From Anaerovoracaceae bacterium (lineage in GTDB: Bacteria; Bacillota; Clostridia; Peptostreptococcales; Anaerovoracaceae): a stretch of 64,000 nucleotides of DNA. The position numbers and the translations under genes were made by a program. Shown here one piece after another: positions 1-64,000 of the stretch. Numbering within the stretch: position 1 is the stretch's first letter; each line of letters starts with the position of its first letter. The notes under the pieces were generated by a model that ran no database searches, was not told where the DNA came from, and saw only the letters and a program-made list of their open reading frames with translations. The stretch spans positions 42,683 to 106,682 of the forward strand of contig CAXXQN010000010.1 of the NCBI GenBank assembly GCA_963665645.2, given 5' to 3'.

Positions 1-2
1 TC

Positions 3-458
3 GATCTCTTTGTTGGTCACGAAACATACCTTGTGAAAATACTCGATCTTGGAAGATCCGGTAACAAGCCTAGAAAGGATTTTGTCTTTGCAACGCAGAT
101 GTTTGAATTCATCAGCTATTTTTATGATGACTATTTCAAACGGGAAGATGCATATCCTGAGAACGTGAGCACTGAAGATGCAAAAGCAATTTTAAGCGCG
201 TATCTGGAAAGCTATGATCATAATGACGATCAAACCCAGTGGTTTAATAAAATCCGTGAAATTGCAACCACAAATGGGTATGCTGCAAAACCGAAAGATT
301 ACAAAAAGAATCCGGGACTATATAAAGGACACGTAGGAGACGTAAGCACTGTAATTCGTATTGCCCTAATGGGAAGATCCATGTCCCCTGACATTTGGGA
401 GATCCAACAAATTCTCGGAGAAAGAAAGACAAAAGAAAGAATTCATGAAGTTTTGTAA
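3..458 (+). CDS. gltX: glutamate--tRNA ligase, C-terminal fragment (5' end upstream of window)
   Basis: The frame is open from nt 3 (DLFVGHETYLVKILDLG...), so the Met at 33 is internal. The tail resembles the C-terminal anticodon-binding region of Firmicute GluRS. Recognised by eye only. Confidence 0.5.
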   Translation, partial: DLFVGHETYLVKILDLGRSGNKPRKDFVFATQMFEFISYFYDDYFKREDAYPENVSTEDAKAILSAYLESYDHNDDQTQWFNKIREIATTNGYAAKPKDYKKNPGLYKGHVGDVSTVIRIALMGRSMSPDIWEIQQILGERKTKERIHEVL

Positions 459-527
459 CACATTTCAATCCCTCTTCATAAATTATATTAAAAATCAATT
501 ATTTTTATAGAAGCAGGTGATTAAAAA

Positions 528-632
528 ATGTCAGATGGATGTGGACTCCTTGGTGGAGAGGGAATTGATACCAGCTTACTATTCTTCTTCTTGTTACTGG
601 TAATCATATTCTGTAACTGTTACACAAGATAG
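528..632 (+). CDS. 34-aa Gly/Cys-rich peptide with hydrophobic tail, YjcZ-like sporulation peptide (absent from ORF track, under 60 aa)
   Basis: ATG at 528 lies 8 nt after GGTGA. Translation is MSDGCGLLGGEGIDTSLLFFFLLLVIIFCNCYTR, stop TAG at 630-632, followed directly by a strong terminator. Confidence 0.4.
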   Translation: MSDGCGLLGGEGIDTSLLFFFLLLVIIFCNCYTR

Positions 633-668
633 AAAAGTTTGCCCGCGGGCAAACTTTTTCTTTTTTTG
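633..668 (+). terminator. intrinsic terminator
   Basis: AAAAGTTTGCCC-GC-GGGCAAACTTTT stem followed by a T-run. Confidence 0.7.
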
Positions 669-756
669 AAGAAAGTCTTATACTTTCTGTTTTCTCAAGT
701 GAAATCATTTAATGCAATTTTATTTAGCTAATGATTGGATTCAGTTAACATGATTC

Positions 757-1944
757 TTATTCCGTTAAATACTCTTTTGTTAACCGCCCCAGGATCGTCA
801 TCCCCTTTATGATTTCCTCACACTTCAGATTTGAAAAATTTAATCTCAGCTCATTATTCTTGACTCCGCTTGGGTAAAAAGACCCTCCCGGTATAAAGGC
901 GACTTTTTCCGCCATAGCTCTTTTGAGAAGTTCTCGAGAATCCTTATTTCCCGGAAGCTCCAGCCAAATAAAGAGTCCGCCTCTTGGAACCACATAATGC
1001 ACCTCTTTTGGAAATTCTCTGTCGATTACATCCATCATGACGTCTCTTCGTTCTTTGTATAAACTTGAGATCCATTTGATATGAGCGTCCAAATCATTAT
1101 TTTGAAGATAATTCGCCATCTGCCTCTGTGCAATCGCTGAAGAGGACAGATCTGCCGCATTTTTTAAAATCAGATACTTTTTCATCAAGCTTTCTCTTGC
1201 GCACAGCCATGCGACCCGAAGACCCGGGCAGAAGGTTTTGGAAAAAGTTCCTACATATACAACCTGTCCTTTTTTATCGTAATAACTTAAAGGGTTTTCC
1301 AGCTTATCCTCAAAGGATAGTTCCGAATATGCTGCATCCTCAATCACTGGAATATCATAGCCAGATATAAATGTAACAAATTCTTTTCGCCTCTCTTCAG
1401 ACCAGCTTCTTCCCGTAGGATTTTGAAAGTCAGGGATTACATAAATCAGCTTCACACGGTCACCGTATTGATCCAGTGCCTGTTCCAAAGAATCTATGAT
1501 CAATCCCTCTCGATCGGTAGGCAGAGCAACCAGCTCCGCTTCATAAGCTTTCAACGCATTGACTGCCCCCAGATAAGAAGGCGTTTCAAATAGCACCACG
1601 TCCCCTTTATTGATAAACAGCATGCTGCTCATGTCCAGAGCCTGCTGTGATCCACTGGTGATAATCACTTCATCTATCTTATAGTCTACTCTGAATTGAT
1701 TGTGCATTCTCTGAACGATCAATTCCCTCAGCTTTCCGTAGCCACTTGTAGAGCAATAACTCAATGCTTCCTTTCCCTCTCGATCCAAAACCTGGATAAA
1801 GGATTCCTTGATATCCGCAATCGGATAGGTTTCAGACGACGGAAATCCCGCGGAAAAGGAAATCATATCCTCTGTTTCCGTCAATTCCATCGCATTCAAA
1901 AGTGCTTTATCCTGAAGACACTCCATTCTGCTTGCAAATTTCAT
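757..1944 (-). CDS. PLP-dependent aminotransferase, class I/II fold
   Basis: 395 aa. Has the GTFSKTFCPGLRVAW PLP-lysine motif and a typical fold-type I layout. Confidence 0.8.
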   Translation of the reverse strand: MKFASRMECLQDKALLNAMELTETEDMISFSAGFPSSETYPIADIKESFIQVLDREGKEALSYCSTSGYGKLRELIVQRMHNQFRVDYKIDEVIITSGSQQALDMSSMLFINKGDVVLFETPSYLGAVNALKAYEAELVALPTDREGLIIDSLEQALDQYGDRVKLIYVIPDFQNPTGRSWSEERRKEFVTFISGYDIPVIEDAAYSELSFEDKLENPLSYYDKKGQVVYVGTFSKTFCPGLRVAWLCARESLMKKYLILKNAADLSSSAIAQRQMANYLQNNDLDAHIKWISSLYKERRDVMMDVIDREFPKEVHYVVPRGGLFIWLELPGNKDSRELLKRAMAEKVAFIPGGSFYPSGVKNNELRLNFSNLKCEEIIKGMTILGRLTKEYLTE

Positions 1945-1974
1945 TCTTGTTCACCTTTCTAAAGGAATCTATTT

Positions 1975-3225
1975 TTATAAGTTCCAACTGTTTAAATATT
2001 TTTCCTGTTCCGGTGTAAGCTGATCAATTTCAATGCCCCAGGCTTCCAGCTTTCTTCTCGCGACAACATCATCGATTTCGTCCGAAACATCAATCACCTT
2101 ATTCCCAAATTTGCCCTTGTTGTTCAAAATATATAATGCAGAGAGGCACTGAACCGCAAAGCTCATGTCCATAATTTCAGCAGGATGTCCGTCAGCCGCC
2201 GCAATATTGACCAATTTACCTTCCCCGATAACATTGACCCATTTTCCGTTTGCCAGCTTATAACCCATGACATTCTTTCTGGTTTCCTTCTTCTCTGCCG
2301 CTGCCGCTTCCAGACCTGCCATGTCAACTTCCACATTAAAGTGGCCTGCATTGGTCAAAATCGCCCGATCCTTCATGGTAAGCATATGTTCCACAGTTAT
2401 CACCTGGCTGCAACCTGTCGCTGCAACAAAGATATCTCCATGAGGTGCCGCTTGTTTCATGGTCATAACATCATAACCATCCATTCTGGCTTCAATCGCC
2501 TTGACCGGATCGATTTCAGTAACGATTACCTTTGCACCCAATGCGTCGGCCCTCATTGCAATCCCCCTGCTGCACCAGCCGTAACCGGCTACAACAACGG
2601 TCTTTCCAGCCACAATCAAATTTGTATTTCTCATAATGCTGTCCCAAACAGACTGGCCAGTGCCATAACGATTATCAAACAAATGCTTGCACTGGGCATC
2701 ATTGACTGCAACCATTGGAAATTTAAGAATTCCTTCCTTCTCCATGGCTTTCAGTCTGATCACACCCGTTGTCGTCTCCTCACAGCCACCCCAAACCTCT
2801 TCTCCAAGTTCAGGTCTTGTGCTGTGAATCAATCCCACCAAATCTCCGCCGTCATCAATAATAATATTAGGCTTATGGGACAATGCCATTTCAATATGTC
2901 TGTCATATTCTTCAGCAGTCGCATTGTGATATGCATAGACCTTCATTCCTGTCACAGCCAAAGCTGCCGCCACATCATCCTGCGTTGAAAGGACATTGCT
3001 GCCTGTGACAGACATATCTGCACCCCCTGCCGCCAATACCTCGCAAAGATAGGCCGTCTTTGCTTCAAGATGTACAGAAAGGGAAACCTTTACCCCTCGA
3101 AAGGGTTTCTCTTTTAAAAACTGTGCTTCCAGTCCATTCAGGATTGGCATGTTATTTTTTACCCATTCTATTTTCTGTCGACCCATAGGAGCAAGTCCAA
3201 TATCTCTAATTTCATTCTGCTTCAT
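1975..3225 (-). CDS. ahcY: adenosylhomocysteinase
   Basis: 416 aa. Has the VSLSVHLEAKTA motif, NAD-binding VVVAGYGWCSRG, and a C-terminal AhcY-type tail. Confidence 0.9.
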   Translation of the reverse strand: MKQNEIRDIGLAPMGRQKIEWVKNNMPILNGLEAQFLKEKPFRGVKVSLSVHLEAKTAYLCEVLAAGGADMSVTGSNVLSTQDDVAAALAVTGMKVYAYHNATAEEYDRHIEMALSHKPNIIIDDGGDLVGLIHSTRPELGEEVWGGCEETTTGVIRLKAMEKEGILKFPMVAVNDAQCKHLFDNRYGTGQSVWDSIMRNTNLIVAGKTVVVAGYGWCSRGIAMRADALGAKVIVTEIDPVKAIEARMDGYDVMTMKQAAPHGDIFVAATGCSQVITVEHMLTMKDRAILTNAGHFNVEVDMAGLEAAAAEKKETRKNVMGYKLANGKWVNVIGEGKLVNIAAADGHPAEIMDMSFAVQCLSALYILNNKGKFGNKVIDVSDEIDDVVARRKLEAWGIEIDQLTPEQEKYLNSWNL

Positions 3226-3357
3226 ACGATATCCTCCGTTTATGCCTTTTCCAATTAGGAAAAGGGGCTTGTTATTAGAATTACACTAATAACATATATA
3301 CCATAATTTCCATGTAAAGTAAAGACGAGCCCGCCTAAAGACAAAGGAACTTATAGC

Positions 3358-3396
3358 AAAAAAAATACCTCCTATGGCGATCGGATAGAAGGTATT
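3358..3396 (-). terminator. intrinsic terminator after the M48 peptidase gene
   Basis: On the minus strand, ACCTTCTAT-n9-ATAGGAGGT (9 bp, one G-U) is followed by U8. Confidence 0.75.
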
Positions 3397-3407
3397 GTTT
3401 CCTCTTT

Positions 3408-3959
3408 TCAAATTATTATCAATTCAACCTGATGCTGAAACTCCTTGAGCTTTTTTCTTCTTGATCTGTAGTCAGGCATAATCTGCTCCACAATAGCCCA
3501 AAAGTCTGCGGAATGATTCATTTCTTTCCGATGCGCAAGCTCATGTACAACCACATAATCAATGAGTTCTTCCGGAGCGAAAATCAAGCGGTATGTAAAA
3601 TTGACATCTCCCCTATGATTGCAGGAACCCCATCTGGTCTTTGCACCATTCACCTTTACCGAGGTTGGTTTCAGTCCCATTTGTCCTGAAAAGTGCTGAC
3701 ATTTTTGCTGAAAGTAAACCTTGGCCTGTTTCTTATACTGCGCTTCTTCGCTGGTGGTCAACCGGATGATTTTCTTGGCCGCCTGTCTTTTCGCAATCTT
3801 GTTTCTAGTGTTCAAAATCCAATCCTGTTTTTGTTTCACAAAGCCGTCAATATACGCCTTGCTTGCCGCAAGCGGTGCCCGGACCTCGATTCTGCCGTCC
3901 TGCCTTACATAAAGAGCCAGTGTTTTTCTTTTGGTTCGTATTAATTCATATTCCAGCAT
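3408..3959 (-). CDS. M48-family (YgjP/DUF45-like) metallopeptidase
   Basis: HExxH motif VVHELAHRKEMNH. Start moved to the internal Met (MLEYELIRTKRK) because the longer ORF overlaps the upstream gene, which stops at 3961. Confidence 0.75.
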   Translation of the reverse strand: MLEYELIRTKRKTLALYVRQDGRIEVRAPLAASKAYIDGFVKQKQDWILNTRNKIAKRQAAKKIIRLTTSEEAQYKKQAKVYFQQKCQHFSGQMGLKPTSVKVNGAKTRWGSCNHRGDVNFTYRLIFAPEELIDYVVVHELAHRKEMNHSADFWAIVEQIMPDYRSRRKKLKEFQHQVELIII

Positions 3960-3960
3960 A

Positions 3961-4512
3961 TTAATTGGTAAATGTATCATTTGTAAAAGGAGATTGCGTA
4001 TCGACATGTCCCATAAGCGTTTCCGGAACTTCTCCATCGATCAGAAATTGTACCTGTTTTACTTCATCAAAAGAATTGATCAAAGTATCAACAATCTGAC
4101 TGATTAAAAAAGATTCGTCCAGAGAGCTTCCACTCAGACCATCGCTGTTCATGTCAACGTAAACCGTCTCTCCTTCCAGATAGACCTCGTTAAATTTGAT
4201 CTGTTCATAAAGCATTGTATTATATCCAGCTTCCGGTTCTGTTCTCAATGCTTCCAATGCATCCAGATATACTTCAGCTGGTTTGGAGGTTATCTCTTTC
4301 TCATAAACCTTAAATTTCTCTAAAGATTCATCTCCCGTTACAACATATTCTTCGTTCGCAAAAAATAAAGCAACCCGATATTCCTGTTCCGTAACCGCCC
4401 CGTTATCACTCGAGTCATTCGGTTCTGTATCTTTGCCACAGCCTGTGAAGCTAAACATTCCCAGCGCCAGAATCCCACAAAGCAAAATTAATAATATTCT
4501 TCTGTTTTTCAT
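3961..4512 (-). CDS. GerMN-domain lipoprotein
   Basis: Lipobox LGMFSFTGC, then a GerMN-like domain (VQFLIDGEVPETLMGHVD). Confidence 0.65.
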   Translation of the reverse strand: MKNRRILLILLCGILALGMFSFTGCGKDTEPNDSSDNGAVTEQEYRVALFFANEEYVVTGDESLEKFKVYEKEITSKPAEVYLDALEALRTEPEAGYNTMLYEQIKFNEVYLEGETVYVDMNSDGLSGSSLDESFLISQIVDTLINSFDEVKQVQFLIDGEVPETLMGHVDTQSPFTNDTFTN

Positions 4513-4526
4513 CTTACATCCCTCTC

Positions 4527-5810
4527 TTACTTAATTGATAAGGCAGGCCTCATTGGGTCTAATACCTCTGATACTTTAAAATAATACTTTTCCAGTTCCT
4601 CTGTCCGTTTATTCATGGAATATCCATCGAGATTTACCCTTGGCATTACAATATTATCGGAATTCACCGTAATGCTTCGCCCGTTGCCCACAGGGCAATA
4701 GATTTGATAGCCCTTCTCCATCAAATAACGATATCTCTGATCGTTATTTCTAAAATGCACACCAAACGGTGATATATAAATATTGGTCTTCCCTACATAT
4801 GGTGCTATTTTTAAGATCCAGCGATCGGTATCATACCTCATCTGCGCAAGTGTCAGGCTTCCGTCCCGGAAGTAGCCGTTATGTGTATAGCTATGGCAGG
4901 CAAAGCTCCATCCGTTTGATTTCATGCTATCTGCAATTTGCTTCACGGTCTGCTGCCATTCTGCTTCCTGCGGCAGCCCGTCGGTGATTCGATAACCCAA
5001 GGCGCCTTGATATCCTGTCAATGCGATGGTTCCTTTTGCCCCTCTCCAGGAAAATCCAGGATGAGCTTCTACATAATCATCCAGAATCGGCATAACATCC
5101 CCATCTCTAGTCAGCGTGGTTTCGCCCTCTGGCGTGATCACCTCAGTCCATACTCTTGCATCATCTCCCAAAACCAGCCGGTTTGCAAAACCATCGGGCC
5201 TCATGTAATCATAGTAATTCACATCGTCAATAGAAATAACCAATGGAATTTTTCCAGGCGGCAAATAGATGTCTTTTAACTTGATTTTTCCCGGGTTCTC
5301 AGCATCCGGTTCTATGTATTCCGACAAGGGATAAAGAATATACCCTCTTGCCTCCAGTCTCGGAAGCATTTTTTTAAACTCGCTCACCGTTGTCATCCAC
5401 ATGTTATAGCCTTGCGCGGGGTGACCCCTATCATCAAACGCCAGCTCTGGATAGATAATCAGACTGTGAAAAAACACATGCTCGACTGCCCCCTCATATT
5501 TTACAAGAGAACCTTTTGCTTTTTCGATTTCCTCAATTTTTAATGTAATTGCATCATTTGTAGCAGTAGTAATCATAGCCGGTTCGGATTTTAATAAATC
5601 TACGGCTTCTTCATAAAAGTATCCTTCGAATAGTTTTTCGGCTTCCGTTAGCTTTTCCTGTTTTAGGCTTTCCTGCTCGCGTTCTACTCGCTCCGCCTCC
5701 TTCGCCTCTTCATAAGCAGCAGCGGCTCTCGGCTGATGTATGATCAAAACAGCTGATATAATGATTGCAATCAATCCTAAAACGATTGCAGCTTTCATGT
5801 GTTTTTCCAT
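4527..5810 (-). CDS. membrane-anchored polysaccharide deacetylase family protein
   Basis: N-terminal TM segment and a NodB-like CHSYTH motif. Start placed at MEKHMK, which has a G-rich RBS 5 nt upstream. Confidence 0.6.
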   Translation of the reverse strand: MEKHMKAAIVLGLIAIIISAVLIIHQPRAAAAYEEAKEAERVEREQESLKQEKLTEAEKLFEGYFYEEAVDLLKSEPAMITTATNDAITLKIEEIEKAKGSLVKYEGAVEHVFFHSLIIYPELAFDDRGHPAQGYNMWMTTVSEFKKMLPRLEARGYILYPLSEYIEPDAENPGKIKLKDIYLPPGKIPLVISIDDVNYYDYMRPDGFANRLVLGDDARVWTEVITPEGETTLTRDGDVMPILDDYVEAHPGFSWRGAKGTIALTGYQGALGYRITDGLPQEAEWQQTVKQIADSMKSNGWSFACHSYTHNGYFRDGSLTLAQMRYDTDRWILKIAPYVGKTNIYISPFGVHFRNNDQRYRYLMEKGYQIYCPVGNGRSITVNSDNIVMPRVNLDGYSMNKRTEELEKYYFKVSEVLDPMRPALSIK

Positions 5811-5850
5811 GTAGACCCCCCCCAATGCCTTTTGATAAAGCTTCTCTAGT

Positions 5851-6426
5851 TTAAGACGATCTTTTCATCGATATTGTTCCTTCCTGCTTCATGGGAAAAT
5901 TAACCGTTTCATTCAATCTGATATGAATGTCTTTCAAATGTGGTGCACCTAATATTGCAACCTGAAAACGCAAACTCGGCGTATCAATATGCCGATTATA
6001 TGAATCAATGAAATAATTATATTGCTCACTCTGTATTTCGATTTCCTCTTCCAATTCCATCAAGTTGTTTTTTAATTCAAGGTATTCCCTATCGTTTTTT
6101 AAATCAGAATTTTCATCAACACATTCAAAAAGCTTGTCCAATAGTGGCGTGACATTTTCAGCACATGCACTGATTATTTCTCGATCCTCAGATTTGCAAT
6201 ATCCCCCGCCAAGCTCATAAATCTCAGATAAAAGATCTCCTGCCTCAAGATTATTTTCATCAGCCAGTTCCAATAGCTGCATAATGTATTGGGAACGCGT
6301 TTGAAGAAGGGCATCTATCCTAACCCACTGCGTTCGTACGTCTTTTTTGTACTTCTGCATCTTGCCGAAGGCTGCCTGCATCCATGCAAAAACGACCATA
6401 ATAATCCCTAAAATAATATACAGCAT
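5851..6426 (-). CDS. LemA-family membrane protein
   Basis: N-terminal TM segment and LemA-like segments (RTQWVRIDALLQTRSQYI ... YNYFIDSYNRHIDT). Confidence 0.55.
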   Translation of the reverse strand: MLYIILGIIMVVFAWMQAAFGKMQKYKKDVRTQWVRIDALLQTRSQYIMQLLELADENNLEAGDLLSEIYELGGGYCKSEDREIISACAENVTPLLDKLFECVDENSDLKNDREYLELKNNLMELEEEIEIQSEQYNYFIDSYNRHIDTPSLRFQVAILGAPHLKDIHIRLNETVNFPMKQEGTISMKRSS

Positions 6427-6616
6427 GCCTTTTTTATCTCCTTATCTTCCTATCGGATATCTTATATCAAACAGTTGTATATTATTAATTTTATCATTTT
6501 TTTAATTCGCTAGCGAGTAATTTTTTATTAACTTTACTATTTTACTGAACTTGATCTTCCTTATTCCAAATATGGGGAAACACGAATCCCCTCTTGTTTC
6601 CAATTTTTTCAGAATA

Positions 6617-9298
6617 TTAATGTACCTCTTTCAGCGGAAGCTTAAACGAAAACTCCGCTCCCCCTTCTTCTCGATTGGCGGCTTCCATTTTCCCCCGATG
6701 TGCTTTTATGATCGACTTGCAGATAGAAAGACCGATTCCCATTCCTCTTGCAGAATCAGAACTTTGCTTTCCATTAGGAATATCACTCTCAAATAAATAC
6801 GGAAAGTCCTCCTCTGCAATCCCTTCTCCGTTATCAAGGACTTTAAATACCGCGTACTTTCCTTCTGTTTTCACATCCACCTCGACAAACGAATCTTCCG
6901 CAGAATGTTCGAGCCCGTTCTCAAGAAGGTTAATCAAAACCTGTTCAATTAACGTCCCGTCCATAGGAACCATCAACTGCTTTTCCGGTGTACAAACTGA
7001 TATTTCTCGATTCGGATATCTTTTGCGCATATGGCTAACCGCTTCTGCTACAATCTTCTCCGCCGCCTCCGGTGATTTCAAAACATTCATTGATCCCTCA
7101 TTGATTCGTGTGACAGACAGAAGATTTTCAAACATGCGTATCAGCCACTTTGAATCCTCCATAATATTGGAGACTAATTTATCATGAATATCCTTGTCCA
7201 CACAGTCTTTATTTTCCAGAATTGCAGAGCTTGCATCTAAAATACCAATAAGCGGCGTACGGAGATCATGGGATATGGCTCGAAGCAAATTACTTCTCAT
7301 CTTTCCCTTTTCCGACTCGATGATAATTCTGCGCTGTTCGTCTGACAAATATTGACGTTCCAAGGCCATAGCAACCTGAGAAGCCAGCATTCTCAAAAAC
7401 AGACGGCCATTTTGATCCAGCTTGCCGCCAGCACAGGAAACACCGATAACACCAAGAACTTTTGCTTGTGAAATAATCGGGATATAGTGAGCTCCCGCTC
7501 CCATCCTCGTATCCGTACCGACACCCGCACGTTTTTTATTAAGATATACCCAATGGACAACCGTTCGCTCATCCTTTTGATTTAGATACGATGCGTCCGG
7601 ATCCGAAGGCGATTCCATGATTGTTCCCAAAGGCCCACTTTCTTCCGGATCCTGCGTATAAAAAATTACCGAGCGATCGAATATCTTCGTAATATATTCA
7701 TTCGTCAAAGCCACAATGTTTTCAAGCCCTCTGGTAATTAAAAGCTTTTTATTGATTTCATATAGAGTTTTTGTACGGTGTTCTCTTTCCACAGAATGCC
7801 TTACCTGCGTTTTAATACGAACAGTCATTGTACTTGTAATAAATGCTGCAAGAAGCATAATCACAAACGTAACAGGATAGCCCGGCTGTATCGCATTAAA
7901 AGAATAAAACGGGACGGTAAAGAAAAAGTTGAATAACAGTACGCTCAAGACAGAAGCTGCCATACCGTACAAATGTCCCATAGTGATTCTTGAAATAATC
8001 AATACAGACAAAATAAGCACCATGATTACGTTTTGATCTCCGATATTTATCGTACGCAACCCCACAGAAAGCAGGGTCGCCGCAGCAAGAATTCCTATGG
8101 TTTTTAATGCATCAATCCACGACAGATACAAATTTTCTGTAATGCGTATTCTTCTATGCACTCGATAAGGTTTATAAGGTATTTCCGGTATCATATGGAT
8201 TTCTACATCAGGCAGCAAAGAAACAAGCTTATCTTCCAAATCAGTTTCAAATAAACTTTTCAACGTTTTTCTGCTTCTATTTTTCCCTATTACAATATTT
8301 GTAACCCCTGAATTCTTGCTATATTCCACTATGGCAGACGTTATATCATAACCATTCAGCCTTACAGTCTCAGCTCCCAGCCGTTTCGCCAAATCTAAAT
8401 TTACCTGTACATCCGCTTCCTTATCACCCTTCATATCATCCACATATAAAGCAACCCATGGTGCATGAAATGCTTCTGCGGTTCTTGCCGTCCATCGAAC
8501 TAATTTGGCAGAAGATTCTGCCGCACTGACGCAAACAAGCAGCTTCATACTGACAACCTTTTCTGCCGTACATTTTTCGCACTGGTTATCGTGGCTAATT
8601 CTATCTGCTGCTTTTCGCATGGCAATTTCTCTCAGAAGCTTCAAATTTTCTTTTGCGAAAAAGAATTTCATTGTAGCATCGGCTCTTGCCGGTCGATAGA
8701 TCTTACCTTCCTCAAAGCGCTTTAACAGTTCGTCCGGTGAAAAATCTACAATCTCTACAGTATCGGCATGATCAAAAATATAATCAGGAACGGTTTCCTT
8801 CACGGCAACTCTAGTGATCTTCTCTATCACATCATTCAGGCTTTCAATATGCTGAACATTTACCGTTGTATAAACATCAATCCCGGCATTCAAAAGTTCT
8901 TCAATATCCTGGTAACGTTTTTTATTTCGCATTTCCGATGCATTTGCGTGTGCGAGTTCATCTACCAAAATCAGTTCTGGCTTTCGATCAAGTGCCGCAT
9001 CTAAATCAAATTCTTTCAACTGGATACTTCCATGCTGAATCTCTTTCAGCGGCAGCACAGGCAACCCTTCAATCAATTGCATCGCTTCCGGACGGGTATG
9101 AGGTTCCACATATCCTACTAAAACGTCCACCTCGCTTTTTAGTCTTTCATGTGCATCGTCAAGCATTGCATAAGTCTTGCCCACCCCAGAGGCATAGCCA
9201 AGAAAAATTTTCAGCCTTCCTTTTTTCTTATGTCCATTAGAATGAATTGTATCTATAGGAATGTCCGTATTGGGACGTTGTTTTTTTTGATCTAACAT
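6617..9298 (-). CDS. kdpD: sensor histidine kinase KdpD (KdpD N-domain, Usp, TM, GAF, HisKA, HATPase)
   Basis: 893 aa. Has the GYASGVGKTYAM P-loop, a four-TM block, H-box ISHDLRTPL, and a G-box GMGIGLSICK. Confidence 0.85.
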   Translation of the reverse strand: MLDQKKQRPNTDIPIDTIHSNGHKKKGRLKIFLGYASGVGKTYAMLDDAHERLKSEVDVLVGYVEPHTRPEAMQLIEGLPVLPLKEIQHGSIQLKEFDLDAALDRKPELILVDELAHANASEMRNKKRYQDIEELLNAGIDVYTTVNVQHIESLNDVIEKITRVAVKETVPDYIFDHADTVEIVDFSPDELLKRFEEGKIYRPARADATMKFFFAKENLKLLREIAMRKAADRISHDNQCEKCTAEKVVSMKLLVCVSAAESSAKLVRWTARTAEAFHAPWVALYVDDMKGDKEADVQVNLDLAKRLGAETVRLNGYDITSAIVEYSKNSGVTNIVIGKNRSRKTLKSLFETDLEDKLVSLLPDVEIHMIPEIPYKPYRVHRRIRITENLYLSWIDALKTIGILAAATLLSVGLRTINIGDQNVIMVLILSVLIISRITMGHLYGMAASVLSVLLFNFFFTVPFYSFNAIQPGYPVTFVIMLLAAFITSTMTVRIKTQVRHSVEREHRTKTLYEINKKLLITRGLENIVALTNEYITKIFDRSVIFYTQDPEESGPLGTIMESPSDPDASYLNQKDERTVVHWVYLNKKRAGVGTDTRMGAGAHYIPIISQAKVLGVIGVSCAGGKLDQNGRLFLRMLASQVAMALERQYLSDEQRRIIIESEKGKMRSNLLRAISHDLRTPLIGILDASSAILENKDCVDKDIHDKLVSNIMEDSKWLIRMFENLLSVTRINEGSMNVLKSPEAAEKIVAEAVSHMRKRYPNREISVCTPEKQLMVPMDGTLIEQVLINLLENGLEHSAEDSFVEVDVKTEGKYAVFKVLDNGEGIAEEDFPYLFESDIPNGKQSSDSARGMGIGLSICKSIIKAHRGKMEAANREEGGAEFSFKLPLKEVH

Positions 9299-9519
9299 TT
9301 ATTCACCACCTTAGATACATTATATTACTCGCTTTCTCGAAATCCATCAAGTACAAAATTGGCTTTTCCTGCATTTGAAGCAGATGAGCAGGGCATTCGG
9401 CTGTCACAAATCATCTTAACAAATCATAAAAATAGATAAACATAAGGTTTATCATTCAAGTATTTTTTATCAATAAGCAATCCCTGGTCTTGTAATTTTG
9501 TCAAGAGAAAGGATTTTTT

Positions 9520-10149
9520 ATGAACAAGCTGGTTATTATAGGAGCCGGCGGTTTTGGCCGCGAAGTGGCTTGGCTGGTCGAACGAATCAACAACGCCAAA
9601 CCCACGTGGGAATTATTGGGATTTATTGAAAACACACCAGACCTACAAGGTTCTGTGATTGGCGGTTACCCCGTCATTGGTGATGATACGTGGCTAAAGA
9701 AAAACAGCAATGACCTCTATGCCGTCTGTGCTATTGGAACCGCTGAAACAAGAAAAAAAATAATAGAAAAGTACGATGACGTCAAATTTGCTACATTAAT
9801 TGATCCAAGCGTTATTTTGTCTAATAAGATAACGCTTGGTGATAGTTGTATCATTTGTGCGGGATCAATCTTGACTGTTGATATCACGATTGGATCACAC
9901 GTCATCATTAATCTGGATTGTACGATTGGACATGATGCCGTTTTGAAAGATTTTGTTACGCTTTATCCGAGCGTGAATATCTCTGGAAAAGCAATTATTG
10001 GCGAATGCGTTGAATTGGGAACCGGAAGCCAAATCATTCAAGGCTTAACGGTGGGTGATCACACCATCATTGGAGCCGCCTCTGTCGTTGTCAAAGATAT
10101 TCCAGCCCACTGCACTGCTGTAGGCTGTCCTGCCGTGCCGATTCCATAA
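9520..10149 (+). CDS. NeuD/PglB-type hexapeptide sugar O-/N-acetyltransferase
   Basis: N-terminal Rossmann-like VIIGAGGFGREV followed by left-handed beta-helix hexapeptide repeats. Confidence 0.7.
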   Translation: MNKLVIIGAGGFGREVAWLVERINNAKPTWELLGFIENTPDLQGSVIGGYPVIGDDTWLKKNSNDLYAVCAIGTAETRKKIIEKYDDVKFATLIDPSVILSNKITLGDSCIICAGSILTVDITIGSHVIINLDCTIGHDAVLKDFVTLYPSVNISGKAIIGECVELGTGSQIIQGLTVGDHTIIGAASVVVKDIPAHCTAVGCPAVPIP

Positions 10150-10205
10150 GTCAAACTTTATAGTTAACAAAATATTCCGGGATTAAGTCCCGTCTTATCC
10201 GAAAT

Positions 10206-10270
10206 GCCCTTTTAGCGCATTATACACCGTCAAAATCCTCACTGAAAGGAGAAAATATTTTTTTTATTTT
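10206..10270 (-). repeat. degenerate partial copy of the intergenic repeat family seen at 15801-15927
   Basis: TTATACACCGTCAAAATCCTCACTGAAAGGAGAAAATATTTTTT compared with TGATACTCCGTCAATATCGCTGAAAGCAATATTTCC. Similarity judged by eye. Confidence 0.3.
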
Positions 10271-10324
10271 TCAACATTAGATGCATGATTTTTTTATTTA
10301 ATGCCAATTAATATTTTTCTCCAT

Positions 10325-10366
10325 AAAAAAACGGCTAAATCAACTTCAGCCGTTTTCTCTTTTTCT
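10325..10366. terminator. bidirectional terminator between convergent genes (acetyltransferase gene / glmS)
   Basis: A-run, ACGGCT-n11-AGCCGT, T-run. Confidence 0.6.
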
Positions 10367-10381
10367 ATACATTATTACTAT

Positions 10382-12211
10382 TTACTCTACCGTAACCGAC
10401 TTTGCCAGATTCTTCGGTTTGTCAATATCGCAACCTCTCAGCTTAGCGATATTATAGGCCAGCAGCTGAAGTGGAACTACAGAAAGCAGCGGAGTCAGCT
10501 CATCCATGCAATCCGGGATGTAAATCACCTTGTTTGCCTGCTTTTCAATCTCTTTATTGCCTTCTTTGGCAAGACCTATGACATAAGCACCTCTGGCCTT
10601 GACTTCCTGAATATTGGAAAGCATCTTTTCAAAGAGCCGGTCTTGTGTAGCCAATGCGATAACAAGCGTACCCTGTTCGATCAAAGCAATGGTTCCATGT
10701 TTCAATTCTCCTGCCGCAATGGCAAAGGAGTTGATGTAGGAGATTTCCTTCAGCTTCAGTGACCCTTCACAGGAAACGCCGGAATCCAAACCTCTTCCGA
10801 TGAAGAATACCTGCTCAAGCTTATATTGCTCTTTTGCGATTTCCAGTATCACATTTTCCTGTTCCAGCAGATTCCTGAGTTTATCCGGAATCTCCTTTAA
10901 TTCTTCAACATAACGATGGTACGTGTCCATATCGATAATGCCCTTGGTCTGACCCATATATAATGCGATTAGGTACATGCACATCAGCTGGGTCGTATAT
11001 GCTTTCGTGGAGGCAACGGCAATTTCCGGGCCTGCCCATGTATAAAATACGTCATCTGATTCTCTGGCTACAGAGCTTCCAACCACGTTGACGACGGATA
11101 AAATACGAGCACCTTTGCTCTTCGCTTCTCTGAGAGCTGCCAGAGTATCCAGCGTTTCTCCCGACTGACTGATGGCGATAAATAACGTCTTATCATCCAC
11201 AAACGGGTCCCGATATCGGAATTCTGAAGCAACATCCACTTCTACCTGTATTTTAGCCAGCTTTTCAATGATAAATTTGCCTACCAGTCCGGCATGATAA
11301 GCCGTACCGCAAGCAACAATATATACTTTGTTGAATTTCTCCAACTCTTCCTTTGTCAGTGAAATTCCATCCAGTTTGATAATTCCGTTTTCATCAAGCC
11401 TTCTGTTCAGCGTTTCATAAAGCCCCTTTGGCTGCTCTTTGATTTCCTTGATCATGAAGTGATCATAGCCTTCCTTTTCTGCCGCGTCTGCATCCCATGT
11501 GACGTGGAATACATCCCTCTTCACTTCTTTTCTGTCCCCGTTATAAATCTTAACCTCATTCTTGGTTAAAACAACGGTTTCATTATTTTCGATCAGATAA
11601 ATTTTTCTAACGTGCTTTAACAAGGCGGGAATATCCGATGCGATAAAATTGCAGCCTTCGCCCAAACCGACTACAAGAGGACTATCCTTTCTTACCGCAA
11701 CCAGTTTATCCGGTTCTTTACTGCAGATCACTCCGATCCCATAGGCTCCTCTCATCTTGTCTACCGCTTTATAAACAGCATCAATCAAATCACCATCATA
11801 ATAGAGCCCAACCAAATGAGCAATGACTTCCGTATCAGTTTCTGAGGCAAAGACGATTCCATGCTCACGAATCAGCCATTCCCTCAGTTCAACATAATTC
11901 TCAATGATACCATTATGTACGATGGCAATGGTATGATCCATATTGCTGTGCGGATGCGCGTTGATATCCGATGGCGCTCCGTGAGTTGCCCATCTGGTAT
12001 GTCCGATTCCGATGCTGCTGTTAAAATGTTCCTTTTCAATGGCCGCTTCCAGATTAGCAATTCTTCCCTTGAATTTTCTTACTTCGATTTTTCCGTTTTT
12101 ATAAACAGCTATCCCAGAAGAATCATAACCTCTATATTCCAGTTTTTTCAGTCCATCAATAATAATGTCACTTGCATTGCCATCGCCAATATAACCAACG
12201 ATTCCACACAT
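10382..12211 (-). CDS. glmS: glutamine--fructose-6-phosphate aminotransferase
   Basis: 609 aa. MCGIVGY N-terminal nucleophile, two SIS domains, C-terminal ...KSVTVE. Confidence 0.95.
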   Translation of the reverse strand: MCGIVGYIGDGNASDIIIDGLKKLEYRGYDSSGIAVYKNGKIEVRKFKGRIANLEAAIEKEHFNSSIGIGHTRWATHGAPSDINAHPHSNMDHTIAIVHNGIIENYVELREWLIREHGIVFASETDTEVIAHLVGLYYDGDLIDAVYKAVDKMRGAYGIGVICSKEPDKLVAVRKDSPLVVGLGEGCNFIASDIPALLKHVRKIYLIENNETVVLTKNEVKIYNGDRKEVKRDVFHVTWDADAAEKEGYDHFMIKEIKEQPKGLYETLNRRLDENGIIKLDGISLTKEELEKFNKVYIVACGTAYHAGLVGKFIIEKLAKIQVEVDVASEFRYRDPFVDDKTLFIAISQSGETLDTLAALREAKSKGARILSVVNVVGSSVARESDDVFYTWAGPEIAVASTKAYTTQLMCMYLIALYMGQTKGIIDMDTYHRYVEELKEIPDKLRNLLEQENVILEIAKEQYKLEQVFFIGRGLDSGVSCEGSLKLKEISYINSFAIAAGELKHGTIALIEQGTLVIALATQDRLFEKMLSNIQEVKARGAYVIGLAKEGNKEIEKQANKVIYIPDCMDELTPLLSVVPLQLLAYNIAKLRGCDIDKPKNLAKSVTVE

Positions 12212-12222
12212 AGAATTTCCCC

Positions 12223-13572
12223 CTATCCAAATCTTTTTGTCAACAAAGAAGCCAGATTTTCTGCCCGCTTTGTAATCTGCTCAATATCCTTACCCTCTAT
12301 CATGACTCGAACCAGCGGTTCTGTCCCCGACGGACGAATGAGAACTCTGCCTTCCCCGGCCATTAAATCTTCTAATCGCTTAATTTCAGCACTGATTTCC
12401 GGGTCTGACATATATTTTTTCTTGTTTTCATTTTTAATTTTAGCATTCTTCAGTACCTGAGGATAAATGGTTACCTCATCTGCCAATACCGACGGCTTTA
12501 CTCCTGATGCCTTTACTGCCCTCAGTAACTGCAATGCAGACAAAATGCCATCTCCTGTAGTAGTGTGATTCAGAAAAATGATATGTCCAGACTGTTCCCC
12601 GCCGATAATACAGCCTGTTTTCAGCATACTTTCCAGAACATAACGGTCTCCTACCTGCGTCGTTTCCACATTGCAGCCAATGCCCTCAAGGGCTCGATGG
12701 AAGCCGATGTTGCTCATTACGGTAGCAGTCACCTTATCTCCCGGAAGCTCATCTCTTTCTTTTAGCATTTTCGCACAGATATAGATCATCTTATCCCCAT
12801 CAATCAAACGACCCGATTCATCCACTGCAATCAGTCTGTCAGCATCACCATCAAAGGCCAGCCCTAAATCAGCCTGAGACGATACCACCATTTTTTGCAG
12901 TTCTTTCGGATGGGTGGAGCCGCATCGGTCGTTGATATTCATACCATCCGGATCATTATGAATGGCCGTAACATCCGCACCAAGCTCTCGAAATACCTTC
13001 TCTGCAACCTTATAGGAAGCCCCGTTGGCACAGTCAATCACTAACCTCATGCCTTTTAAATCGGTATCAAATGTACTTTTCAAAAAATTTGCATATAAAA
13101 CAAGTGCATCTTCTTCCGCTTCCAGACAGCGACCCAGCTTATCCCCGGTAATATGACTGTTTACATCAATATTTCTAAGTATAATATCTTCAATTTCATC
13201 TTCAATTTCATCATCCAGCTTAAAGCCTTCCCCATTAAAAAATTTAATCCCATTGTATTCAAAAGGATTGTGAGATGCCGAAATAACCACGCCCGCATCA
13301 GCCTTGAAGTGTCTTACCAGATATGCTATCGCAGGGGTGGGAAGTACTCCCGCTTTGATCACATTCCCCCCCATTGCAAGAATCCCGGCACTGATCGCAT
13401 CTTCAAGCATATCTCCCGATATTCTCGTATCCTTTGCAATAAGAACAATCGGCCTTTGCTGATCCTTGCTGAGAACATAAGCTCCAGCCTTTCCAAGATT
13501 AAACGCGAGCTCCGGTGTAAGTTCAGAATTTGCCACTCCTCTTACACCGTCTGTTCCAAAAAGTCTGCCCAT
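12223..13572 (-). CDS. glmM: phosphoglucosamine mutase
   Basis: 449 aa. Phosphoserine loop ISASHNPFEYNGIKFF. Confidence 0.95.
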   Translation of the reverse strand: MGRLFGTDGVRGVANSELTPELAFNLGKAGAYVLSKDQQRPIVLIAKDTRISGDMLEDAISAGILAMGGNVIKAGVLPTPAIAYLVRHFKADAGVVISASHNPFEYNGIKFFNGEGFKLDDEIEDEIEDIILRNIDVNSHITGDKLGRCLEAEEDALVLYANFLKSTFDTDLKGMRLVIDCANGASYKVAEKVFRELGADVTAIHNDPDGMNINDRCGSTHPKELQKMVVSSQADLGLAFDGDADRLIAVDESGRLIDGDKMIYICAKMLKERDELPGDKVTATVMSNIGFHRALEGIGCNVETTQVGDRYVLESMLKTGCIIGGEQSGHIIFLNHTTTGDGILSALQLLRAVKASGVKPSVLADEVTIYPQVLKNAKIKNENKKKYMSDPEISAEIKRLEDLMAGEGRVLIRPSGTEPLVRVMIEGKDIEQITKRAENLASLLTKRFG

Positions 13573-13586
13573 GATTTATCTCCTTA

Positions 13587-14795
13587 TTATTCTGATTCTG
13601 TTTGATTTAATGCAATGTGAACCTCTTCCGGATCCACTGTGATATGTCCCAGCTGCTTATCATAACGAACCTGTACCTTTGCTGTTGCAGAAATCAAAGA
13701 CTCTGCATCCAGCTCAAGATATGGTTCCAAATCTTCTTTTGTTAATTCCGCAATCACGTCTTCACTTCCGGATGCGGTTACTATAATCTCCGGTGTTGTG
13801 ATTGTAATACTGTTTACTCCATCAACTCCCTCCAAAGATATTTCCTCTGCAGTATAGGTAAACTCCTTCGTTGCGACAGGTTTGATTGTAATATCCACAG
13901 CCAGGTTTTCATAACCGTCGGCAAACTCAACCCCTTTGGGAAGCGGAATATCAATTGGAATTTGTGATGTATTGGATACCTCGCTGATATCAATCGCCGA
14001 AGCTGTCAATCCATCAACTCCTGCCAAGTCTTCCCATGTTCCCTTTATCTTCACACTGCTCGGCATATTAAGCTCAGTTATTTCATAAATCGGTGCAACT
14101 TCACCTGTAATTTCTACATTAAGCGGAACTTCTTTTACTTCACATAATTTCGCAGAAACGTCAATATAAGCGGACGATAATCTGACGTTCTGTACCACAT
14201 CACCAGAGCGGTTCACAGCCACTGCCGTTGCTTGAACCGTGCCGCCTTCTGTCGAAAGCTTGGACGTATTCACATCAGCCTTAATATAAGCGACCGCACT
14301 CACTTCTGATTTCGCTCCGGATACCTGAATCTCTCCCGGCTGGGTCGTAATTTGTCCCGCTTCAATTCCATCTTCAAACTGGCCGACAAAATGTACTCTG
14401 ATCTTCTTGGAAACTTCAATGAGCTCCTCAATGACTACGTTGATCTTGACCGGTGTCACTTCCACAACCGCAATTCCATCAGGAGCCGATACGGTTACCG
14501 GAATATAGTTTTTTCCGATGCTGTAGCCAAAAAGATCTGCATTGGCTATAATATCATTCGCTGAGATTTTTGTTAGATCTGCCCTTTTTGCTTTAATTTT
14601 AACATCTACCGTATAGACAGCTTCACCGGAAAGGGCAAGTCCTTTGGAAGTGAGGGTATCCTCATTCAAAAGTTGCACCGGTACGTCAGAAATCACCTGG
14701 GTTTTCATCGGATTCGTCGCTTGTATTACATATGCCCACAGCATAATTGCCATAAAAATCGATATAATTTTGTAAAAGGTATTACTGTTCAGCAT
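13587..14795 (-). CDS. cdaR: YbbR-domain protein, CdaA regulator
   Basis: 402 aa. N-terminal TM segment plus repeated YbbR-like beta domains. Sits between cdaA and glmM. Confidence 0.8.
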   Translation of the reverse strand: MLNSNTFYKIISIFMAIMLWAYVIQATNPMKTQVISDVPVQLLNEDTLTSKGLALSGEAVYTVDVKIKAKRADLTKISANDIIANADLFGYSIGKNYIPVTVSAPDGIAVVEVTPVKINVVIEELIEVSKKIRVHFVGQFEDGIEAGQITTQPGEIQVSGAKSEVSAVAYIKADVNTSKLSTEGGTVQATAVAVNRSGDVVQNVRLSSAYIDVSAKLCEVKEVPLNVEITGEVAPIYEITELNMPSSVKIKGTWEDLAGVDGLTASAIDISEVSNTSQIPIDIPLPKGVEFADGYENLAVDITIKPVATKEFTYTAEEISLEGVDGVNSITITTPEIIVTASGSEDVIAELTKEDLEPYLELDAESLISATAKVQVRYDKQLGHITVDPEEVHIALNQTESE

Positions 14796-15627
14796 CCTTG
14801 CGCCTCCTGATTTTATCTAGGAATGGAACCTTAACCTTTTCCGTCTGGATCTGACTTAAATAGATATTCAGCAAGGTTTTTTCAACAGTTTTGATATCAA
14901 GAAATCTGGAAAGCTTCCCATCTACTGCAATAGAAATAATCCCAGTCTCTTCCGATACGATAAGCGCTATCGCGTCGGAATTTTCCGTAATTCCAATTCC
15001 TGCTCTGTGTCTGGTTCCCAATTCCTTGCTCAGAGTCTTGCTCTGCGTCAAAGGAAGCACGCACCCCGCAGCAAAAACCCGATCCCCTCTAACGATAATA
15101 GCTCCGTCGTGCAACGGTGCCCCCACGTAAAAGATATTTCCCAGCAATTCTGTTGAAATTTCTGCGTTAATTTTTGTTCCCGTCTCTGCGATATCATTCA
15201 AAGTCGTCTCCCGTTCCATAATGATCAATGCACCGACTTTGTTGGATGAGAAAAAATCTACTGCTTTAATAATTGCTGCAGTGATCGTTTTTACTCTTTC
15301 TTTATCCATTTGTGCAAACGGAGGTGTAATAAATTTGCTTCGACCAACATATTCCAAAGCACGCCTGAGTTCTGGCTGGAAAACAATAACAAGTGCAATA
15401 ACGCCTAATGATATTGTATTACGAAGAATCCAATTCAGTGTATAGAGATTAAATTTATCCGATAAAATGGTAATCACAACCAAAATTAGCAGCCCTTTCA
15501 CAAGCTGCAACGCTCTGGTTTCCCTAATGAATCCTAAGACTTTATAGATCACAAACGCAACGATGCACACATCAATGACATCTGTGATTCCAACGCCGGA
15601 AATAATATTATCGAATATTTCTGACAT
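14782..15627 (-). CDS. cdaA: diadenylate cyclase
   Basis: Three N-terminal TM segments and a DAC domain (HDGAIIV, GTRHRAG). ATG at 15627 has a GGGGGAGAAG RBS, and the TTG at 15645 is less likely. Confidence 0.9.
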   Translation of the reverse strand: MSEIFDNIISGVGITDVIDVCIVAFVIYKVLGFIRETRALQLVKGLLILVVITILSDKFNLYTLNWILRNTISLGVIALVIVFQPELRRALEYVGRSKFITPPFAQMDKERVKTITAAIIKAVDFFSSNKVGALIIMERETTLNDIAETGTKINAEISTELLGNIFYVGAPLHDGAIIVRGDRVFAAGCVLPLTQSKTLSKELGTRHRAGIGITENSDAIALIVSEETGIISIAVDGKLSRFLDIKTVEKTLLNIYLSQIQTEKVKVPFLDKIRRRKDAEQ

Positions 15628-15727
15628 AGATCTCTTCTCCCCCAAGTTTCTGCTGAACGCCCGGCTTCAACCGGATTAGAATTCTTTCAATTCGCAAAGC
15701 AAAATTGAATGCGACAGTCTTATAATT

Positions 15728-15756
15728 ATTGTACCGAATAAAGTGCTACATTTCAA
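15728..15756 (-). promoter_or_regulatory. candidate sigma-A promoter of the cdaA operon
   Basis: On the minus strand, TTGAAA-17 nt-TACAAT, about 80 nt upstream of the cdaA start. Confidence 0.45.
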
Positions 15757-15800
15757 TAGGTTTTAAGGAGAAATTCAAACAACAAGAATGTAAAAAAAGT

Positions 15801-15927
15801 GGAAATGACGGAATCGAGGCTTCCTATTTCCAAATGTCGCCGCAAGGGCGACGACGGTCAAGGAGCTTTCTTTGATACTCCGTCAATATCGCTGAAAGCA
15901 ATATTTCCTACTGAATAAAAAAAGTGG
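15801..15927 (-). repeat. hairpin-rich intergenic repeat, copy A1 (boundaries approximate)
   Basis: Three hairpins: 15801-15831, 15836-15852, 15885-15905. About 90% identical to 20804-20927. On the minus strand, hairpin 1 is followed by U7. Confidence 0.75.
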
Positions 15928-16025
15928 CTGACGCCACGCTTGTGCGACGCGGAATTTATCACTACGTCGTACTTTTTTGTTGCGTCATGGTTTTTTATCC
16001 TTTAAAATTTACTTGGTGATGTTTT

Positions 16026-17144
16026 GTGAGTTCGAAGTTTACCATCAAGCAAATATTTCAAGATCACTGGCCCGCATTCCTCTCTTCCAATCCAAGCATT
16101 CGTCCTATCGTCAAGGATGAAGTTGAAAAAATGCTTAATTGCGGTGATTTGAAAAAGGGCTATGGTCTCTACTACTGTCATCACTGCAATCGATTCCATT
16201 ATGTGCCTTTTCGCTGCAAATCCCGCTTCTGCAATACCTGCGGCACCGCCTATCAGGCAGATCGTGCCGATTCCATATCTGCAAAGCTGATTAACTGCCG
16301 CCACAGGCATATTGTTTTTACGATCCCTCAAGAGCTTCGTGAGCTTTTTAGAAAAAACCGCGCCCTTTTGGATCTTCTTTTTAAGGCTGCTGCTCAAACG
16401 ATTACCAACTGGTTTTACAATCAGAATCATAAGGAATCCTTTACTCCCGGTATAGTCTGTTCCCTTCATACCTTCGGTCGCGATCTCAAGTGGAATCCAC
16501 ATATCCATATGATTGTATCCGAAGGTGCCTGCGGCCTGCTTACTCCTTGGAAAGCATTCAACTTTTTCCCTTATGTGATGCTGCGGAAAAAATGGCAGAC
16601 TACCTTGCTTTATCACCTTGAGCGACACTTCGATAATGATTCGTTCAAATTCCTGAAAAACAAAATGTATTCCAACAACAAGGACGGTTTCTATGTCCAC
16701 GCTCCCAAATCTGATTTTAACTCTCCCAAAACCGTCGCTAATTACATCACCAGATATATCGGAAGGCCTGCCTTGGCTCAATCACGTATTACGAATTACG
16801 ATGGGCAAAACATCTCTTTTTGGTACAACCGCCATGAAGATGAACAACGTCAGGACGAAACCATCCCTGCTTTTGAATTCATCGAAAGGCTTATCATTCA
16901 CATTCATGAAAAGTATTTCAACACGTTGCGCTATTACGGTCTCTATGCGAAAAAGCATAAGTTTGCCGATAGGCTTGTTTTCCTTCTTTCAAGACATTCT
17001 GCGAAAGCCCGCCTCTTGTGCAGAAATTGGGCTTTCCGAATCGAACTATCCTTTGGCTATGATCCCACTAGATGCTCTTGTGGAAACTATATGGAATTTC
17101 TCGGCGTTTTCCGGCCTGGTGATGTTGCCTTTATGCCCCCTTGA
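16026..17144 (+). CDS. IS91-family Y2 HUH transposase, copy 1
   Basis: GTG start 5 nt after GGTGAT. Cys-rich Zn region (CHHC...CKSRFCNTC), HUH-like NPHIHMIV, two-Tyr motif ANYITRYIGRP. Confidence 0.85.
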   Translation: MSSKFTIKQIFQDHWPAFLSSNPSIRPIVKDEVEKMLNCGDLKKGYGLYYCHHCNRFHYVPFRCKSRFCNTCGTAYQADRADSISAKLINCRHRHIVFTIPQELRELFRKNRALLDLLFKAAAQTITNWFYNQNHKESFTPGIVCSLHTFGRDLKWNPHIHMIVSEGACGLLTPWKAFNFFPYVMLRKKWQTTLLYHLERHFDNDSFKFLKNKMYSNNKDGFYVHAPKSDFNSPKTVANYITRYIGRPALAQSRITNYDGQNISFWYNRHEDEQRQDETIPAFEFIERLIIHIHEKYFNTLRYYGLYAKKHKFADRLVFLLSRHSAKARLLCRNWAFRIELSFGYDPTRCSCGNYMEFLGVFRPGDVAFMPP

Positions 17145-17177
17145 TGTGTATAATGGTGCCATTGGAGGTACTGCAAA

Positions 17178-17450
17178 ATGACTAAGCATATTTATATGAA
17201 AAAATCTGAATACAATCGAATCACCGCCGAGAAACTACGCACTAAATATATGAAGAATCCGCCTGAAGGATATACAAAATCAGAAATCAAATCGATGTCG
17301 GATGATTCCATCCTTGACATGGACTATTTTCTTCACGAAGAGTCCTACGACTTTTACGATGATGATTTCCCCGCTGAAGAGCCTGATGAAATCATCCATC
17401 TTATCGATGATTTACCTAAAGATCCTGTGGATGAGGATATTCCTTGGTAA
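17178..17450 (+). CDS. 90-aa acidic hypothetical protein carried by the IS, copy 1
   Basis: ATG lies 9 nt after GGAGG. Asp/Glu-rich C-terminal half. Followed by a GAGGCC-n6-GGCCTC hairpin plus T-rich run. Confidence 0.55.
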   Translation: MTKHIYMKKSEYNRITAEKLRTKYMKNPPEGYTKSEIKSMSDDSILDMDYFLHEESYDFYDDDFPAEEPDEIIHLIDDLPKDPVDEDIPW

Positions 17451-17651
17451 TCAGGTTCTGTTTTCTTATGCGCTTCTTTCCCTTGAGGCCTTTTGGGGCC
17501 TCTATTTTTATTCCTGGTTTTGAACGATATTTCCTACTGAATAAAAAAAGTGGCTGACGCCACGCTTGTGCGACGCGGAATTTATCACTACGTCGTACTT
17601 TTTTGTTGCGTCATGGTTTTTTATCCTTTAAAATTTACTTGGTGATGTTTT

Positions 17652-18770
17652 GTGAGTTCGAAGTTTACCATCAAGCAAATATTTCAAGATCACTGGCCCG
17701 CATTCCTCTCTTCCAATCCAAGCATTCGTCCTATCGTCAAGGATGAAGTTGAAAAAATGCTTAATTGCGGTGATTTGAAAAAGGGCTATGGTCTCTACTA
17801 CTGTCATCACTGCAATCGATTCCATTATGTGCCTTTTCGCTGCAAATCCCGCTTCTGCAATACCTGCGGCACCGCCTATCAGGCAGATCGTGCCGATTCC
17901 ATATCTGCAAAGCTGATTAACTGCCGCCACAGGCATATTGTTTTTACGATCCCTCAAGAGCTTCGTGAGCTTTTTAGAAAAAACCGCGCCCTTTTGGATC
18001 TTCTTTTTAAGGCTGCTGCTCAAACGATTACCAACTGGTTTTACAATCAGAATCATAAGGAATCCTTTACTCCCGGTATAGTCTGTTCCCTTCATACCTT
18101 CGGTCGCGATCTCAAGTGGAATCCACATATCCATATGATTGTATCCGAAGGTGCCTGCGGCCTGCTTACTCCTTGGAAAGCATTCAACTTTTTCCCTTAT
18201 GTGATGCTGCGGAAAAAATGGCAGACTACCTTGCTTTATCACCTTGAGCGACACTTCGATAATGATTCGTTCAAATTCCTGAAAAACAAAATGTATTCCA
18301 ACAACAAGGACGGTTTCTATGTCCACGCTCCCAAATCTGATTTTAACTCTCCCAAAACCGTCGCTAATTACATCACCAGATATATCGGAAGGCCTGCCTT
18401 GGCTCAATCACGTATTACGAATTACGATGGGCAAAACATCTCTTTTTGGTACAACCGCCATGAAGATGAACAACGTCAGGACGAAACCATCCCTGCTTTT
18501 GAATTCATCGAAAGGCTTATCATTCACATTCATGAAAAGTATTTCAACACGTTGCGCTATTACGGTCTCTATGCGAAAAAGCATAAGTTTGCCGATAGGC
18601 TTGTTTTCCTTCTTTCAAGACATTCTGCGAAAGCCCGCCTCTTGTGCAGAAATTGGGCTTTCCGAATCGAACTATCCTTTGGCTATGATCCCACTAGATG
18701 CTCTTGTGGAAACTATATGGAATTTCTCGGCGTTTTCCGGCCTGGTGATGTTGCCTTTATGCCCCCTTGA
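17652..18770 (+). CDS. IS91-family Y2 HUH transposase, copy 2
   Basis: Translation identical to copy 1. Confidence 0.85.
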   Translation: MSSKFTIKQIFQDHWPAFLSSNPSIRPIVKDEVEKMLNCGDLKKGYGLYYCHHCNRFHYVPFRCKSRFCNTCGTAYQADRADSISAKLINCRHRHIVFTIPQELRELFRKNRALLDLLFKAAAQTITNWFYNQNHKESFTPGIVCSLHTFGRDLKWNPHIHMIVSEGACGLLTPWKAFNFFPYVMLRKKWQTTLLYHLERHFDNDSFKFLKNKMYSNNKDGFYVHAPKSDFNSPKTVANYITRYIGRPALAQSRITNYDGQNISFWYNRHEDEQRQDETIPAFEFIERLIIHIHEKYFNTLRYYGLYAKKHKFADRLVFLLSRHSAKARLLCRNWAFRIELSFGYDPTRCSCGNYMEFLGVFRPGDVAFMPP

Positions 18771-18803
18771 TGTGTATAATGGTGCCATTGGAGGTACTGC
18801 AAA

Positions 18804-19076
18804 ATGACTAAGCATATTTATATGAAAAAATCTGAATACAATCGAATCACCGCCGAGAAACTACGCACTAAATATATGAAGAATCCGCCTGAAGGATATA
18901 CAAAATCAGAAATCAAATCGATGTCGGATGATTCCATCCTTGACATGGACTATTTTCTTCACGAAGAGTCCTACGACTTTTACGATGATGATTTCCCCGC
19001 TGAAGAGCCTGATGAAATCATCCATCTTATCGATGATTTACCTAAAGATCCTGTGGATGAGGATATTCCTTGGTAA
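18804..19076 (+). CDS. 90-aa acidic hypothetical protein, copy 2
   Basis: Translation identical to copy 1. Confidence 0.55.
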   Translation: MTKHIYMKKSEYNRITAEKLRTKYMKNPPEGYTKSEIKSMSDDSILDMDYFLHEESYDFYDDDFPAEEPDEIIHLIDDLPKDPVDEDIPW

Positions 19077-19277
19077 TCAGGTTCTGTTTTCTTATGCGCT
19101 TCTTTCCCTTGAGGCCTTTTGGGGCCTCTATTTTTATTCCTGGTTTTGAACGATATTTCCTACTGAATAAAAAAAGTGGCTGACGCCACGCTTGTGCGAC
19201 GCGGAATTTATCACTACGTCGTACTTTTTTGTTGCGTCATGGTTTTTTATCCTTTAAAATTTACTTGGTGATGTTTT

Positions 19278-20396
19278 GTGAGTTCGAAGTTTACCATCAA
19301 GCAAATATTTCAAGATCACTGGCCCGCATTCCTCTCTTCCAATCCAAGCATTCGTCCTATCGTCAAGGATGAAGTTGAAAAAATGCTTAATTGCGGTGAT
19401 TTGAAAAAGGGCTATGGTCTCTACTACTGTCATCACTGCAATCGATTCCATTATGTGCCTTTTCGCTGCAAATCCCGCTTCTGCAATACCTGCGGCACCG
19501 CCTATCAGGCAGATCGTGCCGATTCCATATCTGCAAAGCTGATTAACTGCCGCCACAGGCATATTGTTTTTACGATCCCTCAAGAGCTTCGTGAGCTTTT
19601 TAGAAAAAACCGCGCCCTTTTGGATCTTCTTTTTAAGGCTGCTGCTCAAACGATTACCAACTGGTTTTACAATCAGAATCATAAGGAATCCTTTACTCCC
19701 GGTATAGTCTGTTCCCTTCATACCTTCGGTCGCGATCTCAAGTGGAATCCACATATCCATATGATTGTATCCGAAGGTGCCTGCGGCCTGCTTACTCCTT
19801 GGAAAGCATTCAACTTTTTCCCTTATGTGATGCTGCGGAAAAAATGGCAGACTACCTTGCTTTATCACCTTGAGCGACACTTCGGTAATGATTCGTTCAA
19901 ATTCCTGAAAAACAAAATGTATTCCAACAACAAGGACGGTTTCTATGTCCACGCTCCCAAATCTGATTTTAACTCTCCCAAAACCGTCGCTAATTACATC
20001 ACCAGATATATCGGAAGGCCTGCCTTGGCTCAATCACGTATTACGAATTACGATGGGCAAAACATCTCTTTTTGGTACAACCGCCATGAAGATGAACAAC
20101 GTCAGGACGAAACCATCCCTGCTTTTGAATTCATCGAAAGGCTTATCATTCACATTCATGAAAAGTATTTCAACACGTTGCGCTATTACGGTCTCTATGC
20201 GAAAAAGCATAAGTTTGCCGATAGGCTTGTTTTCCTTCTTTCAAGACATTCTGCGAAAGCCCGCCTCTTGTGCAGAAATTGGGCTTTCCGAATCGAACTA
20301 TCCTTTGGCTATGATCCCACTAGATGCTCTTGTGGAAACTATATGGAATTTCTCGGCGTTTTCCGGCCTGGTGATGTTGCCTTTATGCCCCCTTGA
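19278..20396 (+). CDS. IS91-family Y2 HUH transposase, copy 3 (one Asp to Gly change)
   Basis: HFDNDSF becomes HFGNDSF through the G at 19885. Confidence 0.85.
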   Translation: MSSKFTIKQIFQDHWPAFLSSNPSIRPIVKDEVEKMLNCGDLKKGYGLYYCHHCNRFHYVPFRCKSRFCNTCGTAYQADRADSISAKLINCRHRHIVFTIPQELRELFRKNRALLDLLFKAAAQTITNWFYNQNHKESFTPGIVCSLHTFGRDLKWNPHIHMIVSEGACGLLTPWKAFNFFPYVMLRKKWQTTLLYHLERHFGNDSFKFLKNKMYSNNKDGFYVHAPKSDFNSPKTVANYITRYIGRPALAQSRITNYDGQNISFWYNRHEDEQRQDETIPAFEFIERLIIHIHEKYFNTLRYYGLYAKKHKFADRLVFLLSRHSAKARLLCRNWAFRIELSFGYDPTRCSCGNYMEFLGVFRPGDVAFMPP

Positions 20397-20429
20397 TGTG
20401 TATAATGGTGCCATTGGAGGTACTGCAAA

Positions 20430-20702
20430 ATGACTAAGCATATTTATATGAAAAAATCTGAATACAATCGAATCACCGCCGAGAAACTACGCACTAAATA
20501 TATGAAGAATCCGCCTGAAGGATATACAAAATCAGAAATCAAATCGATGTCGGATGATTCCATCCTTGACATGGACTATTTTCTTCACGAAGAGTCCTAC
20601 GACTTTTACGATGATGATTTCCCCGCTGAAGAGCCTGATGAAATCATCCATCTTATCGATGATTTACCTAAAGATCCTGTGGATGAGGATATTCCTTGGT
20701 AA
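20430..20702 (+). CDS. 90-aa acidic hypothetical protein, copy 3
   Basis: Translation identical to copy 1. Confidence 0.55.
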   Translation: MTKHIYMKKSEYNRITAEKLRTKYMKNPPEGYTKSEIKSMSDDSILDMDYFLHEESYDFYDDDFPAEEPDEIIHLIDDLPKDPVDEDIPW

Positions 20703-20803
20703 TCAGGTTCTGTTTTCTTATGCGCTTCTTTCCCTTGAGGCCTTTTGGGGCCTCTATTTTTATTCCTGGTTTTGAACGATATTTCCTACTGAATAAAAAA
20801 AGT

Positions 20804-20927
20804 GGAAATGACGGAATCGAAGCTTCCTATTTCCACATGTCGCCGCAAGGGCGACAACGACCAAGGAGCTTTCTTTGATACTCCGTCAATATCGCTGAGA
20901 GCGAAATTTCCTACGTAATAAAAAGAG
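20804..20927 (-). repeat. hairpin-rich intergenic repeat, copy A2
   Basis: Same three-hairpin layout as A1. Abuts the hpf terminator on one side and the last IS junction on the other. Confidence 0.75.
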
Positions 20928-20951
20928 AGACGGTTTTTTTAAGCCGTCTCT
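20920..20951 (-). terminator. intrinsic terminator of hpf
   Basis: On the minus strand, AGAGACGG-n9-CCGTCTCT followed by CTTTTT. Confidence 0.7.
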
Positions 20952-20968
20952 AATAATCTATCTATCGA

Positions 20969-21499
20969 TTAATATTGTGTCTCCAATATACCATAATCAT
21001 TATTTTTTCTTTTATAAACGACGTTTACCGCATCGCTTTCCATGTTGAGAAACACAAAGAAACTATGTTCCAAAAGTTCCATTTGCATAATTGCCTCGTC
21101 GACAGACATCGGCATCAATTCAAACTTCTTTCTTCTCACAACGCTCATTTCTTCTAATTCCTCACCAGCAACCTCAGGAATGTTTTTAAATAACAATTCC
21201 TTATGGTCTTTATGTTTTCGTTGGAGCTTGGTCTTAAATCTCGACATTTGAGAAGATAATTTTTCAACAACCCTGTCCACACCATTGTAAGCATCATTTG
21301 TAGTTTCTTCAGCCCTAAAGATAGTCCCGTTCGCATTGATCGTTGCTTCTATCTTTTGCCTGCCCTTCTCAGTGGATAAGGTGATGTTGGCCACGATATC
21401 ATTAGAGAAATACTTTCCCAGTCGATCCAATTTGGATTCGATGGTTTCTTTCAGATGGTCACTGGCATTCATGTTTTTGCTTGTAATGATAACTTTCAT
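20969..21499 (-). CDS. hpf: ribosome hibernation promoting factor (long form)
   Basis: 176 aa. N-terminal RaiA/HPF fold (MKVIITSKNM...LKETIESKL) and a C-terminal dimerisation domain. Confidence 0.9.
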   Translation of the reverse strand: MKVIITSKNMNASDHLKETIESKLDRLGKYFSNDIVANITLSTEKGRQKIEATINANGTIFRAEETTNDAYNGVDRVVEKLSSQMSRFKTKLQRKHKDHKELLFKNIPEVAGEELEEMSVVRRKKFELMPMSVDEAIMQMELLEHSFFVFLNMESDAVNVVYKRKNNDYGILETQY

Positions 21500-21687
21500 T
21501 TAGTGCACCCCCTATAGCATTCAGATAAGATTTATCTTAATATTGTATACTACAACACCCATACCATTCCTTTTTTCCTGCTTAAGCATTTATTCAAAGA
21601 ACATGCATCGACAATATATTCCATCATTTACAATTCAAAATGCGCTGTTTTCAGCAGTTTATAATTTCTATTACAGCCTGTTGATAT

Positions 21688-21696
21688 TGTGGATAA
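21688..21696 (-). promoter_or_regulatory. perfect DnaA box (TTATCCACA on the minus strand)
   Basis: TGTGGATAA on the plus strand. A one-mismatch box, TGTGTATAA, follows at 21700-21708. Confidence 0.5.
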
Positions 21697-21894
21697 GTCT
21701 GTGTATAATTGAAAATTCAAGACTTTTACAGTGGATATTTTTTCGCCATCAAGTATACATTTACATACAGTTTATAAACACTATATCGATTTACCCTCCC
21801 ATCTTTCAGCAAATACGCAGCTTATAAATATTCATCAATTCCCCTTCCCTTTCTTTGTCTATTTTTTGCGCCTTCGAATTGGTTATTGACGAGT

Positions 21895-21903
21895 TGTGGA
21901 TAA
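21895..21903 (-). promoter_or_regulatory. perfect DnaA box (TTATCCACA on the minus strand)
   Basis: TGTGGATAA on the plus strand, in the same orientation as the box at 21688. Confidence 0.5.
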
Positions 21904-21946
21904 ACTTTGTCGAATTTATGGGTTACTTTGCAGATACAAATTAGAT

Positions 21947-22120
21947 ACTAGAGCCGCCTAGCTGACCTGATCTTTGCCCCCACACCTGCCTTTTGATTTT
22001 TATCAAAGGACTTACATCTAAGCTACGCCATGATCACTGCCGCCTTGCGGTCCAGCTTACGTGGGTCCTTTTGCCCGTAACTGGCATGGACTTTCAATCA
22101 CAGACCTAAGCAGCTCTAGT
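21947..22120 (-). ncRNA. structured ncRNA candidate, probably raiA-motif RNA
   Basis: A 15-bp closing helix joins 22120-22106 to 21961-21947. It has two G-U pairs on the minus strand that would be C-A mismatches on the plus strand. GC-rich interior inside an AT-rich spacer. Lies between comFC and hpf. A possible TTGTGT-18-TATATA promoter is at 22160-22131. Confidence 0.5.
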
Positions 22121-22212
22121 ATTTAATCTGTATATACCCTTTTATGCTTTTATTACACAATATTCTTCAAATCGACACACAAGCGGATTGTTTCCGCTAT
22201 ATATTGCTGATT

Positions 22213-22989
22213 TTAATTGCAAGAATCCAATTCGTTTTCTCCTTTCAGAAGGTTTGCTCCTGCCGCAAAAGTAAAAAGAAACACACGCCCGGCACCCGCT
22301 TTCAGCAATACCATGGAGCAGGCATCCGCCGTACTTCCGGTTGTAAAAATGTCATCAATCAAAAGAATAACCTTTCCTTTTAGTATCCTTTTACCCTTTG
22401 CCGAAACAACGAAGGCTTCCTGAATATTTCTTCTTCTTTCCGCAGCACCAAGGCCACTCATTGCTGCTGTTTCCACCACACGGTTCAACAGGTTCCCTGC
22501 ATACGGTCGCTCCATGAATTCCGCAAGACTTTTCGCAAGCACCGCCGCCTGATTATATCCTCTAGTTTTTTTCTTGCTTGCAAACATCGGTACCGGAATA
22601 ATAAAATCCGGTTTTAGCTCTTCCACTCGAATTCTATCAAACATAATCTCTGCAAGTTTTCGCCCCAGATATGCTTTATCTTTATATTTAAACTGATGTA
22701 GGATTTCTCTCTCCATTGATCCATACTCTACACAGGCATAGCCTTTCTCAAATGCATGCTCCGTATTCAAACAGTCAGAACACAGCTCTAATTCGTAACA
22801 ATCTTGAAGAATCTTTCCGCAGCGGCTGCAGGTTCGTCCATTTGCCCACTTTAACATACGAACACAGGCATCACACAGGGCATAGGGTCTGCTGTCATCA
22901 ATAATATTCCCGCAACTGATGCAATATATGTTTGATGGATAAATTAAATCGAGAAATCCTTCTCTTAAAAATGACAAAATCCGCCTCAT
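22213..22989 (-). CDS. comFC: ComF family protein (phosphoribosyltransferase-like)
   Basis: N-terminal Cys-rich Zn finger and PRTase motif VILLIDDIFTTGST. Confidence 0.8.
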   Translation of the reverse strand: MRRILSFLREGFLDLIYPSNIYCISCGNIIDDSRPYALCDACVRMLKWANGRTCSRCGKILQDCYELELCSDCLNTEHAFEKGYACVEYGSMEREILHQFKYKDKAYLGRKLAEIMFDRIRVEELKPDFIIPVPMFASKKKTRGYNQAAVLAKSLAEFMERPYAGNLLNRVVETAAMSGLGAAERRRNIQEAFVVSAKGKRILKGKVILLIDDIFTTGSTADACSMVLLKAGAGRVFLFTFAAGANLLKGENELDSCN

Positions 22990-25205
22990 AGCCGTCCTTC
23001 CTTGAGAAATGCCTTCAACCGCACCGACAGTCCCGAATAGCGTTCGGTAATCCTGTTATTGTTAACCATTGCATACATCTTATTCTCAGAACCCACAAGA
23101 ATCACGGCTTTTTTTCCGCGGGTGACCGCAGTATATAACAGGTTTCTTGTAGCCAACATAGGAGGGAACCAGGAGATTGGCATAATCACAATAGGAAATT
23201 CACTTCCCTGGCTCTTATGAACCGTAACAGCATAAGCGAGTTCTATTTCATCAAGTCCAGAGAAATCATATTTTACATAACGATTATCATCATAAACAAC
23301 AGTAATCTCATTAAATTCTTTGTCAATCGTCTGGATGTAGCCGACATCTCCATTAAAGACTCCCTGTCCTTCCGTAAAATCCTCCAGCCGTTTCCATTCC
23401 AGCTGATAATTGTTTTTGATTTGCATCACCTTATCGCCTTCCCGGAAGATTCGATCTCCAAACGTCTTTTCTTCCAAATCAGCAGAAGAAGGATTCAATA
23501 CTTTCTGAAGTTCCTTATTCAAATTGATGCTGCCCAGAAGTCCCTTTCGCACCGGTGTAAGAACCTGCATGTCACGAATCGCATCGCACCCCTGATAATA
23601 CTCAGGCAGTCGTTTCACGCAAAGAGATTTCATGGTTTCCAGCATTTCCTTCTCACTCTTTTTACGAAGGAGAAAGAAATCCTTGTCTTTTTCATTACAG
23701 CAGGGGTATTCTCCTTTGTTGATTTTATGGGCATTGACCACAATCAGGCTTTCCTTTGCCTGCCTAAAAATTTCCGTCAACTTAACAGAATAAATCACTT
23801 CGCTGAAGATCATATCCCGCAGTACATTTCCAGCGCCGACCGACGGAAGTTGATCTGCATCCCCCACGACAATGAGCCGGGTTCCCGGTTTGATTGCATT
23901 CACAAGTCCATTCATCAGTAGGATATCGATCATGGATGCTTCATCAATGATGATCGCATCATATTGGAGCGGATCCTCGCTGGTTTTTCCAAAGCACATG
24001 GCATCCTCTCCTTCAGAGTAATAATATTCCAGCAGGCGGTGAATCGTTGAGGCTTCATATCCAGAGGTCTCTGTGATTCGCTTTGCTGCTCTGCCAGTGG
24101 GTGCTGCAATGGCTGTAGTAAATCCGCTGTGATCCAGTATTTTCATAATCGTATTAATAATCGTCGTCTTCCCTGTACCAGGGCCTCCGGTTATTACAGA
24201 TACGCCGTTTTGCAGGGATGCTTTGACTGCATATTTTTGGTTATCCGAAAGCCGAATTGTGGTTTCATGTTCCGTTGCCGTAATGAGCTGATCTACATTG
24301 GCGCTAATCTGTTTTAGCCCTGCCTGGTTCAAAGCAATCAAACATCTGCAAACATTCTGCTCTGCAACAAAATAAGGCATAGAAAAGATTACCGCCCTGC
24401 CTTCCAGGTTCTCAATATGTATCTCCCCCTCAAATGCAAGCTGAATCAGCATTTCATAAATCTTCTCAGATCCTGTCTCCAGCATTTCTGCTGTGTTTTC
24501 ACAAAAGATTTTTTGCGGTACATAAGTATGTCCTTCATTCACATAAATCCACAGTGCATATTTGATGCCGCTCTGAATCCGGTAGTCCGAACCTTTATCA
24601 ACACCCATCTTCTCAGCGATTTTATCCGCTTTCTTAAACCCAATGCCAAAAACATCGTCCACAAGCTGGTACGGATTTTCCGTCACCGCCTGGATGGTGT
24701 CAGGACCATAGATCTTATAAAGTTTCATCACATAGGCAGGGGAGATTCCAAACTGCTGAAAGTATAAGGTGATTTCAGCAAATTCCTTATGAACATGAAA
24801 CGCTTCGGATATGGAAGCCGCCTTTTTTTCTCCAATACCGTCAACCTCCGTAAGCCGCCCAGGCTCCTTTTCAATTACAGCAAACGTATCGGCTCCGAAT
24901 TTTCTTACGATGGTGGCCGCTGTTTTTTTTCCGATCCCCTTAAGCACACCGGAGGAAAGAAAGCCCTCAATCCCTTCCAGAGTATTGGGCATTTCCTCTT
25001 GATATTCAGAAAAGCTAAACTGTTCTCCAAAAGTAGGATGATTTTTCCACACACCCCGGAAACTGTATGCCCTGCCTCGGTCTGCTGCGGGCAAACATCC
25101 GACTACAGTAAACTGTTCCTCTTCATTTTCAACGATTGCTATGGTATAGTAATTATCCTTATTGTAAAATATTACTTCTGCAATTGTTCCTTGTAGTTCT
25201 ATCAT
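22986..25205 (-). CDS. recD2: SF1B ATP-dependent RecD-like DNA helicase
   Basis: 739 aa. Walker A GGPGTGKTT, IIDEASM, and a C-terminal VTVHKSQGSE motif. Confidence 0.9.
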   Translation of the reverse strand: MIELQGTIAEVIFYNKDNYYTIAIVENEEEQFTVVGCLPAADRGRAYSFRGVWKNHPTFGEQFSFSEYQEEMPNTLEGIEGFLSSGVLKGIGKKTAATIVRKFGADTFAVIEKEPGRLTEVDGIGEKKAASISEAFHVHKEFAEITLYFQQFGISPAYVMKLYKIYGPDTIQAVTENPYQLVDDVFGIGFKKADKIAEKMGVDKGSDYRIQSGIKYALWIYVNEGHTYVPQKIFCENTAEMLETGSEKIYEMLIQLAFEGEIHIENLEGRAVIFSMPYFVAEQNVCRCLIALNQAGLKQISANVDQLITATEHETTIRLSDNQKYAVKASLQNGVSVITGGPGTGKTTIINTIMKILDHSGFTTAIAAPTGRAAKRITETSGYEASTIHRLLEYYYSEGEDAMCFGKTSEDPLQYDAIIIDEASMIDILLMNGLVNAIKPGTRLIVVGDADQLPSVGAGNVLRDMIFSEVIYSVKLTEIFRQAKESLIVVNAHKINKGEYPCCNEKDKDFFLLRKKSEKEMLETMKSLCVKRLPEYYQGCDAIRDMQVLTPVRKGLLGSINLNKELQKVLNPSSADLEEKTFGDRIFREGDKVMQIKNNYQLEWKRLEDFTEGQGVFNGDVGYIQTIDKEFNEITVVYDDNRYVKYDFSGLDEIELAYAVTVHKSQGSEFPIVIMPISWFPPMLATRNLLYTAVTRGKKAVILVGSENKMYAMVNNNRITERYSGLSVRLKAFLKEGRL

Positions 25206-25260
25206 TTTGTCCCTTTCAGGTTGCTAAGGAATTGATCTTTTAAAAAAGCAGAGGGCGAAT

Positions 25261-26520
25261 TCAATTAGATTTCTTAAAATCCCCGGCCATTTGAAGCAGT
25301 ACTCTTTTTTTATTATTCTGTGGGTTTTGATGAACGATATCAAGCAGGCGTTTCAGCGTTATACCTAAATCAATTCCCTCTTGAATACCGATCGTCTTCA
25401 AATCATCACCGTTAACGGCCATATCCTCCATGAAAACAGGTTCTTTATTCTTTCGAATGGATTCAAACAGTACAATCTTACTTCTAATATCCGTATCGTC
25501 CAGGTCATAGACTCTGCACTGCTGCTTCGCCAAATCCAGGAGATACTGATAAGAGTCCAGACTGAACTGATTTAAAAACTTCTTCAGCGTAAGCCCATCC
25601 TGTATCCGGCAAAACTCCTCCAGTTCATTGACGGCAAGCTGCAATCTCTTCTTTATTTCGTTAGAATAGTCTAAGATTTGGATCGCTTTTATCGCTCTGT
25701 TTTTTTCAAAACATAAATAAAGCAATGCCAATCTCATGTTCAGGTCATATTCCGTTTGACCCATATTGTCTGCCAACAGGGAAAGCTGTTCCATCTCTGA
25801 TGCCTCAGCATTTTGAAAACAATCCTCTCCCAGAATGTACTTCATAGCCCTGGTTTCGATCAGCAACGTCAAGCCCTTCCCGCCGTTTGGTGCCAGGATG
25901 GTTTTTAAAAATTCCTCACGAATCCGCTCCACACTGATAAACGCAAGTAAGTTTGCTTTTTCCTTCATTGCCTGCAAGGTGCTACTGTCAATTTGAAATC
26001 CAAGCTGTGCCGCAAACCGAAGCCCTCTTAAAATACGAAGGGCATCCTCTTCAAAGCGCAAGCCGGGGTCTCCAATTCCCCGTATCAGCTTCCTTTCAAT
26101 ATCCCTTCGCCCATTGTAAGGATCTACCACACCTCTTTCAGGATTTACTGCAATGGCATTCATGGTGAAATCCCTGCGTTTTAAGTCTTCCTTAATATCC
26201 TGCGTAAAAATTACCGTTTCCGGACGCCGGTAATCCCGGTACTCCCCATCGATTCGAAAAGCCGCAATATCCGCCGTAACCTCTCCTTCGGTAATTCTTA
26301 TGACACCAAGCTTTCTATTGACAATAGCAGCATCAGGAAAAATCACTCTAATCATTTCCCTTGGGACATTGCTGGTCAAATCCCAATCTTCGGGATGCTT
26401 TCCAAGCAGAGAATCTCGAACACACCCGCCTACTGCGTAGGCTTCAAAACCCGCATCCTCTATGATTTTTATCATACGAACGATTTCTACAGGAAATTTA
26501 ATCATCTTCCACTCCGGCAA
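25261..26520 (-). CDS. cca: CCA tRNA nucleotidyltransferase
   Basis: GGCVRDSLLG motif and a polyA-polymerase head domain. Exact start uncertain (several N-terminal Met). Confidence 0.8.
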   Translation of the reverse strand: MPEWKMIKFPVEIVRMIKIIEDAGFEAYAVGGCVRDSLLGKHPEDWDLTSNVPREMIRVIFPDAAIVNRKLGVIRITEGEVTADIAAFRIDGEYRDYRRPETVIFTQDIKEDLKRRDFTMNAIAVNPERGVVDPYNGRRDIERKLIRGIGDPGLRFEEDALRILRGLRFAAQLGFQIDSSTLQAMKEKANLLAFISVERIREEFLKTILAPNGGKGLTLLIETRAMKYILGEDCFQNAEASEMEQLSLLADNMGQTEYDLNMRLALLYLCFEKNRAIKAIQILDYSNEIKKRLQLAVNELEEFCRIQDGLTLKKFLNQFSLDSYQYLLDLAKQQCRVYDLDDTDIRSKIVLFESIRKNKEPVFMEDMAVNGDDLKTIGIQEGIDLGITLKRLLDIVHQNPQNNKKRVLLQMAGDFKKSN

Positions 26521-26587
26521 TTATAAACATTTAAGCCATCCTTATTATCAAGCGAACCATCGTTTCACGCTTGCTTTGCATCACTTT

Positions 26588-27550
26588 TTAAAATGTCTGC
26601 GGTTTATAAAGTCTTCTATTGTCCAGTGTCCAAACCCGATCGGAGAATTCGCCGGGGAAAGTCGCATCAAGTGCCTCCTGCATGTCATACATACGCGCAT
26701 CAACCATATCCAAATAGTGAAGAATTTCCGCTTCCGGGAAAAGCGGTTTTTTCGGACTTCCAAAATCCGGCTCATAATGGTGAGAAAGGATCATATGTTC
26801 CAGCATAATGGTCTTTTCCTTGCCGATGCTAATTTCCTCCGCCAGTCTGTCAATGCTCTTGATCCCCTGAACCAAATGACCCAGAAGCTGACCTTCAAAG
26901 GAATAGCCCGTTGATACTCCCAGTGTATCTGCCTCAATTTCATTCAGCTTCTCTATGTCATGAATGATCACCCCTGTGGTTACGAGGTCTTTGTTCAGAT
27001 TGAGATAAACTTCACAGATTCTTTCTGCAGTCATGAGCATTCTTTTCATATGGTAAAGCAGCCCTGCCAACTCAGCGTGGTGGTTTTTCGCTGCAGCCGG
27101 ATAATACATCAGTCTTTCCTTATGATCTGTCAGAATACGAAGACAAAGCTTGCGCAGTTCCTGGTCGTCCATCGCATCAGCTTTTTCCCAGATAAACCGG
27201 TACATGTCTTCTGCCCGCTCCGGTGCCGCTTTAATAAACTCCATGAGCTCCATATCGTCTTCTGGCACTGCCTTCCGAAGCTTTAAAACTCGGATCTGGC
27301 GCATCCCGTTCCATTCCGTTACAATACCCTTTATTTTGACGATGTCTCCATTTTTGATTTCGTTCAATGACGGCAGTTCCGTATCGGGTATATCCCATTT
27401 TTTTGCTGTAAGTTCCCCAGTTTTATCGCACAGCAGCATATCCAGATATTGCTTTTTATTGGACCCTATTTTTATCGCTATGGTTTTCACCATAAAAAAT
27501 TCTTGTATCTCATCATCCGTTCGCAGTTGACCTATGTAATATTCCTTCAC
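26588..27550 (-). CDS. yhaM: 3'-5' exoribonuclease YhaM-like (OB fold plus HD domain)
   Basis: N-terminal OB fold and an HD domain (IIHDIEK). Confidence 0.75.
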   Translation of the reverse strand: MKEYYIGQLRTDDEIQEFFMVKTIAIKIGSNKKQYLDMLLCDKTGELTAKKWDIPDTELPSLNEIKNGDIVKIKGIVTEWNGMRQIRVLKLRKAVPEDDMELMEFIKAAPERAEDMYRFIWEKADAMDDQELRKLCLRILTDHKERLMYYPAAAKNHHAELAGLLYHMKRMLMTAERICEVYLNLNKDLVTTGVIIHDIEKLNEIEADTLGVSTGYSFEGQLLGHLVQGIKSIDRLAEEISIGKEKTIMLEHMILSHHYEPDFGSPKKPLFPEAEILHYLDMVDARMYDMQEALDATFPGEFSDRVWTLDNRRLYKPQTF

Positions 27551-27718
27551 GCTTATTCCTCCTTTATACGCGACTTCACATTTGAAAGACCAAAGCTTCC
27601 TAAAAAGAAGTCTTTATCTATTATATACCAGCCTTTGCTCATCTATCAATAAAAAAGTAGCTTCATGGCTTCACCACTTCCACCAGGGGATTGTACCTTA
27701 ATTAAAATTCGTGTTCCT

Positions 27719-28507
27719 CTATACCAAAGCAAAATCCCACATAATTTTTTGATCTTCCTGGTTCAAAATCCAGGTCGCATACTGGTCTGTTTTTCGGGAA
27801 GCCATATCCTTGCCCGCCATTTTCCCCAGATAAAATTTATCATCCTCAGGAAAGGGAACATGGTAGACAACCACAAACTCTGGTTTCAGTATCTCTTCAA
27901 TAATTCGAGTTCCTTCCTTCTGATGATAAAACAGCGGATTTACAAATACTCCTAAAATCTTACGATTTCCAATCAAGCTGCGAAATAATTCGACATTTGG
28001 TTCCGCATCCCCTGTAAAGAGTATGCGATTGGTTCCCAACGTCACGAGCAGGCAATTGTTTTGCACGTCTTGATAGGCTTCCCCCATGTGCTTCACAGGC
28101 AGAACTTCAAGCTCTATTTCATTCATCAATCGTAAAGGGATTCTTTCCTCGACGTGAAACTCTATCTTACACTTTTCCGATTTCTCAGAAAATCCTTTCA
28201 TTTTACCTGTGTCTTTTAGTACCATACCGGAGGGTAAAAGTACATACCTTTCCTTTTGAAATCCGTTGTTCAAAAGTTCCAAAAGTAAATCCGCCGAAAA
28301 ATGATCCTCATGTGCATGCGTAAAAAGAAGACAATCAACATCACTCATTTTCCCGTATCCCGATCGGATTTCACTTAAAATTCGATCCGGGATATTGCTA
28401 AACCCTTCCATTTTGGTATGATAAATGCCATCAATCAATAGTTTCTTTTGATCATATTCCACCAGAATTCCCGCATTTGCTATTAATGTCATTTCTATTT
28501 TCTTCAT
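27719..28507 (-). CDS. MBL-fold metallo-hydrolase
   Basis: HxHxDH motif THAHEDHF. Confidence 0.75.
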   Translation of the reverse strand: MKKIEMTLIANAGILVEYDQKKLLIDGIYHTKMEGFSNIPDRILSEIRSGYGKMSDVDCLLFTHAHEDHFSADLLLELLNNGFQKERYVLLPSGMVLKDTGKMKGFSEKSEKCKIEFHVEERIPLRLMNEIELEVLPVKHMGEAYQDVQNNCLLVTLGTNRILFTGDAEPNVELFRSLIGNRKILGVFVNPLFYHQKEGTRIIEEILKPEFVVVYHVPFPEDDKFYLGKMAGKDMASRKTDQYATWILNQEDQKIMWDFALV

Positions 28508-28784
28508 TATTATTCTTCCATTTCTTAAGATATCAACTATTTAACCATAACTTTTATAATATCATGTCGGATTGTTTTATCAAACAATTTTTCAAAATTT
28601 TGCACTGTCCTGCACTGCAATCTACCACCAATTCATTAATCTTTAATCTGGTTTTTTATTTTATTTTTATTTTTAACAAAATTTGATATAATACAAAGAA
28701 GTAGATAAGAAATCTGAGATTTCTATTCAATAAAGTTTTACTGACACCGCGTCACAGTCAAAATCTCTACAATGGAGGGAAGAA

Positions 28785-30767
28785 ATGAAAAAAATTGGAC
28801 TCGTCCGAGCGGCCGCTGTCACACCTGTACTCAGGGTGGCAAATCCTGAATTCAACACGGAAGAAATTATGAAATGCATGGAAGAAGCAGATCAAAACGG
28901 TGCCGGCATCATCCTTTTTCCAGAGCTTTGTATTTCGGCTTATTCCTGTGGCGATCTATTTTATCAGGACTTTTTATATAGCAAATCAATGGAAGGTTTG
29001 AAAAAAATAACAGAAGCGACAGCAAAGCTTTCCGCTGTCGTTGTCGTCGGTTTCCATTTCAGAATGGAAAATAATCTATTCAACTGTGCCGCTCTTATTC
29101 AGAGCGGAAAAATCAAAGGAATCATCCCTAAAATGTTTTTACCAAATTATAAGGAATTTTATGAAGCAAGATGGTTCGCCCCCGGTCTTAGAATCTCGGA
29201 CCAGATCAAGTCCGTCCGCCTTTTTGGTTACGATATTCCCTTCGGCCATTTGATTTTTACAGATGAAGAGAACGATTTCAAGCTTGGTGTGGAAATTTGC
29301 GAGGATCTCTGGGTTCCTGTCTCCCCCGGTGCTTTTTTGGCACTGAACGGAGCTCATATTATATTAAATCCTTCAGCCAGCAACGAAACCGTTGCGAAAT
29401 CCGATTACAGAAGAAATCTGGTCGATATGGAAAGTGCAAAAAATATCTGCGGATATGTTTATGCTTCCTCAGGAGTGCACGAATCTACTACCGATTTGGT
29501 TTTTGGCGGACATAACATCATCGCGGAAAACGGGATCAATCTTGCAGAAAGCACTCTTTTCGAAAGAGGAAGTTCCATTCTCTACGGAGACATTGATTAT
29601 GACAGACTCAAATTTGAAAGGACCTACAGCCAGAATTTCGAGGGCTCTACCGCAGCCTTTAACAACAACACCGAATATACCAGAGTAAATTTATCTCCTA
29701 TCAGAGTACTAAACGGCAATAAAGACACCTTGAAACGAACCTATCAGAAAAATCCGTTTGTGCCATCAGATCCCGCTACTGTAGATCAGCGATGTAAGGA
29801 GATTTTCAGCATACAATCCGCCGGACTTGCAAAGCGCATGGAGCATACCCGAACAAAAAAGGTGGTAATCGGTATTTCCGGAGGATTAGATTCCACCCTT
29901 GCCCTGTTGGTCTGTGCGGAAACTTTTAAATTGATCGGCAAAGATCCGAAGAATATCATTGCAGTTACCATGCCTGGATTTGGTACCACAGGCAAAACCT
30001 ATAATAATGCCCAGACCATTATGAAGCTGCTTGGAGCTGATATGCGCGAAATCCCAATCCGCGAGGCTGTGCTTCAGCATTTCAGTGATATCATGCATGA
30101 TTCAAACCAGCATGATGTCACCTATGAAAATTCACAGGCAAGAGAAAGAACGCAGATCCTGATGGACATTGCCAACAAAGAGAGCGGTCTTGTCGTGGGA
30201 ACAGGTGATCTTTCCGAAGTTGCGCTCGGATGGAGCACCTACAACGGAGATCATATGTCTATGTACGGGGTCAACGGCAGCGTTCCAAAGACGCTGGTTC
30301 GCTTTGTAATCAAATGGGTTATGGATCACAGACTTTCCGGTTCGAACGAGGAAAAGGAATTCAGTCTTAATAACGAGCTGCTGCGCCTAACATTGCAGGA
30401 TATCATGGATACTCCGATTTCACCGGAGCTTCTGCCGCCGGATGCTGCAGGAGAGATTGCACAAAAGACTGAGGATACGGTTGGTCCTTATATTCTTCAT
30501 GATTTCTTTCTCTATTACACCATTCGTTTCGGCATGCCGCCCAAAAAGCTGCTGTATATTGCAAAGATTACCTTCGCTGACGAGTATTCGGAAGAATTTA
30601 TCAAAAAATGGCTCACCGTATTTTACAGAAGGTTTTTCTCCCAGCAGTTCAAGCGAAGCTGCATTCCGGACGGTCCTAAGGTTGGTTCTGTCAGCCTTTC
30701 TCCGCGAGGCGACTGGAGAATGCCAAGCGATGCAGATCCTTCGGTATGGCTGAAGGAATTAGAATGA
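28785..30767 (+). CDS. nadE: glutamine-dependent NAD(+) synthase (CN-hydrolase plus synthetase domains)
   Basis: 660 aa. Nitrilase-type EICEDLW Cys and PP-loop GISGGLDS. Confidence 0.9.
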   Translation: MKKIGLVRAAAVTPVLRVANPEFNTEEIMKCMEEADQNGAGIILFPELCISAYSCGDLFYQDFLYSKSMEGLKKITEATAKLSAVVVVGFHFRMENNLFNCAALIQSGKIKGIIPKMFLPNYKEFYEARWFAPGLRISDQIKSVRLFGYDIPFGHLIFTDEENDFKLGVEICEDLWVPVSPGAFLALNGAHIILNPSASNETVAKSDYRRNLVDMESAKNICGYVYASSGVHESTTDLVFGGHNIIAENGINLAESTLFERGSSILYGDIDYDRLKFERTYSQNFEGSTAAFNNNTEYTRVNLSPIRVLNGNKDTLKRTYQKNPFVPSDPATVDQRCKEIFSIQSAGLAKRMEHTRTKKVVIGISGGLDSTLALLVCAETFKLIGKDPKNIIAVTMPGFGTTGKTYNNAQTIMKLLGADMREIPIREAVLQHFSDIMHDSNQHDVTYENSQARERTQILMDIANKESGLVVGTGDLSEVALGWSTYNGDHMSMYGVNGSVPKTLVRFVIKWVMDHRLSGSNEEKEFSLNNELLRLTLQDIMDTPISPELLPPDAAGEIAQKTEDTVGPYILHDFFLYYTIRFGMPPKKLLYIAKITFADEYSEEFIKKWLTVFYRRFFSQQFKRSCIPDGPKVGSVSLSPRGDWRMPSDADPSVWLKELE

Positions 30768-30769
30768 CA

Positions 30770-30816
30770 AAAAAGCAGTGCAGATCTAAAAAATGATCAG
30801 ATCCACACTGCTTTTA
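30770..30816. terminator. terminator hairpin after nadE
   Basis: A-run, GCAGTG..GATC / GATC..CACTGC stem, then TTTT. Confidence 0.55.
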
Positions 30817-30858
30817 TATATATTATGATAAGAGGAGCGACTTCATGCTAATATAAAA

Positions 30859-32310
30859 TCAGTGCATTCGCCACATATTATTTTTTATTTTCAAATATTC
30901 ATGAAGACCATAGGTGCCATATTCCCTGCCTTGGCCGCTATTTTTGTTCCCGCCAAAGGGGCAGGCCATGTGCATTCCATTGGGCAGATTGACCCAGATA
31001 CAACCTGCATTCAGATTCTGACCAATCCAGTAAGCTTTTTTTAAGTTTTCCGTAAAGATATTCGCCCCAAGACCATAGCTTGTATTGTTTGCAATTTCAA
31101 TTGCTTCTTCCGTCGTCTTATATTTCAGTACAGAAAGTACCGGACCGAAAACTTCTTCCTGACAAACCCTGCTGTCCGCCGAAACATTGGTCAAAATTGT
31201 GGGCATATAAAACGGACCATCCTTGCACATGCCCTCTGTATACCGTTTCCCGCCATAATAAAGCTCCGCACCGTTTGTCACCGCTTCCTTTACGTAGTGA
31301 TCAACCTTTTCCAGCTGTTCTTCACTAACCAGTGCGCCCATTCTTGTTTCATAGTTTAAAGGATCCCCTATTTTGATTTCACTGCATTTTTTCGCCAGCA
31401 ATTTCAGATAGTCCTCATAAACATCTTCATGCAGAATCACCCTTGTCATAGCACAGCAGACTTCCCCCTGATTAAAGGTAAAACCTTCAATCTGAGCCGT
31501 TGTTGCAATTTCCAGATTGGCATCCGGCTCGACAATGGCCGGGTCCTTCCCCCCCAGTTCAAGAACACATTTTTTTATAACCGGAGAAGAAGCGGCAAGC
31601 CGCATCAGCTCACGACCTACCGTTTCTGATCCGGTAAAGCCGATCACATCCACCTCCTTATGGGATACGATGGCGCTTCCGATCTTGCTACCACTTCCAT
31701 GAAGAACATTCACAGAACCCGCCGGGAATCCTGCCTCTTCAAATATCTCCGCCAGAATAGCCGTCGTGCTTGGCGTCGCAGATGCTGCTTTCATAATACA
31801 TGCATTTCCTGCCGCCAGGGCGGGGGCAAGGCTCCTGGTCAGTAAATGAAGCGGAAAATTAAACGGTGCAATAATGGCTGCGACTCCATAGGGCTCATAC
31901 GTAACAAAATCAAAGTCTCTGAAATTAATGTCTCCCAAAGGAATCACTTCTCCTTTAATCTCCCTTGCCAGATTTGCAAAGTATTCAAAGGCCCAAATGG
32001 AAACCCGGGTATCAAAGTGATACGTATCATAAACCGGTTTTCCGGTTTCCATCGCTTCCAGCTCGGCCATTTCCCTCTGACGTCGCTTCATGATAGCTGC
32101 TGCTTTCAGCATATACTCTGCCCGGGTTTCTGCGTCCAAACCTGCCCAAACTTTCGTGGCCACCCTCGCTGCTTTACATGCAGCATCCACATTTTCCGGT
32201 GTAGCAGAGCAGAACTCGTTTACCTCCTGCCCGGTTGCTTTATTAAAAGACTTGAAAGTCGTCTCACTATCCACCCACTGGTTGTTGATATATTGCAAAT
32301 ATTTTTTCAT
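30859..32310 (-). CDS. NAD(P)-dependent aldehyde dehydrogenase
   Basis: 483 aa. Has ELGGKDP and catalytic Cys region GEVCCAMTR. Confidence 0.85.
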   Translation of the reverse strand: MKKYLQYINNQWVDSETTFKSFNKATGQEVNEFCSATPENVDAACKAARVATKVWAGLDAETRAEYMLKAAAIMKRRQREMAELEAMETGKPVYDTYHFDTRVSIWAFEYFANLAREIKGEVIPLGDINFRDFDFVTYEPYGVAAIIAPFNFPLHLLTRSLAPALAAGNACIMKAASATPSTTAILAEIFEEAGFPAGSVNVLHGSGSKIGSAIVSHKEVDVIGFTGSETVGRELMRLAASSPVIKKCVLELGGKDPAIVEPDANLEIATTAQIEGFTFNQGEVCCAMTRVILHEDVYEDYLKLLAKKCSEIKIGDPLNYETRMGALVSEEQLEKVDHYVKEAVTNGAELYYGGKRYTEGMCKDGPFYMPTILTNVSADSRVCQEEVFGPVLSVLKYKTTEEAIEIANNTSYGLGANIFTENLKKAYWIGQNLNAGCIWVNLPNGMHMACPFGGNKNSGQGREYGTYGLHEYLKIKNNMWRMH

Positions 32311-32320
32311 CTTCTCTCTC

Positions 32321-33820
32321 CTAAATTACTGATGCTTTCATGATCGCATCCTGATCAAACTCATTTCTTAAAAGTTCTGCTGTAATTTTCCCTTCCCGGA
32401 TTACAATAATCCGGTCACAGATACCAATCAATTCCAGTAATTCCGACGAAACCACAATAATCCCCGCACCATCTTTTGCCAGACTGTTCATCAGATTATA
32501 GATTTCACTTTTAGCGCCAACGTCGATTCCTCTTGTCGGCTCATCCATGATAAAAACCTTTGGTTTTGTTGCAATCCACCTGGCAATGATTGCTTTTTGC
32601 TGATTCCCGCCGCTAAAATTTTTTGCCTTTCGTTTCGGGTCGGCCGGACGAATTTGCATCTCTTCAAAAGATCTGCTTACCAACGCTTTTTTTCTGGACG
32701 GTATAAATTTCCCAAAAACAGAAAGAGATTTATGGGATGCCAGACAAATATTATCATCCAATCCCATAGAAAGAAGAAGGCCTTCTCTTTTCCTGTCTTC
32801 CGAGATAAATGCAATTCCATGTGAGATGGCATCTGCTGGAGACTTGATGCTTACTTCTTGATTTTCAACGAAAATACGGCCTGAATTCTTTTTATATGCA
32901 CCGAATATCGTTTTCATGATTTCTGTCCTGCCGGCTCCCACCAATCCTGAGAAACCCAGAATTTCTCCTTTTTTTAACTGAAAACTGATTTGATCAAAAT
33001 ATTCTTCATGAGAAAAGTTTTTCACTTCAAAAATCGCTTCTTCGGAATATTGAAAATCTCTTTTCGGATAATAATCCAGAAGTTCACGGCCAACCATTCT
33101 GCTTACGATATATTCTTTTTTTACGTTTCTTTTTACATTATCAATCGTCTCAACAAGAGTTCCATCCCGTAAAACCGTAATCCGATCACAAAGTTCGATT
33201 GTTTCTTCCAGGCGGTGAGAAATATATATAATTGAAATTCCTTTCTTGCGAATTTCCTGAATCACACGGAACAGGCTTTCTGTTTCTCTGTCGGTTAAAA
33301 CAGCTGTGGGCTCATCCATAACGAGAATATCAATGTCATTAAAGATTGCTTTTCCTATTTCGACCAGCTGCTGCATGGCAACGCTAAGCCTTTTCACTTT
33401 CTTCGTACAGTCAAACCCTTTGACTCCCAGCTTTTCCATTGACTTTTCAGCCATCTTTAGCATTTTCTTTCTATTCATGCCGCCAAGCTTCGAAGTTGTT
33501 ATTTCTCTCCCTAAAAAAATGTTTTCATAGACATTCAACGCAGGAGCCAGATTAAATTCCTGATAGATGACACCCACCTTGTTTTCAATCGAATCCCTTG
33601 GATTTTCAATGGTTACGATTTTGCCATTAATCTCAATCGTACCGCCGTCGGCAGAATACACCCCGCCCAACACCTTCATCAGAGTACTTTTTCCCGCACC
33701 GTTTTCGCCAACCAGGGCATGCATTTCACCCCTCTTCAGACCAAAGCTCACCTTATTGAGTGCAAGAACACCGGGAAAATTTTTTTCAATTTCCATCATT
33801 CTTAAAACATATTCGCTCAT
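32321..33820 (-). CDS. sugar ABC transporter ATP-binding protein (tandem ATPase, RbsA/MglA type)
   Basis: Two Walker A motifs (GENGAGKST, GLVGAGRTE) and two signature motifs. Confidence 0.9.
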   Translation of the reverse strand: MSEYVLRMMEIEKNFPGVLALNKVSFGLKRGEMHALVGENGAGKSTLMKVLGGVYSADGGTIEINGKIVTIENPRDSIENKVGVIYQEFNLAPALNVYENIFLGREITTSKLGGMNRKKMLKMAEKSMEKLGVKGFDCTKKVKRLSVAMQQLVEIGKAIFNDIDILVMDEPTAVLTDRETESLFRVIQEIRKKGISIIYISHRLEETIELCDRITVLRDGTLVETIDNVKRNVKKEYIVSRMVGRELLDYYPKRDFQYSEEAIFEVKNFSHEEYFDQISFQLKKGEILGFSGLVGAGRTEIMKTIFGAYKKNSGRIFVENQEVSIKSPADAISHGIAFISEDRKREGLLLSMGLDDNICLASHKSLSVFGKFIPSRKKALVSRSFEEMQIRPADPKRKAKNFSGGNQQKAIIARWIATKPKVFIMDEPTRGIDVGAKSEIYNLMNSLAKDGAGIIVVSSELLELIGICDRIIVIREGKITAELLRNEFDQDAIMKASVI

Positions 33821-33831
33821 GCTTCCACCGC

Positions 33832-34797
33832 CTATGATTTCTTTGACTGTGCAAAATTATCAATCCCGCAAACAGAAATAATAATGACGCCAACTACAAC
33901 GGTCTGCCAATACATATTTACATTCAGAAGTACCAGCGCATTCCGGATTGTTCCCAGAAGAAGTGCACCCAATATTGTTCCGACAACAGTTCCTTCTCCT
34001 CCGGATATGGCAGTTCCACCAACGATAGAGGCCGCAATAGAATCCATATCGAAATTTAACCCTGCGTTTGGATTACCGCCGTTCAATCTGCCCACCATGA
34101 TCGTTCCGGCTATTCCGCAAAGCAATCCGGTAATTGTGTAAACCAGCACTTTATATTTTTTCACACTGATTCCGGATAATAAGGTTGCGGTTTCATTTCC
34201 TCCGATTCCAAGAATCCGATTTCCAAAGGGTGTGCTGGAAAGCATATAATGCGCAATAAAAACCAGCAGAATCATGATAGCGGTCATGATAGGAATCGGA
34301 CCCCAGTAACCATTTCCAAGAGCAGATATCAATTCATTGTCAAGGGAGATAGGAAATCCCTTTGTAATCACATAAGTAAAGCCCCTTGCTATATTCGCCA
34401 TGCCCAGTGTTACAATAAAAGGAGGAAGCTTTAGTGTTGTAATAATCAAACCGTTTAAAAAACCAATTGCAACCCCTGTAAAAAGCCCCAGCCCAATGGC
34501 AATTCCCGGTTCCAGACCAAGGCTCAAAAACTTGGTCATCACGATTCCTGCCAATCCCAGAGAATATCCAACGGATAAATCAATCCCTCCGGTAATCAAT
34601 ATGAACGTCTGTCCAATTGCAATGATTGAGATCAGGCTGATTTGTTTTAATATATTAAACATGTTCTCCTGTGTAAAAAATGTGTCTGGCCTTAAAATCG
34701 ACATACCTGCAAACACAAAAATCAGAATAAGCAACATGAAACTTTCTCTTCGCTGAATCAGGGAATTTACCTTAATTCCAAATTGATGATTGCTCAT
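33832..34797 (-). CDS. sugar ABC transporter permease (RbsC type)
   Basis: Polytopic membrane protein. Start set to the ATG at 34797 (GGGAGA RBS), because the longer ORF to 34908 runs through the intergenic repeat. Confidence 0.8.
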   Translation of the reverse strand: MSNHQFGIKVNSLIQRRESFMLLILIFVFAGMSILRPDTFFTQENMFNILKQISLISIIAIGQTFILITGGIDLSVGYSLGLAGIVMTKFLSLGLEPGIAIGLGLFTGVAIGFLNGLIITTLKLPPFIVTLGMANIARGFTYVITKGFPISLDNELISALGNGYWGPIPIMTAIMILLVFIAHYMLSSTPFGNRILGIGGNETATLLSGISVKKYKVLVYTITGLLCGIAGTIMVGRLNGGNPNAGLNFDMDSIAASIVGGTAISGGEGTVVGTILGALLLGTIRNALVLLNVNMYWQTVVVGVIIISVCGIDNFAQSKKS

Positions 34798-34812
34798 ATT
34801 CATTCTCCCAAA

Positions 34813-34969
34813 AAATGTGGCGACAACGGCTGTGCCTCCTGCTTGCTTCGCTCGCTGCTGTCCGTTTTGCCATGCCAAGCAAGCTTGGGGCAAAAAGGCA
34901 ACGGTCATGGGGCTTTCTTTGATACTCCGTCAATATCGCCAAGAGCGATATTTTCCTACGTAATAAATA
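34813..34969 (-). repeat. mosaic copy A3 of the intergenic repeat (A-type 3' module plus ~90-nt B module)
   Basis: 34906-34969 matches A1/A2. 34817-34905 is an extra module with the hairpin TTTTGCC..CCAAGC-AA-GCTTGG-GGCAAAA (34865-34895). Confidence 0.7.
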
Positions 34970-34971
34970 AC

Positions 34972-34998
34972 GGGCTGTAACCATAATAGTTACAGCCC
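34972..34998 (-). terminator. hairpin after the substrate-binding protein gene (likely attenuating terminator or stabiliser)
   Basis: GGGCTGTAAC-n7-GTTACAGCCC, followed on the minus strand by GTTATTTATT. Confidence 0.5.
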
Positions 34999-35008
34999 CC
35001 TCATACTA

Positions 35009-35989
35009 TTATCGTTCTACATAGGACGGTTCATCAAGATAAGTATCAATATTTGCTTGTGTAACTTCGATCGAGCCTGTATCGATATATTTCTCTATTT
35101 CTTTGCCGTCGCAAAGATCATTCATCATATCGATCACGCCTTTTCCCCAGGAGTTTTGTCTTTGAGAAACAATTCCGGTAATATAACCATCTCTGAGTCC
35201 CTGAATATTATCCGGCATATCGTCAAAAGTTATAATCATATGTTCCTCACTATTTTGCCAGCCTTTTGCTTTCCAAATGGAAATCATTGCAGGGCCTGCG
35301 GTTGCATCAATACCGATCATCGCTTTAAACTCCTGGTTGGCCTGAATCATATTTTCCGCAGCAGTTACCGCTTTTTGGGGATCTCCTTCGCTGGACTGAG
35401 TATCCGAAATTTCGATATTTGGTGCTTTCTCGGATAAATATTCTTTGATACCACGAATTCTTTCATTTAAGCTCAATTGTGTCGGCAGTCCAGTTAGAAT
35501 CAAAATCTTGCCCTCGCCGTCAAGCTTCTCCGTGATGACGGCTCCCATATGGCGTCCCGCATTGTAGTTGTTCGTGCCAATGAAAGATGCTTTTTGGCTG
35601 TCCGGAGCGTCTGATTCAAAGCAGATTACTTGAATCCCTGCATCCACTGCTTTGTCGATGGTTGGAACAAGGGCAGAAGTATCGGTCGGTCCGATTGCGA
35701 TGCCATCGACCTTCATTGCAATCAAATTCTCCATAATCTCGATTTGCTGCTGAGCATCCGATTTATCCGGAGCTTTGGTGATGACTTTGATGCCCAGCTC
35801 TTTTCCATACTCTTCTGCATCAACACCGATTGGTTCAAAGAATGGATGAACGATGGGGAAAACGACAGCGAAGGTTCTTTCTTTTGTTTCCTGATCCGGC
35901 GTGTCACTGGATGACGGTTCGGCTCCACATGCCACAGCCATAAAAACCATAGCAAGAACAAGCAATACTGCCAAAACTTTATTTCTCAT
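35009..35989 (-). CDS. sugar ABC transporter substrate-binding lipoprotein (RbsB type)
   Basis: Lipobox MAVACG and a periplasmic-binding-protein type I fold. Confidence 0.85.
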   Translation of the reverse strand: MRNKVLAVLLVLAMVFMAVACGAEPSSSDTPDQETKERTFAVVFPIVHPFFEPIGVDAEEYGKELGIKVITKAPDKSDAQQQIEIMENLIAMKVDGIAIGPTDTSALVPTIDKAVDAGIQVICFESDAPDSQKASFIGTNNYNAGRHMGAVITEKLDGEGKILILTGLPTQLSLNERIRGIKEYLSEKAPNIEISDTQSSEGDPQKAVTAAENMIQANQEFKAMIGIDATAGPAMISIWKAKGWQNSEEHMIITFDDMPDNIQGLRDGYITGIVSQRQNSWGKGVIDMMNDLCDGKEIEKYIDTGSIEVTQANIDTYLDEPSYVER

Positions 35990-36240
35990 TTTTCTCTCCT
36001 CCTATTTTTTTAATAGACTGTCACCGCCTAACCGGTAATAACATATCGAATTAGCGCTGACAACGCACCATATTTTGTATCCTAATATTACCACTTTATA
36101 CACCGGTAAAAAAATATACTTTATTTGGAAAAACAAGGAATTTATTTTGTAGTTTCTTTCTTACTATTTCGTTATTATAATTTTGATTTACACTTAGTGT
36201 AGGAGTTTTTCTTATGATATAATGATTTTACCCATTGAAT

Positions 36241-36340
36241 GCGACGTTGCCTTTTTGCCCCAAGCTTACTTGGCCAGGCAAAACGGACAGCAGGGAGCGT
36301 AGCGAGTCGGAGACGCAGCCGTTTGTCACAAGGTAGAAAT
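36241..36340 (+). repeat. B-module repeat copy A4, inverted relative to A3, flanked by the 8-bp direct repeat CATTGAAT
   Basis: Core CTGCTGTCCGTTTTGCC..GGCAAAAAGGCAACG is about 47/50 identical to the reverse complement of 34852-34902. Direct repeats at 36233-36240 and 36341-36348. Confidence 0.7.
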
Positions 36341-36450
36341 CATTGAATCATGTTTACAGAGCTATGCTGCATGATCTATAAAACTGCTGAACTAATCAAA
36401 ATACAAAACGATAAAAATATTCTAAATCAGATGTCAAGGGGACTTGAAAG

Positions 36451-38209
36451 ATGAGAGATTTTTTTGAAAACGTTTCTTTGAAAAGAAAAGTTGTTTTGCT
36501 TTTTACGCTCTTCTCCATCATACCGATTGGTATCATTGGAATCATCTCGATTACCAAGATAAACAATTATGTCTACCATTCCATGCAAACCTATATCAAT
36601 CAGACGGTAGATTCAGTGAACACAAATGTCAATCTGTCCTTTGACGAGGCAACCACCTTATTGAAAGTCTCTAAAACTTACGAAGCCCTTTCTTTTATCA
36701 ACAGCAGCAATCCCGATGATATCTATGAAAATGCCAAAGCAATGGTAGAAGTTTTCTCTGATTTGCGTACGGTGCAAAAGGATAACTCCCATATCGTCGA
36801 CATGATTCTAATCGGTCGTAATGGAAATTGTATCTCAGAAAAAAACGGATATTTTGTTTTGGATGGCAACTTTGACAGTTACAACTCGATCCAATCCGTA
36901 CTCAAAGCACCCAGGGAATATCATATTGTTGCAGAGGATTTTCCTAATTCGATCCATAACAATTATAAAAACAATATCTACGTAGCGACATCCGTATTCA
37001 AGATCGGAACCAATGAGGTATGCGGTATCCTCGCGATCGGAATTGACCGGAGCTTTATCCAGGAAATCATAGACTCTTCAAAGCTTTCCGAAGATTGTTC
37101 CATCGTTCTGATTAACAAGATCGGAGATACTATTTTTTCTGATTATGATTATTCCTCTTCCAGCGTTGTTCAAAAAGTGATGGAAGAAAATCAGCCAACC
37201 GGAATTTTTAGATTTGATCGTAAGCTTGTCGTATTCAATACCCTTGCTTCCACTGGTTGGAAACTGATCTATACCACACCGATTTCGACAGTGAGAGGTC
37301 CCAGCTACCAAATTTCTTTTGCAATTGTTGCTGCAATTTTCGTATCTATTTTCATGGCCTTCATTATTAACTCCATTATTTCCGAAACTCTGACCAGACC
37401 CATAAAAAAAATTATCGGTGCTGATGGAAAGAGCTTCCAAAGGAAACCTCAATATTTATGTCCCCATTGAGGGCAATGATGAAATTGCCCAGTTATACCG
37501 CAGTTTTGACAAAATGGTAAAGGATATCAAGTCTCTCCTTTCCACGGTAATCGAAGATCAGGAAAATTTAAAGCGTGCAGAATTGAAAACGTTACAAGCA
37601 CAAATCAATCCCCATTTTTTATATAATACATTAGACAGTGTATTATGGGCAGCCGAAAGTAACCAAAACCAGCAGGTCATTGATCTAATTATAGCACTTT
37701 CTAAATTCTATAAACTGACATTAGGCAAAGGTCTAGAAGCCGTAACAATTGCGAATGAAGTGGAACATGTCAAGAGTTATTTAACGATTATGTCAATGCG
37801 ATATGCAGATATTCTTGATTATGAAGTAGTTGTTGACGAATCCGCACGTAATGGCCTTTTCCCTCCAATTATCCTTCAACCCCTAGTAGAAAATGCTATC
37901 TATCACGGAATAAAAAACAAACGATTCAAAAAAAATGAAAAAGGGATGGTTTCCATTGCGATTAGACGAAATCATTCAAAAATCATGATAACAATCAGTG
38001 ATAACGGAACCGGAATGGAGCCGGAAGCCCTTTCCAATTTAAAGAAATCCCTAAACGAATCAGATACATCCAAATCCGGCGGCTACGGTTTAAAAAATGT
38101 GAAGCAACGCTTCATGTTATTCTTCGGTAAAGAAACCGAATTTAACATTACAAGTAAAAAAAATACAGGTACCGTTTTTGAATTAATAGTTTCATATAAG
38201 GAGAATTGA
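36451..38209 (+). pseudogene. YesM-type sensor histidine kinase interrupted by a +1 nt frameshift in an A8 tract (37404-37411)
   Basis: ORFs 36451-37470 and 37418-38209 are the two halves. Removing one A gives a continuous TRPIKKLSVLMERASKGNL HAMP region. The INPHFLYNTL His-kinase motif is in the second half. Confidence 0.8.
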
Positions 38210-38210
38210 T

Positions 38211-39818
38211 ATGTCGTATCATGTTTATTTTGTGGAAGACGAATATATGGTTCGTGAAAATGTGAAAAACAGTAATATCTGGCGTAACGGGAAATTCCAT
38301 TTATTCGGCGAAGCGGGAAACGGCGAAGATGCCTGGGAATTTATTGAAGCATCCGGGAATGAAATTGATATCGTCGTTACCGATATCCAGATGCCTTTTA
38401 TTGATGGATTGGAGCTCTGCGAAAAGATTCTCAGCAAATTCAAGCACATTAAGGTTGTTATCATCAGTGGATACAGCGAATTTGAATATGCAAAGAAGGC
38501 TATGAGCATGGGTGTAACGGAATATCTCGTAAAACCTCTGAGTGCATCCGACCTGCTGGAAACCCTGGAAAGAGTGGCAAATGAAATTGATGCAAATAAG
38601 CTGCATCACGCCAAAATTCAGAACCTGCAATCTGATTCGCGACACTATTTCAATACACAGCGTCAGAAGTTTCTCAGTGACTTAAGCCATGGCCTCATGG
38701 TGCAAGAAGATATTTTTCTTTCCTCGCAGAAATTTGGAATCGACTTAACCGCAAATTGCTATCAGTGTGTAGTCATTGAATTCCATAGTGAATCAGAAAT
38801 TAATTATATCAATTTGCTTAATTTAAACGAGCATATCTCGCTCTTGTTAAAAAACTATCAAAGCGTCCTGTATTTTTTCTCAGACTCTAAAACATTGAAC
38901 CTGATCATCAAAAATGATACCAGTTCTTTTTGCCACAAACTATGCAATGAAATAATAGAATCTGTTAACGCTTCTAATACAGAATTCTTTTGTGTCTGCA
39001 GTATCGGCTCCGAACAAAATGAAATCTCAGATCTGCCACAATCCTTAAGTGAAGCTCAGTTTGTGCTATCCTTAAAAGCTAATTCCATAGGCCATTCCAT
39101 TTCCTGTATTGAAGATGTGAACGAAACCCTGCTTAATCAGAATTTTATTATTAATTCTGAGCGAAATTCTTTGCTAAGCCTATTAAAATTCGGTACGATT
39201 GAGGAGCTTAACTCTTATCTGGAAAAACTCTCTGCAAAACTGAAAACGCAAAAGCAAAATAATGTCAACTTTATATACTCAGGGATTCAGATCATTTCCC
39301 TTGTAAAAGAATTCCTTGGAGAAATGGATGCGAATTTATCGGATGTTGTAGAGAACGACCATTTGTTTTATTGTTCTTCGTTTCTTGGCAGCGATGCCGT
39401 AGATCAGTTCATCGAAACAATTCGTTCGATCTTTCTGGATATCTTTGATTTCAGAGAACAAAAGAAGAATAACAAATATGGCAATATTATCGCTGCAGCA
39501 AAGGAATATATCGAGAAAAGCTGTCACTCCCCCAATTTGTCTCTCGTCGATGTGGCTGCCTACGTGAATATCAGCCCAGCTTATTTCAGTCAGCTGTTTC
39601 ATCAGGAAACCGGCGAAAGTTTCATCGATTTTCTGACCAACACAAGAATGAAAAAAGCCCGATATTTGCTGAACAATACTGCAACAAGATCCTCTGAAAT
39701 AGCTCTCGCATGTGGTTACAATGATCCAAACTACTTCAGCAAGGTCTTTAAAAAATTATTCGGCGTCTCTCCCCGCGAATACCGAATTGATCGTAATATT
39801 AAAACAAAAAAGGAATAG
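38211..39818 (+). CDS. response regulator with AraC-type HTH output (YesN type)
   Basis: REC domain (DIQMPFIDG) and a C-terminal AraC HTH (YFSQLFHQETGESF). Confidence 0.85.
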   Translation: MSYHVYFVEDEYMVRENVKNSNIWRNGKFHLFGEAGNGEDAWEFIEASGNEIDIVVTDIQMPFIDGLELCEKILSKFKHIKVVIISGYSEFEYAKKAMSMGVTEYLVKPLSASDLLETLERVANEIDANKLHHAKIQNLQSDSRHYFNTQRQKFLSDLSHGLMVQEDIFLSSQKFGIDLTANCYQCVVIEFHSESEINYINLLNLNEHISLLLKNYQSVLYFFSDSKTLNLIIKNDTSSFCHKLCNEIIESVNASNTEFFCVCSIGSEQNEISDLPQSLSEAQFVLSLKANSIGHSISCIEDVNETLLNQNFIINSERNSLLSLLKFGTIEELNSYLEKLSAKLKTQKQNNVNFIYSGIQIISLVKEFLGEMDANLSDVVENDHLFYCSSFLGSDAVDQFIETIRSIFLDIFDFREQKKNNKYGNIIAAAKEYIEKSCHSPNLSLVDVAAYVNISPAYFSQLFHQETGESFIDFLTNTRMKKARYLLNNTATRSSEIALACGYNDPNYFSKVFKKLFGVSPREYRIDRNIKTKKE

Positions 39819-39826
39819 AAGAGATT

Positions 39827-40486
39827 TTACAAACTGCGGATGAAGTTTTCAATCACGGTACAAATTTCTTTACTGCTCTCACTTTGAAACAGCATATGCC
39901 CTCCTACGGGGACTTTATAAATGGACTTCCCGGCGCGGACTTTATCAAAGATATAGTCTGCGCTTTTATAATGAACCGTGTCATCATCCATGGCCTGAAT
40001 AACCATTGTCCTGCAAGTAATATTTCCAAACATGGGCTTGGTTCTGGTTAAAAGTTTTTGAAATTCTATCATGGAAGAAAAGGATTTGTCCATAGATACC
40101 CTTGTGTATTTTTTCCAGTACACCCCAAAATTTGTAATTAAATTTGAGGCAATGATCTTAGAATTCCAGTAGTAAACCGGTGTATTAACGGTAATCAATG
40201 CGGCAAACCCATAATTCCATAAATTTACCGCCAGAAGCCCTCCCATGGAAAATCCGATGACGATAATTTTTCTGCATTGTTTCGATAAGTCCAAGTACGC
40301 CTGCTCCGCTGCTGCAATCCACTCACTGTAGTCAGACCCCGCCAGTTCCTTTTTTGTCTTCCCATGACCGGGCAAAAGAGGACATTTGACCAAGCAACCC
40401 TTCTCTGCAAGATAATCCTGCAGAGGCTTTACTTCCTCTACATTCCCGGCAAATCCGTGAATCAATAATATCCCCGTGTTACTCAC
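39827..40486 (-). CDS. alpha/beta hydrolase (carboxylesterase-like)
   Basis: Nucleophile elbow GFSMGG. 219 aa. Confidence 0.7.
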   Translation of the reverse strand: MSNTGILLIHGFAGNVEEVKPLQDYLAEKGCLVKCPLLPGHGKTKKELAGSDYSEWIAAAEQAYLDLSKQCRKIIVIGFSMGGLLAVNLWNYGFAALITVNTPVYYWNSKIIASNLITNFGVYWKKYTRVSMDKSFSSMIEFQKLLTRTKPMFGNITCRTMVIQAMDDDTVHYKSADYIFDKVRAGKSIYKVPVGGHMLFQSESSKEICTVIENFIRSL

Positions 40487-40569
40487 AGCGCTCCCCCATT
40501 TTTAAGGAATCACTCCTCAACCAACATTTTAAAATGATCATGCAAAGCAAAATTGTCATATGCTTACCT

Positions 40570-40611
40570 CCATTTAAACAAAACTCCCTTATAGTGTAAT
40601 ATTACACTATA
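40570..40611 (-). terminator. terminator, perfect 42-nt palindrome
   Basis: AAAACTCCCTTATAGTGTAATATTACACTATAAGGGAGTTTT, followed on the minus strand by a U-rich run. Confidence 0.7.
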
Positions 40612-40641
40612 AGGGAGTTTTAAGTCAATCATTTTTTATTT

Positions 40642-41088
40642 TTATTTGAAATTTTTCAATTGCTTTTTTATCGTCTGCAGTTCAAAAGACGCGCAAATTC
40701 TCCGATCACTTTGATCCAGCAGTCTGTAATGCTGCGATATGATATTTTGCTGAACTTTATATTTTGGCGTCTCTTCCAATGTTTTCCACCAGATTCTACC
40801 ACCCATGGTTTTGGGATAATTCGGATCAGAATTCCGGAATGCCAATGCCTGGATCATGTCTGTCACGTCACCGCCAAAGACAGCCTCCAGTACCTCACTT
40901 CTTTCAAATATTGTGCATAACACAACAGCGCCTGTCCAGCCAAGGGACGATCTCCCCTTTTCAATCTGAACAAGTGTCTTCTTTGAGATTCCCAATATAT
41001 CCGCCATCGTTTCCTGATTATAACCATACTCTGTACGAACCAGTTTCAGCTTATCATCTGCTTTGCCGATAAATTCATTCCCATCCAT
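40642..41088 (-). CDS. XRE-family HTH transcriptional regulator
   Basis: HTH QETMADILGISKKTLVQIEKG. Start moved to MDGNEF because the longer ORF overlaps the rubredoxin terminator hairpin. Confidence 0.7.
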   Translation of the reverse strand: MDGNEFIGKADDKLKLVRTEYGYNQETMADILGISKKTLVQIEKGRSSLGWTGAVVLCTIFERSEVLEAVFGGDVTDMIQALAFRNSDPNYPKTMGGRIWWKTLEETPKYKVQQNIISQHYRLLDQSDRRICASFELQTIKKQLKNFK

Positions 41089-41156
41089 ATTCCTATCCTT
41101 TATGATTCCTTGCAAATAATCACCCTGTTTCAAAACAGGGTGATTTTTTCATCTGA

Positions 41157-41315
41157 CTATTTTAATTCAAATTCATCTTTCCCTGCTCCGCACAACGGGC
41201 ATTCAAAGCTGTCCGGCACGTCAGCCCACTTAGTTCCTGGTGCCACTCCCTGCTCTTCGCATCCAGCCTCTTCACTGTAGATGTATCCGCAAACTTTGCA
41301 TTTATATTCTGCCAT
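41157..41315 (-). CDS. rubredoxin (52 aa, absent from ORF track)
   Basis: My own translation is MAEYKCKVCGYIYSEEAGCEEQGVAPGTKWADVPDSFECPLCGAGKDEFELK. Two CxxCG knuckles, AGGAGAG RBS, and a terminator hairpin at about 41112-41148. Confidence 0.85.
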   Translation of the reverse strand: MAEYKCKVCGYIYSEEAGCEEQGVAPGTKWADVPDSFECPLCGAGKDEFELK

Positions 41316-41501
41316 GGTTTCTCTCCTTTCGAAATTGAAAATGTGGTTTTCCTAAGTCAAATTTAATAATAGTATTATACCACTTTATTTTCATCTTAGC
41401 AGTAAAAATCTGTAAATCAAAGATTTTCGATTTTCTTGCATGAGTTCACCATCAATTTGTTTAACAAATTGGGTGAGCTAGCAAAAGGCAAATTTTAGAA
41501 T

Positions 41502-43772
41502 CTATTCTTTTTCATTTCCGGCAGCATATGATTCCAGCATAACGATGGCTTTGAACAGGTCTCCGTCTATTTTTATTTCAAACCATCCATTCTGAAGTCT
41601 GACCAGATCCTTTGCGATGGCCAGCCCCAACCCGCTTCCTTCCGTTGTTCTGGATTCTTCCCCACGCTTAAACCGTTCTATTAATTCATCCGCTTCGACA
41701 TTAAGCTCCGTTTTAGAAATATTTTTGATTTCCAGTATCACATTCAGGTTTTTACCCGAATTACTGTTTTGCTCCTTTAAGTCGATATAGACTCTCGATC
41801 CTTCCTGGGCATATTTCAAGACATTTACCAAAAGGTTTTCTACCACTCTCCAAAGAAGCTGTCCATCAGCACGAACGTAATAATTCTCTTTTTGTGCATT
41901 TATTTTGAAAACCAAATTGGAATTCTCTATTTTGTCGCTCATCTCACCCAGTCCCTGATTAATCAAAGAAAGCATATCCACTTTTTCAAATTTTACTGGA
42001 ATTGCTCCGCTGGATGCCTTCGCTGCATCAAAGAGATCCTCCGTCAGCTTCTTCAGACGAATGCTTTTTTGATCAAGAATTTCCAAATATTTCGGCGCTT
42101 CCGGATGATCAAGCCCTTCCTGCTTTAGAAGATCAATATAGGTGATAATCGAAGTAAGCGGTGTTTTCAAATCATGAGAGACATTAGAAATCAGATCTGT
42201 CTTCATTCTCTGGTTTTTCAATTCATTCTGTATGGCTCTATTGGATGCTTCGGATATTTCATTAATCCCTCTTGCCAGACCATCCAGTTCGCTGTCTCCA
42301 TCTGCTGGTATTTTATAAGCCAAATTTCCGTTCTTCACTTCATTGACACCTTTTTCAACGTCTTCATACTTTCTTACCCATTTCGGCGCCAGTACGATAA
42401 TTAATGCGGCCACGAAAGGAGCAAGCACAACCGTTGCAGAAAGCAAACAAATTGCCAGTGTAATCAGAACAACCTTCTTCATCAGGCTTCCGCCCTGATA
42501 TAATGCTTTCAGACCATTCCAGACAAAAGAAACCGCCATGCAAATCAGGGAGTTTTTGAAGAACCTTCCCGCCTTGATATTTCTCACAACAGACAGGATG
42601 AAATACAGTCCAAAACTTGCGGAAAACAATCCTATGATAACCGCCAACGCAATGGATAAGGAAAGAAGATTATTGCTGTAATATATTTCTCCATAGAAAT
42701 TAACGCCATAATTCACCGTTTCCAGCAGGAAATTCCCGAATAAGACACCGCCGCCTGCGAACAGGATTCCAATGGCCAGTAGCTGAAATTCGGTAAATAT
42801 CCTGTCAACTTTGTAGACCCGAACTGTTCCGTTTGTATCTTTTCTCCCTGTAACAACGATCAGGTAAATCAATAAGATCAGGGAAACCAGAGCGCCGCCA
42901 AGTGCAAGGGGCATCCATTGCATAAGTTCACCCCTTGCCCTGCCAAACTCTGTCTCTTTTGCTTTCAAATAATTATCATCAAAAGAAAAATATACTTTAA
43001 ATCCATGTTCATATTCTTTATCATCCAATCTATCTTGCAGGTACTTATCAAAATTTTTCATAAAGGAGTTGTTCCCTTTATCGGAATCAGGCACTTTTGT
43101 TAAGGTGGCATCCTGATAAATTAAGTAAGCCGAAGCCGACGTAAACTGTTTTACATCGACTGCTGCCGTAGGTGTATTTGTCATTCCGGGCATGTTCGTC
43201 ACTGTATCGACTCCGTCGGTAGCATAATAAACAAAACCATCCTGCTCCGTTAATTCTTTTTGATATCGCTGAAAATCATGCAGCTCGTCCATAATCAAAG
43301 CCTGTTTCAGTTCCGCAATTTTATCTGCATAATCCTGTTTAAATCGTTCACGGACAGCCGGAACATCGTAATTTCCACCGTATTTTTCTGTCGGATACTC
43401 CCCTGTAATCGTAACGATGTTCTCACTATATTCATCATAAACTTTATTATAAAACAGTGACCTAGTTGCATCTTCCATGCGTTGTTCCGTAATGGTATTT
43501 CCACTCTTGATATATTCCTCACTTTTGTAATGATCAAGCATCTCCAATATTCGGTCAAGTTTATCGTTGTATTCTGTTTGAAACGCGGCACTCTCCTCAT
43601 AGCTATTATATAGAAGCAGATCATCGATACCGTTTCCGTAGTAAGATGTGCTTCCTTCATTAAAGATAAATGCCAATCCCATAAGTGACACTAAAAAACT
43701 TATTACACAAAGAAAGAAAGCAACTCTTTGCAATACTTTATTACGACTAAAGCTTTTCAATTTTATATCCAA
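41502..43772 (-). CDS. membrane sensor histidine kinase
   Basis: 756 aa. Large N-terminal extracytoplasmic region, multi-TM block, H-box SHDLKTPLTSI, HATPase G-boxes. Confidence 0.85.
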   Translation of the reverse strand: MDIKLKSFSRNKVLQRVAFFLCVISFLVSLMGLAFIFNEGSTSYYGNGIDDLLLYNSYEESAAFQTEYNDKLDRILEMLDHYKSEEYIKSGNTITEQRMEDATRSLFYNKVYDEYSENIVTITGEYPTEKYGGNYDVPAVRERFKQDYADKIAELKQALIMDELHDFQRYQKELTEQDGFVYYATDGVDTVTNMPGMTNTPTAAVDVKQFTSASAYLIYQDATLTKVPDSDKGNNSFMKNFDKYLQDRLDDKEYEHGFKVYFSFDDNYLKAKETEFGRARGELMQWMPLALGGALVSLILLIYLIVVTGRKDTNGTVRVYKVDRIFTEFQLLAIGILFAGGGVLFGNFLLETVNYGVNFYGEIYYSNNLLSLSIALAVIIGLFSASFGLYFILSVVRNIKAGRFFKNSLICMAVSFVWNGLKALYQGGSLMKKVVLITLAICLLSATVVLAPFVAALIIVLAPKWVRKYEDVEKGVNEVKNGNLAYKIPADGDSELDGLARGINEISEASNRAIQNELKNQRMKTDLISNVSHDLKTPLTSIITYIDLLKQEGLDHPEAPKYLEILDQKSIRLKKLTEDLFDAAKASSGAIPVKFEKVDMLSLINQGLGEMSDKIENSNLVFKINAQKENYYVRADGQLLWRVVENLLVNVLKYAQEGSRVYIDLKEQNSNSGKNLNVILEIKNISKTELNVEADELIERFKRGEESRTTEGSGLGLAIAKDLVRLQNGWFEIKIDGDLFKAIVMLESYAAGNEKE

Positions 43773-44433
43773 TTCCCCACACCACCTTCAAATATCTCGG
43801 ATCTTTCGGATTGATCTCGATCTTTTCCCGAATTCTCCGAATATGCACTGCCACTGTATTTTCCGGATTAAACGACGGTTCGTTCCAAACCGCTTCATAT
43901 ATTTTATCCATGGAAAATACCCTGCCGGCATTTTCTGTCAATAATTTTAAAATTCCGTACTCGATTGGAGTGACCGGCACCTGTTCTCCGTCAACCGTGA
44001 TTGACTTTGCCTCATCATCTACAACCAATCCCCCCGACCTAAAAACCCCTGTTTTTTTCTCCATACTTCCCAAGTTTACATACCGCCTGAGCTGTGATTT
44101 TACCCGTGCAATCAATTCAAGCGGATTAAACGGCTTCGTGATGTAATCGTCCGCCCCTACGTTCAGCCCTGTTATCTTGTCATAATCCTCAGACTTTGCC
44201 GAAAGCATAATGATCGGAATGTTCTTGCCTTCCCGAATTTTCATAGTCGCTCTCATTCCATCTAATTTCGGCATCATGATATCCATCAGGATCAAATGAA
44301 TTTCCTCTCTGCGAACGATCTCAAGCGCTTCAAAGCCATCATATGCTTTAAAAACATCATACCCCTCATTCTTTAAATAGACTTCAATAGCTCCTACGAT
44401 TTCCTTGTCATCATCGCAAATTAAAACATTCAT
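43747..44433 (-). CDS. OmpR-family response regulator
   Basis: REC domain (DIMMPKLDG) and a winged helix (VWGIGYK). Overlaps the kinase gene by 26 nt. Confidence 0.9.
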   Translation of the reverse strand: MNVLICDDDKEIVGAIEVYLKNEGYDVFKAYDGFEALEIVRREEIHLILMDIMMPKLDGMRATMKIREGKNIPIIMLSAKSEDYDKITGLNVGADDYITKPFNPLELIARVKSQLRRYVNLGSMEKKTGVFRSGGLVVDDEAKSITVDGEQVPVTPIEYGILKLLTENAGRVFSMDKIYEAVWNEPSFNPENTVAVHIRRIREKIEINPKDPRYLKVVWGIGYKIEKL

Positions 44434-44795
44434 CCTGTTTTCTCCTTGTATAATAACTTTTAGTTATATATTGTTCTTTGATAATTAAATCATTACTACC
44501 TCAATCGGCTTAATAAAACCCATGATATAATTGCCCTGGTGTCAATCAGGTAATAGTTCTTTTTTCTCCTGTTGAGCCCGTTCTGGCTGCTTCAAAAATA
44601 GTCTGTTCCCCTGAACTGGAAGTTAGCTTCAAACCAACTGGCTGTTTGCTTAAGTACATGGACTCCCACCTGGCAGTGTGGTTCGCATCAGTCCATCTTA
44701 AGCCGGATTCTTATATGCAAGGGTGTCGATGCTCCAGTGTCATGGGTTTTGCCAAGCCGATTGACCATCAAATCTATTACGAAAGGAGGGATATC

Positions 44796-45783
44796 ATGAA
44801 CCCACTTTACGTCGGTATTGATGTCAGCAGTAAATCCAATGTCGTCTACTTCATGAAGCCTGACGGCTCCAAACATAGCAACTTTGCTGTCAATCTAACT
44901 CCCTGGATGGTGCCAGACAATTATCTAAGCGCATTGTATCTGCAATCACTTCCCAGGCCCTTACTGACCTCATCGTTGGGCTGGAAGCGACTTCCGTCTA
45001 TGGGGACAATCTCGTCTGCTTCCTCCGGGAAGATGGCTCTCTTGCCAGATACAACTGTAAAATCCACGTTCTTAATCCGAAACAGGTGAAGAAGTTCAAG
45101 GATTCTTATCCTGACCTGCCTAAGACTGATTATGTGGACTCCTACATCATTGCAGATGCCCTGCGCTTTGGAAGAATCAACAACAAGGTCTATTTGGACG
45201 ATTACCGCTGTAAGGCTTTGCAAAACCTTACGCGGGCCCGTTTCTTCGCTGTAAAGAAAAGCAGCGATTCCTCAATTACTTATTCATGAAGTACTCTTCT
45301 TTGGCACAGGACAAGGTGTTTTCCAACACCTTCGGCGCTGCTGCCTTAGCTGTCTATCAGGAGTTTGACTCACCAGATCAGCTGGCATATATGGACTTAC
45401 ATGAGCTGACCGACTTTATCAAAGAAAAAGGTAAGAACCGTTTCCCTGATCCCGATGCGATAGCCAAAGCCATTCAGAAAGCTGCCCGCAGTTCTTACCG
45501 CCTGCCTAAAACGGTAAATGACTCTGTTAACCAGGTGCTTTCTTTATCCATAAGCTCTATGAAAGCCTTGGAGTTTCAGATAAAAGAGTTTGATAAAGCC
45601 ATCGCTGCACAGCTTGTGCTGATTCCTAACACCTTGCAGTCTGTCAAAGGAATCGGCCCAGTATATGCTGCCGGTATTATTGCCGAGATCGGAGAAATCA
45701 ATCGTTTCCCCAATCAGGCTGCACTGGCGAAATATGCTGGTCTTGCGTGGAACAAGCATCAGTCCGGTGTTTTTGACGTTTAG
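44796..45783 (+). pseudogene. IS110-family transposase remnant (at least two frameshifts, 3' truncated)
   Basis: MNPLYVGIDVSSKS start with a GGAGG RBS. The reading frame switches near 44900 and near 45255-45290. It ends at ...NKHQSGVFDV, without the usual C-terminal ~100 aa. Confidence 0.75.
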
Positions 45784-46163
45784 TAAAAAATATATCATTT
45801 TTTACCTATCTTCTTCTTGACATAACACCGCTGGACTATTCAATAAAATAGGTACCCCCTTTCTTGCGTTACTAGTCCGCCCAATCTGCAAAGCAGATTG
45901 TTGGCGAACTTATGCAAAGAAATCATAAATCTTCGATTTTAGATCTCTAAGCCTCTACAAAGAGGATACCAAAATAATCTTAACAAAAGGTTTTTCAATT
46001 TCTTACAAATTTCTTAAAGTAAATAGGATATATTTATTATAGTATTTCGTAAAATTTTTTTCAATATGTAGGATTCCAATATTTGTAATTTGAATTTATT
46101 TTTTCGGCAAGTAATATCTGTCTTGAAATTCATTCATTTCAAAATCCTTATCCAAGCCTCTAC

Positions 46164-46703
46164 TCAGTAATTTTCACAGTTCACCTCATAATATCCCATC
46201 GGATAATCGCAAACCGGACATATCTCGGGGGCACAATAATCATTAACCAAGTTCCCGCAATTAAGGCAAATCCATACCTTTGCTTCGCCTTTGCAAAAGA
46301 CGGTTCCGTCTTCGATATTTTGCGCAAGCTTTTTAAACCGTTGATCATGATGATACTCGATATTGGCCACACTCAAAAATAAGTCTGAGATTTCAGAAAA
46401 ACCTTCTTGCCTGGCTATATCAGCATAATCGCTATACATGGTGGTCCACTCGTATTCTTCACCACGCGCAGCGCTTTTTAGATTTTCAAGGGTCGAAGGT
46501 ATTTCTCCTCCATTCAAATACCTCAACCAGATTGTACCATGCTCTCTTTCGTTTCCTGAAGTTTCCTCAAAGATATTTCCGATCTGCTCATACCCGTCTT
46601 CCCATGCTTTTCGCGCATAGATGGCATATCTTCCACTAGCTCTTGTTTCTCCTGCAAAGGCATCCTGCAAATTCTTATATGTTTGGCTCTCTTCAAATTT
46701 CAT
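46164..46703 (-). CDS. rbr: rubrerythrin
   Basis: Ferritin-like ExxH motifs (NEREH, IEYHH) and a C-terminal rubredoxin-like CLNCG...CPVC. Confidence 0.9.
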   Translation of the reverse strand: MKFEESQTYKNLQDAFAGETRASGRYAIYARKAWEDGYEQIGNIFEETSGNEREHGTIWLRYLNGGEIPSTLENLKSAARGEEYEWTTMYSDYADIARQEGFSEISDLFLSVANIEYHHDQRFKKLAQNIEDGTVFCKGEAKVWICLNCGNLVNDYCAPEICPVCDYPMGYYEVNCENY

Positions 46704-46812
46704 TGTAAATCCTCCTATCTTCGTTATCTATTTAGAGATTATTTAAAATCAATTTATACTATGAGAAAACTTATATGATGGTGTCAAACCGTTAATGGAT
46801 CTAAAAAAATTG

Positions 46813-46841
46813 TTGACAAACAAATATCCAGGGAATATACT
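46813..46841 (+). promoter_or_regulatory. sigma-A promoter of the T-box leader
   Basis: TTGACA-17 nt-TATACT. Confidence 0.6.
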
Positions 46842-46944
46842 ACAAAAAACAGATTGAGCGGAAGATTCCCATCCAGCTAACACCGATGGAATTTCCGTAT
46901 TGCTCCTGTCGACATTTGCTCAACAAATGAAGCTGGGTGCGTAA

Positions 46945-47227
46945 AACCGTTGATTAAGAAGAGTAAGCATAGCCCTTCATTTCACAGAGAACCGCTGATG
47001 GTGGGATAGCGGTAAATGAGACTACGCCGAATGGACTTATGAGGGCAGGACGAAATTAGCTTGCGCAGTAAATTAACAAGCAAGAGTAGTGCCTGACGGG
47101 ATCTCTACCCGTTATCAAGGGAGCATGTATGAAGTACATGGAAGGAGTGGGTGCTTGCGCCAATCAGGGTGGTACCGCAGAAGTTTAGCTTTTGTCCCAG
47201 AGAAATCTGGAACAAAAGCTTTTTTTA
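46945..47227 (+). promoter_or_regulatory. T-box riboswitch, tryptophan specifier (UGG at 47032-47034)
   Basis: K-turn TGATTAAGAAGAGTA, the AGAGA and GGTGGGA distal motifs, GAA-UGG-A in the specifier position, T-box AATCAGGGTGGTACCGCAG (47162-47180), and terminator AGCTTTTGT.CCAG-n6-CTGG.ACAAAAGCT plus T7. Confidence 0.8.
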
Positions 47228-47345
47228 TTGCCAAATCAAATAAAGGACGACGAAAATCTACAAAGCAATGCTTTGTGATTTTCCAGCTTAAATTCTGTCT
47301 ACGGCTCTAAAGAACCGGACAGAATATTAAAAGGAGGAAAAAATA

Positions 47346-48725
47346 ATGAACAAGATTCCACACAGATTGTATTTAACCGAAGAGCAGATGCCAAAGCAAT
47401 GGTATAACTTAAGAGCCGATATGAAAAATCAGCCCGATCCGATTATCAATCCTGGCACCATGAAGCCCGCCCAGGTAGAGGATCTTTATCCCGTTTTTTG
47501 CGAAAAGCTCGCACAGCAAGAAATGGATGCAACGACCCGCTATATTGATATCCCGGAGGAAGTCCTTGAAATGTACAAGATCTATCGTCCTTCCCCGCTG
47601 GTTCGTGCATATAATCTTGAAAAAGCACTGGATACACCGGCGAAAATTTATTTTAAATTTGAAGGCAATAACACATCCGGCAGCCATAAGCTGAACTCTG
47701 CTATCGCACAGGCTTATTATGCAAAAGAGCAAGGCTTAGCCGGTTTAACTACAGAAACGGGAGCCGGTCAGTGGGGCACTGCGCTCTCCGAGGCCTGTTC
47801 CTACTTTGGGCTTCCGCTTACCGTATTTATGGTAAAGGTTTCTTATGAACAAAAGCCGTTTCGAAAAGCAGTAATGGAGACTTTCGGAGGCACAGTCATT
47901 GCAAGTCCAAGTGAGACTACCAATGTTGGACGTGAAATTTTAAAGAACGATCCGACTACCGGAGGAAGCCTTGGCTGTGCAATTTCAGAGGCTGTTGAAA
48001 AAGCGGTCACCTCGCCGAACCACCGTTATGTACTCGGTTCCGTACTAAACCAGGTACTTTTGCATCAATCCATCATCGGGCTGGAAACAAAAGCAGCCAT
48101 GGAGATCCTTGGAGAATATCCTGATGTCATCATCGGATGTGCCGGCGGTGGTTCCAACCTTGGCGGACTGATCGCCCCATTCATGCAGGACAAACTGGCA
48201 GGGAAAGCGAATCCAAGAATCGTTGCGGTAGAACCTGCTTCCTGCCCATCTTTCACCCGCGGAAAATATGCGTATGACTTCTGTGATGTGGGAAGAATCA
48301 CTCCAATGGCTAAGATGTATACTTTAGGAAGTGATTTCAAACCATCCGCAAACCATGCCGGGGGACTTCGGTATCACGGAATGTCCCCGATTCTTTCTAA
48401 GCTGTATGATGACAAATATATGGAGGCAATTTCTGTTGAGCAGACAAAAGTATTTGAAGCTGCAACTTATTTTGCAAAACTGGAAACCATCCTGCCTGCC
48501 CCGGAATCGGCTCATGCAATCCGTAGTGCCATTGACGAAGCATTGAAGTGTAAAGAAACAGGAGAAGCAAAGACGATTCTGTTTGGTTTGACCGGCACAG
48601 GATATTTTGACATGACAGCATACACCTCCTTTAATGAAGGTACGATGACCGATTACATCCCAACCGACGAAGATCTGCAGAAATCCTTGTCAACCCTTCC
48701 CACTATTCCTGCAATTCAGGAATAA
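47346..48725 (+). CDS. TrpB-like PLP enzyme (tryptophan synthase beta chain, type 2)
   Basis: 459 aa. PLP-lysine region GSHKLNSA and GGGSN loop. Regulated by a Trp T-box. Confidence 0.8.
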   Translation: MNKIPHRLYLTEEQMPKQWYNLRADMKNQPDPIINPGTMKPAQVEDLYPVFCEKLAQQEMDATTRYIDIPEEVLEMYKIYRPSPLVRAYNLEKALDTPAKIYFKFEGNNTSGSHKLNSAIAQAYYAKEQGLAGLTTETGAGQWGTALSEACSYFGLPLTVFMVKVSYEQKPFRKAVMETFGGTVIASPSETTNVGREILKNDPTTGGSLGCAISEAVEKAVTSPNHRYVLGSVLNQVLLHQSIIGLETKAAMEILGEYPDVIIGCAGGGSNLGGLIAPFMQDKLAGKANPRIVAVEPASCPSFTRGKYAYDFCDVGRITPMAKMYTLGSDFKPSANHAGGLRYHGMSPILSKLYDDKYMEAISVEQTKVFEAATYFAKLETILPAPESAHAIRSAIDEALKCKETGEAKTILFGLTGTGYFDMTAYTSFNEGTMTDYIPTDEDLQKSLSTLPTIPAIQE

Positions 48726-48760
48726 CCACTAAACAGAGTCTATTTTAATACACCATGCTA

Positions 48761-48808
48761 ACCAATGAGATATTTCATGAATGAAATATCTCATTGGTAT
48801 TTTATTTC
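48761..48808 (+). terminator. intrinsic terminator
   Basis: ACCAATGAGATATTTCAT-GA-ATGAAATATCTCATTGGT followed by ATTTTATTT. Confidence 0.7.
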
Positions 48809-48932
48809 CTAATTGAAATCAAGAAAAAAATAAACGACCTGATACTCAAAACGGCTATAAAGAAATTAATAGAAATCCTTGAATTGGTTACAATAATAGA
48901 TAGAACTTTATATTTAGAAAGGAGAATTTAAA

Positions 48933-49394
48933 ATGAAAAGTGCGATCGCCTTATTAACCAAAGTTGTTGCAATTTTTATTGCAGCATGGATTTCTTTCTC
49001 ACTATTAAACAACATTTTTTTAACCCTAATCTTTATGATTACCGGCTTGGTTACAGCTTTGAATTACTTGGTTGGAGACCTCTTGATACTCCCCCGATTC
49101 GGAAACATTGCCGCATCAATTACAAACGGAGTATTGGCAGCTGTTATATCCTATGCTGTGCTTATCTTCAGCAATTATACCGCGACTGCTTCTATTTGGA
49201 TTTTCGCTCTTATTGTTACGGCTTTTGAATTTTTTTACCATATGTATCTGCTCAAATCCAATATCGTTAAGAAAGATTCCGGTAGCATTTATGATGAACA
49301 AAAAATCAATTATAGCACCGAAACAGCAAAGGAAATACATCCCTACGGCGACATTTGGAAACCGAGCAATAAAAGTGATGATCATAATCAATAA
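48933..49394 (+). CDS. DUF2512/YndM-like small membrane protein
   Basis: Four predicted TM segments and the motif GDLLILPRFGN. Confidence 0.55.
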   Translation: MKSAIALLTKVVAIFIAAWISFSLLNNIFLTLIFMITGLVTALNYLVGDLLILPRFGNIAASITNGVLAAVISYAVLIFSNYTATASIWIFALIVTAFEFFYHMYLLKSNIVKKDSGSIYDEQKINYSTETAKEIHPYGDIWKPSNKSDDHNQ

Positions 49395-49451
49395 TACACT
49401 GTTTTAAAGTAAAAGCTGTATCAAAAACTTGAGTTTAAAATTACTCCCTTG

Positions 49452-49499
49452 AAAAAAGCCATTCAAGAAATTTCGCGTGGGATTTCTTGAATGGCTTTT
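49452..49499. terminator. bidirectional terminator
   Basis: A-run, AGCCATTCAAGAAAT-n10-ATTTCTTGAATGGCT, T-run. Lies between convergent genes. Confidence 0.7.
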
Positions 49500-49500
49500 A

Positions 49501-49989
49501 TTAGTCTTCCGAATCCGTATGGATCACCAAAACCGGGCACGACGCTTCAGAAATGACTCTCTGTGTAACGGAGCCAACAAAGAACCGTTTGATTTTCGAA
49601 AACCCTCGATTCCCCATTATAATCAAATCAAAGTTTTCGTCCTTTGCAGTTTCTGTAATCTTTAGATATGGTTCACCAAACAGAACCTGCATTTCTGGTT
49701 TCAGATCATCAAAATCCAATTCCTTTATCATAGAATCTAGCAGTCTCTGAGCATTCTCCCGCATCTCACCAGTCAATTCATCATCGTTCAATGTTCTTGT
49801 TTTACCTGCAATGAGAGAACCATCCACCTGCCGCCATAGTTTTTCATTCCTGCTGTGTCTTGTTATATTCTCATAATCAATCACTGTGATCATTTTCACT
49901 GTAAAGTCATATTTCTTTGCTATTTCAACGGATTTTTTTACTGCTTGATAGGATGCAAGAGAACCATCCACCGGAATCAATAATTTCAT
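49501..49989 (-). CDS. universal stress protein (UspA family)
   Basis: 162 aa. C-terminal GNRGFS...GSVTQRV ATP-binding motif. Confidence 0.8.
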   Translation of the reverse strand: MKLLIPVDGSLASYQAVKKSVEIAKKYDFTVKMITVIDYENITRHSRNEKLWRQVDGSLIAGKTRTLNDDELTGEMRENAQRLLDSMIKELDFDDLKPEMQVLFGEPYLKITETAKDENFDLIIMGNRGFSKIKRFFVGSVTQRVISEASCPVLVIHTDSED

Positions 49990-50082
49990 CTTATTTTCCT
50001 CCTATAATGACCAAAAATCATACCGATAGCTATTAATACCTTCTTTTCTTAGTTTTAACCAATTCATTAACATTCATAACAT

Positions 50083-50129
50083 AAACCGAGCAGATGACAG
50101 ATGATAATCAACTGTCTCCTGCTCGGTTT
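50083..50129 (-). terminator. long hairpin ending the acid-sugar operon
   Basis: AAACCGAGCAG..GACAG-n11-CTGTC..CTGCTCGGTTT. The U-run on the minus strand is weak. Confidence 0.5.
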
Positions 50130-50175
50130 AGTAAAGGAAAATATAGCTCTGTGACTATAATAGAGGAGTTTTCTG

Positions 50176-51069
50176 CTAACTGAGTCCTTTTTCCTGATCT
50201 GCTTTTAAAGTTTTCTTAATTGATTCGATTCCTTCCTTGGAGACATCATTGAAAGGCGACCGACAAGGTCCTACCGGATATCCCAGTAAATTTACCGCCT
50301 TTTTTACAATCGTATTGGGATTACCGTATTTAAAATTATTTCTGATGGAACGAATACTATCCTGAATCTCTCTGGCTTTAGCAATATCACCTTTCATAAA
50401 AGTCTCATAAAGCGATACCATGGTATCAGGATAAATATTGGCAATTCCCGCAATACCGCCAACGCCGCCAGCCAAAAGATTCCATAAAATTAAAGAATCG
50501 TTTCCAGACAATACGTTAAAATCTAATTCTTTCGTGAGTTCCAGATATTGCAGCATATTATCAAAGTTCCCGCTGCTATCCTTGACTCCGACAATATTGT
50601 CTATTTGAGCAAGTTCTGCAACCGTAGCAGGTGCAATATTCATCCCCGTTCTCGCCGGGATGTTATATATGATAATAGGTAAATCAACAGCAAGTGCCAC
50701 GGTTTTGTAATGTGCGTAGATTTCTTTTTGTGTTGCTGATGCAAAGTACGGACATATGATGGATAATGCATCTACACCCATTGATTTTGCCTCTAATGAA
50801 AGTGCAATCGTATCTCTTGTACTAATACAGCCTGTTCCTGCGTAAACGGGGACTCTTCCACCCACCTCATCAACAGTTGCTTCTATAATCTGCTTTTTTT
50901 CTTTTTCATCCAGGATATAAAATTCTCCATTCGTGCCCAGGCAGAAAAGGCCATGAACACCTGCATCGATTAGCCTGTTGATCTGATTGCGAAGCTCTGC
51001 AAAATGGATCGTTTCATCCTCGTTCATAGGAGTGAGTACCGGCGGAATGATTCCTCTAACCTTTAACAT
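50176..51069 (-). CDS. DapA/NAL-family class I aldolase or dehydratase
   Basis: 297 aa. GTNGEF motif. Confidence 0.8.
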   Translation of the reverse strand: MLKVRGIIPPVLTPMNEDETIHFAELRNQINRLIDAGVHGLFCLGTNGEFYILDEKEKKQIIEATVDEVGGRVPVYAGTGCISTRDTIALSLEAKSMGVDALSIICPYFASATQKEIYAHYKTVALAVDLPIIIYNIPARTGMNIAPATVAELAQIDNIVGVKDSSGNFDNMLQYLELTKELDFNVLSGNDSLILWNLLAGGVGGIAGIANIYPDTMVSLYETFMKGDIAKAREIQDSIRSIRNNFKYGNPNTIVKKAVNLLGYPVGPCRSPFNDVSKEGIESIKKTLKADQEKGLS

Positions 51070-52051
51070 GATTTCCTCCTTCTAACCATTTTTCATGGTT
51101 GTATACTTCCGGGTTAGCTACATAGGGCCACTTCTCGCCATTTAAAATACGAGAGCACCCTTCAACACACATTTTAGCCATTTTAATCACAGCTTCTCTA
51201 GTTTGCGCAGCGCTATGGGGGCTGATTATGATATTTTTAGCATCAAACAGTGGATGATCCGGTTTTGGGGGTTCTTCCTCAAAGACATCAATTCCTGCTC
51301 CTGCGATGATATCTTGATTCAATGCATCTGCCAGCTCCAACTCGTTGACAATTCCTCCTCTGGCACAATTAATCAGAATTCCGGTCCTCTTCATCATTAG
51401 AAAATGCTCTTTTCTAATCATATCCCTCGTTTTCTCAGTCAAAGGAACATGAATAGAAACAAAATCGCTATCTCTTAAAAGTTCTTCATAGGATGCGTAG
51501 TATTGACTTCCCATTTTCTCTACATCTTGCTGCGTAAGATAGGGATCATAAGCAGCCGTCTTCATTCCCATGGCTCTGCAAAGATTTGACGTTTCTATTC
51601 CGATTGCGCCAAGGCCAATAAATCCGATCTGTTTTCCAAGCAACTCAAAGGCTTTTCCCATTCCTCGTACCCGATTAAAATTTCCTTTCAGCGTTTCCGT
51701 ATGACCCTCTACAAGGTTCTTAGAAAGAGCAAACATCAATGCGATACTATGCTCTGCAACAGAACGGTTATTAGCTCCCGGCGTTATGACCACAGGAATG
51801 CCTCTAGCCGTAGCTGCCGCAACATCAACACTATCATATCCAACACCGGTTCTTCCAATCACTTTTAGTTTCTGTGAGGCTGCAATGGTTTTTTCATCAC
51901 AAGTTCCAATCCTGACAATGAATCCGTCAGCATCTTTCATCTCCCCAATATAATGATTAGGGTCTCCATCATCCGCCACATATACTGCTCCCCTATCCCA
52001 GAGGAGCTCCATACCTTCCCTGCAAAGGCTCTGTGTGACAACAAATTTCAT
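51056..52051 (-). CDS. D-isomer-specific 2-hydroxyacid dehydrogenase
   Basis: NAD-binding GLGAIG and catalytic R/E/H pattern (ARGG...E...SPHSA). Confidence 0.8.
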   Translation of the reverse strand: MKFVVTQSLCREGMELLWDRGAVYVADDGDPNHYIGEMKDADGFIVRIGTCDEKTIAASQKLKVIGRTGVGYDSVDVAAATARGIPVVITPGANNRSVAEHSIALMFALSKNLVEGHTETLKGNFNRVRGMGKAFELLGKQIGFIGLGAIGIETSNLCRAMGMKTAAYDPYLTQQDVEKMGSQYYASYEELLRDSDFVSIHVPLTEKTRDMIRKEHFLMMKRTGILINCARGGIVNELELADALNQDIIAGAGIDVFEEEPPKPDHPLFDAKNIIISPHSAAQTREAVIKMAKMCVEGCSRILNGEKWPYVANPEVYNHEKWLEGGNHVKG

Positions 52052-52068
52052 TAAAACCTCCTAAATCT

Positions 52069-53334
52069 TTATTTTTCTATCAATTGATTCGCAATCGTAA
52101 CAAAAATATCTTTCTCCCCAAAACCACCGGATTTTGAAATAACCTGTACAGATTCTCCGTTCCAGTCGAGAAGAAAAAGAACTGCACCCTGACCGATTTC
52201 ACAAACGGGTGTTAATTCCTTACAATGTTGCCGCTTCATAAAACCCATGACTGTATCCCCGCCGGTTATGACCACAGCATGGGTTTTAGCAATCTTTGCT
52301 TCCAGCAGGAGCTCCGCCATTTTTCCCAGAAGTCCAGCCACTTGAAAGCGGATATCTTCTCTGGAAAACTCCGACGGCTCCTTACGAACATCCTTCTCTT
52401 TCTTTTGATAGAAAGTGTCTACAATCAGGTGAGAATTTTCTCTGCTTGCGGCAATAATACTTTCAATTTGTGCCTTACCCTCTACCGTATCCCAATATTT
52501 TTCCTTCATCATGGCTTCTACTTCCAAAGAGATTCTGTGGAAGTCATGTTCTTCCGCATGTTGTATCTGTTTTTCCGTAATCGGGTTAAGGCTTCCACTG
52601 ATAACAAGAAGATGCTGCACTTTGGAACTCGATCGTTTTTGTTCTCCAGTTAACTCCAATAGTTTCGGCAATTGAGATGCAAACCCGGCACAACCTGCAA
52701 TCAGCCCTAACTGACTTTTATCTTTCAGTTTCCGGCCAATTTCATACATTTCCTCGTCGCTGTTCGCATCATAAACTGCAATATAATTCTCGTCCCCCAA
52801 AGAAGCCTTTTCATACTCCGCCTGATCCTGCGGCAGACTTAATACTTTAACATCGCTTTGAGAAGCGATGATCTTCTTAATATCTGCATAAGCTACGGGT
52901 TCAAAGGGATCCTTTCCAAAAACACTTTCGTTTACAGGAATTCCATCAATATAATGAATTCCTTTTCTTGTCACCCGTCCCATCTTGGGAAAGGCAGGAA
53001 TAAAAGGCAGAAACGCTTTCTGTCCGGCATCTAATAACGCAGAAAGTTCACAGCCAATGTTTCCTCTTAATGCAGAGTCTGTTTTCTTAAAAATGAAATC
53101 AATCCTTGCCTTTACCGCACTGTTGACAATGGAATACACCCTGTCGTATGCCTGCGACGGCGTCAATGGTCTGGTTTCCGCGTTAACAACCACTACCGTA
53201 TCTTCCTTGGATTCCTTCTGAAATTCTTCGTTGAAATCCATAGTGACTCTGGTTTGGATGCCCTCTTTCGCAAACTGAACGCCTGTATCTAATGATCCTG
53301 TAAAGTCATCTGCTATGATCAATAGTTTTATCAT
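52069..53334 (-). CDS. four-carbon acid-sugar kinase family protein (DUF1537)
   Basis: 421 aa. N-terminal IADDFTGS motif. Adjacent to a PdxA-family gene. Confidence 0.75.
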   Translation of the reverse strand: MIKLLIIADDFTGSLDTGVQFAKEGIQTRVTMDFNEEFQKESKEDTVVVVNAETRPLTPSQAYDRVYSIVNSAVKARIDFIFKKTDSALRGNIGCELSALLDAGQKAFLPFIPAFPKMGRVTRKGIHYIDGIPVNESVFGKDPFEPVAYADIKKIIASQSDVKVLSLPQDQAEYEKASLGDENYIAVYDANSDEEMYEIGRKLKDKSQLGLIAGCAGFASQLPKLLELTGEQKRSSSKVQHLLVISGSLNPITEKQIQHAEEHDFHRISLEVEAMMKEKYWDTVEGKAQIESIIAASRENSHLIVDTFYQKKEKDVRKEPSEFSREDIRFQVAGLLGKMAELLLEAKIAKTHAVVITGGDTVMGFMKRQHCKELTPVCEIGQGAVLFLLDWNGESVQVISKSGGFGEKDIFVTIANQLIEK

Positions 53335-53344
53335 TACATCACCA

Positions 53345-54382
53345 TTAAACGTCCAAGTTGAATTTATTTTTTGCCATGGTCAATCCAACGTTGATTGCGT
53401 CAACCATGCTGTCTGCGTTAGCACGCCCTTCTCCTGCTTTTCCAAATGCGGTTCCATGATCAACCGAGGAACGGATTACAGGCAGACCGATGGTACAGTT
53501 CACACCGCTGACGGAAGAATATTGTTTGGTCGCAGGATCCATCCGAAATCCTGCCAATTTCAACGGAATGTGCCCCTGATCATGGTACATTGCCACAACT
53601 GCATCATATTGCCCTGCCTGACACTTGACAAATACCGTGTCCGGAGGAACAGGACCTTCCACCTGAATTCCTTCCGTCTGAGCCATTTCAATCGCCGGAA
53701 TGATTTCTGTTTCCTCCTCCCAGCCGAAAAGTCCGTTTTCAGAACTATGAGGATTCAATCCTGCAACTGCGATTTTAGGATTTTTGTGTTCCATAAGACG
53801 AAGTCCCTCTTCTGCCAATCGGATAACAGAAAGAACCCGTTCTTTTTTTACTCTGTCGCAAGCCTCCCGCAAGGAGCAATGTGTGCTGACATGAATTACC
53901 TTGATCGCGTCTCCTATTAAAAGCATACCATAGTCATTTACTCCGGTATAATCTGCAAAAATCTCCGTATGTCCACTGTAATGATGTCCGGCAAGATTGA
54001 TCGCTTCCTTGTTAATCGGTCCGGTAATCACCGCATTTATTTTCTTCTCCATAGCAAGTGCTATCGCTTTTACAATATATTGAAAAGATGCCTCGCCGCA
54101 GTGCTTCTGCACCTTTTTATATTCCCAACCATCGGCCTTCAACAGTCCGAGATCAATTAAATCTACCGTTCCATATTGGCCTGTCGCCTCTGCAACATCA
54201 TCTATCACATGAAGGGAAAGTCCTGCCCTGCAAAAATCATTGGCATCCTTCATTGCATCATAATCACCGATTACAACCGGGATACACTTATCATAAATCT
54301 CTTTTTCTTTTAACGCTTTTATTGTGATCTCACTGCCAATTCCAGCAGGATCTCCCATCGTTATTCCAATTATTGGTTTCAT
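53345..54382 (-). CDS. PdxA-family (PdxA2-like) 4-phospho-acid-sugar dehydrogenase
   Basis: 345 aa. Has GHTEIFA, HVSTH and VDHGTAF motifs. Confidence 0.8.
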   Translation of the reverse strand: MKPIIGITMGDPAGIGSEITIKALKEKEIYDKCIPVVIGDYDAMKDANDFCRAGLSLHVIDDVAEATGQYGTVDLIDLGLLKADGWEYKKVQKHCGEASFQYIVKAIALAMEKKINAVITGPINKEAINLAGHHYSGHTEIFADYTGVNDYGMLLIGDAIKVIHVSTHCSLREACDRVKKERVLSVIRLAEEGLRLMEHKNPKIAVAGLNPHSSENGLFGWEEETEIIPAIEMAQTEGIQVEGPVPPDTVFVKCQAGQYDAVVAMYHDQGHIPLKLAGFRMDPATKQYSSVSGVNCTIGLPVIRSSVDHGTAFGKAGEGRANADSMVDAINVGLTMAKNKFNLDV

Positions 54383-54390
54383 TTTGCCTC

Positions 54391-55545
54391 CTATAAAATT
54401 TTCATATAAATTGACCGGATATCCTGTAGCGACACCTTCTTTCTATTGTTATCCAGTAATCTGGTAACACAGCTCGCTGCATCTACCAGAAAATCCAGAT
54501 CGCTTTCTAAAACGCCAAACGTTTTTAATGTTTCAGGAATATTTGTAAAGCGAACGATATCCGCTATTTCATCCACTACGTATCCAGCCTTTTCAGGCTG
54601 GCTGCACTCGCTCAAATCCGGACGGATGGCATCGCAAAGATCTGCCAGCCTTTCGGTGCATGCATCCATGTTATATCGCATAACGGGTGCAAAAAGAATC
54701 GCATTGGACACTCCATGCGAAATGTGAAATTTGCCTCCCAAAGGATAGGAAAGCGCATGAACTGCCGTAGTACCGCTTCCGGTAATAGCAACCCCCCCAT
54801 AAAATGCACCCAGCAACAGCTTGCTTTTTGCGTCCATATCATCCGGTGAGGCATATGCCTTTTTCAGGCTGCTGAAAATAAGCTTTGCAGAAGCCAGTGC
54901 ATAGGTATCGCTGAGCGGCGTGGCTTTCTTAGAAGTGTAACACTCCACGGCATGAGCCAGAGCATCCACACCAGAAGATGCCAGAATTGCCCCCGGCAGG
55001 CCGCGTATCATCGCCGCATCCAGAATCACATAATCTGAAATCATTTCATCATTCACAATGCCCACCTTGATTTCCTTTTCCGGCACAGTAACAATGGCAT
55101 TGCAAGTCGCCTCTGATCCAGTACCGCAAGTGGTGGGAATCATGACGGATTTCACTTGCTTCTTCCCTAATTCAGGATGTTCCAGCAAATCATTGATCGT
55201 ATACGCAGTGTCCTTTAAAATCGTACACAGTTTTGCAGTATCCATAACACTGCCTCCGCCTACCGCGATCATTAAATCTGCATCAATGCCCGTAATTTTT
55301 TTTACGATATTACCAACCTCTGAATATCCCGGTTCCGGTCTGATATCATCAATGATTTGAAAAGTAATATTTTTTTTCTGCAATTCGCTGCACAAAGACG
55401 TCAATAATCCTGCGTTACTCACGCCCTGGTCAGTAAACACGATAACGTTTTGCGCACACTCTTTTTCTATAATTTCATTTATTCTTTCAACACTTCCTTC
55501 TCCTGACAGGATGAAGGGTGGTATTTTCATTTGATCAGTTGGCAT
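54391..55545 (-). CDS. iron-containing alcohol dehydrogenase
   Basis: GGGSVMDTAK motif. The ATG at 55545 has a GAGGAGG RBS, and the upstream ATG at 55563 is also possible. Confidence 0.8.
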   Translation of the reverse strand: MPTDQMKIPPFILSGEGSVERINEIIEKECAQNVIVFTDQGVSNAGLLTSLCSELQKKNITFQIIDDIRPEPGYSEVGNIVKKITGIDADLMIAVGGGSVMDTAKLCTILKDTAYTINDLLEHPELGKKQVKSVMIPTTCGTGSEATCNAIVTVPEKEIKVGIVNDEMISDYVILDAAMIRGLPGAILASSGVDALAHAVECYTSKKATPLSDTYALASAKLIFSSLKKAYASPDDMDAKSKLLLGAFYGGVAITGSGTTAVHALSYPLGGKFHISHGVSNAILFAPVMRYNMDACTERLADLCDAIRPDLSECSQPEKAGYVVDEIADIVRFTNIPETLKTFGVLESDLDFLVDAASCVTRLLDNNRKKVSLQDIRSIYMKIL

Positions 55546-55584
55546 AGTTCCTCCTCGGGGCATCTTTTATCCCCTTTTATTTCA

Positions 55585-56757
55585 TTAGAAAAATATTTGC
55601 CGATAGGCAATCCTTCCCTTGCGCATCGTGAGCAGGGGAATAAACATCTCATTTCCGGGCTGCTCTCCTCCGTATCTGTCCTCAAATATCCTGTTGGTCT
55701 TTACTACATCCAAGATGGCAACATCTGCAGGGGTACCTTCCTTTAAGCTTCCTGCCCCCCGATTCATTATTCCCAGTGCTTTTGCCGGGTTACATGTTAC
55801 TGCATCAAAGATTTTTTCTTTCTTCATTCCGACAGCGGAAAGCACGCACATCGCATGAAGCAAAGAGAATCCCGGTCTTTTGTATTCGCTGGGTCGAACC
55901 AAATCTGAACTGATAATATCGGGATAAAATTCATCTCCCAGCGCTTTTTTAAGATTTTCAAAAGACCAATGCACTCTTCCGTTACAGCTATCCATAAGAA
56001 CCCCTTTTTCCTGTGCCTCTTTTACAAAGCCAAAAACTTTTCCATCCGAGGAAAAAATGGTCTCTCCTTTTGTTTGAAAAACATGGGCAAGCACATCACC
56101 CGGTCTAAGAAGAGTCAGTATATCCGTCAATTTCACATTTTTAGGCAAATCATCATAATGCACAATTACAGGGCAATGATATCCCAATCTGCCAATTTGA
56201 TCCGCCATCTCCAATGCTCCTACCAGAGGAGAAATCCCATGTCCCCCCAAAGTTGCTTTACACATCCTGACTTTGAGCCCTCTCAAGATATCAGGATACA
56301 GTCGAAAGAGGTCTATGATGAGATCCTCCCGAAAATCGGCGGGATCATGATCTTCTTCATGAAGGCATAAGCTTTTATTTCCAAAAGTTGAGACATTCAA
56401 ATATGCCAATACATTTGCTTCATACCGGACAATATTTGCCTGCCGGAAAAGCTCAAATCCTGATGCACCGGTTGTCCCGCCATCCACTGCGGTAGTAACA
56501 CAGCCAGGGATGCAAGTGGTGTCTGCATTGGCGCCTATAATAGAACCTTGGTAATACAGATGCGCATGCTCATCGATCAATCCCGGAAGAACATACTTGC
56601 CTTTCGCATCAATGATATCCTCTGGGTTTGTCTCAGGAATACCTGAGGTATTGGGAAACTGGATAAGGCCGTTTTTTACAGCAAGCTCCTTTCCCTCTGT
56701 TTTCCCAGTCAATGGGTCATAAACATTACCATTTATAATTAAAGAATCATATTGCAT
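55585..56757 (-). CDS. amidohydrolase-superfamily metallohydrolase (dihydroorotase-like)
   Basis: 390 aa. HxH motif IDEHAHL. Confidence 0.7.
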   Translation of the reverse strand: MQYDSLIINGNVYDPLTGKTEGKELAVKNGLIQFPNTSGIPETNPEDIIDAKGKYVLPGLIDEHAHLYYQGSIIGANADTTCIPGCVTTAVDGGTTGASGFELFRQANIVRYEANVLAYLNVSTFGNKSLCLHEEDHDPADFREDLIIDLFRLYPDILRGLKVRMCKATLGGHGISPLVGALEMADQIGRLGYHCPVIVHYDDLPKNVKLTDILTLLRPGDVLAHVFQTKGETIFSSDGKVFGFVKEAQEKGVLMDSCNGRVHWSFENLKKALGDEFYPDIISSDLVRPSEYKRPGFSLLHAMCVLSAVGMKKEKIFDAVTCNPAKALGIMNRGAGSLKEGTPADVAILDVVKTNRIFEDRYGGEQPGNEMFIPLLTMRKGRIAYRQIFF

Positions 56758-56772
56758 TGCATTACACTCCTT

Positions 56773-58053
56773 CTATTTCATAAGGGAAGGCAGCCACAGG
56801 ACAAAACCCGGAACAAAAGAAATCAGAAAAACAGTCGCAAACAGAATAATGACAAACGGCATTACGCTCTTGCTCAACGCTACGATTCCCTGTTTTGTAA
56901 CGGATGTAGCCGCAAAGAGACAATTTCCGAATGGCGGTGTTGCCTGCCCTACTGCAAGATTAAATACAACGATACAGCCCAAATGCACTGGATCGATTCC
57001 ATATTGGACCGCTAAGGGATATAAGAGCGGTGCCACAATAAGAATGATGGGACCCGAATCCATAAACATTCCCAGTGTAATCAACAGAAGATTGATAAAG
57101 ATCAGGAAGGTGATCTTGTTTGTAATAAAAGATGCTACCGCTTCCGTAAACATGGTAGGAATGTTGTTCACAGCCAAAACATAGCCGAATACCGTAGCTC
57201 CCATAATAAGCAGCAAAATTTTAGCGGTTCCTTTTACGCTGTCCAGCACAATTTCAAAAAAGCGCCGAATGGTCAATTCTTTATAAACGAAGCTTGAAAC
57301 AATGAGGCCATAAACAACTGCCACTGCTGCAGATTCTGTAGGAGTAAAGACTCCGGTGTAAATTCCGCCTAAAATGATAATCGGCATCAGAATTGCTGCG
57401 AAGGCCTCTTTCGTAGCCGTAATCAAATTGCTTAAAGAAAAAGAGTTTGTACGTTCATAATTATTTTTACGCGCAACTGCATACGCATAAACGCACATGA
57501 AAATACCAGCAAGAGCACCCGGAACGATGCCCGAAATGAGAAGTTTTGCTACTGAGGTATTGGTTACGGTTCCATAGAGGACAAAAACAATACTGGGCGG
57601 AATTACAATACCCAGTGTGCCCCCGACTACAGGCAGTGCCGCAGAATAACCCTTCGGATATTTCTCTTTTACAAGCTCCGGATAAAGCATCGCACCGATA
57701 GCCGCTGTGGTAGCAATTGAAGAGCCCGAAAGCGCCGCGAAAAACATACAGGTTACCAATACAACAATGGAAAGTCCTCCACGGATATGTCCTACCAATG
57801 CCTTTGCAAAAGCAATCAGTCTTGTAGAAATACCTCCATGCTGCATAATAGCCCCCGCAAGCATAAAGAAAAATATTGCAAGCAATGTATACCGTTCTCC
57901 TCCGGAATACATCTTCTGCACAATCTGCATAAGAGGCAATCCATCAATAAATACCAGAGAACTAATGCAGGAAAGAGCAAGGGACCAGGCAATGGGCACT
58001 CCTAACAGCAATGTGGCGAAAAATACCACCATCAAAACGACAACCGGATCCAT
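56773..58053 (-). CDS. TRAP transporter large permease (DctM family)
   Basis: 426 aa polytopic membrane protein. Confidence 0.85.
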   Translation of the reverse strand: MDPVVVLMVVFFATLLLGVPIAWSLALSCISSLVFIDGLPLMQIVQKMYSGGERYTLLAIFFFMLAGAIMQHGGISTRLIAFAKALVGHIRGGLSIVVLVTCMFFAALSGSSIATTAAIGAMLYPELVKEKYPKGYSAALPVVGGTLGIVIPPSIVFVLYGTVTNTSVAKLLISGIVPGALAGIFMCVYAYAVARKNNYERTNSFSLSNLITATKEAFAAILMPIIILGGIYTGVFTPTESAAVAVVYGLIVSSFVYKELTIRRFFEIVLDSVKGTAKILLLIMGATVFGYVLAVNNIPTMFTEAVASFITNKITFLIFINLLLITLGMFMDSGPIILIVAPLLYPLAVQYGIDPVHLGCIVVFNLAVGQATPPFGNCLFAATSVTKQGIVALSKSVMPFVIILFATVFLISFVPGFVLWLPSLMK

Positions 58054-58598
58054 TATGCCCCCACCTCCTTATTTTCAAATTTATTTTCTTTTATTGCATA
58101 AATTCTCTTGATCATATACAGCAACTTTTCTGCCGTCATTAAGAGAAATCCAACCGCCATCATCCCATACAGATGATAGTAATATAAAGGTAAAACAGAC
58201 AGTTTCTCAGGAAAATTGGCAGCTTGTCCGGTCAGCATTATGGAACCGGTCAGCAAAAGACCCAAAGTAATAACGGAAAAAACATCGCCGATCAAGTTAA
58301 AGCATTGCTGCTTCCTTATTCCTTTAAAACGAATCACGTCAATTTTGATTTCATCATCGCTTTTCATCGCAAGATTTCCTCCAATCAGAACCATCATCAT
58401 GAACAAGGCAACGCTCATCTGCTCCGACCAGGAAAGGCTGACATGAAAAACATATCTTGTCAAAACTTGCAGAAAATTCACCGATACCATCAGCAGAACT
58501 GAAATCGTTAAAATAATCTTTTGCGCAAGAAAAATCACTTTGTCTGCGACATTGAAATGTTTCAGTAAAATATTCACTGTATCGTCCTTTCGTTTCAA
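58053..58598 (-). CDS. TRAP transporter small permease (DctQ family)
   Basis: 181 aa with four TM segments. Its stop overlaps the DctM start. Confidence 0.75.
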   Translation of the reverse strand: MKRKDDTVNILLKHFNVADKVIFLAQKIILTISVLLMVSVNFLQVLTRYVFHVSLSWSEQMSVALFMMMVLIGGNLAMKSDDEIKIDVIRFKGIRKQQCFNLIGDVFSVITLGLLLTGSIMLTGQAANFPEKLSVLPLYYYHLYGMMAVGFLLMTAEKLLYMIKRIYAIKENKFENKEVGA

Positions 58599-58669
58599 TC
58601 AATCATCTGAAGAAAATATGATGCGTAATTTCTTATGCCAACGGCCACGAGATTACGCATCAATACCTT

Positions 58670-59677
58670 TTATTTGTAGCTTTTTACTTTTTCAACTAGC
58701 TCTGTTAATTCAGGATGATTTTCGTAAACGGAGGACGTTTTTGTTTGAAGTTGGCTTTTATCCGTAGGAACAAGCTTCATGCCAAGTTCATTTGTAAGTT
58801 TTTCCTTGGCAGCCTCATTATCAGTCTCACACGCATTTCTTTCTACATCGGTTGCATAAGCTGCGGCCTCCTCAAGATATCCCTGTTGTTCCGTGCTCAG
58901 TTTATCCCAAGTTTCCGGTGAAACCAGTAATCCTGCCACTTGGAATACATGTTCTGTTTCTACAATGGTGTCATTTACATCATATATATTCGCTTGTAGA
59001 ATGTTGATATAAGGATTCTCTTGGCCATCAACGGTTTTCTGTTGTAAGGCAGTATACAGTTCTCCAAAATCCATCGGTGTAGGATCGCAGCCTAATGCTT
59101 TAAATATCTCGATATGGATTGGAGAACTCTGAGTTCGGATCTTTTGTCCATCCAGATCATCAATGGAAGAAATGTCTTTGCTGGTGGTTACATTTCTGTA
59201 GCCTAAAGTCCACCATCCTTTGCAAAGCATTCCGTTTTCCTCCAGCTCTTTCGATAGGATATCTCCCACTTCCCCATCAAGAGACTGATAAGCATGCTGG
59301 TAGTTTTCAATAATAAATGGCATGTCATAAACAGCAATAGACGGTGCAAAATTTGCTAAAACTGTTGCAGAAACAGGCGCAATATCAATGGTTCCCATCT
59401 GAATCCCTTTGGCAGCATCAGCAATACTACCCAGTTGTCCTGATGGATAAATAGTAACCGTCACCGTTCCGCCTGATAATTCTTCCAGTTTTTGTTTCAA
59501 CGCTTCTGCTCCCTGATGAAAAACACTCGTTTCATTATCGGCATGTGCAAATTTCAACTCGATCGTATCCGCTTTTTTCTCAGCGGATTCCCCGTTATCG
59601 TCTCCTTTTGCGCCACATCCAATCATACTGATTCCCATCAACAGTACCAGAAATAATGCCAATCCTTTCTTATACAT
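58670..59677 (-). CDS. TRAP transporter substrate-binding lipoprotein (DctP family)
   Basis: Lipobox SMIGCG. 335 aa. Confidence 0.85.
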   Translation of the reverse strand: MYKKGLALFLVLLMGISMIGCGAKGDDNGESAEKKADTIELKFAHADNETSVFHQGAEALKQKLEELSGGTVTVTIYPSGQLGSIADAAKGIQMGTIDIAPVSATVLANFAPSIAVYDMPFIIENYQHAYQSLDGEVGDILSKELEENGMLCKGWWTLGYRNVTTSKDISSIDDLDGQKIRTQSSPIHIEIFKALGCDPTPMDFGELYTALQQKTVDGQENPYINILQANIYDVNDTIVETEHVFQVAGLLVSPETWDKLSTEQQGYLEEAAAYATDVERNACETDNEAAKEKLTNELGMKLVPTDKSQLQTKTSSVYENHPELTELVEKVKSYK

Positions 59678-59879
59678 TTTCTTCTCCTCTCAAAATTACT
59701 AAATAGAAATAAAATAGACTACTTTTCCTTGTTTGCTAATTATAATTACTTTTTTTCATAAAATCAATTGGCGAGACCAAAAACATGTTTCAAATTTAAA
59801 CATTTTTATCTAATTCATTTGATAAATTATAAGTTTAAAGTTATAATGTTTTATATTAAAACAATTAGGAGCAGATTAT

Positions 59880-61667
59880 ATGGATAAAATTAAAATTCTT
59901 GCCATTGCCCCCTACGAAGGGATGAAGGGAATCATGTCAGATATCGCATCGAAAAAAGAGCGCATCGAACTGACGACATTTGTAGGTGATCTTGAAGACG
60001 GCTTGCGCATCGTTTATAAACATAAGAGAAATAATTTTGATATTATTATTTCCCGAGGTGGAACAGCAGAACTGATCAGTAAATCCACAGATATTCCCGT
60101 AATAGAGGTCTCTATATCCGTTTACGATGTTCTACGCGCCATAAAATTAGCCGAAAATTATGCCCAACGCTTTGCCATTGTAGGTTTTCCAAGCATAACA
60201 AAATGTGCACATCTGCTATGTGATTTATTACAATATAAGATTAAAATCATTACTATTTCAAGCAAGGAAGAAGCCAGGGAATGTCTGGTTGCTTTGCTGA
60301 ACGATGGATACGGTCTGGTTCTCAGTGATATGGTTACCACTACCGTAGCAAAGCATCTGGGAATGAATTCCATTTTGATCAATTCAGGATATGAAAGTAT
60401 CGAAAGTACATTAGAACAAGCCATGAAACTTTGTCAGTTTTACTCTCGTAAAAATTTTCAGAATAAAATCTTAAAGGTGGCACTTCAAGAAAGCAGCCAT
60501 GATTTATTTATCTTTGAAGATAACAATTTACTCTATTCCTCTTTATTGGAATTGGAAGAAAATCAATATCTTTTCACATTTGCAAGGCAGTTGCTGTCCA
60601 AGATAACAGAAGGAAAAGATTTCATACAGGATAAAAAATGGAATAAACAATTGCTTTCTTTTAAAGGAAAGTGTATTCAGATCGATGGTCGCTTTCTATC
60701 CTTTGTCTATTTAACCATCCACGCGCTATCCGCCGAAGCAGAGGGAAAAGGAATCCGATTAGTCAACGATGATATGAATTATCTTCTTTCAGGCTACAAT
60801 AGTATCCATTCTTTAAACTACATCAGATCAAACATCGAACAATATGCTGTCTGCCATTTTCCGGTTTTGGTTATAGGTGAGGTGGGTACCGGAAAGGATC
60901 GGGCGGTTTCCCTGCTTTATGAGGCAAGTTCCATGAAGAACAACCCATTTTATCAGATCGACTGCGGCATTCTTACCGCCACCGAATGGAACTATCTTTT
61001 TACAGATAGTGATTCTCCTTTGAGAAAATCAAACTGTTTTTTTTATTTCAAAAACATTGGAGCTTTAACGGAACAAATCATGACAGATTTTATCATTTTT
61101 CTAGAATCTGTAGATTTATCAAATCAAAATTTCGTGGCCTTCTCTTTTATTCTGAATAATAAAACAGATGAGACTCATCCAAATTGCCTCTTTTTCAGCA
61201 ACAAATTATCGTGTCTCATATTACGGTTAAAGCCATTGAAAGAAATGCGGCCGGACATCCCCGGTCTTGCCAGCATTTACATCAACGAACTCAATACCAT
61301 ATTAGGAAAGCACATCACACGGTTTGAACCGAAGGCTCTTACACTGCTTCAGGAATTTAACTGGACTTATAATTTAGATCAGTTTAAAAGAGTGCTGAAA
61401 GAGTTGGCTGTCATCACATCAGATTCCACTATAACCTTCAACAATACGTCGAAAATCTTAAATCAAGAAGTCTCCAACATCTCGGTAAAGGAGAAAAGAA
61501 GATATGCCGTGAATCTTAATCAAAATCTGAGGGAAATCAATTATGACATTGCCTGTCTCGTGCTAGAAGAAGAAGGAATGAACCAAAGCAGTGCTGCCAA
61601 ACGCTTGGGGATCAGCCGCAGTACATTGTGGCGACTGCTGAAGCTTCAAGATAATAAGGAGAAATAA
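59880..61667 (+). CDS. PrpR-N-domain regulator with degenerate sigma-54-type AAA+ domain and Fis-type HTH
   Basis: N-terminal PrpR-like domain (IISRGGTAELI), Walker A GEVGTGK, no GAFTGA, Walker B position reads FYFKNIG, C-terminal HTH AAKRLGISRSTLWRLLK. Confidence 0.7.
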   Translation: MDKIKILAIAPYEGMKGIMSDIASKKERIELTTFVGDLEDGLRIVYKHKRNNFDIIISRGGTAELISKSTDIPVIEVSISVYDVLRAIKLAENYAQRFAIVGFPSITKCAHLLCDLLQYKIKIITISSKEEARECLVALLNDGYGLVLSDMVTTTVAKHLGMNSILINSGYESIESTLEQAMKLCQFYSRKNFQNKILKVALQESSHDLFIFEDNNLLYSSLLELEENQYLFTFARQLLSKITEGKDFIQDKKWNKQLLSFKGKCIQIDGRFLSFVYLTIHALSAEAEGKGIRLVNDDMNYLLSGYNSIHSLNYIRSNIEQYAVCHFPVLVIGEVGTGKDRAVSLLYEASSMKNNPFYQIDCGILTATEWNYLFTDSDSPLRKSNCFFYFKNIGALTEQIMTDFIIFLESVDLSNQNFVAFSFILNNKTDETHPNCLFFSNKLSCLILRLKPLKEMRPDIPGLASIYINELNTILGKHITRFEPKALTLLQEFNWTYNLDQFKRVLKELAVITSDSTITFNNTSKILNQEVSNISVKEKRRYAVNLNQNLREINYDIACLVLEEEGMNQSSAAKRLGISRSTLWRLLKLQDNKEK

Positions 61668-61695
61668 GTTTAAATGATCCAGGCATCCCATCACT

Positions 61696-62559
61696 TCATA
61701 TTTTTTCTGTAATCGCCCTTGCTGTATCCGTCGCTGCGATACCACCCAAAGCAGTTTCCCTGAGCTGAACCGGCAAAAGTTTTCCTACTTTGTACATTGC
61801 ATCAATCACCTCATCCGTCGGAATGGGGAATTTCATCCCCCCCAACGCAAGATCAGCACTGAGCAGCGCATTAATCGCCTGGGATGCATTTCTCTGTGCA
61901 CAAGGTATCTGCACAAGGCCTGCAACGGGATCGCAGACGAGCCCCATAATATTGATCAATGCTATAGAAAATGCTTCCATTACCATCGCAGGTGTACCGC
62001 CTTTTAGCTCGACCCCACCTGCCGCCGCCATCGCAGCAGCCACTCCGCATTCCGCCTGACATCCCCCCTCAGATCCTGCTACCGTCGCATTTTCAACAAC
62101 AATTGTTCCCAAACCGGATGCCGTAATCAAAGCGTTGATTATATCTTCTTCCGATTTATTCAATTCCTTACCTATGGAAATCAGTACAGCAGGAACGATA
62201 CCACAAGATCCCGCAGTCGGCATGGCACAAATTCTTCCCATAGAAGCATTTACCTCACTGCCAGATAATGCTCTTGCCATAACAGTATTGATAAACTCTC
62301 CGCACAGGGTGTCGCCGGATTTGGCATACCGATACTGCACAGACGCAATCCCTGAAATCATTCCTCCTTCCGTGGACAGCGGTTGATTCAGTGCCCTTTC
62401 CGTCGAGGCAAACATGATCTCATAACGCTCCTTCATACTTACAATAATATCAGATCTGCTGATATTACTATTTTTCATCTCATATTGGATCACAATTTCG
62501 TGTATCTGCACTTTTTGTGTTTCAGCCATCTCAAGTAGCTGTTTGCAACTATGGTACAT
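61696..62559 (-). CDS. sdaAA: L-serine dehydratase, iron-sulfur-dependent, alpha subunit
   Basis: 287 aa. Cys-containing motifs CAMPTAGSCG and GGCQAECG. Confidence 0.9.
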   Translation of the reverse strand: MYHSCKQLLEMAETQKVQIHEIVIQYEMKNSNISRSDIIVSMKERYEIMFASTERALNQPLSTEGGMISGIASVQYRYAKSGDTLCGEFINTVMARALSGSEVNASMGRICAMPTAGSCGIVPAVLISIGKELNKSEEDIINALITASGLGTIVVENATVAGSEGGCQAECGVAAAMAAAGGVELKGGTPAMVMEAFSIALINIMGLVCDPVAGLVQIPCAQRNASQAINALLSADLALGGMKFPIPTDEVIDAMYKVGKLLPVQLRETALGGIAATDTARAITEKI

Positions 62560-62580
62560 TCCATCCTCCCATATCAGGAA

Positions 62581-63240
62581 TCAAAGTTTAATAAATTTAA
62601 CCCCGAAAATATTCGGGTTATTAGAAATTTTCCCTAAAATCCTCTCTTCAATCACATCATCCACTTCAATCACACAGGCCGCTTCCTCGCTCCTGTTTTT
62701 TCTGCTGACCTTCATCGTAGCAATATTGATACCGCCTTGTGCAAGCACCGTTGTAATATGACTGAGAACCCCACGCGTATCCTGCTGCCTGATGAATATG
62801 GTAGGCAGGTTTCCGGAAAGTTCAACTTCATAGCCATTGATTCTGCTGACCAGAACTTCACCACCTCCTAGGGAGGACCCGTCCACTTCACACAGGAGTA
62901 TACTATCTTTATAAAACATAATGCGCACTGAATTTTCATGAATACCCGGAAGCTCAACATTATGAAATTCATAATGAAACGCAGCTTCCCCTGCAATAGC
63001 AAATGCATCGGCTATCGCTTCATCATCCTCCCGAATCCCCATAACACCTGCCAGTAATGCCTTATCCGTTCCATGGCCTTTTCCCGTCCTGGCGAAAGAT
63101 CCATGAAGACCGAAAGACACAAAGTCAAAATCATCTACAAGCTTCGCAGCAATCCTCCCAAGTCTGGCTGCACCGGCTGTGTGAGAACTTGACGGTCCAA
63201 TCATAACCGGACCTGCAACTTGAAAAATGCTTACGCTCAT
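62581..63240 (-). CDS. sdaAB: L-serine dehydratase, iron-sulfur-dependent, beta subunit (with ACT domain)
   Basis: 219 aa. IGPSSSHTAG motif and a C-terminal ACT-like domain. Confidence 0.9.
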   Translation of the reverse strand: MSVSIFQVAGPVMIGPSSSHTAGAARLGRIAAKLVDDFDFVSFGLHGSFARTGKGHGTDKALLAGVMGIREDDEAIADAFAIAGEAAFHYEFHNVELPGIHENSVRIMFYKDSILLCEVDGSSLGGGEVLVSRINGYEVELSGNLPTIFIRQQDTRGVLSHITTVLAQGGINIATMKVSRKNRSEEAACVIEVDDVIEERILGKISNNPNIFGVKFIKL

Positions 63241-63475
63241 GACGTTCCCTTTCCATTATTTCAACACCAACATGGACTTCTTTTTCCATCTCTTATTATG
63301 TTTTTGTCGAGATGTTATTATACTGCCCTTTTCTATGATTTTAGCAAATAGGTCATATTCCTTTTTTAATTTTTATTCGTTACAAAAACCAACAAAATAT
63401 ACTCTATCTCTTCACATAAAATATTGTTGGAAAATATTATCACTGCCAATGATAAAACTTCGTGAGGTAATAGAG

Positions 63476-63994
63476 ATGACACTGAATAAAAACATTAAGA
63501 AATATCGGAAAGAAGCCGGTTTAACCCAGAAAGTATTAGCCAGTCAATCAGGATTAAGTTTCAGCCTGGTCAGCAAACTGGAAAGCGGGGAGCAATCGAA
63601 TCCTTCCTTTGAAACGTTAAAAAAAATAGCTGACGTATTAAAAATCAGTCCGGCAGAGCTCGTAAATGATCCCTTGACGATAGAAGAACAAATTGACGAA
63701 TACATTGAATACAAAAAAGGATTGAATCAGACAACTCCGAAAGAAGAATCTACAGAAAGCATGAAAATACATAAAAAGAAGGAATTTCAAGTGGAACCCT
63801 GTATTGATTTGAATTTTATGAAAAAGATTCAGGCAATCAATACAATTCCCGAACCAAAGGATGACCTTGAACATGAATGCCTTACCTATTTACAACGTCC
63901 GGAAATGAAACGGTTATTTTATTCGTTAAAAAATGCCTCAAAGGATGAGATAGAACGGGTCATTACTATAATCGAAACCTTGCAAGGGAATTAA
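63476..63994 (+). CDS. XRE-family HTH transcriptional regulator
   Basis: ATG at 63476 follows a GAGGT RBS. HTH LTQKVLASQSGLSFSLVSKLESG. The longer ORF from 63227 is AT-rich leader sequence. Confidence 0.75.
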   Translation: MTLNKNIKKYRKEAGLTQKVLASQSGLSFSLVSKLESGEQSNPSFETLKKIADVLKISPAELVNDPLTIEEQIDEYIEYKKGLNQTTPKEESTESMKIHKKKEFQVEPCIDLNFMKKIQAINTIPEPKDDLEHECLTYLQRPEMKRLFYSLKNASKDEIERVITIIETLQGN

Positions 63995-64000
63995 CCAGTA

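What the first reader, a model, noticed from the sequence alone, without database searches (positions are those of the whole stretch)
15791..15937. IS array sits at the joint of two tandem copies of a structured repeat and shares 27 nt with it
Seen: the array is bracketed by two sequences about 90% identical to each other (15801-15927 and 20804-20927). Each has three hairpins. They are GGAAAT-GAC-GGAA-n7-TTCC-T-ATTTCC (15801-15831, 20804-20834), GTCGCC-GCAAG-GGCGAC (15836-15852), and AATATCGC-n5-GCAATATT (15885-15905). Read on the minus strand, hairpin 1 is followed by U7 and so resembles an intrinsic terminator. With the IS units removed, the two copies would abut directly. The left copy is itself preceded by another TAAAAAAAGTGG (15791-15802), as if it were part of a longer tandem series. 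The 27-mer found at all IS junctions equals the last 27 nt of the left copy. Its left edge falls inside the 3' arm of hairpin 3, so the IS ends cannot be placed more precisely than 27-33 nt. At IS-internal junctions the same GTGG instead forms GTGGC-TGAC-GCCAC (15924-15937). Substitutions in hairpin 1 fall in the loop (G/A at 15818 versus 20821). Inference: there are three possibilities. The IS may target this repeat, as other HUH elements target hairpins. It may have captured 27-33 nt of the repeat by imprecise termination. Or the repeat may be a miniature derivative carrying one IS end.
Basis: partly seen in the sequence, partly recalled or inferred. Interest (0 to 1): 0.65.

Follow-up and report, generated by a model that had tools for sequence, protein, structure and literature searches.

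The report
Rolling-circle IS and its miniature partner
The 125-nt repeat is a non-coding miniature partner of an IS91-family rolling-circle insertion sequence, and five such elements are stacked head to tail just after the terminator of the hpf gene, which shows that this group of elements lands next to terminator-shaped DNA, including its own ends.

Summary
Three 1626-bp IS units that differ by one SNP lie between two 125-nt repeats (R1, R2; 92% identical), and the 27-mer is present at all four joints.

The interpretation needs re-framing. Relatives in 115 other loci place the element ends to about 1 nt:
- The left end is T-A7 followed by a hairpin.
- The right end is ...ATATTTCCTACTGAA.
- The "27-mer" is therefore the right end (15 nt) of one element joined to the left end (12 nt) of the next.
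- R carries both ends, so R1-IS-IS-IS-R2 (15791-20918) is a stack of five head-to-tail elements.

The stack lies immediately after the T-tract of the hpf terminator. Seven related Anaerovoracaceae contigs keep the same gene order with only 165-263 nt and no element at that position.

Across the clade, 44 of 52 host junctions at the right end abut an A-run plus hairpin, which is a terminator read backwards (controls 11-24%). The IS's own left end has the same shape, so element ends are themselves targets, and this explains tandem arrays.

In the source organism, read depth gives about 13 IS copies and about 60-140 R copies. Every IS copy is followed by another IS or by R.

This is an IS91-family element and a new variant of a known kind. 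Mobility of R and recognition of the hairpin by the transposase are inferred, not shown.

The parts
15791..15915 (+). R1, a 125-nt miniature element. Left end TAAAAAAAGTGG (15791-15802). Hairpin 1 at 15799-15833, nested GTGGAAAT/ATTTCCA(C) with GGAA/TTCC. Hairpin 2 at 15836-15852. Hairpin 3 at 15885-15905. Right end ATATTTCCTACTGAA (15901-15915).
   Evidence: Sequence. It is 92% identical to R2. Fold z -3.4/-3.9. Read depth jumps from about 20 to more than 800 at 15788-15794, and 6-7 contigs diverge exactly before 15791.
15916..17541 (+). IS copy 1 (1626 bp). Left (ter-side) end is T-A7 (15916-15923) plus hairpin GTGGC-TGAC-GCCAC (15924-15937). Second hairpin plus T6 at 15942-15978. tnpA 16026-17144. 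ORF2 17178-17450. Terminator-like hairpin 17485-17502. Right (ori-side) end ...GAACGATATTTCCTACTGAA (17522-17541).
   Evidence: Pfam Zn_Tnp_IS91 plus Y2_Tnp. NCBIfam transpos_IS91, 300 bits. The unitig of the IS starts at 15916, and four unique flanks break at 15914-15916. End motifs are conserved in relatives.
17542..19167 (+). IS copy 2, identical to copy 1 (tnpA 17652-18770, ORF2 18804-19076).
19168..20793 (+). IS copy 3. It has one A>G difference at 19885 (D>G in TnpA). tnpA 19278-20396, ORF2 20430-20702.
20794..20918 (+). R2, a 125-nt miniature element with an intact hairpin 1 (GTGGAAAT...ATTTCCAC). Its right end is the variant ...AAATTTCCTACGTAA.
   Evidence: Fold z -4.6/-4.1. The right end is found by the clade's right-end profile.
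20919..20951 (-). Insertion target: the intrinsic terminator of hpf. On the minus strand the stem is AGAGACGG/CCGTCTCT (20926-20951), followed by CTTTTTA (20925-20919).
   Evidence: The same hairpin plus T5-8 directly follows hpf in seven related contigs that have no element there.
15728..15790 (-). Host sequence left of the array. It contains a cdaA promoter-like site (TTGAAA-17-TACAAT, 15756-15728) and is collinear with the relatives' spacer.
34810..34963 (+). R3, a rearranged R copy without hairpin 1 and with a 78-nt insert. Its right end ...TTTTCCTACGTAA abuts TAAATAAC plus the host hairpin GGGCTGTAAC/GTTACAGCCC (34972-34998).

Best explanation
**What it is.** The 1626-bp unit is an IS91-family (HUH, two-tyrosine) rolling-circle insertion sequence. 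Its ends differ from each other.
- The left (ter-side) end is 5'-T-A7 followed at once by a short G+C hairpin.
- The right (ori-side) end is 5'-...GA(A/T)(A/C)TTTCCTA(C/T)nnAA.
- It makes no target duplication.
- It inserts immediately 5' of a site that looks like its own left end: a T/A-run followed by a hairpin. On the other strand this is the 3' end of an intrinsic terminator (hairpin, T-tract, A).

**What R is.** R is a 125-nt non-coding element with the same two ends: a left T-A7-GTGG...CCAC hairpin and a right ATATTTCCTAC(TG/GT)AA. It is a miniature, non-autonomous partner that the same transposase would move in trans.

**What the 27-mer is.** It is not a captured or shared block. It is the joint that arises wherever any two such elements lie head to tail: 15 nt of right end plus 12 nt of left end.

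**How the locus formed.** Here five elements (R1, IS, IS, IS, R2) were stacked at one point, directly after the T-tract of the hpf terminator. Every resident element offers a new left-end target. Alternatively, runs of modules can move together when termination at an inner left end is skipped.

**Shown:**
- family membership;
- the end positions;
- absence of target duplication;
- the terminator-shaped flanks;
- covariation of the left hairpin;
- copy numbers;
- the empty syntenic sites.

**Inferred:**
- R is mobilised by this transposase.
- The hairpin itself, and not only the A-run, is read by the enzyme.
- Cleavage is on the bottom strand just 3' of hairpin-T7-A. This rests on analogy with IS91, where the bottom-strand circle is the active form (PMC13181058).
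For: **Family.** Pfam PF14319 plus PF04986. NCBIfam NF033538, 300 bits against a cut-off of 125. In a 40-sequence alignment the invariant residues include H93-R94-H95, H159-I160-H161 and Y240/Y244.

**Ends.**
- The right end is conserved next to unrelated flanks in L001, L002, L014, L015 and L003, and in about 60 further loci. Positions -16 to -6 are near-invariant.
- The left end, T-A6-7 plus a 5-7 bp hairpin lying 82-129 nt before tnpA, is found in 57 loci. Nine different stem sequences occur and all are perfectly complementary: GTGGC/GCCAC 19, GTGTC/GACAC 12, CGGAA/TTCCG 10, GCGTC/GACGC 6, and others.

**No target duplication.** The left T-A-run is present even where the right flank starts GAAC, CAAG or GGAC (L040, L043, L052, L105).

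**Target.**
- 44 of 52 non-redundant host right flanks have a strong hairpin starting within 16 nt (median offset 6). Random positions give 11% and TAAAAA-starting positions 17% (Fisher p = 4e-32 and 1e-23).
- Of the flanks that start TAAA, 26 of 28 have the hairpin, against 24% of non-coding TAAAA sites (p = 4e-13).

**R as an element.**
- Its ends are identical to the IS ends (12 + 15 nt).
- R2 and R3 abut host terminator hairpins.
- At least 8 other R copies have flanks that begin TAAA.
- Depth gives about 60-140 R copies and about 13 IS copies.

**R-like or IS-deletion minis directly after the IS right end in other genomes.**
- L036 and L043. With R, their hairpin 1 shows 4 of 12 pairs changed on both sides and 98% of cells paired.
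- L044, whose mini has the same hairpin as its own IS.
- L039, with an IS-type left end and an R-like right half (E = 0.015).

**Insertion at this locus.** Seven related contigs keep recD2-comF-hpf-cdaA-cdaR-glmM-glmS with a 165-263 nt hpf-cdaA spacer, the same terminator and no element. The window's flanks join as TTTTTA|CATTCTTG, against TTTTTT-CATATCTG in L117.

**Element ends as targets.**
- All IS right ends in the organism run into TAAAAAAAGTGG. After that the depth splits into about 55 (IS|IS) and about 24 (IS|R).
- The head-to-tail neighbours in L003 are only 80% identical, so they arose by separate insertions.

**Agreement with known IS91 biology.** No target duplication; a target tetranucleotide next to oriIS that resembles the ter cleavage site; a subterminal palindrome at ter (PMC13181058). 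Targets GAAC/GGAC/CAAG and miniature derivatives that share the right end are documented for IS801 (PMC3189936).
Against: - No transposition event was observed, so mobility of R and trans-mobilisation rest on anatomy and distribution.
- R's interior has no detectable similarity to the IS interior. It is therefore not a simple deletion derivative, and the shared ends could in principle be convergent mimicry.
- Only three R-like elements outside this organism were found, so the covariation test has 3 independent lineages.
- The enrichment of hairpins at targets could be partly due to selection, because insertions after terminators are harmless. The non-coding control reduces this objection but does not remove it.
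- Copy numbers come from summed k-mer depth of assembled contigs and are rough.
- The complete genome of the organism could not be searched. A 23-mer from R found nothing in 185,579 species genomes.
- The three near-identical IS copies could equally have arisen by over-replication or unequal crossing-over.
- L003 is a metagenome contig and could be chimeric.
Confidence: 0.8

Rival explanations
1. R is an independent host repeat, a REP-like portable terminator or small-RNA module. It is not related to the IS by descent or mobility. The IS merely prefers it as a landing pad because R's left end happens to resemble the IS's own left end.
For: - R's interior and its long nested hairpin 1 differ from the IS.
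- R outnumbers the IS about 5-10 fold.
- Every IS copy in the organism sits left of an IS or an R.
- Hairpin 1 plus T7 has terminator shape on the minus strand.
Against: - This does not explain why R's right end carries the clade-wide ori-side motif (G-A-W-M-TTTCCTA-Y-nnAA).
- It does not explain why R2 and R3 abut host terminators exactly as IS right ends do.
- It does not explain why the mini next to the L044 IS has that IS's own hairpin.
- It does not explain why L039 has a mini with an IS-type left end.
- R is absent from the syntenic site in seven relatives.
Confidence: 0.12
2. The IS acquired the 27-33 nt from R. This could have happened by imprecise termination (one-ended transposition) or by recombination, so that the shared block is a captured piece of host repeat.
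For: - One-ended transposition is frequent in IS91-family elements (1-14% in IS91 and IS1294; more than 26% of events in IS801; PMC13181058, PMC3189936).
- The block is 100% identical between R1 and the IS.
Against: - Both halves of the block are conserved parts of the IS ends in dozens of relatives from other genera that have unrelated flanks and no detected R.
- Four IS copies in the same genome lack the first 15 nt on their left.
- R2 and R3 have diverged versions of the right end, as expected for old independent copies.
Confidence: 0.03
3. The triple IS array was not built by three insertions. It arose either by rolling-circle over-replication (failure to terminate at the left end, giving concatemers) or by unequal homologous recombination after a first duplication. 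The R copies are bystanders.
For: - The three copies differ by a single SNP.
- Head-to-tail joints and tandem arrays are a known mark of rolling-circle elements such as Helitrons (PMC5876387).
- IS91 forms circles with an ori-ter joint identical in form to the tandem joint (PMC13181058).
- IS|IS joints are also seen in marsh-metagenome contigs.
Against: - This rival concerns only how the copy number rose. It does not explain R, the shared ends or the terminator site.
- Tandem neighbours in L003 are 80% identical, and the upstream neighbour in L058 differs from the IS, so some joints come from separate insertions.
Confidence: 0.35

Closest known systems
IS91 family (IS91, IS801, IS1294) rolling-circle insertion sequences
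   Same: - HUH/Y2 transposase with an N-terminal zinc domain.
- Unlike ends, with no inverted repeats and no target duplication.
- A subterminal palindrome next to the ter cleavage site.
- Insertion next to a short sequence that resembles the element's own left terminus.
- A minority of flanks here are the classical GAAC, CAAG and GGAC.
   Different: - The preferred flank is T-A6-7 plus a hairpin (a terminator read backwards) instead of a bare tetranucleotide.
- The left end starts with T-A7 rather than GAAC or CTCG.
- A conserved 90-aa ORF lies downstream of tnpA, whereas IS91 has orf121 upstream.
- Hosts are Clostridia.
Miniature IS801 derivatives (229, 360 and 679 nt) in Pseudomonas syringae (PMC3189936)
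   Same: Short non-coding pieces of an IS91-family element that keep the right (ori) end, begin with the left-end-like short motif, and transpose with the transposase supplied in trans.
   Different: - Those are contiguous right-end fragments made anew by premature termination, and they are low in copy number.
- R has its own interior and a structured left hairpin.
- R has about 60-140 copies and relatives in other genomes.
Class C (IIC) group II introns
   Same: Mobile elements that insert just after intrinsic transcription terminators, recognising the DNA stem-loop rather than a long sequence (PMC4424553).
   Different: They are retroelements that act through an RNA and a reverse transcriptase, with no HUH transposase. 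The resemblance is in target choice only.
Helitrons and their non-autonomous derivatives
   Same: - Rolling-circle transposons with a 3' subterminal hairpin.
- No target duplication.
- Abundant non-autonomous copies that share only the termini.
- Head-to-tail tandem arrays (PMC5876387, PMC4778049).
   Different: They are eukaryotic, encode a Rep-helicase fusion, and have an A/T dinucleotide target. There is no homology beyond the HUH fold.
IS elements that target repeated palindromes (IS1397 and ISKpn1 in REP; ISPpu9 with its ssr9 module)
   Same: An IS found specifically next to a structured intergenic repeat. A small module lies downstream of the transposase gene and also occurs alone elsewhere (PMC1525189, PMC12288879).
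   Different: The transposase families differ (IS3, IS110). There the repeat is a host element, not one sharing both ends with the IS.

Membership tests
IS91 family insertion sequence (for the 1626-bp unit) | HUH/Y2 transposase with an N-terminal zinc-binding domain | tested here: met
   PF14319 (E = 6e-24) plus PF04986 (E = 1e-35). NF033538 equivalog at 300 bits against a cut-off of 125. HxH motifs and Y240/Y244 are invariant in 40 relatives.
IS91 family insertion sequence (for the 1626-bp unit) | Two unlike ends (ter upstream, ori downstream of tnpA) with no terminal inverted repeats | tested here: met
   The left end is T-A7 plus a hairpin and the right end is ...TTTCCTACTGAA. The two are not complementary to each other.
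IS91 family insertion sequence (for the 1626-bp unit) | No target-site duplication | tested here: met
   The left T-A-run is constant whatever the right flank is (GAAC in L040 and L105, GGAC in L043, CAAG in L052). Four unique left flanks in the organism are unrelated to the right flank.
IS91 family insertion sequence (for the 1626-bp unit) | Subterminal palindrome adjacent to the ter cleavage site | tested here: met
   Found in 57 loci with nine covarying stem variants, always directly after T-A6-7.
IS91 family insertion sequence (for the 1626-bp unit) | Target tetranucleotide GAAC/CAAG (that is, GTTC/CTTG) next to the ori end | tested here: inconclusive
   9 of 52 host flanks start GAAC or CAAG, and one further flank, next to an R-like element, starts GGAC. 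28 of 52 start TAAA. The rule holds in form (a short motif like the left terminus) but with a different preferred motif.
IS91 family insertion sequence (for the 1626-bp unit) | Rolling-circle transposition through a single-strand circle, and one-ended transposition | not testable with these tools
   Only indirect marks were seen: head-to-tail joints in the window, L001, L003 and L058 and in runs X4 and X6.
Miniature non-autonomous derivative of an IS (for R) | Short, non-coding, and shares both termini with an autonomous element of the same genome | tested here: met
   R is 125 nt. The left 12 nt and right 15 nt are identical to the IS ends. Both hairpins close GTGG...CCAC and share TGACG.
Miniature non-autonomous derivative of an IS (for R) | Many dispersed copies with the same insertion signature as the autonomous element | tested here: met
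   Summed depth is 1100-2760 against about 18-20 for single-copy sequence. There are three copies in the window. R2, R3 and at least 8 other copies are followed by TAAA..., with a hairpin where the flank could be read.
Miniature non-autonomous derivative of an IS (for R) | Presence/absence at orthologous sites | tested here: met
   The syntenic hpf-cdaA spacer in seven related contigs has no R and no IS. The relatives are other species (GlmM about 91% identical), not strains.
Miniature non-autonomous derivative of an IS (for R) | Terminal inverted repeats and target duplication (the strict MITE definition) | tested here: not met
   There is neither, as expected for an HUH-type element. 'MITE' in the strict sense does not apply.
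Miniature non-autonomous derivative of an IS (for R) | Mobilised in trans by the IS transposase | not testable with these tools
   This needs a transposition assay.
Intrinsic terminator (R hairpin 1 plus T7 and IS left hairpin plus T7, minus strand) | G+C stem-loop followed by a U-tract that ends transcripts | tested here: inconclusive
   The shape is present. The IS hairpins are flagged by the scan. No RNA run exists for the organism.
Known RNA families (Rfam) | Match to a curated covariance model | tested here: not met
   There was no hit in R or the IS ends at gathering threshold. At E <= 10 on 15640-15960 only chance-level hits appeared.

The most novel reading that the evidence does not exclude
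A widespread clade of IS91-family elements in Clostridia has replaced the family's 4-nt target with a structural one. Its transposase reads a terminator-shaped DNA hairpin plus T-tract on single-stranded DNA, and uses that shape both as its own termination (ter) signal and as its insertion site. The elements therefore home to the 3' ends of genes and to each other. They have also spawned high-copy miniature partners (R) that act as landing pads and may add portable terminators between genes.
Probability: 0.5. Interest if true: 0.72.

Novelty: new variant of a known kind. Interest (0 to 1): 0.6.

Why it matters
**It explains a puzzling local pattern with one rule.** The shared 27-mer, the tandem IS units and the bracketing repeats all follow from how these elements insert.

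**It fixes the element ends to the nucleotide.** Annotation pipelines cannot do this from a tandem array alone.

**It extends what is known about IS91-family targets.** The data indicate that a large group of IS91-family elements in anaerobic Firmicutes lands after intrinsic terminators and next to its own ends. This is a safe-harbour strategy known so far for class C group II introns. No paper that the four IS91-related full-text searches returned describes it for IS91-type elements.

**It would be testable and possibly useful.** If the hairpin is truly read by the enzyme, this is a simple, testable case of structure-directed DNA targeting by a Y2 HUH transposase. It would also be a source of compact ends for single-strand insertion tools.

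**It matters for assembly and annotation.** Hundred-copy miniature elements and tandem IS arrays break short-read assemblies, and they add terminator-like hairpins between genes.

Tried and rejected
- **Rfam.** Searches at gathering threshold over the whole window, and at E <= 10 on 15640-15960, found no family for R or the IS ends.
- **R 23-mer.** An exact scan of 185,579 species genomes for a 23-mer from R gave no hits, so the organism and any close R-bearing relative are not in that collection.
- **Exact-sequence look-ups.** Look-ups of TnpA and Hpf found nothing on record.
- **R in other loci.** BLAST and nhmmer searches of R against all fetched loci found only a weak right-half match in L039 and hairpin-level matches in L036 and L043. 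There was no R in the seven syntenic relatives.
- **IS starting at the hairpin.** An early model placed the left A-run in the host and the right A-run in the IS. It was rejected because many relatives have no A-run at the right junction (flanks GAAC, CAAG or GGAC) yet keep T-A6-7 on the left.
- **A 27-bp target duplication.** Rejected, because single IS copies with both flanks (L002 and others) lack it.
- **R as a riboswitch or leader of cdaA.** Rejected because R is multi-copy, a copy lies in an unrelated operon, and R is absent upstream of cdaA in relatives.
- **Promoter inside R.** The scan found none.
- **Circular or tandem signature in short contigs.** A test for terminal overlap in 38 short IS contigs found none.
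- **RNA-seq.** A search for runs to test termination found none for this organism.
- **First left-hairpin script.** The first regular-expression pass returned nothing because of a script flaw and was rewritten.
Full report
**1. The observation**

The window holds three direct 1626-bp repeats (register 15901, 17527, 19153). Copies 1 and 2 are identical, and copy 3 has one A>G change at unit position 733. The 27-mer ATATTTCCTACTGAATAAAAAAAGTGG stands at 15901, 17527, 19153 and 20779.

The array is bracketed by two sequences that are 92% identical, at 15791-15924 and 20794-20927. The repeat folds better than shuffled controls on both strands (z -3.4 to -4.6).

**2. Context**

The locus lies between two minus-strand genes. 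On one side is cdaA (14782-15645), followed by cdaR, glmM and glmS. On the other is hpf (20969-21499), which is preceded by a raiA-motif RNA. GlmM is about 91% identical to that of Anoxybacterium hadale and to Anaerovoracaceae MAGs, so the host belongs to the Anaerovoracaceae.

**3. The IS**

Each unit encodes a 372-aa protein with Pfam Zn_Tnp_IS91 plus Y2_Tnp. It also matches the NCBIfam IS91 equivalog at 300 bits against a cut-off of 125. In an alignment of 40 relatives the HxH motifs and Y240/Y244 are invariant.

A 90-aa acidic ORF follows tnpA. It is conserved in 34 related loci and has no family assignment.

**4. Where the ends are**

From this locus alone the ends are ambiguous, so relatives were collected: 35 metagenome loci and 80 genome loci, with 31-90% transposase identity.

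- **Right end.** The sequence ...GAACGATA(T/A)TTCCTACTGAA stands next to unrelated host DNA in L002, L014, L015 and L003. A profile of it finds the same end in about 60 loci. Positions -16 to -6 (G-A-W-M-T-T-T-C-C-T-A) are almost invariant.
- **Left end.** T-A6-7 followed directly by a 5-7 bp hairpin lies 82-129 nt before tnpA in 57 loci. Nine stem variants occur, all perfectly complementary: GTGGC/GCCAC 19, GTGTC/GACAC 12, CGGAA/TTCCG 10, GCGTC/GACGC 6, GTGCC/GGCAC 3, and others. This is strong covariation.
- **The T-A-run belongs to the IS.** It is present whatever the right flank is, including flanks that start GAAC (L040, L105), GGAC (L043) or CAAG (L052). It is therefore not a duplicated target.
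- **Reads agree.** In the source organism the high-depth IS unitig begins exactly at 15916. Four single-copy contigs enter the IS from unrelated sequence and break at 15914-15916.

The resulting coordinates are:

| Element | Coordinates |
|---|---|
| R1 | 15791-15915 |
| IS copy 1 | 15916-17541 |
| IS copy 2 | 17542-19167 |
| IS copy 3 | 19168-20793 |
| R2 | 20794-20918 |

The "27-mer" is 15 nt of right end plus 12 nt of left end. It must appear at any head-to-tail joint of two such elements.

**5. What R is**

R begins TAAAAAAAGTGG, as the IS does. It continues into a hairpin that closes GTGG...CCAC and shares TGACG with the IS hairpin. It ends ATATTTCCTACTGAA, as the IS does; R2 and R3 carry the variants ...AAATTTCCTACGTAA and ...ATATTTTCCTACGTAA.

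R2 abuts the hpf terminator. R3 abuts the terminator of a substrate-binding-protein gene.

Evidence from reads of the source organism:
- Summed depth over R is 1100-2760, against about 18-20 for single-copy DNA. This gives roughly 60-140 copies. The IS stands at about 268, or about 13 copies.
- Six or seven contigs diverge exactly before 15791.
- At least 8 contigs carrying other R copies follow the R2 flank for 4-8 nt (TAAA...) before diverging.
- R|R joints occur elsewhere in the genome.

Outside this organism, small elements sit directly after the IS right end in four loci:
- L036 and L043 have R-type nested hairpins. With R they show 4 of 12 pairs changed on both sides and 98% of cells paired.
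- In L044 the mini carries that IS's own hairpin followed by an R-type hairpin 2.
- In L039 a 104-nt mini has an IS-type left end and an R-like right half (E = 0.015).

R is thus best read as a miniature non-autonomous partner of this IS clade. It is not a strict MITE, because it has neither inverted repeats nor target duplication.

**6. The target**

Of 52 non-redundant junctions between an IS or R right end and host DNA:
- 35 flanks start with T, and positions 2-7 are mostly A.
- The first four bases are TAAA in 28, GAAC in 6 and CAAG in 3.
- 44 (85%) have a strong hairpin starting within 16 nt, at a median offset of 6.

| Set | Share with hairpin | Test |
|---|---|---|
| Host right flanks (n = 52) | 85% | |
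| Random positions (n = 1252) | 11% | Fisher p = 4e-32 |
| TAAAAA-starting positions (n = 537) | 17% | Fisher p = 1e-23 |
| Flanks starting TAAA (n = 28) | 26 of 28 | |
| Non-coding TAAAA sites (n = 292) | 24% | p = 4e-13 |

Read on the other strand, the target is the end of an intrinsic terminator: hairpin, T-tract, A, then the element. The IS left end has the same shape and is flagged as terminator-like by the scan.

**7. The empty site**

Seven related contigs (L116-L123) keep the order recD2-comF-hpf-cdaA-cdaR-glmM-glmS. Their hpf-cdaA spacer is 165-263 nt. They carry a conserved terminator (GAGACGG...CCGTCTC plus T5-8) and the cdaA promoter region, and they have no R or IS.

Joining the window's flanks gives ...CCGTCTCTCTTTTTA|CATTCTTG.... 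This is collinear with L117 (...CCGTCTCTTTTTTTT-CATATCTG...). The whole 5128-bp stack is therefore an insertion placed exactly at the end of the terminator's T-tract.

**8. Why tandem**

Each resident element offers a perfect target at its left end. In the organism all IS right ends run into TAAAAAAAGTGG at full IS depth. The depth then splits into about 55 (GTGGC, meaning IS|IS) and about 24 (GTGGAAA, meaning IS|R), and none runs into plain host DNA.

In L003 the two head-to-tail IS neighbours are only 80% identical, and in L058 the upstream neighbour differs from the IS. Those joints therefore arose by separate insertions.

For the three near-identical copies in the window, three routes remain open:
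- over-replication;
- unequal crossing-over;
- co-mobilisation of several modules, with initiation at R's right end and skipping of inner left ends.

Joint-spanning contigs in marsh metagenomes could be either tandems or ori-ter circles.

**9. Mechanism (inference)**

The model rests on analogy with IS91, for which the following are documented:
- no target duplication;
- a short target next to oriIS that resembles the ter cleavage site;
- a palindrome beside that site;
- the bottom-strand circle as the active form (PMC13181058).

By this analogy the transposase would cleave the bottom strand 3' of hairpin-T7-A at three places: the ori junction, the element's own ter end, and the target.

IS801 uses the targets GAAC, GGAC and CAAG and throws off miniature right-end derivatives (PMC3189936). 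Both the minority flanks and a small partner therefore fit the family. What differs is the preferred T-A-run-plus-hairpin target.

The four IS91-related full-text searches returned no paper that describes terminator targeting by IS91-type elements. A further search on insertion sequences and intrinsic terminators also returned none, and one of its papers, read, makes no IS91-specific claim about terminators. The closest analogue in target choice is the class C group II introns (PMC4424553).

**10. Limits**

- No transposition was observed.
- The organism's full genome was not searchable.
- Copy numbers are depth-based.
- R-like elements outside the organism are few.
- Selection may contribute to the terminator bias.
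- RNA-level termination by R could not be tested.

**11. Verdict**

The feature is real and well explained: an IS91-family element, its miniature partner, and a terminator-shaped target. It is a new variant of a known kind and of moderate to good interest.

Noticed in passing
window 17178-17450, 18804-19076, 20430-20702 (+): A 90-aa acidic ORF lies downstream of tnpA, with the core motif KLR-KY-KNPP-GY-EI-MSDD-ILDMDYFL. tblastn finds it in 34 loci of the clade, always after tnpA. It has no Pfam or NCBIfam hit. It may be an accessory factor, comparable to Orf121 of IS91, which lies upstream of tnpA.
   Followed up: partly
window 34810-34963 (+): R3 is an R copy that lacks hairpin 1 and carries a 78-nt insert (34830-34907). 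At least 3 other contigs of the organism have this insert at the same R position. R3 sits inside an ABC-transporter operon between the binding-protein stop and the permease start, so loss of the terminator-like hairpin may have been selected.
   Followed up: partly
window 21953-22114 (-) and 46941-47202 (+): A raiA-motif RNA (134 bits) lies upstream of hpf, and there is a T-box leader (100 bits). Both are above the Rfam gathering scores.
   Followed up: no
window 12211-12223; L116-L122: glmS follows glmM after only 11 nt, and no glmS ribozyme is detected. The same tight glmM-glmS arrangement is seen in the related contigs.
   Followed up: no
L118 13447-21350: A related metagenome contig carries a Tn7-like tnsA-tnsB-tnsC-tnsD-tnsE set immediately downstream of glmS, which is the classical attTn7 position.
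   Followed up: no
window 15942-15978 (+), repeated in each IS: The IS has a second hairpin, GTGCGACG...CGTCGTAC, followed by T6 on the tnpA strand. It is conserved in relatives with varied sequence and looks like a terminator that shields tnpA from outside transcription.
   Followed up: partly
runs X1/X2 laid on window 20300-20699: The organism holds one diverged IS variant (49 differences and 3 gaps in 400 nt) at single-copy depth, beside the roughly 13 near-identical copies.
   Followed up: no
L001 about 786-924: The leftmost IS in this metagenome contig is preceded by about 140 nt that start with an A-run plus hairpin (GGCAGAAGAATCC...GGATTCTCCTGCC) and end with the full right-end motif. 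This is probably another kind of miniature partner with an unrelated interior.
   Followed up: partly

Follow-up and report, generated by a model that had tools for sequence, protein, structure and literature searches.

A recent IS91-family triplication beside a rho-independent terminator points to terminator-like hairpins as the probable target of a Clostridia clade

Comparison of IS91-family elements from a large Clostridia clade leads us to suggest, with a probability of roughly 0.55, that this clade has swapped the tetranucleotide target for the U-tract and hairpin of an intrinsic terminator, probably read as single-stranded DNA, and that the terIS end of the element mimics this target. 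Because each insertion would keep the old target and make a new one, elements and their miniatures would stack upon themselves in oriented chains downstream of genes. A triplicated element in the window (the whole 64,000-nucleotide stretch of Anaerovoracaceae DNA that we analysed) would be a fresh example. Terminator targeting by IS91 elements appears to be undescribed in the searchable literature.

A sequence-only reading of this DNA had placed a head-to-tail triplication at 15901-20805, amounting to 3 x 1626 bp + 27 bp, and all of its measurements were reproduced. Identity at a period of 1626 runs from 15901 (with A at 15900, G at 17526) to 20805 (with C at 19180, A at 20806), the 372-aa ORFs lie at 16026, 17652 and 19278, the 90-aa ORFs at 17178, 18804 and 20430, and GAAC is present at 17522-17525 and at the matching positions of the other units. 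The 27-mer ATATTTCCTACTGAATAAAAAAAGTGG is present four times in all (15901, 17527, 19153 and 20779), with no occurrence on the opposite strand. The units differ at a single base, which is A at 16633 and at 18259 but G at 19885, and which turns Asp203 into Gly in copy 3; with one A/G difference across three 1626-bp units, the copies are indeed very recent. An exact triplication of 4.9 kb cannot be chance, and TRF did not report it because the longest period that TRF considers is 500. When the 1626-bp unit is set to start at 15916, it tiles the block three times with a remainder of zero: three IS copies, a number that is as given by the assembly, fill 15916-20793 and are joined right end to left end without a spacer (Table 1).

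Table 1. Features of the chain, its surroundings and a further miniature, in window coordinates
Feature	Position	Strand	Basis or remark
cdaA (diadenylate cyclase)	14782..15645	-	ORF; next minus-strand gene downstream of hpf
R1, putative miniature non-autonomous element, 125 nt	15791..15915	+	Direct repeat, BLAST, termini comparison, left-end fold
IS copy 1	15916..17541	+	Complete 1626-bp IS91-family element; ends from relatives in varied flanks, protein families
terIS-like left end of copy 1	15916-15937		TAAAAAAAGTGGCTGACGCCAC
tnpA of copy 1	16026-17144		GTG start, Asp203
Accessory ORF90 of copy 1	17178-17450		Conserved
Internal terminator-like hairpin of copy 1	17485-17512	+	Sites sought on both strands
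oriIS-like right end of copy 1	17522-17541		GAACGATATTTCCTACTGAA
IS copy 2	17542..19167	+	Same sequence as copy 1; adjoins copy 1 on the left, copy 3 on the right
IS copy 3	19168..20793	+	Only change G at 19885, giving Gly203
R2, putative miniature element, 125 nt	20794..20918	+	Direct repeat, BLAST, fold
hpf intrinsic terminator	20919..20950	-	On the + strand: TAAAAAG + AGAGACGG...CCGTCTCT
hpf/raiA (ribosome hibernation factor)	20969..21499	-	ORF; Pfam domains on homologues, source names
R3, putative third, more diverged R-family miniature	34810..34963	+	BLAST 93-95% across the 3' half

The assignment of the repeated unit to the rolling-circle IS91 family holds. Its 372-aa transposase matches the Pfam families Y2_Tnp (PF04986, 1.1e-35) and Zn_Tnp_IS91 (PF14319, the N-terminal zinc-binding domain, 5.9e-24), and it scores 300.3 bits against NF033538, the NCBIfam equivalog 'IS91 family transposase' (cutoff 125). 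The catalytic residues, HUH histidines H159-I-H161 and tyrosines Y240 and Y244 (Y-x3-Y), are invariant in an alignment of 27 relatives, as are cysteines C54, C64, C72, C350 and C352. The ISCR clade is a different matter: the protein reaches 60.5 bits against the NCBIfam ISCR model NF052416, where the cutoff is 925, and the ISCR hallmarks of an approximately 500-aa transposase and no recognisable terIS are contradicted by 372 residues and a clear ter-like left end.

To define the ends we relied on relatives in other flanks, where the extent from TAAAAAAAGTGGCTGACGCCAC to ...GATATTTCCTACTGAA is exactly 1626 bp; the same or a close IS in differing flanks starts (A)TAAAAAAAGTGGCT and finishes ...TTCCTACTGAA(TAAA). 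The ends are dissimilar (left TAAAAAAAGTGGCTGACGCCAC, right GATATTTCCTACTGAA) and lack terminal inverted repeats, and no target-site duplication was found in the flanks of the same IS (loci L001 and L003) or of a related one (L009). L001 and L003 carry one and the same IS but differ in the hairpin beyond its right end, which is therefore part of the flank and not of the element. Ori-ter junctions are observed in assembled DNA. The zinc domain at the N-terminus, the HUH motif and the two tyrosines, together with differing ori-like and ter-like ends and the lack of inverted repeats and target duplications, are shared with IS91, IS801 and IS1294; a conserved small acidic ORF lies 3' of tnpA in this Clostridia clade, whereas Orf121 lies upstream in IS91.

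With the ends in place, two earlier proposals can be revisited. The 27-mer had been read as a separate junction repeat and a possible crossover substrate, yet it is made up of two IS termini, the final 15 nt at the right and the initial 12 nt at the left, and a fourth copy exists because the miniatures R1 and R2 share the IS termini. GAAC had been offered as a flanking target, but its place is within the element, 16-19 nt in from the right end, and it is not conserved: close relatives have GATGCGATATTTCC (L009 and L012) or CCATCGATATTTCC (L014) at this position. We find no tetranucleotide of the GAAC/CAAG type (5'-GTTC/CTTG) flanking oriIS; the flank in most relatives is TAAAAAA plus a hairpin. 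Where the classical IS91 target is the tetranucleotide 5'-CTTG, GTTC or GTCC, the flank here is TAAAAAA plus the hairpin of an intrinsic terminator, with GAAC internal to the element. A tetranucleotide target characterises the members studied so far and not the protein family, and we file the element as an IS91 member with a variant target.

Across the Clostridia clade, the right (oriIS-like) end, ...TTCCTAnnnnn, is almost always placed directly against TAAAAAA and a GC-rich hairpin. Such a sequence is a rho-independent terminator in complement, and in most cases the terminator belongs to a convergent gene. The right flanks of 51 relatives fold with a median MFE of -14.4 kcal/mol, compared with -5.3 for random and -4.6 for A-run matched controls, and values of -10 kcal/mol or below are attained by 80% of them but by 15-18% of controls (Mann-Whitney p ~1e-18). 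In 46% of relatives the end of a convergent ORF is no more than 120 nt away, and in 68% no more than 200 nt; for random positions the share is 10-14%. The order at the junction is constant (right end, A-run, hairpin, spacer-free and in a single orientation), with the position of cleavage ambiguous by a few nucleotides within the A-run; L013, L040, L049 and L062 are exceptions to the A-run and hairpin pattern.

The left (terIS-like) end carries the same type of signal, TAAAAAAA followed by a short hairpin with a stem that shows covariation within the clade. An A-run with a perfect 5-6-bp hairpin is present at the left ends of 52 out of 69 relatives, and there are about ten compensated stem types (GTGGC/GCCAC, GCGTC/GACGC, GTGCC/GGCAC, GTGTC/GACAC and GCGGAA/TTCCGC, for example). 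The palindrome of the window IS, GTGGC-TGAC-GCCAC, is found 8 nt in from the left end and has the GC-rich, subterminal character of a terIS. It resembles in this the GC-rich subterminal stem-loop conserved at the left end of the classical IS91 family (PMC3189936, PMC13181058), where the subterminal palindrome of terIS lies beside the cleavage site (PMC13181058). There is a further likeness to IS801 and IS1294, in which the ter cleavage tetranucleotide is also the target tetranucleotide, so that the target flanking oriIS resembles the ter cleavage site, with GTTC at both (PMC13181058).

Could terminator adjacency come about without any targeting? Imagine that elements insert broadly, that only harmless copies past terminators survive, and that the array is a coincidence at a permissive spot. 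Intergenic regions 3' of convergent genes are safe havens for mobile elements. Terminator-like sequences are also generally enriched around IS elements (PMC13548323), and survival of harmless insertions could account for part of the adjacency. Selection, however, fails to predict the constant register and orientation of right end, A-run and hairpin, spacer-free as they are, and it fails to predict the same motif, with compensatory stem changes, at the elements' own left ends. The exact register and the fixed orientation speak against survival as the full explanation, and we regard a complete lack of specificity as the least likely of the alternatives considered here.

We suggest instead that the Y2/HUH transposase would cleave single-stranded DNA 5' of the A-run-plus-hairpin signal, and that this one signal would be read three times, as ori junction, as ter and as target. 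Recognition of the hairpin by the transposase is a prediction from junction sequences. The target would survive insertion and the left end of the element would add a second copy of the signal, so that repeat insertions at one place would be favoured and a head-to-tail pile-up would result.

A feature absent from the sequence-only reading is that the block is bracketed by two copies of a direct repeat of about 125-134 nt (15791-15924 and 20794-20927, 92% identical), which overlap the 27-mer. R1 has 12 nt of the left terminus and 15 nt of the right in common with the IS. At the left of R1 stands TAAAAAAAGTGGAAAT...ATTTCCAA, an A-run and hairpin; its right end, GCAATATTTCCTACTGAA, finishes with the same 15 nt as that of the IS and adjoins the left end of IS copy 1. 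The left end of R2, TAAAAAAAGTGGAAAT...ATTTCCAC, takes the right end of IS copy 3, and its own right end, AAATTTCCTACGTAA, adjoins the hpf terminator. At a second locus, the right end of R3, GCGATATTTTCCTACGTAA, adjoins a terminator hairpin (34972-34998; -10.1 kcal/mol, z -6.3) of a minus-strand gene at 35009-35989. Each R right end, then, adjoins an A-run and hairpin. What all three have in common with the IS is limited to some 15-20 nt at the right terminus and 12 nt at the left; the interior and the subterminal palindrome, AATATCGC-loop-GCGATATT, are peculiar to the miniatures. Being short, non-coding and present in three copies at two loci in 64 kb, with termini that match those of the IS, they have what is expected of presumably mobile, non-autonomous (MITE-like) derivatives of the IS.

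The same-orientation chain R1-IS-IS-IS-R2 stands immediately beyond the T-tail of the hpf intrinsic terminator (-8.9 kcal/mol, z -5.0), which lies 19 nt past the stop of hpf (20969); hpf and the transposase genes are convergent. Anoxybacterium hadale has the same gene order, hpf-cdaA-cdaR-glmM, and an empty orthologous site with the same terminator and no insertion, reading terminator-TTTTTGTCGCATCTTG versus terminator-TTTTTA followed by CATTCTTG in the window minus 15791-20918. Judged from these sequences, the hpf terminator is the original insertion target of the entire chain.

Chains are found elsewhere too, although they are a minority: among the 44 genome loci whose right flank is long enough, 2 show the order IS-miniature-terminator. 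This order occurs in L014, L074 and L101, L091 has the form X-IS-IS with a unit of 1622 bp, and in L037 a right-end-like sequence adjoins an IS left end; the right-flank hairpins of L021 and L029 are similar to the IS left end. The metagenome contig L092 holds a head-to-tail dimer of two different elements that are only 80.4% identical, and therefore represent independent insertions. In the initial set, two transposase genes at one locus were found in none of 90 cases (10 metagenome contigs and 80 genome loci, mostly short-read).

How might the array itself have arisen? Repeated targeted insertion, with elements stacking beside a terminator-like signal, seems to us its likeliest origin. Residue 203 is Gly in 20 of the 27 relatives, including all of the closest ones; by this alignment, the Gly203 of copy 3 is the consensus state and the Asp203 of copies 1 and 2 is derived, which implies at least two successive events. 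The last of these could have been local re-insertion or unequal exchange among existing copies.

A less likely alternative is that, after one or two targeted insertions, homologous unequal crossing-over or replication slippage between neighbouring copies turned a dimer into a trimer, with no more transposition. Identical copies 1 and 2 with the derived Asp203, next to a copy 3 with Gly, are what duplication of a unit would yield, and RecA works well on direct repeats of 1.6 kb. IS91-associated tandem-repeat duplications have been proposed in other cases (PMC5737581). Three copies with one base difference are equally compatible with a single insertion followed by recombinational amplification, and unequal crossing-over may have contributed. 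Yet an initial head-to-tail dimer is still required, which recombination cannot make from a single copy, and the 27-mer, not being an independent flanking repeat, provides no seed. The mixed chains (L092, R1-IS and IS-R2), moreover, have junctions built by transposition alone.

The sequence-only reading had favoured failed termination of rolling-circle replication, or integration of a multimeric circular intermediate in one step. Near-identity of the units and their strict head-to-tail order are what such a model would have; IS91 circles carry an oriIS-terIS junction, with the single-stranded form as a functional intermediate (PMC13181058), and Helraiser likewise yields head-to-tail circle junctions (PMC4778049). 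However, read-through past ter from a chromosomal donor enters the left flank, not the element again, and the two-plus-one pattern of differences, with the consensus residue in copy 3, calls for at least two events. Since the R1-IS and IS-R2 junctions and the L092 dimer are also left unexplained, we consider this model improbable, and unneeded.

Less probable still, in our estimation, is an assembly artefact with fewer than three real units. Identical 1.6-kb tandem units are prone to assembly error, and nearly all relatives are on collapsed contigs of about 1.6 kb. But the difference in copy 3 restores the majority residue, which is unlikely for a random error and argues for at least two distinct copies, and head-to-tail junctions are also present in independent metagenome contigs. 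A 146-kb contig on record encodes an identical hpf protein; should it be this assembly, long reads were probably used to build it.

Known systems resemble this one in part. No head-to-tail arrays or chains with miniatures are reported for the IS91 family in the searchable literature. Miniatures of IS801 from one-ended transposition are short and non-autonomous like R1-R3 and retain the right (ori) end, with mobilisation in trans (PMC3189936), but they are contiguous right-end fragments of the parent, whereas R1, R2 and R3 share only short termini with the IS. ISCR elements (tet(X3) units with ISCR2, for instance) are IS91-like rolling-circle elements that also occur in tandem structures (PMC12734723); their repeats are multi-kb units with cargo genes and a transposase of another clade, while the repeated unit here is a bare IS. 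Class C (IIC) group II introns recognise the stem-loop of rho-independent terminators and integrate immediately downstream of them, in a single orientation (PMC3522654). As retroelements with ribozyme and reverse transcriptase, these introns have no protein or mechanistic homology to the IS, and the likeness is in target choice alone. The IS1182 family comprises DDE-type elements. Its members IS1272 and TnSha1 target DNA hairpins, many of them confirmed terminators, with little primary-sequence specificity and no target duplication (PMC4923244). They enter and partly delete the stem, in both orientations; here the hairpin is intact, insertion is beside it and orientation is fixed. The Helitron Helraiser has an AT dinucleotide as its target. 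It is a rolling-circle HUH element with an end-proximal hairpin that acts in termination and with precise head-to-tail junctions (PMC4778049), but it is eukaryotic, encodes a Rep-helicase protein, and has junctions known from circular intermediates, not from chromosomal arrays made by targeting.

IS91-family elements have been described as choosing targets of four bases and, where termination fails, as mobilising the genes next to them. If our reading is true, a single specificity would explain how the Y2 transposase chooses ori flank, ter and target, and would account for elements and miniatures in oriented chains past gene 3' ends, a low-cost niche shared with group IIC introns, as well as for their frequent collapse to contigs of about 1.6 kb in metagenome assemblies. 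Defined ends and a junction motif permit annotation of the clade and its miniature elements. In this bacterium, the 5.1-kb chain that stands between hpf and the cdaA-cdaR-glmM operon may alter local read-through and expression.

The ends of the element were set by comparing copies of one IS in different flanks (L001, L002, L004 and L006 versus L003, from a numbered set of genome and metagenome loci carrying related transposases) together with copies of a more distant IS (L009 and L010). The stretch shared with the window starts at (A)TAAAAAAAGTGGCT..., placing the left boundary at 15915/15916, and finishes at ...GATA(A/T)TTCCTACTGAA(TAAA). From 15916 on, three units cover the block exactly, so that the 1626-bp period corresponds to the whole element and the copies touch without a spacer. 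The period itself had been recognised in the sequence-only reading, and its description stands: identity runs from 15901 to 20805 and is bounded by a mismatch on either side (A at 15900 against G at 17526; C at 19180 against A at 20806); the 372-aa ORF (from 16026, 17652 and 19278) and the 90-aa ORF recur as it had placed them; and the sole difference between units is A at 16633 and 18259 versus G at 19885. The 27-mer noted at the junctions does occur four times, on the plus strand only, but it is no separate repeat: its first 15 nt close the right end and the remaining 12 open the left end, and its fourth occurrence arises because the repeats flanking the array share the IS termini. With the ends defined from relatives, a role for the 27-mer as spacer, target duplication or crossover substrate is ruled out. 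The same goes for GAAC as a flanking target, since the tetranucleotide (17522-17525) is internal, 16-19 nt from the right end, and is not conserved, other sequence taking its place in relatives. What that reading had missed is a direct repeat, 92% identical between its two copies, that brackets the array and overlaps the 27-mer, which closes the left copy and whose last 12 nt open the right one. Note that the array, although reported by a repeat finder, is absent from TRF output because the maximum period there was 500. G+C content is 42% in the unit versus 41% in the window. We hold this structural description of the array with high confidence.

Features of the array and related sites (window positions)
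Feature	Position	Strand	Remark
IS copy 1	15916-17541	+	
IS copy 2	17542-19167	+	
IS copy 3	19168-20793	+	
ORF90	17178-17450, 18804-19076, 20430-20702	+	after the transposase gene (tnpA) in each unit
Antisense 259-aa ORF	16002-16781, 17628-18407, 19254-20033	-	inside each transposase gene; probably spurious
Direct repeat	15791-15924, 20794-20927		brackets array
R1	15791-15915		miniature element
R2	20794-20918		miniature element
R3	~34810-34963	+	third, more diverged R copy, 14 kb away
Terminator hairpin at R3	34972-34998		of gene 35009-35989 (minus strand)
raiA RNA motif	21953-22114	-	Rfam RF03072, 134 bits
T-box leader	46941-47202	+	Rfam RF00230, 100 bits

The assignment of the transposase to the IS91 family, originally made from motifs, is borne out. 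The 372-aa ORF matches the Pfam families Y2_Tnp (1.1e-35) and Zn_Tnp_IS91 (5.9e-24) and scores 300 bits against the NCBIfam equivalog 'IS91 family transposase' (cutoff 125), with only 60 bits against the ISCR model (cutoff 925). An alignment with 26 relatives shows no variation at H159 and H161 of the HUH motif, at Y240 and Y244 or at the zinc-site cysteines. Judged from these profiles and residues, the family call is sound. The best match among GTDB representatives is 85% identical and comes from an Anaerovoracaceae MAG; the nearest relatives in public data do not exceed 88% protein identity. The acidic ORF downstream (~90 aa, ORF90) has tblastn matches in 29 of 90 loci, where transposase identity can be as low as 47%. 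It has a conserved core around residues 18-64, and its N-terminus is basic, its C-terminus strongly acidic. It matches no Pfam or NCBIfam family and probably serves this clade as an accessory or regulatory protein, located downstream of the transposase gene where IS91 has Orf121 upstream. The antisense 259-aa ORF is probably a by-product of sense-frame codon usage. Other copies of the IS exist in the source genome; in a protein collection, a protein identical to ORF90 is found on 7 contigs (the longest 1.4 Mb), and one identical to the product of the window's hpf, a minus-strand gene beyond the array, on a 146-kb contig.

Along the plus strand the order is R1, IS, IS, IS, R2 and then TAAAAAG-AGAGACGG...CCGTCTCT, a hairpin that constitutes the hpf terminator (fold -8.9 kcal/mol, z -5.0). 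R1 and R2 are miniature non-autonomous elements that start with TAAAAAAAGTGG plus a hairpin (GTGGAAAT...ATTTCCAC) and finish with (A/T)ATTTCCTAC(TG/GT)AA. In Anoxybacterium hadale, whose hpf protein has 90% identity and which shares the gene order recD2-comF-hpf-cdaA-cdaR-glmM, nothing is inserted here and the sequence is terminator-TTTTTGTCGCATCTTG; taking 15791-20918 out of the window leaves terminator-TTTTTA|CATTCTTG. Insertion of the 5128-bp chain thus took place directly behind the T-tail of the terminator, to a precision of ~3 nt. The host belongs to the Anaerovoracaceae and is a relative of Anoxybacterium. Upstream of hpf/raiA lies a raiA RNA motif, as expected there.

R3, too, has its right end directly against a terminator hairpin, that of a minus-strand gene; it is situated just upstream of the next gene's start region. 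We considered whether R might be a riboswitch or small RNA and rejected this, as there is no Rfam match in 15500-21100 at E <= 1 and the behaviour of R is that of a dispersed mobile repeat. Elsewhere, in genomes and metagenomes alike, relatives are adjoined by miniatures whose ends are built the same way (L014, L074, L094, L101), and IS801 provides a precedent within the IS91 family for miniature derivatives bearing the right end (PMC3189936). A second, widespread miniature family, its interior unrelated to R1-R3, is seen in other metagenomes (right flank of L003; L093, 3863-4000; L101, 7370-7560): it starts AAAAAAGTGGCnnCGCCAC, continues ...CTAGGGAACCnTATGGTTCCC... and has a TTCCT right end against a terminator.

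How general is this placement? In the copies used to set the ends, an A-run followed by a GC-rich hairpin comes after the right end every time, yet the sequence differs between copies of the same IS and must therefore belong to the flank rather than to the element. A transposase-profile scan covering a single genome from each species yielded 80 loci, all from Clostridia and relatives. Folding the 55 nt after TTCCTA in the 51 of these loci whose right end could be recognised and whose flank was long enough gave a median MFE of -14.4 kcal/mol, compared to -5.3 for random windows from the same loci and -4.6 for windows starting at an A-run. Values of -10 or below are reached in 80% of right flanks versus 15-18% of controls (Mann-Whitney p ~1e-18), and three of the weakest cases are mis-picked motifs within the small ORF. 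A convergent ORF has its stop no more than 120 nt away in 46% of loci and no more than 200 nt away in 68%, against 10-14% for random positions. Together, fold energies and nearby convergent stops indicate that the right-flank hairpins mostly serve convergent genes as intrinsic terminators. The element directly abuts the terminator T-tail, in a single fixed orientation. The junction pattern had no match in viral contigs. Plasmid relatives are all below 40% identity, and the two inspected (L099, Bacillus thuringiensis; L100, Enterococcus faecium; 37-39%) have no TTCCTA right end.

The left end carries a signal of the same kind. In 52 of 69 loci it consists of TAAAAAA(A) followed immediately by a perfect 5-6-bp hairpin, beginning 82-138 nt upstream of tnpA (198 nt in L072). 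The stems are compensated: GTGGC/GCCAC, GTGAC/GTCAC, GCGTC/GACGC, GCGGC/GCCGC, GTGCC/GGCAC, GTGTC/GACAC, GTGCGA/TCGCAC, GCGGAA/TTCCGC and GTGGAC/GTCCAC. A consensus scan of the window scored the left end as a minus-strand terminator in each unit (GTGGCGTCAGCCAC TTTTTTTATT), along with a plus-strand terminator-like hairpin after each ORF90. In the IS91 family, the left end has a GC-rich stem-loop beside the ter cleavage site (PMC3189936, PMC13181058), and in IS801 and IS1294 the ter cleavage tetranucleotide is also the target tetranucleotide (PMC13181058).

There are several scenarios that might explain the array. The sequence-only reading had favoured rolling-circle replication that failed to terminate, or integration of a multimeric circle; the data lend failed termination no support. 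A metagenome scan for right-end/left-end junctions returned six loci, one of which, L092, consists of two different elements joined head to tail (80.4% identity over 1019 nt), with the right end of the first running into TAAAAAAAGTGGCTGACGCCAC of the second. Neither duplication, slippage nor a multimeric circle could have produced such a pair, and independent insertions at the same signal are required. A further locus, L091, shows a foreign right-end-like sequence, a 1622-bp IS and then the same IS beginning again. Along with the R1-IS and IS-R2 junctions in the window, these cases show that chains are built by insertion. Chains are supported by such detailed structure and not by motif count: a second right-end motif downstream occurs in 2 of 44 loci, not clearly exceeding the ~0.7 expected from background. 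None of 90 loci other than those from the junction scan has a second transposase copy, but these are mostly short-read assemblies and thus uninformative on arrays. The majority of homologous transposases lie on contigs of 1.3-1.8 kb, about one unit (~1.6 kb), which is the signature of a collapsed repeat; the clade is routinely collapsed or broken in short-read assemblies, so that arrays would be invisible there.

Could the window array itself be an artefact? Residue 203 is Gly in copy 3 and Asp in copies 1 and 2; 20 of 27 relatives, every close one among them, have Gly. With copy 3 carrying the consensus residue, sequencing error is very unlikely and at least two distinct copies are real. The pattern also implies at least two successive events, the last of which may have been a further local insertion or unequal exchange between copies.

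HUH enzymes act on single-stranded DNA. We suggest that the Y2/HUH transposase would cleave such DNA 5' of an A-run plus hairpin, whether at the ori junction, at ter or at the target. Insertion would then keep the target intact and add one more copy of the signal, and hence lead to stacking. A newcomer would use either the persisting terminator or the resident's terminator-like left end, the same recognition serving for both. In IS91, a circle of single-stranded DNA in which ori and ter are joined is the functional intermediate (PMC13181058). Selection favouring harmless sites probably strengthens the pattern, but leaves the exact register, the fixed orientation and the covarying left-end hairpin unaccounted for. 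Overall, we put the probability that targeting and stacking caused the array at about 60%.

By protein and end organisation the element is a member of the IS91 family. Characterised members, however, target a tetranucleotide where this clade targets a terminator structure, and the clade further departs from them in its conserved downstream ~90-aa acidic ORF and its stacking behaviour. Group IIC introns make a similar target choice (PMC3522654). The likeness to IS1272, which cuts into hairpins in either orientation, is looser (PMC4923244), and tandem structures are known for ISCR elements, but with units that carry cargo (PMC12734723). We found neither terminator targeting nor head-to-tail arrays of IS91-family elements described in the searchable literature. 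The array carries a testable mechanism.
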